Origin: Tricharina praecox
Taxonomy: Eukaryota
Assembly (NCBI RefSeq): GCF_024521635.1
Contig: NW_026250406.1
Span: forward strand, 1,116,001-1,180,000
Reading direction: 5' to 3'
Length of the DNA: 64,000 bases
Shown here one piece after another: positions 1-64,000 of this stretch. How positions within the stretch are numbered: position 1 is the first letter of the stretch; every line of letters starts with the position of its first letter. A program made the position numbers and the translations under genes. The notes beneath the pieces were generated by a model. The model worked only from the letters and a program-made list of their open reading frames with translations. It had not been told where the DNA came from and made no database searches.

Positions 1-3000
1 GAGAGTTGGGTCCCGGGGATGTGTTGCAGGAGTCCGGTACGTGTCGTCGTCGTCGTCGCCGTCTTCGTTGGTTGGTATATCTTGGCTCGGCGAGGGTGCC
101 GCGCGCTCGCTCACTCATTCACCTCACCTCACCTTACGATCCTCACATCACGACGCAAACCCCCCAACAATAACATGGAACAGAGCAATTGATCCCAAGC
201 AAGCAAGGAAGGCACAACGTGGAATCAACACATACCTCGGGGAATGATCACCGAGGTCGCGGCGCGCCTGTTCTGTGCAGACTGTTCTCGTCGGTCGCCA
301 AGAGCTTGCTGTTCCACGCTGACGACGTTTCCTCCGAGGTCCATCCCAGGTCACTGGCCGAGCGCGACATTGTGATGCATCCTCCCGTCACTTGGCAATT
401 GCGGATTGCGGGTGCGGTATCCACTCCGCACAGAACGCATCATGTGTGCTTTTTGCGGGGCGGTAATTTACATCTCTCCTACGAGGCGGTAACTACGGTC
501 GAGCGGAGGATTGAGGGGAGGGGATGGCAACGAACTGGGTTCTGGTTCGAGGGATATCTACCTACTACCACTCTATAGTTGTTGAGCTGGGCGGGAACGA
601 GAATAAGCCTCCGTTGGGGATTCAGATGACCCAGCAATGCCCAGCCTTCAATTCATCAGCGTGTATAAGCTCGCGCCGATTGGGAAAAAATAAAGCCAGC
701 TCCTCCGCTTGAAGCAGATAGAGTAACTCCCTACTTCATACCTACATCGATATCCAGCGCAAATATGGAGCGCGAGCGGTAGGGAAGTGTTGGAAGTGTT
801 GGAATTGATGGCTATCCTATCCCTCCATTCACTGCATATTATGCGCCCTGTTACGGACCCATGTCTGTCCGTCCACAAAGACTGCGGGTATCTCGACGTT
901 CGACGTTTGTATGCAGGTCCACAGTGCCCCCTTCCCCCCGGGAAGCAATGTCTTGTTGGGCGAGGTTAGGGCTTGGCTAATTTTACGGAGGGCCTCCGTG
1001 TCTCGAAGGCTTTCGGACCTTGCATCTTCGAACGTACCTCCCCGAGAATGCCAAGCACAATGATCTGTGCGAGGCCGACATCTACATACTCTACTATATC
1101 TACATCGTGGTTGGATCTCCGGACTCGAGCTTGGCGGCATTTCGTGTTCTCCTGTACAGCGGGAGCAACCCGTTCGTGCGTTGTAACTGTTGAGGGGCAC
1201 GAGGCGGTTACCGATACATGGACCGTACATCTACCCGTCGCGATCGGGCTCGGCTGTTTTGGCCCGGTCGAGCGACAGGGACTCTGCGCTTCGATGTTCG
1301 TGTGTGTCCACCCGATGGCCGCCGAACGGCCAAGGCTCTGGCCGGTGCTCTCCCTCGGGACGGCTGGCCCATCCATCAACCGTGCCGTGTCGTCCCGGGT
1401 CATGGTTCGTTCAGCGGCATGGCCTGGGCCTGGATGTTGTTTGTAGGTACATGTGAGGTGTTTCGGTGCGCTGCACACCTTCAGGGTGGATATCGAATCT
1501 AGGTTACGGGATCTATGTACTAGTATCTACCTGGCCGCATGTTGAGACATACATAGCCATCTACCTATACTACCCTACGAGAGCTCGAATGACGACAGGA
1601 TTGCACAACGATCTGCCCTACCCGTTAGATGTCCACGCGTTGCTCAATGCCGATTCGTGCAAACGCAGAGTTGTCGGAACGCAATGTATGCCACGACGAC
1701 TTTGCTTTTGCTTTACCTCTCGTGCGTAGACAACATCCAATACGCATCACCGTCACCGTCACCGTCACCCCGGATCCTCCGGGCGGTGCTCGGCACCTGT
1801 CCACAGACCTGACACACGTATGTACGTACTCTATGTACTCTGGTTACGAGTACATAGGTACTCCGCATGAAGCGGTTGGCCAGCATGGAAGGGGGGACGT
1901 TGTCATAAGCTTGGCGCTTGTTTTAGGTTCCAACATGATCTCCCCCGGCCGGCGGGGATGATTTGTGAGGATGTTTCACTGTCAAACCGCAACACCGAGC
2001 GAGTGAGCGTTGGCGTCCGCCGTCGATCAGGGTAGCCGAGGCACCGAGCTGCGGTTGCACATTGACGCCGGGCGAGTCTAACCAACGGCGCCGGGCTGCG
2101 ACGAAGGATGGCTCGTGGTGAAACCACCTAGGTGGTGGTGGTGGCGGTGGTGGTGGTGCATGTCGTTTGCCAGTGCGTGGTGGTGGTGGATGGAAGCCAC
2201 AACGGCGGCCGAGTGCTTGCTTGATTGCTTGCTTGCTTGCTCACTCACTCGGCGCTGCGTCGCATGCCGAGACTTTTCCTAGGTGGTTCCTTGATGTGGA
2301 TAACAGTGGACCCGTGCAGATTGTACGCGTATGATGTATGTAGAATGCATGGTATTTCCTCGTATGTGCCCATGCATCAAGGTACCTATGCCGAGTGCCA
2401 TTCGATGTCGTCTTGGAACTCACGGGGCGGAGGCGGAGGGCTCCCCGTGAAGCAGTCGCTGGGCACCCGCTGGTGGCAAGAATGGGAATTGGAAGGGAGC
2501 CCAAGGGTATCCTGGCATCCTGTTGATGTTCCAAGTACCCCACGACTGGGTGATATCCACGACTATCACTCGCTTTCCTCATCGACAGCCACTGTGGCCC
2601 GGTAGCTACCCGCGTCTAGCTGCACGGCGCGGGCTCCCATCTCCGACCAAGAGCCGCGAGTATGATGTATCTTCCCGGTTCGAAGAAACAAGCATAATTA
2701 ACCGCTGGCACATGTGCGTACCTATCCACCCTCGCTTCGAAGTGAGGTCCTGTGCCGTTAACTGCGGAGCGGATGCAGCCGGCCAGCCGGCCAGCAGTCC
2801 AGCGTCCATGGGTAATACATAGTGCTGTTTCTCGCCGCAGTGTATTTGATATGCCTGTCATTCGCCCCTGACTTGAAGTGCGCACATAAGTATTCCTTCT
2901 CGTGAGAGATGCTAGATGGAGTGTGAATATTTCCACCTCTACGTATATACCGTGATATCCACCGAGTCCCCGTCGTGACTTCTCGAGAATCGAGATGTGT

Positions 3001-3588
3001 TTTGCGATCGAACGCGAAAAGAAAGCTCTCTACTAGTACCTATTATCCCCAACGTGTTGTCAACCACTACCCAACACTCGATCGCCCAACGTCCAGCTCG
3101 CATCCTTCCTTCCAAGTTCCTACACTTATGACCGCGTAATTCCACGCACCTCAACAGCTCCTCCCCCACTTGGAACATACCCCTCCTGGTCTGCGCCAGA
3201 CGGACCAACCAAGCGATGCTTCGACTGCCCGGCTTTCAGGTCCGCCGGGAACTCACATTTCATTACGTCCTCGGCCTCCCTTCCGCGCCGTACGTATCCG
3301 GTGCGAATGTAGGAAATACAGGTAGCCGAAAAAAGACGAGGGCTGCCGCATATTTTAAAGAGGGGACGATGAAATGGTGCTCCTTGGCTGGATTTGATGG
3401 TGGACTGGGCTAACGCACGGCGAAGCACTCAGCACCGGGTGCTGGGCGGTGGCGCGAGGAAGGAAGTGGGAAGTGAGGGTTCGACATGGAGATGCTTGAA
3501 ATGCGACGGCTTACAAGAGTTGCTCTAGACCCTCCGCAGGGCCAGTTCACGCCTCAGTAGCTGTCCAACTTCCAAAGCCGCACCTCCC

Positions 3589-3716
3589 AGCTCACTTCTC
3601 CCGGGCCGTGATTCTAAGCTCAATTTTCCAAGGCCGTGATTCCAAGCTCCCTCCTTCAAGGACGTGATTCCGAGCTCACTTCTCCAGGGCCGTAATTCCA
3701 AGCTCACTTCTCCAAG
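3589..3716. repeat. Degenerate 28-bp minisatellite, ~4.5 copies
   Basis: Units like AGCTCACTTCTCCAGGGCCGTGATTCCA start at 3589, 3617, 3645, 3673 and 3701 (exact 28-bp period). Confidence 0.85.
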
Positions 3717-4041
3717 CAGCCTCAGATTCTCCACAGCGTCACCGCACTCCAAGGGCTCAAGCTCCACTCCTAAACACGCACCTCCCACTCCCCTCTTCAA
3801 GTTTCCGGGTACAGTACCAGCAAATCCGAGTCGCCATCCTGTCCGACAGCCCTCCAATGTTGTAAATAGCGGCTTTCCATCCCATCTCGCCACACGCAGA
3901 CGAAGGACAGCCTACAGATAGCATCACCACCTGCATCGCACCCACCGGCCCCTACCCACGTATTGCTTCTTCTCGGAGCCCCTGGGAGAGCTCGTCTGTA
4001 TTTCTGGTAGTAGTAATAGTGGTGGGGGGGTGGGGGTGCTT

Positions 4042-4218
4042 CACAAGTTCTCACTTTTTTTTGTTCATTCATTGATTGCGTGCGACCTACCTATCTAGAT
4101 CATAGCAATATCTACCCCCCCCCCCCTCCCCGGTTTCCCCGCCACTGTCCAACCCAACTTTCATCAGGCAGCCTGATGTGGCTTTCCCTGCCCCCGCGAT
4201 CCCACACAAGTTCTCACT
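4042..4218 (-). mobile_element. Short non-LTR retroposon (SINE-like or truncated LINE 3' end), copy 1, with 14-bp target-site duplication
   Basis: CACAAGTTCTCACT occurs at 4042-4055 and 4205-4218, flanking a 149-bp insert whose minus strand ends ...GCAATCAATGAATGAAC(A)7. 4057-4197 aligns ungapped to the reverse complement of 35569-35709 (about 114/141 identical). Confidence 0.8.
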
Positions 4219-5729
4219 AGGAAAACAGAAAACTTCTCTCAGTATGGAGCAGCACTCGTGAGTGAGGTTGGATGATCCACCTGCGCGCTTTGTGCAGTTT
4301 CAACGCCGGCAAATGAACTCCATCACCCCCCACGTGAACCCTGAATGGGAACAAGCAACCCCGTATGAGGCTCCATCCAGGCTCTTTAAAGTTTGCTTCT
4401 GCACGACGACAGCCATGCTACTTTAATGACATCTCACTACCCCTCGCTAATAACTCCAGATAGTTACAGCGGCAACGTCTTCCGAGTTCCATCGACCTCC
4501 GCCTCGGCTCTTGGAATCTACGGGTGTACCTTACCTACTACCTTGTTCCTGGATTCGATCTCAGATCTGATGCAGCAAGTATCCCACATCCACGAACCAG
4601 CGCTGATGCAGCGGTGAGGTGGGCTACTAGTACCCATTGAAGGGCACGGCATATGCTTGGAATATTGCACCCAGAGGACTACCTACGCCCCCGCGGTATA
4701 GTATAGAGATCAATTGGATCGATAGCCACTGCGGGATGCGATAACTACTATACCATCGGAAGTGCAGAAAACTCGTAGTTCTCGCGGCAACGCACCCAAC
4801 TATGGGGGTTGAATCTGCGCGTATGTAACTAGAACCTTGCTCTGTACATACTTAGGAGCATCAATCCTCGGGAGTCGGAAAGCGCTAGTAGCGTATGGAC
4901 CACGTTATGTAAACGCGGTACTGGTAGAGTACCGTATGTGATCTGTGGGGGTCGGCGATCTCTAACGGTCAACTAGGTAGCTCGCGTGTAATGTCTCGTC
5001 CTGACCAGGCTGACCACAGCCTTTTCCCATTGCGGTCGGTAGGCATACATGCCCATTTCGAGAGTATACAGGCCTATTAGGCGTGGCTGACCGTTGGGGT
5101 TGTGGATACCGATACTTTTGATTCCGTGGTCCCGGAGGTCCTGCAGGGAGTGCTGGGTGCTGAGTGCTAGGTGCAGAAGGCCCGGGGTCCCAGCTATACT
5201 TAACTTTTCAAAGCATGAGTATTGGAAGGAAATCCCAAGGGGAAAAGAAGCAAAAGAAGGCGGAGGGCGGGCGAGTCTTCAAGCGTGGAGGTCAAGGAAT
5301 ATGTAGGAAGAACTTGGGTGAACATTCCTTTATGATTTCTTTGGCCATATCTGCACTGGTGGAAATGGCGATGAAGGTGCATTAACGAGCAAAGCATTGT
5401 CTGAGAACTCCCATAAACGGAGGGACTTGGAAGAGACGAGAATCGGAGGTAGTACTATTGTCATGATAGACACAGTCGAGTTCAAAATGGGGGAAGAAAA
5501 GATACCACACCCCGTATATTGTCACGTGGTGAGTTAAGACAAGTGATATCAACGACAGCAAACTTCAAAGGGTTGCTGAAACGTTCGCAACTGCAAAAAT
5601 AGGTGCTGACTAGTTCCAGGCACTTTTCTTTACGTGCACCCCTTCTGTCGGGCTGTGCGGTCGAACCACCAAAAAGCACCGCAAAAGCCACTCCACCCAC
5701 GAGAGTAAAAGCAAAAACAAAAAAGGTAT

Positions 5730-5815
5730 TTCCGTTACGGGGAATTGAACCCCGGTCTGGCCGGTTTAATGCTCTGCTTGAGAGCGGCCGATGCTAGCCA
5801 CTACACCATAACGGA
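5730..5815 (-). tRNA. tRNA-Glu (anticodon CTC) with 14-nt intron
   Basis: Reverse complement TCCGTTA-TGGTGTAGTGGCTAGCATC-GGCCG CT CTC A [AGCAGAGCATTAAA] C CGGCC-AGAC-CGGGG TTCAATT CCCCG-TAACGGA-A; acceptor, anticodon and T stems pair; T-run terminator follows. Confidence 0.95.
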
Positions 5816-8800
5816 TTATGGTCAATGTCTGATCTAGCACCTATATACCTAGTATCTTAGCAAATAGTAGTAGAATACAATTTACAGATTTGACACAATG
5901 ACGACCGAGAGATCAGTAGTAGTAATGACGTGTAGATTCAGTCAAACCATTCGCATAGATTACATGATCACATAACCGACGCAGTGTTCCTATTTGTTAG
6001 TGCCTTTTGTAAAGCACTTTATCACTCTTACTTTGCCGTAACTGTACCAACGGCTAACACAGGTCGAACCAAACTTACAGAATAGACATAGGCGCACGAG
6101 ATCCTTTTCTAGAGCGCTTGTTGAATAGTACACCCACCGATGCTCTCTACCAGAACTTGAAGCTTGCCACGAGTGAGTGCCGATGATATTGCCACGTTCA
6201 ACTATCACTCGCACATCGTCACTGCGTCTCACTCGAGCTCCCACAACAAATCCCGCAAAGCCGCTGACTACAACCGAGCCGTTACACCGTTGCCAATGCT
6301 CGCCATGATCTACATATCAGGTACATACCAAGAGTTCATGCCCTAAAGCTCCGTAGTCGGCGGGGTGGTAATAGTGGGTTGGCGTCAACAACATGAAACA
6401 CGTGCCGTCGCAGGCGCGCTCCGTCTAATCTCCCTCACCGCGTGCGATGTCGTGTTACCGCGCGTCTCTGGGGGGAAGAAATTTAACGGAGGGCGGAGGG
6501 GCGTGGTGGGCACGAGTGACATGTCATGCACACGTGCTCCTCCTCCGAAACATTTCCCCGCATGCGGCGTTTGGACGTGAGGAAGGAGGAGGGGGGTTGA
6601 CAGCGCACGGGACGGACGGAAGTTGCCTTATCATTCGTTGCTAGTTCATTGTAGACGGGACCGCCCAATATAATCGGCCGGCAGCATGCACGGAAGGAAT
6701 CAGGACATTTTTTTGCAATTATGACACGCACCTATACGCACGCACGCACGCGCTTGCTTGTGAGGAGCGGTGGGAGGGAATCGAAGATGATATCTGATCG
6801 AGATCACACGGAAAGCAAGGAAAAGCCTCACCCCACCCGCCCCGCCCCACCCATCCACCCACCTACCCACCTACTCTACGTAAGTTGCGCCTCCTACATA
6901 GATGGAATGGATGGATGATCAACACCGGGGCCCACATACAAATCACAGCCAGCCTAATACCTCTATTTACCCTGGTAAAATCTCAACCAAGGAAAGAGAT
7001 GGAAGCGATGCAAGCAGCGCACCGCACCGCACTGTGAACTCCGGGATATACTTCCTTCCACAGGATGTGCATTCATCCGATCGGTAGGTAGAGTATGTCC
7101 ACGGGAGTAAAGAAAAAGCAAGAGCTGTTGTCCTACATCCACACTGATATGATATGCACCATCGGGTTCCGTCTCTATCCCAAACGCTGGCGAGTTCTCA
7201 AGCAAAGTGAGTTTAGGACCAGGTAGTCCTAGGTACTTCCCTTTACGAGCCCCCAACCCCCGAAACGGAGGCTAGCAATGCCATGAACGAATGGGAATCC
7301 AAGCGCCTCCCCCATGATCTCTCGCTGCATAATAGTATCTCTCGTCGCCTCCTCTCCAACTCACTCACTCGCGGGCGTTAATTCACCTCAAATTTCATCC
7401 AACATTCCAAGGACAAATTGGAGCAACAAGAGAGAAAAAACCACGCAGTCGCAAGTATAGGTTTGATTCTCCACTCATCACACACACACGGACGGAAACC
7501 ACGCCACACACACATATGATATAAAAAAATCCCCTATATATACTCACTCACAATGTACATTTTTAGATTAGCTCCCCCCCCAGCCCCAGCCCACAGCTGC
7601 ATCAGGAACAATGTCCGTGCCATCCATCCATCCATCCAACGAGAACACCGCCGAGTGATACCCAATGCAGAGCCCACCCCACCCCACCACCCCCCGTTTC
7701 AGGTTGAGTACTGTAGGTGCTGCTGCTGCACATGTACCCGCTACGCCCTCACGCACCCACACCCCCTAGTCCAAAACCGGGTGTTATCTCACCGCTACCG
7801 CAAAAAGCTCCCCGAGACCCCACGCGGAAGGTAAGATCAGTCAGGCCTCACGCGTCTCCCTCTCTGCCCCCCCCCCTCCCCCCAGCAGAACGTCATTGTG
7901 GTTGAGAAGAAGAAGAAGAAGCAAAGGATGAGGCAAATGCTGTCCAGGGGGGGGGAGGAGGGACAGGGCGGATCAGTAAGGCTACATACTCTACCTTACC
8001 TGGCTCTACCTCCGCGGTGCAGATTCTTCAGCCACGCTCCATGGGCCATATCTGCTCGCCGTGCGTGCGTGCGTTGCGTTGCGTGTCCGTGTCCGTGTCC
8101 GTGTCCGTGTGTACTGTCTGCAGCAGCGGCTTGCCTCGGCAGTGGACTTGCCTGGCTGCTGGCTGCTGGCTGTTATAGGTACGAGGTACGTACGTGCGTG
8201 CCTCGACGTGATGAATGGATGGATACGCTCCATGCTGAACAAAGTGCCGGTCTTCGTTGTCCGTCCTCCGTTCACAGCAATAGGTATGTAGTTGATCATG
8301 AGGCGGCCAGTGCGCAGCAGCAGCAGCGGCGGAAGCAGTAGTAGGTAATACAGGTTTCATCGAGTTCTCTCGGATGAATAGACGATCTGTGGAGAAGGTA
8401 GGTAAGTAGGACCCGCATCAAGTAATGTAAGTACATACTACATTACTACATACTAGTACCAATACCTAACCCGGCAGCTCCGGAGCCCGGCTAGCCATGG
8501 GCAGCCTTTCGGATGGGATCCACTCGTGTATGTAGCGGCGAAAGTCGAAGAAGCTTAAGTAGCCCCGACTATAGGGCTAGATGTATCTCGGGTGCAGCAG
8601 TAAGTAAGTAGGTAGGTAGGTAGGCAAAGGCTCCTTCCGCTATCACCTAGCTCCCGTCTCACCGTAGTCATCACGTATGTACATACGTACCGTAGCTTCC
8701 AGCCCTGTAGACGGCGGTGAAGTGACGCCAAAACACCCGTCAATCTATGTGATGCCAAATAAGACAATACTCGAATCTCGATGCGGGAGTTCGGTTCGAT

Positions 8801-10504
8801 CACGTACTATGCGACCGCGCTCTTTCTTTTCCCCCGTCTCCCCACATCTAGAGTATCCAGCCAGTAAATTACGAGGAATTTGGGTTGGTTCGGGAGGGAT
8901 GGAGGGAGGTTTAGACGAAAGGGAAGGAGGAGGAGGTGGTGGTGGGGCATGAAAAAATCCCGCTCACCCGGCTTCGTTACCCAGCAGTTTAATCTGGCAA
9001 ATAAATAGGTACATGCTTACTTACGTAGGTATGTAGATAGTCCACTCAATCACTGGAAAACAGGGTTGGATCATGAAGGGAAAATCGGAGCGGCAGTTGG
9101 CGATGAGATGACGATGAATGATGCTGCAGATTTTGGCGATGATGAGGAACATGACATACTCGGAGAGAGGTTCTAGTGGGTCTTTCTCGCCGGTGGACCG
9201 GGGGGAGGGGAAGGCCATGGTTGTTCGAACGACGATGAAGTACATCTGTAAGTACTTGTACTTACCATACCGCCTGGGCCTCCTGTTATTGCCAGCTCCA
9301 CGCGGTTCCGACCAAGTAGATATCTTGCCTCTTGCCTAGTAGGTACATCACTAACCAACCCACATCGTGATTACGGGGAGCTGGCCGGAGGTTCGACTGG
9401 AGTGCACCAAAATGCCCCGAGAGAAGCAGTATGGCGGCGGGTAGAATGGCTGTTTGAGCTCGAGCGTATACACCGGAATGTTCTTCGTCGTCGTCCAGCA
9501 GTAGCCGCAGTAGTAACAGCAGCATTGGCAGCATTAGTGGCAGCCGTTGTGCACGATGGTAGTAGTAGAACCTGGTCGGTACGTACATCCAGCAGCAAGG
9601 CATGTACACTACATGTTGGCGTTCAGGGATGGCATGTCGAACCCCCCCAAGTCGCCATGCACATGTTCCCTTCACCTCCCAGCTAGTAGTTAGGCACTCC
9701 CCGCATAGGTGGAGTATATAGTGTATGTAAGTACACACATACATGGAACGTTCGAACCAGGCGGTTTATCCGAGAGACAACACATCGGGCGGCCGAAACG
9801 CACCTACAACCTGCACATACGACATACGCCCGTGCCGCAGCTGCTGCGCTCGTGTGCCCCGTACTCACCGCCCCACCAGGCATCTTAGCCACAGCAACGA
9901 TGTTCCCCGACGTTCCCAATGTTCACACGAGCCACGACAGACTGCAGTGTGCAGCGCAGAACGTACGGTAAATACTCAAGAACGCGAACCGTGATCGATC
10001 GCGGACGGGGGGTATTGTGGTAACTACAGCTGCATTGGTCGATGCCATCCTGCAGTCCCAAAACATGTATGTACTCTACTCTACCTAGGTACTCTAGAAT
10101 ACCTACATACACATACGCTTCCTCCCTCGCCGCCGCAGCCGTAAGTTTCTTCTGCCAGATTCTGTGCAGCAGTGGTTAACAGCTTCCGGTTAGAATCTTC
10201 GGGTACAACGGGGGGAAGGAGAGGGGGAATTGCAAGTCCAAGAGAGAGAGAGCGAGGTGAGGTGAGGTGTTTGTTCCCCCATCGCCATCGAATCGCCTCG
10301 CCGACCCCACTCCGTCACCATGAACCCCGCGTTTCACCTTGTTCTAACTTCCCGCGTATACCCCAGGCCCAGAACTCCCATACGGGGGTAGGAGTCCCAA
10401 AAAACAAAATCGAATACAGGCAGCCAATAGAGAGAATTCGAACAATCACACAGGGGAGGAAGAAAATACCTCATCCGGCCGTTATTCTCACTACAGCCCA
10501 AGGA

Positions 10505-10585
10505 CAGCAGCAACCGCAGCAGCAACAACAGCAACAGCAGCAACAACAACAACAACAGCAATAATAACAACAATAGCAACAACAG
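10505..10585. repeat. (CAG/CAA)n microsatellite
   Basis: Mixed CAG/CAA run in non-coding context. Confidence 0.8.
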
Positions 10586-13500
10586 TAGCGCTAGCAGCAC
10601 CAGCAGCAGCAAGCAAGCAACAATAAGATCTATATGCTTGTGTGGGTGTGTGTTTATGATGGATGTATGAGATGGCGGCATATTCGAATACCGGGGGGCA
10701 CCGGGGCAGCCAACAGGTAACAGTAACCACGTACCCAAAACTTCCGCCTGGTAATACCAGTATTGGTACACCCTGGCATGTGATCTGAGCCCGGGTTCCG
10801 TCTAGTGGGTAGTTACTTAGGTACGTAGAGCAGCTCCGTGGATGCCCAGACCATGGGAGGGGGGAAGGGGAAGGGGGGAGAAGTGGATGGGTGTTCTAGC
10901 TATCCTATGTAATTCCCATGGCTATAGTCTAGAGTAACAGGGCTCAGCTATTGGCCGGCCGGACGACATCTGGTCTACCCAACAATTTCGAGGCGGACTC
11001 GAATCATTGCAGTCGGTTTGCACCGCCACCCAGTGATCGCCAGCCCCAGCCAACCAGCCACTCGACCACCCCCAACATTCGTCACCCCTCCAAAATCCCC
11101 CTCAATTTCACGGAAATCCGTTTGGCGTGATGCATACTGAAGTGGCGGGTGCAGTTTGGAGGAGGGGTGGGTAATGTCACCATCTAATCCGTTCCTATCA
11201 TACCAACGAAAAGTTTTCGGCGGGACATAAAACGGCCTGCCCAGTCAAACCTACTGGCTGTCTGGTTTTGTCGGGCAGTGTATATCGTCAGAGTACCTAG
11301 GAGCTGCCCCACCTTACGTACGTAGGGGTATGTACATACGGCACGGGATTACCGATCACCACGAACTCCCCACCACCACCACCACGCCAGCGGTGGTGAC
11401 TCCCATTGGCGGTGTTGTGTATATTCGCTGTGTTCTGTTGAATATCAACCACCCGGTTGTTGCTGCAGGCAGATTTTACCGGCCAGCGAGAGATGAGATT
11501 TTCTCCTTGCGGTCTGCGTTGCGGGAGAGCAGAGAACTCGATCGATAGGGTTGAGTTGGAGGAACGAACTGGAAAAAATCATGTGTGATGCAGGGGAGGA
11601 GGAGGATGATGATGATGGAGGTCGGACGGGAGTCACAGCCAACATGGCCGCTGCGGTATCGAGCACATGTAGAGCACATAGGTAGGTAGAGTGGGTAGGT
11701 ACATAGTTTGCTCTGCCAACTACCACCACCACAACCACCACCACAACCACCACCGTACAAAATCTCGTTTTTCTCCTCTTCCACATGATGGCTGCTGCCG
11801 ATTCGTGCGCAACTGACCGTATGTACCGGGCCAATTCCGAGTGGGGAGCGAGTGCCAGAAGTGATGGTAGGTGCCAAGGTGCAGTATGCACAGATATCAT
11901 TGGTGCGGGGTTTCTGGAGGGTAGTTAGTTACGGCTGGGCCGATTCTTACTGGGTGGGAGGAATGGGAGGATGACGTTACATACGTAGGTATAGCAAGTA
12001 GTAGTTGGGATTGGTTGGGTTAGGCTGGTCCGGTATGAATGGTAAGTGGTAAGAGTGAGCCACACACACTCACATAGACACACATAAGTCTCCCTTCGCT
12101 CGCATCCAACCGATGTGGCAGCAGCAGCAGCAGCATCATCACCCCCCACCCTACCATTTTCGACGATCGAGTCAAGCGGGGTGGCGCTGCTGCAACGGCC
12201 CAAACGCTCTCTACAGTTCCCGCTAGGCAAAGCCCATCCCCCATCTCACCTCCAACACCAAACCCGAAGTGGTGATTGGCTGAGTGGGTGGCGTTTGGGA
12301 ACACGAACGGGGTTCGGACCTTAACGGGGCCCATCTGGCCGCTCCTTCGCGAGCGAGCGTCATTTCACCATCGTCTATCCACTGACCGGTGTTTCACATG
12401 CAACCACCGGTCCACCGCTATCTAACCCGCGTGAACCAGTGTGAACCAGTGTTCATTTCGGGAGCGCCTGTTACTGCCGTAGGTAGAGTACTATATGGAA
12501 TACGGTTGCTACCGTACGGGTCTCACAGACAGGTGGAAGACATCACGGGCACCGGTCCACAGCCAATCGTTTCCATTGTACAGTTTGGGCCCGGTGGGGG
12601 GGGGGGGGGGGCGGGGGGGGAGAAGCGTTCCCGTCGTATCACTTGCAAGTCAGGCCAAGTACTACTGCAGGCAACATACATACCAAAAATAAGAGGCATG
12701 TATGTATGTAAAGTACCGTATTATTTTGCTTTCCGAATCCACACCAGCATGCAATTTAGCATGTACCGTTGCCGTTGTGTGCGAGGGAACCCCCCACCCC
12801 TCCCCCTCTCCCCCCCGTCCCCCGCCATAAGCCATCTGTCAGCACAGACAGGCACCCGCGCGAAAAGCTGTGGACCGGGGAGAAGAGGGGGACGAGGGAA
12901 AGGACATGGATACCCCATGATTGATCGGCGGCGTCAACGGTGGCCGAAGAGCCAAAGAGGGCCAAAGGGGGGGGAAAGGATTCGAAGGGAAAGCAGATCC
13001 TTTCGCGTGTGCTGCTGCACCATGTATGGTGCAGTACATACTCACAAATCACTTTTCCGGCCAATATAATATTACGAGGATACCACCCCCGGTTCCGCCA
13101 GTGCGAGTGACGTGTCATGACGACATGCCTTTGGCCTTTAGCGGAACGACGACGACGACGATGGTGATGATGATGATGATGAAGGTGATAATAATAATAA
13201 TAATCGAACCACTTTTTCCGTGCGTTTAGGAGCTCCTGTTGGTGACCTGTTCTATACTATCTCCGTCAAATTTCATTTCCCCCTCCGCTGACCGCACTGC
13301 ATGATGTATGTCGTATGTATGTACCTACGTACATACCAACTTACCAACTCTTACCTACCTAACTACCTACCTACTTACCTACCTAACGTACTGACCTATA
13401 TCTAAGTACCTACATGCGATTTCTGCATCGAAACACGATGTTTTGCACATACGCAGACGGCAGGTGGTTAGACTTTGGCCGGGCAAGGGCAAGGGCAGGG

Positions 13501-15282
13501 CCGGGCAGGGCAGGGTACGTAGTAGGTACTACTAGTATTCCTAGGTTGGTCGGGAAAGCCAACTTGCAACGATCACCGGGAAGGATGGGATGGGGGATCA
13601 AATAGGGTTATTCCGGGATATCACTCCAGAAGCTGGTGGAGGATGTGGTGTCTCCAAGCCATGATCGATCTTCCCCCGTCCCTCCCCCTCCCTCCGTCCG
13701 CGAGGCGGTTTTTACTTACTTACTCGAGAGTCGATGCTATGCATAGGTGTTGCCCGGGGTGGAGGAGGGGAGGGGAGTCCTGCAAGATGCAAGCCACCAG
13801 AGATATCGGATATCGGGGCCGGACAGCTAATGCTGATGATGCTGGACCAGACGCCGGGGGGGGGGGGGAGGGGGGGGGGCTGAGGAATCCCAACCCAACC
13901 CAACTCAACCTCGGCCCAAACCGTTTGGTGAAACACCAGATTGAAATTACCTATGTACTCCAGGGTCGTGAGGGAAGAATGGAAAACAAAAAAAAGCATG
14001 TAAGATGTGAGTATGCGTTGTGAAGGGAACAACTCGATATTCTGTCTCGGAGATTTGTTTATGCGCTTGCCTTGCCTTGTTCCCTCTCAGAGGGGAACTG
14101 CCCTAACGAGATGAATGCAGCATGGATTGAAGCGATCTTGCGCTTACGTACAGGGTCGTGATGGTGATGGTGGTAATGGTCGTGGTGGTCGTGGCGGTCG
14201 TAGGTATACCGGTAGTTAGAAGTGAGGCGAAATGGGAGAGATCAACAATCAACAATAGATAATGGAGACGGCGAGCCATCATCGGAGCCCGGCCCACATC
14301 GGCTGTTTTTTTCCTTTTTTATTGTTGCTGAAGCAAGCGCGGAAGGAATGGAAAGCGGCACGAGACGAGAGACGAGACGATACGATCATAGAGTACATAG
14401 ACGAGATGAGAACGTGCTCCCCCGACATTTTTTATTTTATTTTCATTTTATTTCCGTGTATGTATGATGTAGAGCAGGTTTCGTGCTCTCGCGAAACCTA
14501 TGAAACGAAACGAACGAACCAGCGAAGGAAGGCAGGAAGGCAGGAAGGGGTCTTGGAGATTGGATTATGCTTGTAGGCTCGTGACCATCTCGCCGAACAA
14601 CGGGCGGCCGCAGAACTTCTTGCCCGAGTGCGTGAATGCGCCCCACCTCCCGCCCCCCGCCCCCCATGTGGGGAGAGGAAGGGAAAGGGAAACATCGTGC
14701 CTGATGTAGGTAACCGTCCCGCGAATCTGATTGCCGGGGGGGTTGGGGTTCCAGTGCCCGGGGGGGGCACCTCGTTCCCATAAAAATAAAAAATAAAAAA
14801 AGCCGCAAAGCAGAGACTAGAGTAGAGCGAAATGGTTAGGCGGTAAACGCGTATATGTAGGAGCCTGGAGCAGTAGGAGGAGGGTCTACCATACCTGGAG
14901 TACTTACCTGGTTCACCCCCAGACCCCCTCGGAGAAATGAGTTAAGTTAACGGAAGGAGCGACAGCATGGTCAAGGGCCCCCTCTGATCTCTGATCTCTG
15001 ATCTGGGGTTTCCGCCCTGCCCGCCCACTCGAAATCGAGAGCCGGGGGAGAAAGACCTGGCCTCTTTTTCGTGAAGTACCGTACAAACCTAGGCCGGTCA
15101 GAAGTCGCGATGAAAGCTCGTCTAAACCCCTGCGGTGGAAGCTCGCTAGAACCTCCCCCCCTCCCCTCCACTGTCCAGGCCGGGGGGGAGGCCGGGGGGG
15201 GAGGGGCTGGGGAGGGTATGCCTACCCTACCCTACCCTGCCCTGCCTGTCCTGCCCTGCTCGTAGCCGTGCTCCATCACATT

Positions 15283-15352
15283 CCACATCCCACATCCCAC
15301 ATCCCACATCCCACATCCCACATCCCACATCCCACATCCCACATCCCACATC
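15283..15352. repeat. (CCACATC)n 7-bp tandem repeat, ~10 copies
   Basis: Perfect 7-bp periodicity. Confidence 0.9.
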
Positions 15353-18300
15353 ACACACATCACAACAGCCGTCCGCTCGCCGTGACGATGATAGCTGGCC
15401 GGCATTATTATCGCCCAGTGCCCACAAGACAGAAAACGGTTTAACTGGGATGGGAACATGGTTTACTTAGTTATGGGGGTGGTGGGTAGGGTGGGGACAG
15501 GGCAGCTGCAGATGGAACCTCAACGCGTGCGACTTCTGTCTCTAGTACTCTTTCCACTCGCGCATAATGCGTGCTCGAATAGAGCACATCATACGCGGCG
15601 AAGGCCAGCAGTACGGTAACTAACCAAAGAGCGCCTTTTTTTTTGCAACGAGAAATGGTCGGTATTTGCTCTGCTAGTACTGCAGGCGGTCAACATTGAG
15701 CAACGTCGTTAACTAACCCGGTAACTAGCCTCGGCCCTTCGTATCGGAGCATGTAGGTACGTACATACGCCGTACGGAAGATGGAGTACATAGGGAGTAC
15801 ATAAATAAAATGTGCTGAGTACCCGTACATACGGATGTGGGTGGTGGTGAGGAGAGAAGAGGGCTTACGCATGAATCTCCGTGAATCAGGCTGTTTTCAC
15901 GGCGGCCAAAAATAGAAGCCCCAAGCTGGCTGCTGGGCTGCTGAACATTCAATGCCGTACTCTAGTTGATTAGCTCGTAACGGTATGTAAGCCCAACACG
16001 TCCGGTGTTTGGAGAGGTTGGTATGATAGAGCAGTAGTAGTAGTACCGGTAGTAGTAGTAGTATTAGTGATATTAGTATTAGTAGTAGTAGTAATTACCT
16101 AGAGCGGAGTAACTACTACTCTATGTATTGTACACTCACTCCACCTACCGTCTTCGACCGTCAGGAACCTCCGAGTCCGGCGCATTTCGCTCATCACTTT
16201 GCATACCGACTCTAGATACCGTGCATGGACGGTAATTATGACTACGGATTGCCATTCGGTCTCCACGAGGTCATGTGCGAAACGTCCAACAACATCTCAG
16301 ATTCTCAGTCCGCTTTCCATGAAGGAAGCTAGAGTAAAAAGGCTGTCTAGCATACCTAACTGCTATCGTAGGTAACCAATCGATTTTTTGACCTGAGTTG
16401 ATACGTCTAAATAACTTTCCCGAAGTTGTGATGAGTAACATTTCCCGCACTCACTCACCCCCCGCTCTACTCTGCTCTCGAAGGTGGACGCAACTGCTCT
16501 CACCCCCCACCCCTTCCAGTCCCCACGCCGAAACCCAGGAACTGCATCCTAGCTTTTGCTTATACGCCGCATCGCTTGAACATCGAGGGGGGATGGAGTA
16601 GGTAGGTAGGTACCGAGTGAGTAGTAGGGTCGGTACTTGGGTGGAGTTAGGTGGGTAGGCAAGTACCGTAGGTACACAGGCAATCTATGGTGCCGGTGTT
16701 CCGGTAATTCCACAGGCAACTCTGAGACTCTCGATTGAGCTTTTTTGGAGGGGGGAGGGGGGGGGGGGGGGCGGTCTGGAGCGCATTCGGCCAAGGCTAG
16801 GTACCGGACGAAAAGTACCAAACCGAGCGGTAGCCGGTATGATACTCTAGATAGTGCGCTTCCGAAGTCTCATCGTACGATGTGGGGGGAGCACTTCGTC
16901 GATTCGTCGACTCGGCATTCGTCAACTGGTGTATGTATGTAGTGGTGGTGCAAGCAGCATGCTCCCCCAACTTCTGTATGTATGATATGTGTATGTGTGT
17001 GTATGTGTATGTACGACGACTGGACTTTCCCCCCCAGTCTCCAGTCTCCAGTCTCCAGAACCGCCACATGTGTGCGTCCATGCTATTCTTCGCAGCGTCG
17101 GCGGCGGCGGGCCCCGGTCCTTGCTTGTGCGTGTCCCCTCCCTGCTCTCCCGCACGTCTCCTGGGGTTCCCTGTCGTGCCGTTGTTTATCGAAAACCCTG
17201 GCCATCCCTCCCTCCCTCCCCAGCTGACTACTGCTACTATGTAACTATTATTCCATGCCCCCCATCCAAGTACCCATCCCCCCCACATCTCCCGCGTCCA
17301 ACATAACTATACTATACCTATAGTATATAGTATGCTACACCATGTGCCGAGATGAGGGATGAGATGCTGATGATGATGGATGGACAGATGGATGGATGTC
17401 CAAAGCATAAATTGAATCAGGCAGAAGCCTGGGGAGGAGGAAGCTGAGAGATGGATGGTGGTTGTGGATCGGATACGTACGTAGGCACTAGTACCAGGGG
17501 GTTTGCAGCAGCTGCTTCAGATATTCGTGGCGTACTGTATACTCTGCTCTGGTACTAGTTAGGTATCATGGAGTAAGTATAGAGAACTGACCAGCGGGAT
17601 ATGTGTCCATGCCATCACGGTCAACACTCAAGACTCGACTTGAGACAGTAGTACAAGCCGTAAGCCGAAGTATTCTTCACATCCAGTTGTGTACGCGGGA
17701 CGAAAGCGAGAGAAAGCGCTCGAAGCCTCGACTGGTGGAACCATCCAACCCCATCCAACCCCCTCTGACACCGGGTGTGGGTTTTGTCTGTCCGTCGGAG
17801 TGCACCTGAGGCTGATTGCAGTTTGCATCCGTACCTGTGTATGCGCCATAAAGTGCTCATATCATATCCACACAGTCGTGAAGAGTAAACACACACGAAC
17901 GCGAACGAGCGAACGGTGCGCGGATAAAAAAAAACAACTTTGGATCGCGATGGGACCACACACCTTCACACCCACACACCCTCACATCGACGAGAACATC
18001 ATCTGCTGAGTAGAGTAGAGTAACTACTTCCTAGGTGGAGCGGAGTGGAGTGGAGTGGCTTCCCACTGGCGACGGTGTGGAGGCTCCCTCCCTCCCTCGC
18101 CTTCCTTCCCTTCTTCCAGGGATATTACATATGCACCACCCCATTCAATTGTGCGAACTGCGAACTGCCCTTGTAGGCATATTCTCCGATGTGGCTTGCT
18201 GATGTTCTAGGTATGTAACTTCTCGGATCGGTTACAGAGCAGGGAAAGGGGGAGGGGGGAGGCCGGGGAGTTCTCGACATCGTGGCTTCTGGAGCTGAGC

Positions 18301-21300
18301 CCTCCTCCGCTGCTGTAGGTAGATATATATATTATTAGTGCCGTGGAGGTTCTCTCGATGTAACTAAAAGCACGTACTTGAGGTCGGCAAATAATCGAAT
18401 CTACTAGTATTCTGCTCCGGATCCGACTATCCGGCCGCCCCCGACCGACCGCCCGACCGCCCCCCTGACCACATCCCGAGCCGCCGCCGCCGTCGAGACA
18501 GCGACAGAGTAGAGCAGAGTAACGACGTCGCATCGGCAAGTCGGCTCAGTGTAAGCCCGACATTCCAGCCTCTATGTGCCTAGGTGGCTACATATTTATC
18601 GGCTGGGCTGACTGACGTCTGGAATGGGGTCCGGTCCGTCGTTCACTAGTGAAGAGTGTACTACCTAGTAGTAGTAGTTAGCCCTTTGTTCGATATGTAG
18701 GATTTGGGGCTCGCCGAGATGTCGAGACTCGAGACTCGAGGCGAAAGCGGTGGTGGGCGGATTGATGTGCAAGAGCAAGAGCAAGAGTGACACGAGACCA
18801 TCTCCGCTCCTACATACGGAGGAAAGAAAGGTGGAGGAAGGTGCTCACTCACTCACTCTCACCCTTCGCCTAGGAAGAGCCTGGAGGTCCCGCTTGGGGG
18901 TTTGGGGTTCACCAAAGCCACAGCACGCTCCGTACCCAACGTGATGTTTCTGATGCGCATCGGTGTGTGTGGGGGGTGGGAAAACCGGGTGTACGGATAA
19001 CCTCAAGCCCAAGTTCCAACATTCTGGCAAGCTCATGATAGCCCATGATGTGTGGCTCATGATTGATTGACGGTCAACCGGTAGAGTACCGGTACGGTAC
19101 CGTACTCCAATTGGACGCAAGGGCGAGATACAGAGTGAGAGACAAACACCCCCCCTCCGCTTTCTCAGCAAAGCAGCACAGAGCAGAAGCCTTTTTTTTC
19201 CTTCTTCTTGTGTGGCGGTCGGTCAGGTCACGCTCCGATGGAACGATGGAGAGAAAGTTCTGCTTTGCAATGCAATGCAATCCCCCCTCCCCTCCACTGC
19301 ACTCCACCCACACGCAACTGCAACCCACGCAACTCACGAGGGGGCCAGCCGATGCCTTGGTAGAGTATGTAGAGTACCGTACTCTAGATACCCCAAAGAG
19401 AGTGTCATACCCAGTCAACCCCAACCCACGCATTCAACCGTCCCCCACGCCTCCGCCTTCGTCGTCGCCGCCTGCACCGGCGATTCCCCTTAATCTCTCC
19501 CTCTCTCTCACGTAGGTTGATATTTGCTATTTTCGGAAGGCTTTTTCTTTGCTTTCTCTCTCCTTCGATTCGATGCGCAAGAGGCTAGGTAGAGAGGCGA
19601 AAGGAGAAAGAGAAAGAGAAAGAAAGAAAAAACATCGCAGAAGCTCGTCTGGATGGAAGGATGATATCACAATCAGGGAGGCGGTAGGGAGCACGCATAC
19701 CGTATACGCACACACCGAGCAGAGTAGCATAGAAACCAAAGCTTCAATGAGAAAGAAAAGGAAAGAAAGAGAGAGGGCTGGTTGCATCTGCATCCATCTG
19801 CATCATCTGCATCTGCTCCTCGATGGTTGATGATTGATGGTTGATGGTTGGTCGTTCCGGTAGGTAGAAACAGAGCGCCCCCAACCCAACGGTGGATCAT
19901 TTACGCCGTCGACCGACCACCACCACCACCTTCCTCCCCTTGTCAGGCGCGGCCAAGTTTTCCGAACATTTGCCCCCTGCCCTTTCCCCTTCCCTTCTCA
20001 CCCTCGCCCTCAACCCTCATCCTCCTCCTCGCCTGCGAACAGACGATCCGATGATATCGATGATGCTTACGCTGAGGATGACGATGCTGGTGCTGGTGCT
20101 GGTGGGAGTGGCTGTGGCTGTGAATGATGTGTTTTGTGGGGTTTGCCCCCATCCCCCTCCCCCCGCCCCGTGTCGTCTTCTGTTCCATCCGAGCCACTCG
20201 GGGGCCGCGGCCCAAAGGTTGGGTAGCCCAACTCAACTCAAATCGCCCTTCGAACACCCTTTACCTTCGCCTTCGCCTACACACATACATACGAGCTCAA
20301 TTCACTGGTTGGTCTCACGAGGCCGGCCAATCAGATGCCATCTGTAGACGAGTGGAGTGGAGCATGTAGACGCAGTGACGCACAGCTGCTGTGTGCTCTA
20401 CATAACTAACTCTAGTGTGCGGTAGTTGGATCAGCGAACGGACCTAAGGAACACGACGACGATGGTTCGAGAAGGGGGTCGTTTCTTTCTTTAGAATTAT
20501 CCGGTGGGCTAAGGGCTTCGTACTCTGCAAGTGCTCATCGATCCAGCACATGTAACTGACTATCCATTTGTAAAGTACCGGTACTTACTAGAGTCCTGTA
20601 GACGTGCTGAGGTGTGCCGTGGAGTGCGCATTGGGCATTTTGCGTGAGGAATATTTTTATGAGTCGATAATATACGGTACTCGAGAGTGTCGATCCTCCG
20701 GTTCCCGTGCTGGTTGTCATTTGCAGTTTAGCTGATTGAAGCTCCGATGAGACGTCGGAAGGATAGTGTCGTGGGGTGGACGGGGGTGGATGGGTGGGTA
20801 GAAGGGGGGAGGGGGGGGCTACGTAGGTAGGATGGTGTCGTGATTCGTGAGCGTCGCATCACGCATCCACCCACCTTCCATCCACCACCATCCACCATCC
20901 GTCCATTCATCGGCAACAGTGCTCCTGGTGGAGGGTGTTCGGGTGGGATTTGGTGGAGGTGGTGGAGGTGGTGGTGGTGGTGGTGGTGGTGGTGGTGTGG
21001 GGCAGAAAGGAGAAAAAAGCGATTAGAAAACATTTGTCGCCCCGATCGGGCAAGGCGGCGAATCTGTATCGCTTCGGAGAGCCAAAGTGAGCTATACTCA
21101 TCCGAACGAGCGTGAAAAAAAAGTCGTCGTCGTCCTTCGTTCTTCGTCTTTCGTCTTCGGCTGGTCGGACGGGGCAGACGAGGAGAGCGGGTCCACCTTC
21201 CCACTCGCTGGCGAGTCGCTGCTGCTCGTCGACGTCCAACACCACCATCACTTCCGCCAGCCAGCCAGCCAGCCAGCAATGTCGGCGTCAGGCCGGCTGC

Positions 21301-22417
21301 GCGAGGAGAATCAAGATAGGTACGCATTCGCACTAGCTGGCGTAGGGAGAGCAGCTAAAGTGGTCCATACGAGCAGAAGTCGTCAGCACAGCGGCCGGAA
21401 CTCACCGATGCGCAAGCAAGTCAGAGGTCGGAGTTAGAGAGAGGCTGGCTGAGGAGAACGAACGCAGATTACACAGCGCCAAAACCAAAAGAAGTTGACT
21501 CCGACTCTCGGGAGAGGAGAGGGGGGTGGAGGGAGTTTGAGAGAGAGTGGAAGCTGGAAGAATCACTGCTAGTTTGAGTAGAGTAGAGCGGAGCGTCTGG
21601 CGTGAGCAGCGGCGGAGCTTCGGGAAAGTCTCCTCTAGGTCGTCGTCGTCGTTTCTCGTTTCTCCTCGAGTCTAGACACTCCTCCATGTGTAATTGTCGC
21701 GATCGGAGAAGGATCTATGGTCCGGCGGGGCGGGCGGGGCAGGGCGGGCGCAACAGCACTCTGACCGGCTCTTTCGGAGCCCTCCGTCGTGTCGTTGAGC
21801 GAGTCGTCGTGTGAAGAACGAACGAACGAGCGATTGAACCCCCCCCCCCCGCCCAAAGCCACGATGAAAGATAGAGAGAGCATCGATTGAGCCCTTGACG
21901 TTTCGCTTGGTGCCGACCGACCCTGCCAGATGATACACCGCCAACCAGCCTTCTGATCGAGCCCTTCCCTTCCCTTCCCCTCGTCCCGAACTCCATCCCC
22001 TCGTCGTGTGTCCCTTGATCCTGTTCCCTGCTCCCGCCTACCGCTGCGTGCCTGCGTGCCTGCCTGCCTGTCTACTGGCCTGCCCTCGAAACCCTCCCTC
22101 CCATCCCTCCCTCGCTCCCTCGCTCCAACACATGCGCGATGCATCCATCATTTTTGGTGTCTCAGCACGCACGCGTAACCCTGGCCGCACCCTCCACCCT
22201 CCACCCTCCGCCACATCGTGATGAGTGAGGACGGGGTCGTAGCGATTGCCGGCGTGGTCGTATCGCGATTGACTTCCTCCGAGCCAGGGAAGGCGAAAGG
22301 AAGGGAGGGGAGGAGGAGGTATTCAACCTTTGGATCGGGCACTTTTGGTATGTACTACGGTACTCTAGATACTGCGTACAAACGAAGCCCCCGCCGTCTC
22401 CAGATCATCGAGAAGGA

Positions 22418-22418
22418 G

Positions 22419-22498
<80 letters not shown>

Positions 22499-22500
22499 CC
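22418..22500. repeat. (GCCT)n microsatellite, ~20 copies
   Basis: Direct inspection. Confidence 0.95.
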
Positions 22501-25500
22501 CTTGCCTGCCTCGATCACCACCACCACCACCACCCCCACCCCCAGTCACGATTGCTCCCGCCGGTCGATCTTGCAGAAGAACCCATCCAACACCACCACC
22601 ACCACCACCACCACCACCACCACCACCACCATCCACCCCTCCCTCGAACCCTTCCCTTTCATCCCATCTGGTTTGTTCCTGCACGAAAAGAAAGAACGAA
22701 CGAAAGGCGAAAGAAAAAGAAAAAACTAAAAAACCCTAAAAAACCCTAAAAAAAACTCAATAGAGCAGTAACCGAACCTGGAAGAAAAAAGAAAACCAGC
22801 ATCGCAAAGAAGACCGCAGGCCGCAGGCCGCAAGCTTCCTCGCCCAATCCTCAACTCAACTCCCCATCCGCATCCGCATCCCACGTTGCGCGCGACACCG
22901 CACACTACTTCTGACGGGGGGTTTCTGTCTGCTTACTTACCGTACTTACATCTCCAACAGCCGGTTCCTGAATGCGAACCTTATTATGTTGCTATTGCTA
23001 AATATTGCTAAATATTGCTAGATATTGCTATTGATATCCGGATTCGTTTCTGAATTGTATAAATGGCTTAACTAAGAAAAGTGACGTCCGTCCACATTGA
23101 CAGCAGTTGCCCCCCGCCCCTGCTCCTTTTCGCGTTTAACCCGCAAAAGGGTAAGATTGCCTCGATCCGGTTGGTCCTGTCTGGTCTGGCTGGTCGTCGG
23201 CGGCGGCCTTCCTCCAGCCATCCAGCCATCCACACGGAGGGAGGGAGGCGGTGCCTCGTAGGTAACCGCGGCTTTACGCCTCGGAGTCATCCCAATAGAC
23301 ACTTTACTCTACATATTCGATATCACATCACATCACATTACCTTCCGTACTTCCGCACGTAGGTATGCGTATCTCCGACGCACAGCACAACTGATAGATT
23401 AAAAAAATCTCTGTGCAAGCAAAGCGAGCAAGCAGGCAAGCTCAAAGATGTGGTGTGTGGGGTGAGGGGATGGGGAGGAGTTGCTCACAGCCCAGCCCAG
23501 CCCAGCCCGCTCCGACAAACCCAGCGTCTCGAGCCGGCAACTCGCATCTATGATCTATCTGCAGAGCGAGAGGTATGCGTGGAGTATGTAGAGTAGGAAG
23601 CACCAAGCACCAAGCACCAAGCACCAACCGTCCCATCTGCTCACGGAGTCACGGTGGTGGCGCGTAATATCAACATTAATAACCCACTTCTGTTTCAGAG
23701 AAGCGCCCAGTTGGACGGGTTGTGTTTTTTCCCGTCACATATGATATATGTATTCTCGTTTTTACCCTTTATCTGTCTGTCTGTCTGTCTCCACCCTCCG
23801 ATTCGATATCGAAATCGTGATATCTCAGCAGCTGGTTGGTTGGCTAACTCGTTGGCTGGTGGTGGTGGGCTGCGTTGGGTTGGATGATCGGTTGGATGAT
23901 CGGTCTGGTCGGTTTGATTGATCGAGTGCACAATCGTTGTGTAGAGTAGGCACGGTATCTACAGTACTCCACTCTGCGTACGGACACGGGGTTTCCTCTC
24001 GTCTGCCGTGTGTCGAGTACTCTACTGTGGTAGTTATCGCCGTCCTTCGCGAAGACTGAAGTTGACAGGCAGGCAAAAGCAGACCAGCAAGCCAGCCAGC
24101 CAGCAAGCTCGAGCTCTACTCCGATATCGATATCGATATCGATTGACGTCCAAGGGTTCGTTCGCTGACCTGGTACCGTATGTTTACTTCTTTCCCCCTA
24201 GTTCTCTTACCCTGCGATGATATCCCCTCCCCTCCCCCCTCCCCCCCGGCTGCCTGCTAGCGACCGTTATCCCATCTCTCTTCGCTTCCCGCGTCTGCTG
24301 CTGCTTCTGCTGCTGCTGCTGCTGCTGTGAGGTGCCCTTGAAGTTTAATATTCCATGTCCGCCGCCGCGCAGCTGAGGGAGACGGGGCCAGTCGCTCGCG
24401 AGATCGACTCGTCGATAGATCGTCCTCGTGTTTTTTTTGTTTTGTTTTGTTTGCACACTCGCCGCTCGCTCAGCCGTGTTATGTAGAGTATGATAGTAGT
24501 GACTTCGCGAGTCGCGAGTGCTGTTTGCGTCCACCGAGCCAGCCAGTCAACCGGCCAGCCAGATACACACGGGGCTAAGCAAGTTATGCGTAGGTAAGTC
24601 CGTGGGATCCCTCCGTGGGGGGACCGACTCGGGGAGGGTGGGGAAGGAAAGGCTGTTTTCCACCGTTCACATTTTTTTCTCTATGTTCCGTCCCTTCTTC
24701 GAGTGATTTTTCTTTTCTTTCTTTTTTCTTTTTCTTGTTTTTCTTCCGGTTTGCTTGCTTGCTTTGCTTTGCTTGCGGGCTTTTTTCATGTGTATTTCTT
24801 TTGCACCGCAGGGTAGCTGGCCGGATCTTCCTGAAACCGCCCAATAATTGCTTGCGCTTGCACTTGCACTCCGACGAGCCCACCGCTCGCTCACCGCACA
24901 TCGTACACCGCTCACCGCATACTGAACTCTGAACACGGGCGTGTCGGCAACGAGCGAGGGCTCACGTTGTTCGTATGAAGAGTAGAGTCACCGCTCATCG
25001 AGTGAGGGTGGTGGTGGTGGTGGGACGTCAGTGCTAGTAGTAGTAATGGTGGTGGTGGTGGAGGTGGTGATGCAGGTGTTTTTTTTTCCTTCAGAGTGTG
25101 GTGGAGGAGGGGGAGGAGGCAGTGGAGCGCCTCTGCTCCACCGGGCACCCTCCCGGGCTGCATCACTATGATACCAGCTTGGACCGGATCAACGCGTCGT
25201 ATTGTGGCCGTGTCGTTGGCTCGGCTTCTGCTCTGTGATCAGCAGCAACAGTGATCAGTGATATTCTTTGCGCTTCGCCGCCGCCGACTTTGCCGGTGCC
25301 GTCGCGCGTCTTTTCGGCGCCTTCCTCCGAGCATTTTTCACTTTTCTTTTTTTCCTCCCTCTAGATATCACCAGCCCCTCTCCGCTTGTTTGCGCTCCAC
25401 TATTGCTCCGCACCGTTCCGTCCCTTCGTTCGCCCGCTCACCTTGCTCATCTCCCGAAGAGCTCCACTCAAACTCTCCGCGTGCCGATATCTCTGTGGTG

Positions 25501-26027
25501 TCCTTCTGCTTGGCCGACGCTCGCTGCATGTTCATGCGCCTGCGCCTCTCGTCGGTGTTATATCGAATGACTCTGGAACCGACTTGACTCGAGTCATTGT
25601 CACACACCTCGCGCCATCGCTACTAGTGAAAAAAAAGACCCGAGGCATCGACGAGGACGAAGGAGAAGAGGAAGAAACAGAAACAGAAAAGAAGAGAAAA
25701 AGAAGGAGAAGAGAAGCCAAAGTCGAATTCGGGCCTCAAGTGTTCCGGCCATTCCAGATACCCATATACCTGCTGTAGGTATAGAGAGTATCGAGCTGTC
25801 TACCAGGTAAGCCGGTACCGTAGGGTGTCTCCGACAACCGTTTTCATCTCTCCCATCCCTCCATCGATCCCTCCCTCCATCGATCCCTCCCTCCATCAAC
25901 ATCATCATCAGCCATCAGCCATCTTTCCAGCCAGCCCATCCGCCCGGGCTCTCCTTCCCTTCCCTTCCTTCGAGTTGTGCTACGCCTCCCCAACCACGCG
26001 AGCGAAATAGATCGCGACACCCCTACG

Positions 26028-26081
26028 CAAGCACAAGCACAAGCACAAGCACAAGCACAAGCACAAGCACAAGCACAAGCA
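26028..26081. repeat. (CAAGCA)n hexamer repeat, ~9 copies
   Basis: Direct inspection. Confidence 0.9.
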
Positions 26082-27449
26082 GCAGCCAGCCATCCAGCCA
26101 GCCCCAGCAGCCCGCACCACGCACCCTTCTTTTCTTCTTCTTCCGTTGGTTGCTGTCTCTGTTTTTTTTGTTTTTGTTTTGTCTCGGTGTCTGTTTTCCA
26201 GATCTGCTCCAGTCGCGCGCTGCCAGTGGCCGCGTCCTGCCTCCATCATCTCGCTCTCTCGTTCCCAAGCCGTAGCAACGTAGCCGGCCAGCCAGTCGGG
26301 CCGTGTTGTGGTCCATTAGCAGAATCTCTCGTTTGCTGCGAACCAATCGTTTCAGCCGACTTGGTGTCTCCGTATTCGATCCGCCACCAACATCGACGCC
26401 ACCAAACCGTTTTCCGTCGTCGTCGTCTTTTTTTGTGGTCCCAATTCTTTTTTTTCTTACTTTTTTTTCTTTTCGAAAAGAAATAAAAAAAGAACAACCG
26501 CCATTTACATTTTACTCGACTCATGTTTTGTATTTTTGATTGTTGTTATTAATCTATTCTGGAAAAGCTCTTAGTGCGCCATCCTTACTCGATTCGCGGC
26601 GGCACCAGTAGCAGAAGGGCAGCTGCAACGACCGGCATCATCATCGGCGCCATCCCCCCCCTCCACCCCCCTTCCCTCCCTCACTGTAGTATTTCCTCAA
26701 CCCAAACTTCCCTCCTCCTTCCCTTCCCTTCCTTACAACTGCTTACCCACCCCTCTCCCCCTCGAGCCTCCTCCCATCCCCCTCGCGAGACCAGGCTACA
26801 CATCCCCTCCCCACCCCCCAAATCCCATCCCAAACCCGCCCGCCCGTCCGTACACCCTTACCTCAACCCTCGCCTTTAAACATCCTCTCCCACAGGATCT
26901 CACTGGGAAAAGAAAGAAAGAAAGAGGCAGATCACGCCCCCCCCGTCGTCCCCGCTTCGACCATATCCATCTATTAACTGGTGTTGCCCATTCGTCTGCA
27001 ACAACAACCTCGTCGTCGTCTGCAGTGCATCTCAGCTACTAGGCGAAAATTTCGATAATATTTGCCCATAGCGAACCGCAGCCAGCCAGCCAGCCCTGAC
27101 CCAGTCTCTCCCTGCTCGCTCACTCACTCACTCCCTCACTCACGCACTCAGCCCATCCCAGCCCATTCCCGCTGCCCTGCCCTCCCGCACATCTGTACCT
27201 TACTACTACCGCTGCTGCCCTCCTCCTCCCACTGCTCCCACTCAACCTCCGCTACCCTCCACAACATCTACCACACACACCCCCCCTCCATCCTACCACA
27301 CATCGTACACCCACCTACACCACCCACCACCACCACCACCACCACTACAACCAGAACAACCCTCCCCCCCTCCCCCACACCCCCAGTCCACTTCCCAACC
27401 CCCGTCACTTCCGCTCCCGGGTCCACTCCAGAGAAAAAAAGCCACTCCG

Positions 27450-30308
27450 ATGTCGCATCAACCAGTCGGCGGGTATAAGGAGGAGCCGGCTGCTGAGCCC
27501 GCAACCCATCCTGGCCATCCCCAGCACCACCATCAACAACAACACCAGCAGCAGCAGCAGCACCACCAACCACAATCCTCCGCAAACTCCCCCCACCCTC
27601 AGCAACAGCACCACCACCAGCAACAGCAGTCCCACCAGCAGCATCAATCGTCTGCAGCTCAGCATCCACAGCAGCAGCACCCACACTCACGGCCACCTTT
27701 GCCACAGCATCAGGGACAACACCCCCCTTCCTCCGCCTACTCGTCGCCACATCCGCCTCATCAGTCTCCCTTCGCGCCTTCATCTTCTTCTCTTCCCGGC
27801 TCCCAGCATCATCCCCAACAGCAGCAGCAACAGGAGATCCCTTACTTCGCCGCTGCGCCTTACGGAACTCCAAGCAGTACTGCTTCGTCATATCCGTCTC
27901 AAGGTGTGTTGCGTGTCCCCAGTCAGTTGATATCCTTATACCCCCCCCTCCCATCCCTTCCTCGTTTCCTCCATATACCTTCCACCTCCTCCCTCCCCAT
28001 CCCTCCTTCGTTCTATTATCCTTTCCCCCCTCCACGTTCCTCTTCCCTCGTCTCCCCACTTTCACCTCCCTGCACATTACCCCTCGTCACCTCCCACCAC
28101 CGTATAGGTTGTCGTTGTCGTGTCTTGTCGTGGTCCATCGACACTCGAACGCGTTGATTCCCGCGGTTCCTCCTTTCTCGCGTTTGCGCTCTTCGTTTCG
28201 AGTCGCCGTCGAGTTTATTCATCTTCCTTCTCGTTGCTGCCGCACCGGAAATATCAGCTCTTTCGGTCTGAATCATAGTTTCTAACGCGTCTTTTCACCA
28301 TTAGCAGTCGCAGAAGGCGCAGATCTCATGGCAGCTCACACGATGAATCGCCCAACGTATCCCCCGATATACCACACTCCTCAGTCGAACTCGCCGGCTT
28401 CCGTCGCCTCGCCAACTGCACCTGATCATCGCTCGGTATACTCGAACCAGCCAATGCAGAACCCCCTCTACAGCTACCCGCAGACGTATTCGCCGCAAAT
28501 CCCCACGGGCCCTCCTTCGTACCCGCCGCAGACGCAGCATCAGCACATGGCCAACCAGCCGCTGTTGATGTCGCACACACCGAACCAGACGATGACTCCG
28601 CCCCAGCAGCAGCAGACGCAGCACCACCATGTTGCTCCCAACCCTACGTCTGCGCCGAAGATGCCTCAGCAGCATCAGCAAACTCCTATTCACAAATCAT
28701 CTCCAGGTACGGCACCTCCGTCGTCTTCTGGCAATAAAGCCAGCTCAATCAATCCAAACGCAGCACCAGGTCCTATCCCTGCCACCACTCCGCTGGTCGT
28801 TAGGCAAGATCAGAACGGCGTGCAGTGGATCATGTTCGAGTACTCGCGGGACAGAGTCAAGATGGAGTACACGATTCGGTGTGACGTCGCGTCGGTAAAC
28901 GTCGATGCTCTTACGCCCGAGTTTAAAACCGAGAATTGCGTGTATCCGAGAGCCTGCTGCAGCAAAGACCAGTACCGCGGTAATCGTTTGGTGTATGAGA
29001 CGGAGTGCAATACGGTCGGGTGGGCGTTGGCGGATCTCAACCCTTCGTTGCGTGGCAAGCGCGGGTTGATTCAGCGTGCAGTAGACAGCTGGCGGAACTC
29101 GAACCAGGACCCGAGACTGCGAAGTCGACGGGTGCGGAGGATGGCCAAGCTCAATAACCGCAAAGCGAACGCCGCTGCGGCCGCCCAAGCCCACCTTAGT
29201 GCCGGATCGCCGGGAGTTCAGCCTCTGTCGTCGTCGAGCGCCGGGTTGGGACTGAAAGGTCCCTCCAACCTGATGCCCAACTCGGGGGCGCAACTGCAGC
29301 ACCACCACCATCAACCTGGAGCCGATTCCACGACATCCGCCAACGGGGACGACGACATGGGTGCCTTGCTACAGCAACACCATCACCACAACGGTCAGTC
29401 GTCGTACAACAACGTGCAGAACCAGCTGGCTGCCGAGAACGCGCGCACGGACGCGGGCCATCTCTCGCCGGCGGTCGGTGAGGGCGGGTACGGAAACGGA
29501 CAGACTCACCATCACCACCAGGGACCCAGCAGCGGAAACGACATTCGACCACGGAACGTCTTCCACTACCCTTCGTCGTACCCGTCGGAGAACGTACCCG
29601 GCTCGTCGATTCCCCCCAGCATGCACAGCGCGATGGACACCATGGGCCCGACCTCCAGTGCGCCGACCGCTGTCACCACTTCCACGCCCCCCGTGAGCAA
29701 TACGTCTCTGTTTGGCGATATTCCGGACCACAAACGCCGTAAGTTTATCCTTGTGGACGATCCGCACCGGGGCTCACGCGTGCGCGTCCGCGTTATGCTC
29801 GATCAGGTCCATATGCAAGAGATTCCAGACTCGTACCGCAAGTCCAACTCGGTCTACCCCCGGTCGTTCATCTCGTCCCAGGAGGATCTGGACAACAATG
29901 GGACCGAAATTCACACCCAAGTGGTCGTTCCTATGCTGGACGGAAGTAACATGACCATCCCGACCCCGCCGCCCTCGAGTTCCAAGAGAAAGAAGGAGAA
30001 CGACTTGAACGAGCTGGGCTATCGTATGTCGTGGAGTCAATCGAGGGTGTTTGCGGGGAGGACGATGTTTCTGCAGCGAGCCCGTGAGTTTGTCTTCCCC
30101 TCTCTTTGAGCAGATGTGGGAAAAAATAAGAAAAGTTTGAGCTAAAATTTATCCTTTCTTAGTGGATGCGTACAGGAATAAGATGCGAAGCAGTATGATG
30201 GCGGCTGGTACCGATGTTACGAATTCAGCACCCCATCTGGAGACCAGAGTTGGCAAACGGAAGTGGATGGAGCGAACACGACGCTCTCGGGGCGCCGGCT
30301 CGTCGTGA
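27450..30308 (+). CDS. Gln/His/Pro-rich uncharacterised fungal protein with two copies of a conserved domain (putative transcriptional regulator); exons 27450-27903, 28305-30083, 30163-30308
   Basis: Intron 1 GTGTGT(27904)..TCTAAC(28281)..TAG(28304) joins the polyQ ORF in frame to the 593-aa ORF. Intron 2 GTGAGT(30084)..TAG(30162) gives ...FLQRA-LDAYRNKMR...GAGSS*. Globular block PGPIPATTPLVVRQDQNGVQWIMFEYSRDRVKMEYTIRCDV...IQRAVDSWRN. Regulatory function is inferred only. Confidence 0.85.
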
Positions 30309-33300
30309 GTTTTTCGGGTGATCGAAGGAGGGCACTTCTCTCTGTGTCCACCAAAGAGGAAGTTCTCATCTCTTTTTTTTCCGCATTGAATCTTTAGATT
30401 TCTTGAGTTCGGTCATGTCGTACAAGGGTGCTTTGGGTAGGAGCAAAACTGGGTTTGCTTTGATTGTGAATTTCGGTACATCGCATTTGGGGATTTCATA
30501 CCATACACTTTTTGTTTTCTCGTTGCTCGCGTCTTTTCACCTTGTTTTCTTTTTTTCCCCTGGGAGGTGTGCGACAACTTGTCTGCAAAAAGCTTGTCAC
30601 GACTATTACTATTCATGTTTGTTTACGCGTTTGCTATTGTCTTCGTCCTTTTCATTTCTCGTTTCTCTTTGCGTTCTTCGTTTGGGAGGTGGGAGGTGGG
30701 CTGGCTACATTACAGGTGCTTCTTCTGGCAGCCGGGTGGTGTGGTTGCGTTCTTTTTCAGTTTTTTTTTGTTGGAACCACACCGATCACGGTGCCTGTGG
30801 CGTTCTCTTTTTCTCTTTGCTTTTGGGACGGGGACGGGTTCGGGAAGGTGGGGTGAGTGGGTGGGGGGATGAGGTTGGTGGGAGGGAAGGAGGATCGTGT
30901 GTTTGTATCTATCTGAACTGCGCCTGTACCTTTTCTGTTTCTTTCTTTCTTTCTTTCTTACTGCTTGTCTTTTTTTTCTTCTTCTTTTCTTTGCTGTCAA
31001 TTACGTTCCCCATATATCCCGACTCTTTACGTTTGTTTGTTTTTTCAGTTTGTTTTCATTTCCCCAAAGGGCTCTGTGTTATATCATTTACCCCCCTTCT
31101 TCTTCCTCTTCTTCTTTGCTCCTCGCCGATTGCCTGTGTTTGTTTTTTGCCTTTGCTTTGCTTTTATGATGGATGGGACGGGATTAGGTGGTGGTGCCAG
31201 TAGTAGGTGGTGGACGGTGGTAGAGGATGGTGGAGGGTATTGCATTATCACGACGCGATGGATGAGGTTCTCAGGAGGAGGAGGAGGGATGTTTGTTCTA
31301 TTCTGCTCTATTCTGTTTCTGTTTCTGTTTCTGTTCTATTCGTGTGCTGTCTTGTATCTTGTCGTTTGTTTGCTTGGAGGAACTTTGAAGGAACTTGGAA
31401 GGGACTGGTGGGGGAAAGGATTGGTGGGGAGGGGGGGGAAGGGACTGGGTGGGGATCGGGGGAAAATATTATGATGATATGAACTTGTTTGTCGTTTGTT
31501 GATTGTTGATTGTGTTTTGCTCTGTTCTAGAAGGAGATGCGGGAACTTGGAAGGTTAGTAATACTACATACTTCTTATGGGGTTTGTGATATTCGTTATT
31601 TGGTATCCGTGAACCGGTGTGGGTGCTGACAGCTGGGGAGGTGGGAGTGGGAGTGCTGTGGATGGGAGTGCTGTGGAGGGCGGGGAGAGGTGTGGCGTCG
31701 GGCAGCGCGGGGGGCGGGCGCGGGGCGAGTGATAGACATGTGCCCCTACCACCGCCACCACCACCACCACCACCACCGCCGCCGCCACGAAAAAGTGGTT
31801 TGCTCAACAAGCAAGCAAGCAACAGTTCAACGAGGGCGGATCTTTCCCGAAGCACCTGCCATCCGAGTCCTCGTTCATCCACCCAGTGGCCAGTCGAAGC
31901 CCGAGGTCGTGGGTCGTGGGTCGTGGGTACGTTACGGGTACAGGTACAGGTATCACGACGAGCGCTCGTAGCCTCCTCCGCCACTACAAGCTGCGTCCTG
32001 TCTGCGGTTCGATAGCGATTAGACAGCCGACCCCCGCGGCTACGCCCGAGCGGACATGCACCGTCTGAGCGGACCGCCGGGCACGCATCGCACCTGTATA
32101 CATTCAGTGGTGGTCTGCTACGGGAGGATGGCTGCACGGGCGGGCGGGCGGGCGGGCTGTTTGCAAGGCCTGCTGCTGGCTGCTGCTGGATGAGTACTCG
32201 CTCTACGTGCCGTGTGTCCATACGTTACGCCAGCCGGCCAGCTAGATTCGCCGGCTGGAATCACCAGACAAACACAGTGGCGGTCGAGGATGTAACTCCT
32301 CCCCTCTTCTCTGTATCAACCACATACTCGGGGACCTCCTGTCTGCCTGTCCGTCTGCGGCCCGTCCCTTGGCCCGTCCGTGAGCCGTCAGCTTGGACGG
32401 CCGACACGCACACTCTGCCACCCTTTCTTCCGCCGTGGATTACGGCATAGTGGACGTGCAAGGCTACATAGAGCGAGGGGCAAGGCTACATGGAGCGTGG
32501 GTTGTTTGTATGATACTCTGGAGTCTAGAATACAAATATACATATCATACATACACTCCACGCACTGCACGCACTCTTCTTGCTCTCCAGCCAACTAACC
32601 AACCAACAAGTCCTCGGCAGCAGCGGTACTAGAGCGTGAATGACGCCTCATGCCTATTTAGTTTATACTCGTGCTTTCTGGTGCTGCAGTTGGTTGGGCT
32701 TCTGCCCGCCCGCCCTCCTTGCCGTGATATCCGGCAGCGAATGGACGTACATACTTAGTTAAGGGCTTGACTCGTCACTCTTGAGCCCGGTATATCTCAC
32801 ATAGCTACGGTATTTTGCTTGCCGCGCTCTTGAGTGGTCCGGACTCCGTCCAGTCCAGTCCATCCATCCATCCAGTCAGTCCAGTCCATCCATCCAGCCC
32901 AACCAGTCAGCCAGCTAGACCAACGACGGTAGATGGAATGGAATAGTGGCGGCGGCAGTCATGAACCTGTAACGGTAGGCGGTGGGGGTGGGTACGTAAT
33001 GGGGCGTCTTAAGGCTGGTTACAACTTACTTGTGCTTGCGGGAGGGAGGGGAGGGGAGAAGGGGGCGAGCCTGGTCGGTGCGGATAGATGTGTGGCTGGT
33101 ATATACGTAGGTGAGCTGTAGTCTGGACTCCGCAGACTGCAGTGTAAGCAGTGTAAGCAGTGTAAGCAGTGGAAGTCTGGGTGTTTGGGTGCACTCTATA
33201 TGAAGCAGAGGCAGACATCGAGGCATAACGGGGGGGGAGATGACCAGCATGTGCTGGGCGAGAAGCTACCCCCCCTCACCCACCCAGGAACGAGAGCTGG

Positions 33301-35363
33301 CTGTCTGGTGGGCTGGTGGACTGGTGGACTGGTGGGGCCCGACGGCGGCGGTGAGAACCAGACCACCAGACCACCAGACCACCAGACCACTGAGAGTGCC
33401 AGAGTTCCAGAGTTCCAGAGTTCCAGAGTGGGCTGTGGACACTCCAGCCAGGGCCCGGAGGAGAAACTCGCTGGGGACTCGCTGGGGGGCCCTCCCCATT
33501 CGCACTCGAGCTGTTCGTTTGCACCCACTACTCACCTAGAGCTCCCAGATCGGACATCCATCCATCGTCCAACTGACTACCTACATCCTACATACCTGAC
33601 CTAGTCTACAGACTCCTACACACCCTCATCCTTCCCCTCTGCCCAGTGCCCAAAGGCACAAGGCCCAAGCCCAAAAAACCCCTCCCTCTCCCCACCCCCA
33701 AACATGGACCATGGGCACTAGCAAACAGGGCGGACCACCACCACCACCATCTTGAAGGCCCATGGGTGAGTATAGAGTAGAGTGCTATTATCCCCATCCC
33801 CTTCCCCTTCCCCTTGGGCACCTGGGCAAGGGAAGTCGAGTCGAGTCGAGTCGAGTCGGCATGACCGTTTGGGGCTTATAACAGCGTGGAGGGATGATGC
33901 CAGTGACGGCAGTGCAGTGCAGGGGAGGGGTGGTACATATATATCGTGTAGTGTATATGTGATGGGAGGGGGGGGGGAGGGGGAGTGTATGTATGAGGGA
34001 GGGGTTAGCATGATGGGCACGTCCAACCATCCAACGTCCGCCACGAAGGCGCCTGGCGGATGCGCTGACGACAGGATATGATATATCAGGAGGATGATAT
34101 GGAGCCAGTGCAGTGTAGGGTGTCCGGAAGTTCCCGGCGGGGGGTGCGGAGGTTGACAGGAGTTCTAGAAGCCAGTGGCGTTAAGCACGCATGCCTTGTC
34201 CTTGCCGTCCCGGCAGTAGGAGGAGGAGGTGGTGGAGCAGGAGGTGGAGGTGGAGGTGGAGGTGTTTTTGTCACTCTCTGGCTCGTGGTTCGCAGGCAAC
34301 AACTTACAAGCAACCATGGGTTATCCCATCCCACTCGGAGCGTGGGAGCGAGCGAGCAGGAGGAGGACGAGGAGGAGGGCGTGGGGCAGCCCGGGCTTCA
34401 ACTACCGACTCAGCCTTCCGGTCCGTTCTCGTGCCTGCAGGCTGCAGTTGGCGGACGGACCGTCAGATTTGAGGAGTGACAGCTCAACATCGGGCGTTTG
34501 GAAGCGTGGTTGCAGGTGGTTGCTGGTACGGTGCTGGTACTGGATGGGATGTAGGCGTGTTTGACGTGTAATTAACGTCTGCCGTCTGCAGCGGGGAGGA
34601 GAGGGGAGGGGATGGGGAGGGGCATTCGAGTCCTGCCACGCTAGCCGTAGGGGGGGTATCCTATATCCAAGTTCGGCTGGCTGGCAAAAGGCACGGTGGT
34701 GTAACATGGGTTTCTTTATTTCTGAGGATCCCCTAACTATGATCGCCAGCGGGCGGGCTTGTGGTCGAACTGGTGGTGAATCGGGAGGGCGGGCGGGCGG
34801 GTGGGCGGTCAGGGATATCCCATGTGTGCGGTTGGCCCTGGCCCCGGTCCGTCCACATGCTATCTAAGTGAACTACTGCCCTCCACGGCATATCACCCGC
34901 GTGTGTAGGAACCCCAAGATCCTAACAGTTTTTTGGGGGGTTAAACTGGGTGGAAGCGGCCGAGAACCGGCTTATCTAATAGTTTGTCCCTGGCCAGTGA
35001 GCACTTGGGTTGATTCTGACTGACGGATGGTTGTTTTCTCTCTCTCTCTCTCTCTCGATATTTGAACTTGGTAAACTCGGAACTTCTGGCAAACCATTTG
35101 CGTCTAGGTACTATTTAACTACGGTAGTCAGTCGAAAGAAATCCCCCAGCGGCGTTCCTAGAGAATTACCGGAAGTCCAAGTGTGGTAGTGTGGGTGCGT
35201 GCGTGGGAAGTTGTCAAGACGCTGCACTGTGCCTTGCTTTCCATCCACAACTATCTCCAGTCCAGTCCAGTGTCCGAAGGTTCTCGATACCGGGATCACG
35301 GGCATGCCGTGGCGCAAAAAAAAAGTCATAAAATAGCCTCTGTGATGTGTGGAAAAGAGAAGA

Positions 35364-35449
35364 TTCCGTTACGGGGAATTGAACCCCGGTCTGGCCGGAT
35401 TAATGCTCTGCTTGAGAGCGGCCGATGCTAGCCACTACACCATAACGGA
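35364..35449 (-). tRNA. tRNA-Glu (CTC) with 14-nt intron
   Basis: Same mature sequence as the 5730 copy; intron AGCAGAGCATTAAT; trailer TCTTCTCTTTT. Confidence 0.95.
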
Positions 35450-35546
35450 TGTGATTATCAACATTGCTACAGAGCTATGTACGTGCAAATAACTGATGAC
35501 ATTTGGTATCACTCGTTCCAACTTTCTCTCGGATTTGGAATTCCAT

Positions 35547-35723
35547 AAAGTTCAACGGCACGGCCACGGCGGGGGCAGGGGAAGCCACATCGGACCGCTC
35601 GATGAGAATCGGGTTGGACAGTGGTGAGGAAACGGGGGGAAGGTGCACGGGAAGATATTGCCATGATCTAGGTACCCAGGTCGCCTGCAATCAATGAATG
35701 AACAAAAAACAGTTGAATAGCAC
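35547..35723 (+). mobile_element. Short non-LTR retroposon, copy 2, with degenerate target-site duplication
   Basis: 35569-35709 is ~81% identical to the reverse complement of 4057-4197 and ends GCAATCAATGAATGAAC(A)6. Flanks AAAGTTCAACGGCAC (35547-35561) and ACAGTTGAATAGCAC (35709-35723) match 11/15. Confidence 0.7.
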
Positions 35724-36107
35724 TGGAATCTCCCATGGCGACAGAAGGTCAACGTAGCCAGCGTCAATCTCTTGGTCTCAGAAGGAACAATGACCGAAAT
35801 TTCTTGAGCCGTCATGAATCGTGGCTGCCGTAGCAGCCAGGTGAGGATGGGTGAAGCAACGCTGATAGCCTAGGTATCACTCGATATGAGTCCGCCAAGA
35901 ATTTCTCGTCGTTTCTGGGGAAGTATGTAGGTATGTATGAGGCTGGTGTACGGATGGCTTTAATAAGTTTTTTTCAGAATCTCTCGCACTATCTCTCTCG
36001 CCATTCCATTCATCCGTGTCCGCATGCCGAGTCAGAACGAAAATAATACTTTACCACTAATTGCTGTTTTGCCTTATCACCGCAATTCTGCAAAGCGGAC
36101 ATCAACA

Positions 36108-36193
36108 TCCGTTATGGTGTAGTGGCTAGCATCGGCCGCTCTCAAGCAGAGCATTAATCCGGCCAGACCGGGGTTCAATTCCCCGTAACGGAA
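36108..36193 (+). tRNA. tRNA-Glu (CTC) with 14-nt intron
   Basis: TCCGTTATGGTGTAGTGGCTAGCATCGGCCGCTCTCA[AGCAGAGCATTAAT]CCGGCCAGACCGGGGTTCAATTCCCCGTAACGGAA followed by T-runs. Confidence 0.95.
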
Positions 36194-36956
36194 TCTTCTC
36201 TTTTGCAAACTTCGTGGAAGACTATTTTGCGCCTTTTTTTGCTCTTCCTTTCTATTTATTTTTACTCGAATTCATATGTAGTACTGGTGGTTACATCGTA
36301 TTAAGAGGCGGCTCGGCGTCATCGGTGAGCACCGGGAGAGGAGACCTGTCACCTTATTGAGATCTGGTGGGACCTGATGCAGACCCGATGCGATCGTTAA
36401 ACGTTTATTTTGTTTCTGTTGTCACTGTGTATCTCTGTTCTTCCTGTCGTCGGTCTCCGGTCGTGATCGGATCATCACCTTGTACTAGGTACTTCATCAT
36501 AGACCTTTCCAATTGACCACGATTTTGTTCATCACCCGGTTTTGGGTCTCTCAGTATAGAGTAGAGTACTTAAGTTCCATTCCGATAATCAGCACTCACT
36601 ACAATATCAAGTTACAAGTTACAAGCTCCCTTCACACCACCGCACCACTGCCCCACCACCCGATGAGACAGACCAGACCAAAGAAAGAACCCCGCGCAAA
36701 GAAAAGCAGACATAAAGTGAGAGGAAGTACAATACATAGGAAAGAAGCGAAGTAGGTGAGTAGTAAAGCCAGGTATCAATCAATCAAACAATAAAGTAGA
36801 GTAAACCGTCCATCACATTCCATCCATCCATCCATCCATCCATCCATCCATCCATCGCATATCAAAACCCAATTCCCATGCCGAATACCCATCCCATCCA
36901 TCACATTCCCATGCTTTCCCCCATCCGCCCATCCGCCCATCCGCCCATTCCTCCAC

Positions 36957-39900
36957 TTACGCAGGCCAGCTCCTCCCCTGTTCATTAACCCACACCATAA
37001 TCAGCTCCCTCCACCTCCAACCCCAGCCATTACTGCTGTGACACACCCTCCGGAAGCCCGGATTCGTGAACCTCGCAGGGCTGGGCTCGTTGGCGCGGAC
37101 CCAGAGGTTCTGTTCCTGCTTCATGCTGCGGTACATGTGTAGGTTGCTTAGGAGAAGTATGAGTATGAAGAGGTATAGGCCGGCGGTGAGGATGCTCCAC
37201 GCCAAGCCTGGCCATGGGCCGGCGCGAAGGAGTGTCGCTTGACGGCCGCGGGGGGCGGACTTTGGTTTCGGTTGCGGGTTGGCGGCGGAGTCGGCGGATT
37301 CGGTAGAGAGGTTGTTGGAGTCGAGAGCCGCTTGCTCGTTGCCGCCGCGGGGGTTGGTCGAGGCATAGTAGTCTGCCTGGTCCAGGCCGTGGAAGGCGTC
37401 CCAGAGCAGCCGCAGTGGCCAGGCGAAGACTCCCATCGGCCCGTGGATCCGGTGGAACTTGAAGATGTAGCCGGCAGCGGAGGAGCCGTCGTACGTCTTC
37501 GCAGCGGCCATGCGGAGAGCGCGAGCGGCCGGCTGGGCGAGTCTCCACACGTTGTGTAAGATCTCGCGGTTCGGCGAGGTGGACTGCTTCATAACGAAAT
37601 CGTTCAAGAAGGCGCGGTCGGCGAGGGTTAGCTCGGACTTCATCGTGAGGTCGTATAGCAAGGTGCGGGTCGCGTTGTCGGTGATGATTGTCTCTTGGTA
37701 GTGGTCCTCGGGGTATGAAGCGGGAACAGCGGACTCCGTCGGCGCCAGCTCCGCTTGTGTCCCATGATCCTCCGTCTCTGCCTGCCGCCGTTGAATCCCA
37801 TAATCCTCCATTTCTGCCTGCTGCCGTTGAATCTCCTCTTCGACAGTAATCGGTTTGGGCCAAGCCTCGGCGGTCTGACACTCGGCATCGTTAGAGCTGG
37901 CTTCCTCGACCACTTCCGGTATTTGTTGCTTGAGTTCGTTGATGGCCGCGAGGGTTGGGTCCTGGAGCCACGCTACACACCCACTGACGAGCCTCTCTTC
38001 TCCTGGTGGGATCTCAATGTCTGTCTGGACCTCTCTGCCAGCCCAATGCATGTATACGGTGTGATCGATCGATTGCTTGCGACGGATACCAGCGGGGATT
38101 CGGGAGGGGGAATCCTCGAAGGGGCCCCGCACATATTCGGGGGATTCCTCGTATCTGACACCACTCGACTCCGAGCCCATACCGAAGTCTCCAGGATTCT
38201 GGGTAATTCCAGCCGTAGCGGGTTTCTTGGTAACGGCCGGGGCAGTTGTAGAAGCCTTGTCAGCGGCGGCGGCGGCCTCAAGTGTATCCTCCAAATCGAA
38301 GATAAATTTACCGAGCCTGTCATTCTCTTCATCTTTCTCGGCTAGTAGCTCCTTCAAGGACTTGAGCTCCTGCTGAATATCTGCTAATTCATTCAGGTGC
38401 TTGGCCTGCGACTCAGCGTAGTTGAGGATACGGCTCTCCATCAACCTAGTCTTGTTCTTCTCCTCTACCAATTGCGCCACCAGGTCTTCAATCTCATCGG
38501 ACAGTTTATTTTCCCTTACGGTGTCGCGTTTCGGCTGCACCGCCTTTACTTGCGACGCTTCTTCCTCCAACTGGTAGATATCGGCTTGTTGCGCGCGGAC
38601 CTGCTCCTTGAGGGCCCGGATCTCGCGATCTTTTGTGTCCTTGGCCTCCCTAAACTCTGCTCGGACACGCTCAAGGTCTGCCTCAAGTTTGTCACGTTCA
38701 TCCACCAGGACGGACATCGTTCTGTCGAATTCACTATGCATGGAATCCTTACTTCTTTCGATGTTCAGGAACTTCTTATCCCAGTCTTCGGCGGTTTCTT
38801 GTAAATCCTTCAAGGCCGTTTCTTTCAGGCTGACCAGAGCTTTGAGTCGTCTCACCTCCGCATAGACGCGCGCGATTTCCTCTGGGTCACGTTGGGAGGC
38901 GGCCTTCGGGGCCAAGTCGGTATTTCTGAGAAGTACGGATTGTTCCAAATCCTCTTCTACCTTGTATATAGTCGAATCGTTCGGGTCGACGAAGGCAGAT
39001 ATTCTGCCGGGCCGTGGACCTAGTAGTTGATCCGACAGCTTGGGCTGGTTAGAACGCCCCGGACTCGGAGTGGCCCCGCGACGCCCCGGACTCGGAGTGG
39101 TCCCGCGGACGGGTCCAGTACTCGGCAAGTCCAGGCCTCCAGTCGAGTCGTCTGTGTACGACCCCTCGACTGTGGACCGGCTGAGCACATCTTCCTCAGT
39201 GAGATCCTTCTTCCTGTTCTCCTGCTCTTTTAACCTCATCCGGACGTAATCCAAAAGCCCGGTGTTTCCATTTGGAATCTCAAGACGCTTGAGGAGCTCG
39301 TTGGTCGCCTCTTGGTCGATGTTAATAGTGTTCCCGTGCTTATCTCTCATTGTCACTACTTTCTCTATCGACTTCGGTAGAAGCGAGCCTTTTGGAAGGC
39401 CTACAAGTTCTTCTAGGGTGTTGATGAAGGCGGGAAACTCAGCGTTGTTGATCTATCAAAGTTAACACACACAATCAAGTAATCTGCGCGCAAGAAAAAG
39501 ACCCGGAGAAATCTCAGACGGTTCATACCTGGCCAGTACCGTTTGGATCAAACAAGCGCCACGCCTTCTTAAACGACCGATCCACACGATCATTGGTTAA
39601 TTTCAAGAGCTGCGTGGTCGTTACACTCCCCCGTGATGCAGGCTGGTTCGTGTATTCGTCGTCGGAATCCATCTCTTCTCTTTTGCTTTTCTGCGCGGGT
39701 GTTGGCGTTGTTGGTGGCGGCGGTGGTGATGGTGTCTTCGCGGTCGGCGAAGGCGAATGAATTGGCTCCGGAGAGATCGGGGTGCGTCGACCACTCGGTG
39801 GGCTGGGACGGACGATGGGTCCACCGCTGCCACCTCCTCCGAGATCAGTTCCCTGGCCTTTGCCAGACGCGCGTGGAGTCTTGGGTTTCCGTGTTGGAGT

Positions 39901-40110
39901 AGCGGGCGGCGGGGCGGCGGTCGCAGCGGCGGTCGAGAGTTGGGGTATCTGCGACGGTGGGAGGCTCTTGGATGATGACGACGATAGGGACGACGGTAGG
40001 GACGACGTCGACGCGTGGGCGGAGGTCGCGGGTTTTGAGGTCGCGCGACGTTGTTCGCTCTCAGAGCGTCGGTGGGGTTGTGGGTGGTTCTGCGATGGAG
40101 TTTGTGACAT
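36957..40110 (-). CDS. ~1025-aa EF-hand / coiled-coil / C-terminal transmembrane protein (KASH-like nuclear envelope protein, putative); exons 40110-39529, 39452-36957
   Basis: 76-nt intron GTATGA(39528)..TTAAC..TAG(39453) joins the 195-aa and 799-aa ORFs in frame and creates the EF-hand loop DPNGTGQINNAE. Long heptad-rich region; single hydrophobic helix LAWSILTAGLYLFILILLL followed by a ~60-aa tail ending RSWPA. Confidence 0.85.
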
Positions 40111-40981
40111 GGCGATTATTGTCCCTTAACTATCGTTCTGTGCTTCTTTGTTCATACGATCGCGGATGTGCTGTAGCGAGCGGGGTGTGTGGACAAAGGC
40201 TTTGGGCTGCCAGAATGTGATGGAATATGTGACGGAGGCTGGTGCGACGGGGGTTGGGTGTGGGTCGGTGGGTGGGTGTGGGTGGGGTGTTGTTGTTGAG
40301 TGGAGTGGAGGGGAGGAACGAAGGGAAGGAGACGCGTTTTGTTTGTAGAGTAGCTAGAGTGGAGGGGAATGCTTAGAAGACTTCGAGACGGTGAGGTGAA
40401 CTGAGGAGGTGCTACTTCAGCGGCATTGAGAAGAATAACACGACAAGACACGCAGCAAGTGCCAACTCCACTGTGGGCTATATTGCTTTTTGTGTGTCAC
40501 TCTTGCGTGATTCGCTATTGTTGGCACTGGATTTTTGGTTGGAGATGTTTCGTTGTGTGCTGTATAGTATGCTGCACAGCCAATCTCGCAGCAATCGCGG
40601 CGATTCGCTAGCAGCAGTGTACGCGCAGTGGAGGTATCTTCGAGCACTTCTCGATGCGGAGCAAGATACTCGTATTTTGTGTCTGAGTGTCTTCTCTGGT
40701 TTCTGGTGACGTGTTGAGAGGCGTGGACCGCGACGGCGTTGGCGTGTTTGTACCTGCAGAGAGCAGCGCGTCGAGGGATGAGCACTAGCCACCGACGGTG
40801 TCAGAGCCAAGCCACACGGACCGCTCTGGCTTGAGCCACAACAACCACCGCAGCTGCGTGTTGAGTACTCTAGGTACATAAGCGCGGGGTCGAGGCGCCT
40901 CTGTGTTGTCGCGGTGAGCTGCGGTACCCGACCTGTTACTAGTAGTTATAGGGGTGTGACCAGGAGCAGGTCCGATGCGGA

Positions 40982-41080
40982 GGGTCAACGTTGGACTGAA
41001 CGTTGTTCTATTGTTTCTATGCTGTTCTGTCTGTTCGTTGGGTCAACGTTGAACTGTTGTTCTATTGTTTCTATTCTGCT
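40982..41080. repeat. Imperfect local direct duplication (~45-bp unit, 58-bp period)
   Basis: GGGTCAACGTTG...GTTGTTCTATTGTTTCTAT occurs at ~40982 and ~41040. Confidence 0.7.
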
Positions 41081-42369
41081 CACATAGGAGTATGTGGGTG
41101 CATAGAGTGTACCCAAGTTCTTGGGTATTGAACTGTGAGGCTTTACGTGGAGGAAGCTTGGGGGCCAAGCTGCGGTACTCATGTTGCCGATATCCATCGA
41201 TATGCTAATCAGATTATCTCCGCTGCAAAGGAACGGAACGTCAAGTCATCCGATCAGATGATCTGATACTAGCAGAGAGCAGATACCAGTATCGGTGGAT
41301 GAGTAGACTTAGACTTAGAGCACTCTGGACACCCCGCTGAATTCGGTTTTACTCCACTTGCCATGCCACGCTGCTGCCTCAGAGCGCCTGCTCACACCAA
41401 GTGCAGAGCTTGTATGGTAGCAAAAATCGATGGACACCTTCGGATTTGAAAACACACCGTATTAACATGCCAATTTTTCGTGCTGAGACCCAACCAACAT
41501 CGCGGGATACCGTATCTACAGGTTTGCTGGATCGGCGTGGTGTTTTTGCGGCCGTTCTGGTACCGTACTTGAGTGTCCATTCGGACTTACGTACCCAAGT
41601 TCATCTTGTACTTGGCACTTACTTGTGTGCTTACTCAATGAAGCCACAGCAGACTAAGAGCTCACCCGTGGAAGAGACGGCACATCACATGGCAACTACA
41701 TATGTGGAAGACCGATAGCGCCTGTTGCGAATCGTCCGTGGCGAGAAGCCGCACCGAGATGTCTAACGCACACATGTAGCTGCTTTGTCTGCTTTGTTTG
41801 CTATGTTGAGCACGTGAAGTCTTGGAAGGGGTTTGGCGGTGTCTCAAGCCACCTCCACTGGCCCCACGGTGGAACTTCTGCCTCCGTAGAATCCCCACTT
41901 CCGGAAGCTCGGCTTAGTAATCCGAATCACCGTCATCCTCGTCCGGTCACGTGCATCTCGCCCACCTTAATCGTCTAGCTCCGAGCCGAGACGCTCAGAC
42001 GAACGCAACTCGGCTTTTGGCCGCAGAAGTTATTCTGCTACTTCACCACTACCACAAGACCACACAAGCAAGCAAAGCTATCCTGCACTGTCCCGTCCAC
42101 TCCCTCCTTACCTCCAATCATCGCCAGAGACCGCGAAAAAAGAAAGAAAGGATCGGCTGAAGGGAATACTTGCAACATATCGGCCTGATAGAGCTCGCCT
42201 TCGTCCCCTCCTATCGACTGCCCGCCACGTACCTATCATACGCTCTTGTCTACCCTGTCCCCCCGTCCCGTCCCGTCGAGTTCATCCACTACACGCATAC
42301 TATCCCACCTTCCCTTCTCCCCCACCCACCCACCCCCCACAACGCGACCTCAGGTGGTACCCAACAGCA

Positions 42370-45300
42370 ATGTTCACTTCCCTTATCCAGAAGGCCTCCT
42401 CGTACATCTCCGACGTCCCCAACCAGTCCTCGACACCCACAGATCGTCCAAACAAAGCAGTCCTGTTCCGCACGCACTTCCGGCTGCCAGACTCGCAATC
42501 CCCACTACAGGAGATAATCTGCGAGCTGACCCTCCCCTCAGGCGACCACTACTCCGGCAAGCTCTATCTGTCCGAAGCATTCCTGTGCTTCTCGCCCTCG
42601 CCGCCTTCCTCGTCTTCCCCCGCTCCCGCAACCGCCGGCATCGGCTTCAGCTTGCCCCTATGTGCCATCCGCAGGGTCGAACGATTGCACTCGAGGAGCT
42701 ACATGTTTGCCCTGGCGATCACGACATGGCACGGCACGGGGGCCGAGGGGATCGCCGGGAAAGAGGAGCGGCTCACGCTGCAGTTTGTCGGCATGCGGAG
42801 CTCCTGCGAAGCTTTCTGTGATCGGCTCAAGCGCGCATTGAGAACGCAGATGTCCGAAGTCAAGAACCTCAAGATCTTGGTGGAAAGTTGCTACAGCGAG
42901 TATCTCCTGGGGAAGGATAGGGATGGGAAACGAGAGGAGCCAGATGCGGGTTTGGGAATGATGTTCAAGTACCCCGGAGACGCCAGGAAATTGAGGGATA
43001 GAAGCAAGATGAGATTGTGGGCTGAGTATCTGAGAGGTATATGCCCAATCCTTGCTCTTGCGCGCTAGCTTGTGATGGGACGGGGCACTGATGGAGCGCC
43101 ACATGTGTAGAGAACGGCAGGAACGTGACTCTGATACGACAACCTACCTTCCACAAGCTTGTGCGCGTCGGACTCCCGAATGTATGTCTCTGATAGCTAT
43201 TGACTTCGGAAACATGCTGATATCAGCCCATAGCGTCTCCGTGGTGAAATGTGGGAACTCACATCTGGATCGCTGTATCTTCGGTTATTCAATCCCACAC
43301 TGTACAAAGACACGATCGATCAGTTCGAAGGCCGGCATTCCCTATCGATTGACGAGATCGAGAAGGATCTCAACAGATCATTACCGGAGTACCGGGGGTT
43401 CCAGAGCGAGGAAGGAATCGGCCGTCTACGGAGAGTACTGGGAGCATACTCGTGGGTAAACGAAGAAGTTGGCTACTGCCAGGCGATGAACATCGTCATG
43501 GCAGCTTTATTGATGTGGGTTGCCAGAATCGAGTGAGAGATTGTGTGTCCGATACTCACTGTTTTCGCAGCTACATGTCGGAGGAACAAGCCTTCTTTGT
43601 GTTATCGACGCTTTGTGATCGGCTAATCCCTGGGTACTACTCGACTACTATGTATGGCACGCTCCTCGACCAGAGAGTGTTCGAATCGCTGGTCGAAAAG
43701 ACGATGCCGATACTCTGGGAGCATCTCGTCAAGGCGGATGTTCAACTTTCGGTCGTGTCTCTGCCTTGGTTCCTGTCCCTTTACATCAATTCGATGCCGC
43801 TGGTGTTTGCGTTCCGGGTGCTAGATGTCTTTTTCTTGGAAGGCCCCAAAGTGCTGTTCCAGATAGGGCTCGCGATCCTCCGTATCAATGGCGAGGAACT
43901 CCTCGATGCTACTGACGACGGCGCATTCATCTCGATCCTGAAGTCGTACTTCTCTCGTCTGGACGAGTCGGCACACCCCCGCTCCGATAACGAGAAGCTG
44001 CGTGCCGTCACACGATTCCAGGAACTAATGGTGGTGGCATTCAAGGAGTTCTCTGGTATCACCACTGCGTCGGTCCAAGAGCAGCGGGCAAAGCACAAGG
44101 ATGCGGTCATGTCTTCGATCGAGTCCTTTGCCAAGCGCACGCAGATCCGCAACTTGGGGCCGGAGAGCAAACGCTTAAAGGCAGACGAGCTGTCGGCAAT
44201 CTACGATCGCTACCATTCCACCATCTACGAGCGACAGTTGCGTCTGCAGAAGATTGCCGAGGAGCTGGAGCGCTACCAAAAGAAGAAGCAGACATCTTCG
44301 GCGGCATCGATAAAGAGTACACTCTCTACTGGCCCACTGGGCAGCTCCGTGCCCAGCCCCGTCACTACTATGGACTACGATACCTTCCGTGAGTTCCTGG
44401 CCGGCGTCACACAATGGGCTATCGCCGATCCCGTTACCCCAAATTCCGAATCGGCAGACCAACAAAGTCAGACCAAGAAACGACTGTCTCCCAGCCCTCT
44501 GCCCGCCGACCACGAGTTCTTACAACGTCTCTTCCGGCGATGGGACACGGACATGAAGTCAACCTTGACCCTCGCCAACGTGGTCGGCGGCCTGGCAGAT
44601 GTGGTCGGCAAGCGCAAGGATCTAATGAGCACAATCGCCTATTGGTTCGAGCTCTATGACGACGACGGCGATGGCCGGGTCGACCGTGAAGGAATCCTGC
44701 GGATTTCCGAAGCTCTCCTCTTCGTGACCCGTCGGTCCGACGAAGAACGCGTTCTCAGTGCCATCAGCGGTTTCATCCGCCGCTGCTTCGAATACGCCGA
44801 TCCAGACCGTCATGCCGACCCCGATGACGCTCAACTCCTCGACCTCACCGACACACCGCAAACCCCCACCTCGCCCAAAGCAGAAGCAAACGCGGCGCTC
44901 AACCCCCAACGACCCTTACACATCACCCTGCCCACCTTCCGCATGGTCATCCTCGCTGACGAAACGCTCGAGAGCTTCTTCGATATCGGGTTTGCCGACA
45001 CATTCCACCTTCTCCGGTCCAGCAACTCTCCGCCTCCTCCCGTCGCCGGCTACGGCCTGCCCAGCGCCAAGGGCATCCGTGGCGTTCTCGACGGGCTGGT
45101 CGACGAAGCCACCCGCGTCGCTGCCGAGGTCCGCAGAAGAATGGAGGAGCCGGTCGAAGACGCTGGTGACGACGCGGAGGCCGACGACGCGGGCAAAGAC
45201 GCCGACTTGCTCAAGGGCGCGGAAGCGGAAGCCGGCGTGCCGGCCGAAGTGCCGGCGAAAAGCGCGGCAATGGAGGTCAGGAAGGGACCGGGACCTGATG

Positions 45301-45392
45301 GAAACCGGAGGTCTGTCTCCCATAGTGCTAAGCAGAGCGAGGGGAAGGGCGTGGTCGAGTTTGAGGGGTCGCGAGAGGTGGTCGAGGTGTAA
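42370..45392 (+). CDS. GYP2: Rab GTPase-activating protein Gyp2/Mdr1 (GRAM + TBC + EF-hand); exons 42370-43036, 43111-43181, 43234-43514, 43571-45392
   Basis: Spliced product reads [42 protein letters not shown] fingers IEKDLNRS (IxxDxxR) and GYCQAMN (YxQ); EF-hand [12 protein letters not shown]; three canonical GT-AG introns. Confidence 0.93.
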
Positions 45393-45904
45393 TATATGTA
45401 AGTGTTATGAGGAAGAGGAGTTTGGGCGATTCTTTTTGTTTGTTTGCTGCTTGGATCATTGCGGAGGGTGTTTTTTCTTTTCGAGTTTCTACATACTGTG
45501 CATGTTTTTCTGGGGGGGGTTTGGTGGTAGAGTACCGAGAGCTGGTGGTGGTAGTGGTAGTGGAGGGGGGCCTAAGATGAATGGAACTGGATAGTAGGCA
45601 AGCGAGCGTTATGGGCATCGTAGCTAAATACCTAGTACTCAGGTGCATACCTACATCATATTTGGGTACCGTATGTGCCTCACTGTGAGCTCGAAGTAGT
45701 TATGGGTGGATACGGATACGCGTAAAGTTGATTTCCTCTTCGACTCGAGACATCACACTCACTCACTCACTTACTCTCCAATCCCCTCCATCCGCAAAGA
45801 ACCGTAATTTCTCCATTGTACAAGCCTATCTGTCTCCTCCAAGCTCCCCTCCCCCACCTTCCCCCCGTTTCCTTCCCGCAAGCATTCCGCTCTGCTCGAT
45901 TGAT

Positions 45905-46229
45905 TTACTGAGGATCATCGAACTCCGCCGGCACGGCCTCCCTCTTCCTGTTGGGAACTATTCCCATCTATCAGCTTATATCCCCCCACCCAATCCCCCC
46001 TCCCAATCCCGCCAATCTTCCCCAGGGTCAACTTACTAGGCCAAGATTTCGGCAAATGCGGAGCCTCGTTAAAGCCCAAGCGGTGGCGGATCGGCACGGC
46101 AAGGAGAATGAGCGGACATGCGAGCCCGATCGCAATGCTGAAGAAGATTGCTGGCGACGTGTGCGCCGAATACCGCATGTAGCGGATCGGCGTCGTCCAG
46201 AACTGCGGCGTGGCGGAGGGGGCTGACAT
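45905..46229 (-). CDS. Mitochondrial complex I (NADH:ubiquinone oxidoreductase) 9.5-kDa accessory subunit, 81 aa; exons 46229-46037, 45957-45905
   Basis: MSAPSATPQFWTTPIRYMRYSAHTSPAIFFSIAIGLACPLILLAVPIRHRLG...PKSWP|IPNRKREAVPAEFDDPQ* fits the fungal NUO-9.5/NI9M pattern (FW..P.RY.R..A...PAIF.S..IG; C-terminal P.P...R......FDD); intron GTAAGT..GCTGAT..TAG. Confidence 0.9.
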
Positions 46230-46467
46230 CGCGGCGATGGTCGTGGGTGGTGGTGGTGGTGCTGGGGGAAGTGGCAAGGGCGGGCGCGGGAGGTGGGTAG
46301 GTGTAGGTGAGGGTGGAGAGAGCGCCGGGGTCGGGGTCGCGGTCGATGGAGGGTAACTAACCGAGGGGTGAGTGATGTAATGGCGCTAACCACTCTACTC
46401 TACGGTTCGTGAGGCTTAAAACTTTCCTAGCCCCCCCCCCCCGACTCAAGGCGGCAGGTCCGCAGCC
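46230..46467. promoter_or_regulatory. Probable bidirectional promoter
   Basis: Only 238 bp separate the divergent start codons of the complex I subunit and SRR1-like genes. Confidence 0.6.
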
Positions 46468-47504
46468 ATGCCCCGCCGCAAAAACCGCTCCCGCCACATC
46501 CTCCGGCCCAGCACGCCCACGCACACGGCCACCAACGATGACTCCGGCTCCGGCGACGGTGGGGGATGGTCCACCATCCCCGGCCGCCACCGGGGCACGT
46601 TGCATCTGCACCTTTCCAGCGCGGCACCCTTCCCCACCCCTCCCACCACCACCACCGCCACCACCAGCGCGCACCCGCCCCGCTCGCAAGGCGACCTCAC
46701 CGCGGCACTGAGCCGCGCGCAGCGCATGCTGGACGGCCACGCGCTGCTGCGGCCGCTGCACGATGCACTGCCGAGGGATGTGCGGGATGTGCGGGATGTG
46801 TGGGAAATACTCGTGCTGGGGCTGGGGTCGCTACATAGTGCTACCGCGCCGTCGTCGATGCTGCAACTGGCTATGGTGTTGAGTATTCTGCCGTGGCTCG
46901 AGGGTACTGGTAAAGCGCCGGAGATACGGTTTGTGGATCCTGTCTTTACGAATGAAGATTTGGAGTTTTTGGGGCAGTTTGGGGGGGCTACGACTTCTAC
47001 GACTTCTACGGGGGCGGGGGCGGGGGCGGAAGGGGAAGGGGAAGGGATGACGGAGCAGGAGAAGGAAGAGTCGAAGGAAGAGGTAAAGGAAGAGGCAAAG
47101 GAGGCTACGAAGCCGGCGGCCGCCCAGGCGTCAACAATCCTCCTCGCCCCCCACCTCGACTTCTCCGTCCTACACTCTTACTTGTCCCATTGCGCATCTA
47201 CATCCACCATGCCATCCGTGATACTCTCCAACGACGTGCGGCGATTTCTAGAGCTGTTAGTCCCCTTCCCCCCTCCCTTCCCTCAGCCCCCACTCTTCAC
47301 CTGGCCTGGCCTGAGTTGATAATAAACAGACGTATCGGCGAAGAATCCGAGTGGAAGGTGTTTCGCCGGTTGATGCGGGAAGAGGGGGAGTACGAGGAGA
47401 CTTCTGTCGTCGTTGGTGGGGGAAAGGGCAGGGAGCGCGGAGAGGAGACGACCGAGGAGCTGGGCAGGGCGTTTAATGATTTGGCGGTTTATAGGCGCGT
47501 GTGA
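46468..47504 (+). CDS. SRR1-like (Ber1 family) protein; exons 46468-47255, 47330-47504
   Basis: Motifs ILVLGLGS, LQLAMV, FVDPVFTNEDLEFL, LLAPH, ILSND and C-terminal AFNDLAVY are typical of the SRR1 domain; intron GTTAGT..CAG keeps the frame. Confidence 0.8.
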
Positions 47505-47874
47505 TGTGAGGTGATGTGATGTGATGGGTGCGCTGGATGGAGGGGATATTAGAGGGGTATTAGAGGGCGTTATGGGCGTTTTGCTTTGGATATCTACAGA
47601 CGAGGTTTGAAGGAGTGTCAATCATCTGTGGAGGCGGGTAGGTCATGCAACAAAGTATGTACCGAACAGTCAATTCATCGTCACAAACGAAGGGTATTCC
47701 TTTACTACTACTACCTATACTACGTTCCCAGTGACAATTGTAACGAACAACCCCTTCCCATCCAGTAAAAATCAATACAAAGCGTCAGTGCGCCGCAAAA
47801 TCCACACCGTAGTGTACCTAAAGCGGATGGTTCAGTACAGTTCAATCCACCAGCTCGCAGCAAAATCGACATCA

Positions 47875-48145
47875 AAGCAAAGGGGTATAACGGTCCAGTA
47901 CAGTCCAGTACAGTTCGAGGCGCCAGTAACAGCAAAATACAAGGGTATCATACCATTTCCGGTCCAGTACAGTCAACAGTCATCGGGTAACAAGAAAATC
48001 AAAGGGTATAAAACAAGACACGACAATCCATCCATCCATCCAACAAGAATCAAAGGGTATAAAACAAGACACGACAATCGACACGACGATCCATCCATCC
48101 AACAAGAATCAAAGGGGTATAAAACAATACACGATAATCAATCCG
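47875..48145. repeat. Degenerate ~50-60-bp tandem array with AAGGGTAT core, 5 units
   Basis: Core at ~47880, 47941, 48002, 48053, 48112; the last three units share AATCAAAGGG(G)TATAAAACAAKACACGAYAATC. Confidence 0.75.
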
Positions 48146-48311
48146 CCCATCAAACCGGGATCACAGCCCACCTCTTCTTCATCTTCATCTTTTCCTCCAC
48201 CAGATGGGGGAAACAAACAATACATGTACAGAATACCGAATACCGAATACCAAAAAAGAAAACTAAGAATACCCAAAACCCCAAAATGGCCATCTCTAAT
48301 AGCCGGGCAGA

Positions 48312-50705
48312 TTACAAAAACGCACGATCATCGCTCTCATCCTCAGAGTCGGGAACTCTGGCACTAACTCTCCTTCCATTGTTTGCATATCCACGGTAAA
48401 GATGGGGATTGTTATAATTAGGATATTCATTGACCGGGCCAAACTGTCTTGCCACTGCGAGGCCAACGTCGAATTCCCTCACGCTCATGCGACTGACTCT
48501 CCCACTGAGACTGTTCCTGCTATCCCGCTTGGTGAGAATGAGTGGCGGTGTCTCCGACCCCGCAATAGGCGCCGCGTTGACATCAACACTTCGAAGTCCG
48601 GCGCGGAACTGTCGGTCATAGCCCGGGGTCCGTGTTCGCTCGATGGGAGTTCGGTTGTTGGTGTGGCGCTGTTCCAGGACTGAGCGCGAGCGGAGGATGT
48701 TCTCGGCCCCTTCGGGATACGAGAACCGTTTGGTCGCGAGCGGGCTGCAGCGGAGGTTCTCGTTGCTGCTGGAGGAGACACCGGACTGGAAGCGGCGGTC
48801 TCGTAGGACTTGGAGGTGGCAGGCGGAGAGGGCGGCGTCGGTGGAGGTGCTGACCGAGGCATCGTCGTTGTGGTCGAACTCGGCGTGGAGAGACTCTGGG
48901 CGGGCATTCCGGTTGATGGGAACGTACTGGGTTGTGCTCGATGGTGCCCAACTCTTGCGGTTGCGAATGGTTCCGGTGTTCTCTCTACGGTCGCTCGGAC
49001 TCGTTGCATTGTCCAACCAGATCTTGGGAATCTTCGGGACGGGAGGCGGAGGACTCTCTGGCTCGAACTCGGGTTCATATTGCGCCACTGGCTCTGGCTT
49101 GATGGTCACCTTCGAAGAGCAGCTTCTAACGCTTGCCGACCTGGGGGTCGGAACCACATGTCGTTCGAAGATCTTCTCCTCTTCTGGCAACAATCCTCTC
49201 CCCGGCGTTATATAGTAGCCAGGCTCCTCGTCGGCCTCGACCAGCGCTGGTTTATCTACGGAATTTTGTCTCTTGAGCAGGGCAGAGTAGACTCTTCTCG
49301 CATCGACATTAAATCGCTCCCTTCTTGAAGGTATACGGAAGAACTCCCCATCGCCCTCAGGATCCCCACCGTCACGTATTGTCCGTCCGGCCATCCTGCT
49401 CGCGATGCTAGAGTTCCACGTTGCAGTCGAGATCGTCCCCATACTTCTTCCGGAAAACTTCCTCTCCGGTGTTTGTACGGTCGATGGCGTAACATACCTG
49501 ATGCTGCCAACATCGGACTGAATCATCTCCTGTGAAGCGACCAAGTGTAGGACAGGTGCCTTCGAGACGACATAATTCGACCTTATTTTCGGCTTCTCCT
49601 TTTCCGGCGATTTCGCCGACTTTTCAGACTTTGTCGGGGACGGTGGCTCCTCAGCAGTGACATACTCCCTAAAATGCAACCTGCTCGAGGCCACCTGCTG
49701 TTCGGGGATCGAGCCAAAGGACGCCTTATCTTGGCCACTGCAGCTTCTCCCCAGAACCTTCCTAACGGAGCCAAACACCGAGTCGGTTATCTTCCTGGCC
49801 TTCTTCCGGAACCTCATGGCGCCCCACTCGCCCTTCTCGTTCTTGCCCTTGTACTTCCCGGCCACAACCTCAGGCGGAACAATCGGCGGCATCGTCTTCC
49901 TCGCCGCGGACTCCATATAGTACGACCGCCGTTCACGAGCCCGTCCCTCCCCCATAAAGTCCGTTCCTCCTCTCAGAAACGACGCAGACTTCCTAGGGCT
50001 CTCCCTCGCCGGCTCCCCCTCGGGCGTGAACACTGCCGACGGGATTTCCGGCGGGGGCGGGGTGAAGATCTGGGCCACGGTGAAGGCAGAAGACTTTGTC
50101 TTCTTGATGCGGCGGTACGACGACGGAGTCGAGCCGCCGTTGTGCGGCGGCTCGTAGTCCTGCGGAGTGAAGATGTCCAGCTCCGGCTCTGGCGTGATCA
50201 GGTCTCGCGGCTCGAATCGGGCCGGTCCTTGCGCTGCTAAATGGGATAGCGTCTCCCGGTGGTATCGCATGCTGGCCCGGCGACGGATGATCGTCGATGA
50301 GTAGTCCCCGGCTGAGTCGTCGAGCTTGTTCCGTGAGTCCCCGTATTGGGAGCTGTAGATACTGCTGCTCGACATGACTGGAAGGGGAGGAGGAGCTCTC
50401 GTAGGTGCTGGTGGTGGTGGTGGTGGTGGTTGTGGTAGTGGTAGTCGGTTGAGGTTGACTTCGGACAGTACGAGCCTCGAAGGGGTGTCTGTTGAGGACT
50501 GGGGGCCGTGGATACGGCGGTTGGTGCCCGCACCGAAGGCTCGCTGGGCGGCGGTCACGGCTTGTTGCTGCTTTGCTACCGTGTCGAGCAGTTCGGACTT
50601 GGTCGGGGCGGTGGAGGAGACGGTGTTGGAACGGCGGAGGAGTTTTCTGGGCTTGGAGGGGGAGCGGGAGCGGGAGCTCGAGACAGAATTGCGGCGGGAT
50701 AGCAT
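48312..50705 (-). CDS. Uncharacterised ~797-aa Ser/Arg/Pro-rich protein
   Basis: Long uninterrupted ORF; likely ATG at 50705 (MLSRRNSVSS...); mostly disordered with short ordered motifs (FRKKARKITDSVFGSVRKVLGR, IPEQQVASSRLHF, VDARRVYSALLKR). Confidence 0.8.
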   Translation of the reverse strand: MLSRRNSVSSSRSRSPSKPRKLLRRSNTVSSTAPTKSELLDTVAKQQQAVTAAQRAFGAGTNRRIHGPQSSTDTPSRLVLSEVNLNRLPLPQPPPPPPPAPTRAPPPLPVMSSSSIYSSQYGDSRNKLDDSAGDYSSTIIRRRASMRYHRETLSHLAAQGPARFEPRDLITPEPELDIFTPQDYEPPHNGGSTPSSYRRIKKTKSSAFTVAQIFTPPPPEIPSAVFTPEGEPARESPRKSASFLRGGTDFMGEGRARERRSYYMESAARKTMPPIVPPEVVAGKYKGKNEKGEWGAMRFRKKARKITDSVFGSVRKVLGRSCSGQDKASFGSIPEQQVASSRLHFREYVTAEEPPSPTKSEKSAKSPEKEKPKIRSNYVVSKAPVLHLVASQEMIQSDVGSIRYVTPSTVQTPERKFSGRSMGTISTATWNSSIASRMAGRTIRDGGDPEGDGEFFRIPSRRERFNVDARRVYSALLKRQNSVDKPALVEADEEPGYYITPGRGLLPEEEKIFERHVVPTPRSASVRSCSSKVTIKPEPVAQYEPEFEPESPPPPVPKIPKIWLDNATSPSDRRENTGTIRNRKSWAPSSTTQYVPINRNARPESLHAEFDHNDDASVSTSTDAALSACHLQVLRDRRFQSGVSSSSNENLRCSPLATKRFSYPEGAENILRSRSVLEQRHTNNRTPIERTRTPGYDRQFRAGLRSVDVNAAPIAGSETPPLILTKRDSRNSLSGRVSRMSVREFDVGLAVARQFGPVNEYPNYNNPHLYRGYANNGRRVSARVPDSEDESDDRAFL

Positions 50706-52098
50706 CGTAGATATGCGGGTGATTTTGGAGATGGAGATGGAGGAAGAGGAGGAGGTGGTGATGATTGCTTGTGCAGGACGAGCAGGTGCAATGGAGGGAG
50801 TGAGATGGTATGGAAGAAAGTAGGACCATGCAGCTGGTTCAATGGTAACGTCGGTGCTTGATGTAGCATAGGGACATGTACACTCTTTCCGATCAACTCG
50901 CCTTCGCCTATCTCGTAGCACTGATGGGCAGACGAAGAAAGAGAAAGAGGATCGTTATTGTGTTTTACTCCATCCCATCGATTGAAACTTGCATCCTTTC
51001 TCAGTTGACTGTTTTGCTCTCTACAGCATGGAGCGGCTACAAAATCATCGATGCAAACACTTCTCCTGCAAAGACTATTGCAATACAGCACCACTCTGTT
51101 ACACAACTCAAGCGCTCCCCAGTGTACATGAGCCCTGGCCCGGTCAGTGGCAACAGAGACGAAATCACACTCCATTCACCCCTCGGGCTTCGTATACTCA
51201 CCCCATCACCATCTCCTGTGATCCACATATCCCATCCCTCATGGCACTCTAGCCTTCGCGATCTAAGAATGGACATCATCGTGGACTTGGTTCCACCTGG
51301 CGGCCTGGTTCTCCTGTGGCGTTTGGTCTGCACCGCCCACCCATTCATTCACTGTATCAGGGAGCACGTTAATACAAACCACCCTCATCAAATGAGTCTA
51401 GATTTAGGATTCAAGCTCCCTAGACTCCGTACGAAGCCGGCAATGAACACGGAATTCTGGCGGTAGTGAGAAGAGATCACGAGTGAGATATAGTGAATGG
51501 GGTATAACTGGCGAGGGTGGAGTTGTGAAATCGCGTTTTTGTTCCTTTTATTCTTCATCCTTCCCGCTCAGAGTCTCTCTACCAACAACAACGATTGCTT
51601 CAGCCATTCCGGACATCTCCTGATCCTATCATCCTATAGCCCGCTTCACCACGGATCTCGCCACCACCAGTGCGAGTCCTCACAGCTAGCTACCGAGTGT
51701 TTGCACTGTGCAGCATCCTCTTACTACCATTGAGGATCCCCAAAAGAAGGATTTGCTGCATAATATTGAGGTCATCGGGGGATACGGAAATTACGAATAC
51801 CGGTAGGTATGTAGCCGATAGTGAGTGACGGAAGAAAAACGAGAAGAAGAAGCAGCAAGCTTTACTTTTCCGACATCTCCACTCCACTCTACTGCAGACA
51901 TAGTGTTTAGAGTACTTTTCCAAACCAAACAAAAGTTCAGTGCAGATGTCACTGTGATACATTTTTATACTCATAGATAGTAGTTATCGCCTCTCCTAGG
52001 TATTGCATCCATCCACCTCACCTCACCTTACCCACCTTACCTCACCTCCCATCCACCCATCTTGATAGATAAAAATTCGCCAATTACTCATCACCACA

Positions 52099-52184
52099 TC
52101 CGTTATGGTGTAGTGGCTAGCATCGGCCGCTCTCAAGCAGAGCATCAAACCGGCCAGACCGGGGTTCAATTCCCCGTAACGGAA
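52099..52184 (+). tRNA. tRNA-Glu (CTC) with 14-nt intron
   Basis: Same mature sequence; intron variant AGCAGAGCATCAAA; trailer TCATCTCTTTT. Confidence 0.95.
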
Positions 52185-53953
52185 TCATCTCTTTTGCTTC
52201 TTTTGCAAACTTCACCGACCACCTACATATCCCGTGATTTTTTCCTGCGCTACGGCACATGTACTCTACCCGCGATGCTGTGCGGCTTCCCTTTTCCGCT
52301 CCCTTTTGTGATCTGTTTCTTGTTTCGGCTGGGTGGAGGGCGGTGCGGCGGAGCACGGCGAGGCGCGGCGCGGCGCGCGGCAGGGCGGGCGGAGATCGGC
52401 TATGTGTGTACAAGCTTTTCTGTGCGGGGAAGGTGCGGGGAAGCTATATATCTACACGGCTACCGGTAGAGTAGTGTGCGGGCTTGCGCCCGCCGTGAGC
52501 CAAGAGTCACGCGACGATCCATCATCCGAGTTTGAAGGTTACGTTACGTTACGATTAGGTAAGGGAGGGATTTCGCTTTCGCTTTCTCGTATGTTTGTAG
52601 TCTCGGACGAGTGGATGTCGAGTGGAACTGTGGAAGGAGAGTGGAAGTCGAGTTAACGGCGTGCCGCCGATAGGTCCTCATCCGGTTTTCCCCCATGGAC
52701 CAATGGACCATGGTTCGTTACCTGGTCCGTTCGTTCGTTGTGTACCTATGACTTCAAGTCGGATAGGATACGAAGGCTGAGCCGCCGAGAACTCTTGATT
52801 CGAGAGAACCAGTCGCGAACCTGCCCGCATTTCGGCCGTCCATCCATGCTCGGCCCGCTCGACCTATCCATCCTGTTCGGCCTGTTCTTGTTCGGCACTC
52901 GCGTGCGTAAGGCTGAAGCTTCTTTTGTGCCAACCGGTTGGCAGAGTTGGCAGATGATCAGTGGGCAGTAGGCGGACTGCCTTGTGCTTCGCCGACGTGT
53001 GTATCTACCTGGGTGAGTGGAGTATGGAGTCGGGGGGCTGTGTACACGTACATGGCGATGGAGATGGATACTACCAGTACATAATGTGGAGTATCAGTGC
53101 GCACTGCGCGTGCCTGTATACGAGACGAGACGAGACATGCATGGATGGAGTGGGATGTTCCGCTGGCTGCTAACTAGTACTCTATTGACTAGCGTGGCCG
53201 GGGCTTGTCCGGGGCTTGTGTGCTTGGGGGCGCGGTTCACCATTCATGATCACCACTTGGGGTTCGGATTGAAATGTCTGTCTCAGCCATTCAGAGTGGA
53301 AGCTCCTCTACTACTCTACTCTAGACCTGGAAGCTGGGGATGGTAGATGCATCATGCTGGATGCTGGAATCTGGAAGTTGCACCCCGGCCGGGAGTTGGT
53401 TTGAACTTTGAGCTTTGAAGTGGGACAGGAGTATCACCTGTGATGGAGATCGGCGGTTCCAAGTGGAAGCCTGGAGTTCGGGATCGGGGCTGGAATCGAG
53501 AAGTAGGTAAGGCACAACCTCCAAGGCAGCCTCCCGAGTCCCATCGCGATGTGGCCCGGTGCTCTGGGATTCTGGGATTCTGGCACGTTATTGTTTCGTG
53601 TGCGCCTACACATGCCTACAATATGCCTGCGCCTCGAGCGTTTAGACGAGGTCGGAGGGGCTGTGCACGATGGGGAAGCGAAGGGAAGGGATGGAATGCT
53701 GGACGCCAAAGTCTCAGTGAAGCCATATGCACGTACTACCGAGTAAATACCTCCTACTCTACGCACGGGTCGTGCGCAGTACAGAGCTGAGACGGCGATG
53801 CCTAGAGTCTAGATACTCGTGACTATCGAGTGCAGTGCAGTATTTTGGACTCGTATTCCGAATCCCGACGTACCTATCATACAGTATCCAAACTGCCTGC
53901 CAGCTTCGTTTGCGATAGGCATCGGGGGCTGGCCAGGCATATCCCCAGGCACT

Positions 53954-54023
53954 CAGCACCGCACAACACAACACAGCACCACACAGCACAGCACAGCACA
54001 GCACAGCACAGCACAGCACAGCA
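53954..54023. repeat. (CAGCA)n pentamer repeat
   Basis: Direct inspection; degenerate at the left end. Confidence 0.85.
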
Positions 54024-55789
54024 TATCGGTACCAGTACCGGTACCGGTAGCAGATAACTGTTGTTCGCTAGAACTCAAATCTCATGTCTCAAGTCTCAAG
54101 GCATACCTGGTTTGTGTAGTCAGGGATCTATCATCTGGTTCTGGGAGCAAGAGCAATCCGATAGAGTGCCGCGGATACCTGCAGGTTATCGATATGATAC
54201 CCAAATATGCACTCACCAGGCGCTCTGGGTGTGCAAGTACCGTGGTTTTCCAGGTTGCACGTTCGGAAGCAACTTGCAAGCTGTCGGGCCGGCCGCTGCG
54301 CCACCTAGAGTACATCGGCGTTCAGTGGAGATGATCGGTATCGAGATATCTCGCTCGATAGGTATTTCCTGCCGCCCAGGAATTCTTCTCCGGCCTCTGG
54401 CCGCTGCGGGATTTTTTTCGATGAGGTAGTTAGAGGAGAAGAGATGTAGCGGGTGTCCATCTAGCACCTAGGAAGTATGTAGGTACCGGTAGTCTGCAGA
54501 AGTAGACCCAACACCAACACCAATGCCCCACCGTTATCTGTTAGCTAGAGAGCTTGTTAGTTACATGTTAGCACACGAGCGGTTATCACCGGTCCATACC
54601 TTGAGAAGTGTGTACTCGAGTACATAGCACATGCTCTTAGCCGCCCATCACATCGGCGGCGCGGCGGCGAGAACGCTTCGTCGCTGCTACTGCTCCTGCT
54701 GCTGCTGCTGCTGCTGCTGCAAACCCTGTTTCCCTCACGGTTTTTCGTTCTCGGCCTACATACCGGTACCCTCCCTCCCTCCCTCTGTCGAGTCTCGCGC
54801 AGTACCAAGCAGTACCAAGCCGTCGGCGCGCTCCGGACCTGTGGGGTCTGGAAAAAACTGCTGGGATCCGCTGGGATCCGCTGGGATCTGCTGGGATGCT
54901 TGCTGGTGTTCTCCTCCGCAGAGGTTCGCTCCAGGCTCTACATAGGGACCTGCTCGAAACGATTACGCTGTTTACCTAACGATCGGCTGTTTATTCAAGC
55001 GGTGTCGTTGGGACTTGGGGCCAGCTAGACTCTAGAGTAGTAGACAAGGGGAGGTTTTCCGGCATCTCGCCGACGGCAAGGCTCGAAACCTCCAGTCTCC
55101 AAGCCGGAACGGCCGTTGGGGCGGGTACATAGGGTGTTGTGGGGTCCCGCCCTTCTTCCCGCCGTTCGGAGGTTGTCGTATCGCGTCTCCGCTCGCGTTT
55201 TTCTCCGCTCGCCTTCGGGTCGGCGACGTCTCGACTCTCGAGGGACTCTCAAGGTTGCGAAACCGTGATGGTGGGGGGGGGGGGGCTCAATCTCTGCCTG
55301 CAGGGTGGCGATCATTACTGCCATACATAGTACTTACTCCACCTATGTAAGTGGCGGAGGGCTCTTCCAGCGGACTTGACTTGACTTTGATTTCGTCACG
55401 CGCGGTAGATGTCTGATGGAGTGGAGATACCTATGATGGATACTGGTTATGTACTAGTTGGTTGCCCCACATTCAGCTTATGTACCACTATTCTCTAGTA
55501 CCTACGGTAGTTACCGTACCGCATCCATCGCCAGCACGCAGCAGGCAGCAGGGTGGTGGTGGTTGCACGATCATTTTGTTTCCGCGTCATCCCACCTTCG
55601 CCGCGGACACTCCATTTCTCCACCCTTCAGTCCATCAGTTCCTCACTGAGGGCAACTTTCCATTGGCTGGGCGCTGGGGGGGCGGCGGATGAGTGGGAGT
55701 GGGAGTGGCGCTCTTGCCTGCGTTTTGGCTGCAGCAGCATCGGAACATTATCCCAGATCTCGCTAGGGGCCGAGCGCAACCGTCAACGT

Positions 55790-55918
55790 CTTATCTCTTG
55801 CTTATTTCTCTTGCTTATTTCTCTTGCTTATTTCTCTTGCTTATTTCTCTTGCTTATTTCTCTTGCTTATTTCTCTTGCTTATTTCTCTTGCTTATTTCT
55901 CTTGCTTATTTTCTCTTG
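55790..55918. repeat. 13-bp minisatellite (CTTATTTCTCTTG)n, ~10 copies
   Basis: Eight perfect units from 55801 plus one variant unit at each end. Confidence 0.95.
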
Positions 55919-57308
55919 GAGTCTTGGTATCCAGAACTACAGACAGAACGTCAACTTGCGTCGTTCCGTTTCGCCATGTATGCGCGCCAAGAGCTGCGCG
56001 GGTGGGTGGGCGGGTGGGCGGGTTCAACGCTCGCTCGCTCGCTCGCTCGAAACGCGCAAAGCTTGGAAGGCTTAACAGGGAAGGCGAGAGGTAGGCAGTT
56101 AAGTCGGTCTCGTGAGGCGTTGCTGTTGCCGTGGTGCAACGGAGAGCGCACGGAGAGCACGGAGAGAGCTCCGCCCGATGGCGATATGGCGGTATGGCGG
56201 GTGGGGATGGGGTGTGTGCCTCGTGGGGAAGGATGTGCTGAGTACTCATGTACGATATGTACGGTAGTTATCGGCGATAGTTATGGTGGTGGTGTTCGCG
56301 TCTCAGCCCACTGCCCACTGACGGCCGGGGGTTGGACGTCGGAACACAGCACGCCCTCACTCACTCTCCTCACCTCGCTGCGCACGAAGTCCGAAAGGCG
56401 CACTGCTCCTGCTCCGACTGCACTGCACTTCCCCCCCCTCCCCTGCGCTGCAGTGTACCAACTAGTAGGTGTGGATAATGGATTGAGACTCCAAGACCGT
56501 CCCTGGCTCCCTGCTCCCTGGTCTGCATGTTTCGGTGCGACGTGAAAGGTGTGAAAGGTGTGAAAGGTGGCGGGGCTGAGACAGCAGGGCCATGCGTGCG
56601 ATAGGTGGGCCGCGCACGGAGAGGGACAGGATGGGACAGCCTACGGGACAGGACGGGGAGGGGGGGGGAGAGGGAAAGGTCCGGAATGAAATGGAATGGG
56701 CTCACATGCATCCACAGGCCGTGGGCGTGTCTGCCATCTGGGGACGAGGGAGTCTGCTGAAGATACATGCGGTAGGTACTGCGGCTTTGCAGCTTTGGAC
56801 AGGTATTGGCCCCGCGCGAGAGGAAGTCGCCATGTTGGTTGCACTCTGTGCATGGCTATCTGAAGTTCTTGACGTAGTGAGGCTACAACTCTACTGTAGA
56901 GTGTCTATCGCGTGCGACCCGCACGGACTCACGCAAGCCAAAGATTGCGCACCGCACCGTTGGAATGGTCGGCGTGGATCGTCTCCCCGGCGGGAAGGAT
57001 GGCCAGCCAGCCATGCCAGGGCAGGCAGGGCAGGGCACACGGGAGGCGGTTGCAGACTTGCAGATGCAGATGCCCACCCGTGCCCCTCACACCCACCCAC
57101 CCCCCCCCCCCCCCCCGCCCCCCCCCCCCATGTCTCGTACGTCCAGGAACGGCGGGAGATAGTGGATTTGGAATGGCTGTCCCACCCTCCATCGAATAAG
57201 TGAGCCCCGGGGGCTCCGGGGGACGACACGGCCTGCCTGCCTACTGTATTTAATCGAACGCACTCCCCCGTTTCCATCCCCATCCGCAACACACCGGCAG
57301 TCGCAGTC

Positions 57309-57339
<31 letters not shown>

Positions 57340-57458
57340 CGAAAAGCCAAGAAAGTCGAAGTCGAAGCCGAAAGCATACACGCGCCGTGTGCGACACCAC
57401 CGTTGGATAAGGACAAGCACGAACGATCCTCGCACCGCCGCCGCCGCAGACCCAAAAG

Positions 57459-59344
57459 ATGAGTCTCCGACGGAGTGTCGACAACGCCGATGCGGAGAAG
57501 GGCGCTCCGCCGTTGAAGCCCGCCGTCGAGGAGGATGAGCGCCTCGCCGATGTCCACCATGATCTTACGAGAGGCCTCAAGGCCAGGCATATCACCATGA
57601 TCGCCATTGGAGGAGCGATCGGTACTGGGTTGATCATTGGAACGTAGGTTTTGCCTTTGCCCGTGCACGCCGGTGGGGTTGGGGGAGTTACACTGGGGGA
57701 TGGTCGTTGACGGGTGTGCGTTGCTTTAGTGGTTCGGCGCTTGCGCAAGCGGGTCCCGCTCCGGTCCTCATCTCGTACACCATCGTCGGTTTCCTGGTCT
57801 ATCTGGTCATGTGCGCTCTGGGCGAGATGGCCTCTTGGCTACCGCTGGGATCGGGCTTCACTGGTTATGCGACGCGGTTTTGCGATCCCGCGCTGGGATT
57901 TGCTCTGGGATGGACGTATTGGTTCAAGTATGTTCTCTGGCTCTGTCTTCGAAGGATGAATGCTGATCAGATCAAAGATACATCATTGTCACGCCCAACC
58001 AGCTCACCGCCGCATCACTCGTGTTGCAGTACTGGGTCGACAGAGATAGGGTCAATCCTGGAGTTTGGATTACCATCTTCCTCGTCACCATTTTGTTCAT
58101 CAATTACTTTGGTATCCGACTCTTCGGCGAGATTGAATTCTGGCTCTCGAGCTTCAAGGTCGTTACCATTGTTGGCCTGATCATCCTGTCTCTGTGTCTG
58201 GCGCTCGGAGGAGGCCCGGACCACGACCGCAAGGGATTCCGCTACTGGAAAGATCCGGGAGCGTTCAAGCCCTACATTGCTGAGGGGGATACGGGGTATG
58301 TTTTCTCTCACTCCAGCGGCTGGATCCTGGAGATGTAAGCTAACGGACTGACCTAGACGCTTCCTCGCCCTGTGGTCCACCTTCGTCACCGCCACTTTCG
58401 CTTACCTCGGTACCGAGCTTGTCGGTGTGACGGTCGGTGAAGCGCAGAACCCGCGCCGCACCATCCCGCGCGCCATCCGTCTGACCTTCTACCGTATCGT
58501 GGTCTTCTACGTCCTCTCCGTCTTCCTCCTCGGCATGATCGTCCCCTGGAACAGCCCGGACCTGATCTTCGCCACCAAAAACGCCTCGACCGGTGCCTCT
58601 GCCTCCCCGTTCGTTGTTGCCATCAAGCTCTCGGGAATCAAGGGACTCCCCTCAGTCCTCAACGCCTGCATCCTAGTCTTCGTCTTCTCCGCCTCGAACT
58701 CGGATCTCTACATCGCCTCGCGGACCATCTACGGACTAGCGCTCGAGGGCAAGGCGCCCAAGTTCCTTGCGATCACCGACCGCCGGGGCGTGCCCATCTA
58801 CGCCCTCGGGCTATCCGCCTGCTTCGCGCTGCTCGCATACATGAACGTCGCCGAAGACTCGCGGACGGTGTTCAAGTACTTCGTGAACCTCACGACAATC
58901 TTCGGTATCCTCACCTGGATCTCGATCCTGGTAACACACATCTTCTTTGTGCGCGCCCGCAGGGCGCAAGGCATCACTGACGCGCAGATGCCGTACGTCT
59001 CGCCGTTCGGGATCTGGGGCTCGTGGGGCGCGCTATTCGGCTGCTCGCTCATCGCGATATTCAAGAACTTCAACGTCTTTGTCCCTTCGCCGGAGACCTA
59101 CGGCACTTGGGACTACAAGAACTTTGTTACCGGGTACCTTGGCATCCCATTGTATCTTATCCTGTTCTTTGGGTATAAGTTCTGGTTCGGGACGAAGGGG
59201 TTGAATCCATTGGAGGCGGATTTGTTTACGGGTAAGGATCGCATTGATAGAGAGGAGGAGGAGTTTCTACGCCTGCAGGCGCTGGAGCCGGAGGGCACCG
59301 GCGCGAAGAGATTTTATAAGAAATATGTTTCTTGGCTGTTTTAG
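57459..59344 (+). CDS. DIP5: Dicarboxylic amino-acid permease (APC superfamily, YAT family, Dip5-like); exons 57459-57643, 57730-57927, 57978-58295, 58357-59344
   Basis: RGLKARHITMIAIGGAIGTGLIIGTGSAL, LGEMASWLP, FGEIEFWLSSFKV, FAYLGTELVGVTVGEAQNPR, SASNSDLYIASR; three GT-AG introns restore one frame. Confidence 0.93.
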
Positions 59345-60025
59345 GGGTAGAGCGGGATGGAGGTGGGGGGTTTGGGTTTTGCTTTAGGGATTGGGTTTCT
59401 GTTTGCGGGTTGGTATTGGGGTTCAGCGAGCGGTTTTCATGTAGTGATGGATGGGGAGCGATGGATGGAACTGGGAGGTTATGTAATGTGCTACGTTTTT
59501 TCGGGCTGTACACTCTGGACACAAAATGGATGATTATAGCTGGAATTAAGTGTTTATGGATGATTGATTGCTACGGTTTTTCGGACGATGTTCATATCTC
59601 GTAGAGTACTCGCGTCTCGGGTGGTTGGGGCTGGCTGTGTGTGACTGTGGCATGGTATAGCACTCACTCACTTGGCTACTCATCTCGATATGGAAGACTT
59701 CCAAACAGCGGTACATACCGCAGGCGAACATACCTATGGAGAAGTCCTTTCGGCTCTACCCAGTACCCAGTGCCCAGCACCCACTGCCCAGTGCCCATGT
59801 GACCATCAAGGCCGTTGTCCGGACTCCGGAGCCCGGAGCCTGTCCAATATCGCCGCTCGCGTAAGACTGCTACCAGTGTCGGCAGTGCGCGGACTCCGGA
59901 GAGAGTATATCGCCGATCGCAGATCTCCATCCACCGCGGAGGGCTTGGGGTGTTGACGTATCACCGCGACGCCGCCGTAGGACTCCAGTTAGGTACTCGC
60001 CGGGCTGTAGCTCATACGAGAGAGA

Positions 60026-60058
<33 letters not shown>

Positions 60059-60140
60059 TCGAAAGTCGAGAGTCGAGACTTCTTTCGCAGGAATGAGTCA
60101 CTGAATGAAAGTTGAAAGTCGCTGGCAGGACTCAGGATTG

Positions 60141-60249
60141 GAGAGAGAGAGAGAGAGAGAGTAGAGTAGAGTAGAGTAGAGTAGAGTAGAGTAGAGTAGA
60201 GTAGAGTAGAGTAGAGTAGAGTAGAGTAGAGTAGAGTAGAGTAGAGTAG
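60141..60249. repeat. Compound (GA)n-(GTAGA)n microsatellite
   Basis: (GA)10 followed by ~17 GTAGA units; another (GA)n lies at 60018-60058. Confidence 0.95.
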
Positions 60250-61190
60250 CAACCCGGTGGCGGGATGGCGGGATGGCAGAATGCGCGGTGGTTGGAGTGG
60301 CTGGAGGGCCGAGTGATAACTACGAGTACTTACCTACATACCGATGATGTGTGCAATGTGTCGTCAACCGAACCGCGTGGTCATGGCTCCCTGCTCAACG
60401 ACATATGGCGTATGTATTGGCTAGGTAGGTATTATGCACCCCGCCTTTGCATAATCCCGATGCCGGTATATAGTAACCAGACCTCTCGAGTCTCCAGAAT
60501 CCAGTTGGCAGTGATCTTATCCGACCACCGAGTCACAAACACAATGCGCCCTTTATGTCCTTTATGTATGCAGGCTTTTCCTACTGTGCTACATACCTCC
60601 TCGCTCCAACATATGTAATATGTATATCCTTCCTAGAAACGTCCATCACGGCGGCATTGGTACAATCAACCCTCCAACCCCCAGCCCCGCCCATCTATAT
60701 ACTAGGTAGTAGCTCATACCGATCCCCAAGTTCAACCGGCAGTGCACACTCTGCCCTCCGCGCTCCACCGATTCAACCCCCTCGGTACCACTATCACCGA
60801 CCCTTCACGATCCTTGTATCGGAAACATACGGTGCCATGTACCTATCGCCCAGCAATCCGTCGGTAATCGATGGCACGCGTCACGCTCGTCACTCGTCAC
60901 GCTTGGAGAACAAGAAGCCGTGCCGATTCCTGCGTTGGTCTGCTGGCTGCGACTCCACGACTCCACGGTATAGGTAGAGAGAGGAGAGAGGAGACCCGGG
61001 TGATATGTAGCCGGCCTCAGCCTGCCTACCTTTCCGCCTGCCTATGTGTTTCACTTTCTGCTCATCTTCGTGAACTTTGCTGGAGACATACTTCCATGAC
61101 CAACTGTTCAATCGCCCAAAACGAGTGATACCCCATGCCACCATGCTTTCCTGTCCTCCATGTACAATGTAGAGTCAAATGATCTGTATA

Positions 61191-61276
61191 TCCGTTATGG
61201 TGTAGTGGCTAGCATCGGCCGCTCTCAAGCAGAGCATTAATCCGGCCAGACCGGGGTTCAATTCCCCGTAACGGAA
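61191..61276 (+). tRNA. tRNA-Glu (CTC) with 14-nt intron
   Basis: Same mature sequence; intron AGCAGAGCATTAAT; first T-run of 4 or more is at ~61318. Confidence 0.95.
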
Positions 61277-61948
61277 TAACTTCTTCTACTGCCTTGTTGT
61301 CCTTTCCGATTGCAATATTTTTTTTGTTGCTATTGCTGTAGGTATATTCATCGCCCCCTCCCCCGCCCCCTCCTCCTCCGCCGCACACAGACACATACAG
61401 ACGGCCTCACACTCCCCCGCCTTCTCATAGTTACATCCACCCCCCACCCCCCACCCCCCACCCCCCTCGCCCCGTGTTCATTAGTTAGAGTAAACAATAT
61501 CAACCAAGTGCTCAAATGCTCAACCAAGTGCTCAAGTATCAAGTATCAATAAGTAGGTGCGTAAGTAAACCAGACCTGATACCGATACTGGCCTGTCAAC
61601 ACCGCGAGCTACCTATCCTAGGTATGTAGTAGCCCATCAAGCAAAAGCAGAATCACAAGAAAAAATAAAACCCCAGCCAGTCCAGTCAAGTACAGCACAG
61701 TACAGTAAAAACGAAACACCCCCACCGGAACGAGCGACCTCCCTTCCCCCTTCCCCCCCCCCTTCCCCGCCCGCCCCGAAAACAAAACGAAACCGACTCC
61801 TATGAATGAGCGACCAAGACGAAACCCCGCTCACTCATCCAGACTGTACTTATGTAGTTACAAGAATGTTAGAACAAGAACAAAAAACGAGAAGAAAACG
61901 AGGAAAAAACGAAAGAGAAAAAAAACCCAACCCCTAAACAGTATGCGC

Positions 61949-62006
61949 AGAAGAAGAAGAAGAAGAAGAAGAAGAAGAAGAAGAAGAAGAAGAAGAAGAA
62001 GAAGAA

Positions 62007-62029
<23 letters not shown>
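61949..62029. repeat. (AAG)n microsatellite, ~26 copies
   Basis: Direct inspection. Confidence 0.95.
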
Positions 62030-62037
<8 letters not shown>

Positions 62038-62536
62038 GAAAGCCCGGCAATGAGAGAAGAAAAGAAAGGGAATGAAAGGAAAGGAAAGGTGAAGAGAAAG
62101 AAAAAAAGAAGACGCAATGAGACGTGATTCGGATGAAAATGAGTGTTCAAACCCCCCAACGAAAAGGAACGATGCATGAGTGGCAATGGTCGGTCAGATA
62201 AATGCAGATAAATGCAATCAAAAAAAAAACTTTTGCTTCGCCCGTGGTGTAGTGTAGTGCAGAGTGTAAAGCGCCGGAGCCGAACCGAATCCTGTTGTTG
62301 TCCGACGTGGCCATCCGCCCGCCGCCCGCCGCCTATAGAGTGGATGGCGGCTCTACTGTCGCCATGTGTGATGCACCCGAGTTGTATCGTAGAGTTCTCC
62401 CCATTTTCAATCTAGCACCGCTTGTTGCAATTCCTCCACCAACCCACTCTTCCCCTCCCATGATCTTCACATCCGGAACCGCACCCCCAGAATCCCGCCT
62501 CCTCCTCCGCTGTGGCCAATCCCCCCACCACGCTCA

Positions 62537-64000
62537 CTACCGCACTCTCCCCTTCCCCTTCCCCTTCCCTTTGCTCGCTGTCCCAGCAGCCGCGGACTCC
62601 CCACCCGCAGCCGCCCGTTTCGAACTTCCCCCCGCATCCTGCTTCCGCGCATTCTCAATCAACATGGTGAGCTGACTCTTCTGCCTAGGTAACACCGGAC
62701 GGACGGGCGCAGTTGCAGGCTGCACCGGCAGGCCATCATCCGCCTTTAGCGGCACGACCTCGTCGACCACCAGGACATTCTTTCCCTTCCCCTTCCCGCC
62801 GGCCCACGACGAAGTCGCCGTGGCCACCACATTCCCCGACAGCGCTGTCGTCGCCTGGGCCCTGACCACGCGCGAGAGCATGTCCTTCTGCTTGGCCTTC
62901 TTGTCGATATATTTTGTCCGGAAGTCCGGATCGACGATCCAGCCGCCGCCGCCTGAGGATGATGCCGACTCCTTTCGCTTCGGCGGCTTAAGCTGTTCCC
63001 GTTCCACCGGCTTCTCGGTGACCACCGGTAGTGACCGCGGCGGCACCACTTCCACCACATCCTCCACCGGTGACTCGGCCGCATTGCTACTTTTGCTGCG
63101 TCGCATCGGTGGTGCAAGTCCTCGTGGACGGTTGGCTCTCCCGACTGCTGATGTCGGCTTCTTCCCGCCGCGACGGGGTTTCGCACGGAGCTGTTCTGCT
63201 TTTGCGGCCGGTTTCGTGGTGCTGGTTTTCGACGAGTGTGACGACTGAGAGGCTTCCGACTTGAAGCTAGTAGATACCCATTCGCTGGCCTTCGATTCTT
63301 GCACGGTGTCTAATGTCATCATGGGGTTAGATTGTCGCGGGGATGGCGACGGTCGTAATCTCTGGGGTGATGGCGGAGGCTGTTGTAGGGGTGGTTGTTG
63401 TGGGGGTAGTTGTTGTGGAGGTGGTGGTGGTGGTGGTGGCGGTTGTTGCCGTTGTTGTTGTTGTTCTTGTGGTGGTGGTGGTGGTGGTGATTGCTGTTGA
63501 TCATTTCGTTGTTGTTGTTGGCCGACCGCCGCTGCATGCAAGCGTACCGGTGAAGCCTGCATCTGTGGGGCCGGCACGGGTGGCGAGGGTGGCGGATTGT
63601 GCAGGGACCTCTGTAACGACAGAGTAATTTCGGTGAGCTGGGGTTGCTTCGACAGGAAAGAGTGGCTCGCGAATCCGCGCTGTATCGAGTTTGGAACGGG
63701 GCTCGGTGGCGGGGTAGGCGGACACTCGATGTCGAGCGAGATCCGGGGTGTCAACACGAGCGCATCGGCACCTGCACCTCCCGGAGGTGCAGGCTGGCCC
63801 CGCTCCGACATGGTCCGTATGTCGACTGGCCGTGTGCTGCGGAATCGTATTCGCCGAGGGATCAGGTCGTCTTGCCGGTGTATCCGCATGAACATGGCCG
63901 ACACGGCTTCCCCGGTGAATGGCCGGTCGTCCCGCTGGATGCTCCACAGCCGCCAGAACAGGTTCTCCAATCGCCGGCCGTTCTCGACGACATCTCTGTT
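62537..64000 (-). CDS. DUF1752 (AreA N-terminal-like motif) domain protein, 5'-truncated by the window edge
   Basis: Frame is open to base 64000 and reads NRDVVENGRRLENLFWRLWS, the GRRLENxxWRxW signature of DUF1752; Pro/Gln-rich middle; C-terminal motifs WIVDPDFR and KSQLTMLIE. Confidence 0.85.
   Translation of the reverse strand, partial: NRDVVENGRRLENLFWRLWSIQRDDRPFTGEAVSAMFMRIHRQDDLIPRRIRFRSTRPVDIRTMSERGQPAPPGGAGADALVLTPRISLDIECPPTPPPSPVPNSIQRGFASHSFLSKQPQLTEITLSLQRSLHNPPPSPPVPAPQMQASPVRLHAAAVGQQQQRNDQQQSPPPPPPQEQQQQRQQPPPPPPPPPQQLPPQQPPLQQPPPSPQRLRPSPSPRQSNPMMTLDTVQESKASEWVSTSFKSEASQSSHSSKTSTTKPAAKAEQLRAKPRRGGKKPTSAVGRANRPRGLAPPMRRSKSSNAAESPVEDVVEVVPPRSLPVVTEKPVEREQLKPPKRKESASSSGGGGWIVDPDFRTKYIDKKAKQKDMLSRVVRAQATTALSGNVVATATSSWAGGKGKGKNVLVVDEVVPLKADDGLPVQPATAPVRPVLPRQKSQLTMLIENARKQDAGGSSKRAAAGGESAAAGTASKGKGKGKGRVR

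Follow-up and report, generated by a model that had tools for sequence, protein, structure and literature searches.

The 149-bp insert (copy A) that we analyzed in a 64,000-nucleotide stretch of the Tricharina praecox genome, hereafter the window, is in all likelihood (roughly 93%) a defunct copy, truncated at its 5' end, of a LINE that belongs to this fungus, has the APE-RT-RNase H type of ORF2, and is probably a member of the Tad clade. The original prediction had described it as a SINE-like element of defined length. We found this description unsupported, because copies with the same tail run from 29 to 1764 nt and 27 out of 95 continue into LINE ORF2.

The structure of the insert was exact on re-measurement, with a perfect 14-bp duplication, 149 bp between the two duplication arms, and an A7 tail (Table 1). 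The duplicated 14-mer, CACAAGTTCTCACT, has no further occurrence in the window on either strand, and the minus-strand end of the insert reads CAATCAATGAATGAAC followed by A7. Other copies of the family have the same 3' motif and then an A-rich tail, frequently broken by C or G. The A-rich tail, the 14-bp duplication, and the common fixed 3' end support the earlier proposal that the insert was made through target-primed reverse transcription by LINE machinery. Identity between the body of the insert and the ends of longer copies running into ORF2 (e.g., L034, L002, and L004) was 91%–93%. Judging from the alignment, the seven nucleotides at the 5' junction could be either untemplated or upstream sequence following an 8-nt deletion. 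ARAGORN made no tRNA call on copy A and Rfam gave zero family matches across the whole window, in agreement with the earlier report that the insert has no tRNA or 5S head. Copy A lacks a promoter and an ORF and is most likely functionless. Four or five degenerate repeats of ~30 nt occupy positions 3560–3780 of the window, about 300 bp from copy A.

Table 1. Features of the window and of the related 1.2-kb element (positions without a locus name are those of the window)
Feature	Position	Strand	Basis
Target-site duplication, arm on the element's 3' side	4042..4055	.	Exact 14-mer, two occurrences in the window
A7 tail of copy A	4056..4062	-	Read from the sequence
Final 135 nt of the 3' UTR of the RNase H-bearing LINE	4063..4197	-	Identity to longer copies
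Predicted 3'-terminal hairpin (ATTGC...GCAAT)	4075..4109	-	Fold and alignment pairing; prediction only
5' junction, 7 nt out of register with the family	4198..4204	-	Alignment
Target-site duplication, arm on the element's 5' side	4205..4218	.	Exact 14-mer
Copy B, a further 5'-truncated piece of this LINE tail with heavier decay	35562..35708	+	80.9% identity to copy A over 141 bp
Decayed 15-bp duplication of copy B	35547..35561, partner 35709-35723	.	11 of 15 bases match
1.2-kb non-autonomous retroposon	L048:1346-2553; L053:1201-2436; L094/L131; relatives L139-L218	- (L048); + (L053)	Own 5' end, one ORF, LINE tail

Copies of the insert occurred across the genome, and their 5' ends formed a continuum. 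The original prediction had called for a genome-wide search for further copies, a tabulation of their 5' ends, and a search for a resident LINE with the same 3' end. We searched the 38.4-Mb assembly (104 contigs). A first search with the insert as query returned 199 candidates, 40 of which were scored, and favors copies that equal or exceed the query in length. For a second selection we used a 27-nt motif of the 3' end alone, chosen to avoid this bias, which gave 139 matches in the genome compared with none for a reversed control, well above chance. The 5'-end analysis covers 95 of these 139 matches. Strict duplications (11–20 bp in this family, with one mismatch allowed) were present in 39 of the 95 copies and absent from 56, compared with 9 of 937 mismatched flank pairs that served as control; at least one call, at L007 inside a local tandem repeat, is doubtful. 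The 39 duplication-bounded copies had no dominant shared 5' end. By length, six were shorter than 60 nt, five were 60–119 nt, four 120–159 nt, seven 160–299 nt, six 300–599 nt, six 600–999 nt, and five at least 1000 nt. Only four out of 39 fell between 120 and 160 nt, two of which represent one duplicated locus, and 55 out of 95 copies were longer than 170 nt when homology was used where a duplication was missing. Separately, an identical 39-nt tail insert was found with similar flanks at four loci (L087, L090, L092, and L109), so it has been carried along when another repeat or a duplication was copied.

These lengths weigh against a defined SINE-like unit of about 140–150 nt that originated in the LINE tail and is transcribed and copied whole, an explanation we consider very improbable. 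Six of 93 non-duplicate copies are 130–150 nt long by duplication or homology, and subfamily conservation starts about 14 nt upstream of the 5' end of copy A, both of which would suit such a unit. However, the excess was not significant when measured against copies of 79–250 nt (6 out of 25, two duplicate loci dropped, p=0.08). L075, which is among the six, owes its short length to a deletion alone, its start lying far upstream in the LINE, and the other five start at differing nucleotides. There may still be a weak preference for stopping near 130–150 nt. SINEs are expected to share a 5' end among most full copies and to carry a Pol III head of small-RNA origin. We found instead the length range given above, no tRNA, 5S, or other Rfam head, and, upstream in longer copies, the 3' UTR of a LINE. 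The 3' tail is shared with a resident LINE, which is also expected of a SINE; the entire insert is the LINE's 3' end. The continuum of lengths and the junctions with ORF2 largely refute the SINE-like unit. A fixed 3' end with an A-rich tail, duplications of variable length, and variable 5' ends continuous with ORF2, all of them seen here, are what truncated LINE copies show.

The second copy in the window does not imply a unit of fixed length either, although its similar length and 5' end had been read that way. Copy B was confirmed as an ungapped match to copy A over 141 bp (35569–35709) with 27 mismatches, 19 of which are transitions. The decayed duplication brackets it as claimed, and we note that this duplication was read by eye and lies under the strict threshold used genome-wide. 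In a comparison of 62 copies (self included), copies A and B proved only distantly related, each ranking 53rd for the other at 80% identity. The nearest relatives of copy A are LINE-type copies at 91%–93% identity, the top seven all being longer than copy A, and those of copy B are other, longer copies at 87%–89%. Given this distance, their similar length does not go back to a short master from which both descend. Copy B was formed by the same route as copy A, in a separate event and from another subfamily. A tree of 3' ends, from which eight locus ids were omitted (seven with a deleted or interrupted core and one duplicate), had good support at nine of 58 branches and is too weak alone for subfamily assignment; its 150-nt cut also brings in flank for short copies. 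Copy B lies ~110 bp from a tRNA gene, which raised the idea of insertion targeted to tRNA neighborhoods; across the family, the raw count of copies with a tRNA call within -1500 to +100 was four out of 95. Over 56 kb, the window contains five genes for tRNA-Glu(CTC), each with an intron of 14 nt (5730–5815, 35364–35449, 36108–36193, 52099–52184, and 61191–61276), which are miscalled as tRNA-Leu when the intron search is omitted.

A resident LINE with the same 3' end is present in this genome, with the tail joined directly to the ORF2 C-terminus. In longer copies, a long ORF ends upstream, and a variable 3' UTR lies between it and the tail. In the 1500 nt examined upstream of each tail, 27 of the 95 copies had a same-strand match to the ORF2 C-terminus ending no more than 700 nt from the tail, and RNase H was reached in five. 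The RNase H of L031 was recognized by Pfam (RNase_H, E=1.6e-14), together with a cysteine motif whose weak zf-RVT match fell below the cut-off. L037, which was found separately, extends to the C-terminal part of the RT and has a duplication on both sides, at ~2.2 kb overall. The protein linked to the tail shares 61% identity with P0158, which contains RT and RNase H, and 26%–36% with full APE-RT-RNase H proteins. The closest relatives found for ORF2 were metagenome proteins (49%–61% identity), and Aspergillus cristatus proteins reached 28%–30% over the same region. Where relatives of the associated proteins have names, they come from ascomycetes (Tricharina praecox, Aspergillus cristatus, and Fusarium), and we take the host to be a filamentous ascomycete. 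Placement in the Tad clade is probable on the basis of domain order and host; the end of the RT and RNase H occur within the family, and APE was seen only in the relatives at 26%–36% identity.

We found no intact full-length member with an endonuclease and a complete RT in the genome, and none of 140 RT matches inspected by eye lay upstream of a listed tail. The sole copy seen with both LINE ends, L043 (610–5560, minus strand), retains the 5' end together with an ORF1-like frame and the C-terminus of ORF2. Its APE and RT are missing, their expected place being taken by ~900 bp of DNA with no relation to the LINE, and it is bounded by a weak, A-rich 12-bp duplication. The best ESM Atlas match of its ORF1-like frame scored 0.87, which we treat as a lead only. 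A LINE 5' end similar to L043's is directly adjoined by a short copy of the tail at L128 (G000:C24, near 189,790). L042 (4750–8480, plus strand) holds a decayed member of a sister LINE family, which has RT, RNase H, and a cysteine motif but another 3' end and is split by two or three repeat-rich insertions. We rejected its RT as the master of the family, with 39%–49% identity to the ORF2 C-terminus and no match to the tail on its strand. Many of the 140 RT matches, which are spread over many contigs, have long open frames of equal length (1273, 1384, or 1442 aa) that are clustered or near contig ends, and these are probably recent LTR retrotransposon families. A further RT match (L044, at C17:1004669) sits in a spliced gene that we take, from motifs, to resemble telomerase reverse transcriptase beside a MutS-like mismatch-repair gene.

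Retrocopies, too, should end in an A tail and be flanked by a duplication, and both would fit a processed pseudogene fragment, in which the 3' end of a cellular mRNA was copied by a LINE. We give this explanation almost no weight, given that there are at least 139 dispersed copies and that the sequence upstream is LINE ORF2 rather than a cellular gene.

Contigs from four soil runs of one study agreed with the truncated LINE copy. In these contigs, other copies run past positions 4193–4197 into the same upstream LINE sequence. Summed depth in run X1 was up to 500 over the insert compared with about 6 on the flanks, and one contig from this run spans the 5' junction without difference, showing that the insert is present in that sample. 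None of the four runs, of which only X1 was informative about an empty site, yielded a junction that bypasses the insert. We note that the best soil run and the assembly may have closely related sources, and we do not count this evidence as fully independent.

Established LINE biology suggests how such a copy could have formed. ORF2p would bind the 3' end of a full-length LINE RNA, the endonuclease would nick the target, and reverse transcription would be primed on the A-rich tail. Reverse transcription would then halt after about 140 nt, and a staggered second nick would give rise to the 14-bp duplication. The original prediction had left the transcription of the insert unexplained, yet with a LINE transcript as the template, the insert needs no promoter of its own and the missing Pol III head needs no explanation. 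More tentatively, recognition may have been of the stringent type, via the conserved 3' UTR and the predicted terminal hairpin. Stringent 3' recognition that depends on a stem-loop is known for several LINEs, and two fungal SINE/LINE pairs are listed in one paper (PMC3747384).

A 3'-terminal hairpin may form in the LINE tail, as predicted by folding and alignment. The fold of the last 60 nt of copy A was not significant (z=-1.42). In the hairpin alignment, 93.7% of cells were paired across 81 distinct rows, a value biased upward by the selection of rows on the 3' strand of the hairpin. Insertions were mostly within the loop region, which in copy A holds a 4-nt insertion. Covariation did not exceed that of shuffled alignments, as 88 out of 500 shuffles reached the observed value. 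We also rejected a conserved structure over the whole 150 nt, which was unsupported (z=-0.61 and -0.40). Short copies piled up at the 5' foot of the hairpin, with 14 out of 22 copies of 27–78 nt ending at 43–52 nt (binomial p=6e-6), a bin that was picked after inspection and in which most ends are homology-defined. Inserts of ~45 nt ending at the predicted hairpin foot were seen at L071, L073, L076, L082, L089, L096, L122, and other loci. For MGL, preferred RT exit points have been described close to predicted hairpins (PMC2104539).

The LINE tail also occurs on a second, smaller element. In nine of the 95 copies, two of which (L060 and L114) are only loosely so classed, the tail is joined to different sequence, and this partner shares its last ~150 nt with the LINE. 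L048, L053, and L094 have a common 5' end and duplications of 14–16 bp, at lengths of 1200, 1229, and 898 nt, the last with an internal deletion. Truncated partner copies with duplications measured 528, 602, 697, and 1159 nt. The partner lacks RT and has a single ORF, broken in the three translated copies. At the 5' end it is similar to L043 (5 out of 2000 shuffles reach the score), and its ORF had no significant similarity to the ORF1-like frame of L043 (E=0.53, one 113-aa segment).

The existence of this element raises the question of whether copy A is a truncated copy of it rather than of the LINE. The partner has the same tail and leaves truncated copies of its own with flanking duplications, so that either donor could yield a 149-bp insert. 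However, copy A is 91%–93% identical to LINE-type copies and 83%–86% identical to two tails of the 1.2-kb element, and most tails of that element form one supported branch (97/84) that includes neither copy A nor copy B. We therefore regard the partner as a highly unlikely source and the LINE as the donor of copy A.

Relatives of the partner were found at 80 metagenome loci. The 5' motif was present in 36 of the 80, the tail lay within range in 17 of these 36, and eight of the 17 had a duplication. These eight have six distinct flanks and lengths of 1270–1297 nt. An intact partner ORF of 287–288 aa was found in three out of 37 loci, with one start motif used. The ORF carries a zinc knuckle (zf-CCHC, E=1.8e-6), and its ESM Atlas matches reached only 0.77. 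The body of the partner is 78% identical between the two lineages, and dN/dS of the ORF between them was 0.55 over 284 codons, a rough value that includes some out-of-frame codons. Partner tails, based on two copies of each kind, were closer to the LINE from the same source (80%–85% here and 81%–88% in the metagenome) than to the LINE from the other source (61%–77%). Metagenome partners and LINEs are nested within the same contigs, which suggests a single source organism. Several partner copies at metagenome loci lie in or beside LINE copies (L139 and L170).

With a defined 5' end, a single ORF, no RT, a LINE tail, and duplications, the partner has the features of non-autonomous LINEs that retain ORF1. 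We place roughly even odds on a joint proposal in two parts. The partner would be an undescribed fungal retroposon of 1.2–1.3 kb with a zinc-knuckle ORF of ~290 aa, a counterpart of HeT-A and HAL1 whose tail is renewed by, or has co-evolved with, each resident LINE. The LINE RT would tend to drop off just past the hairpin, with ~45-nt inserts marking the minimal recognition signal in vivo. A literature search by titles and abstract openings returned no paper describing a fungal example.

Both elements can be compared with described systems. LINE-Tad-RtPc5/PbNLR1 (Tad-CgT) of Paracoccidioides has two ORFs, an ORF2 with endonuclease, RT, and RNase H, and a poly(A) end, and 92.3% of its copies are truncated in isolate Pb01 (PMC4427930). 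Our family resembles it by description in its ORF1-like frame (L043), its RT end and RNase H (L037), and the truncation of nearly all copies. MGL and MGR583 of Magnaporthe have 10–20-bp duplications and a LINE 3' end common to non-autonomous partners (PMC2104539, PMC3747384). Our family is similar in duplication size, in a tail common to a partner, and in the preferred RT exits near predicted hairpins. Two Magnaporthe elements differ from what we found: Mg-SINE has a tRNA head, whereas copy A is without one, and MINE arises afresh in each event by fusion of a non-coding RNA with LINE segments that vary in length, whereas in the 1.2-kb partner the junction is fixed and an ORF is present (PMC2104539, PMC3747384). 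Bipartite non-autonomous LINEs with ORF1 include HeT-A, HAL1, and Ag-Sponge, which derive from the animal Jockey, L1, and CR1 clades, and no fungal or Tad example is named in the excerpt (PMC5786205). The partner is like these elements in having its own 5' end, a zinc-knuckle ORF, no RT, a LINE tail, and duplications, and in occurring as both full-length and truncated copies. By this analogy the partner fits the ORF1-present non-autonomous LINEs, with an ORF that may descend from an ORF1.

Truncated LINE tails are among the commonest repeats in fungal genomes, and the flagged insert itself matters little. It adds an apparently unnamed LINE family to a known kind of repeat, and it illustrates that two copies of similar length do not make a SINE. 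If the joint proposal is true, a protein-coding partner of a fungal LINE extends a class that is listed, in the excerpt of its source, for three animal LINE clades (PMC5786205). Tails matched to the LINE of each host would then be a natural test of template recognition by ORF2p.
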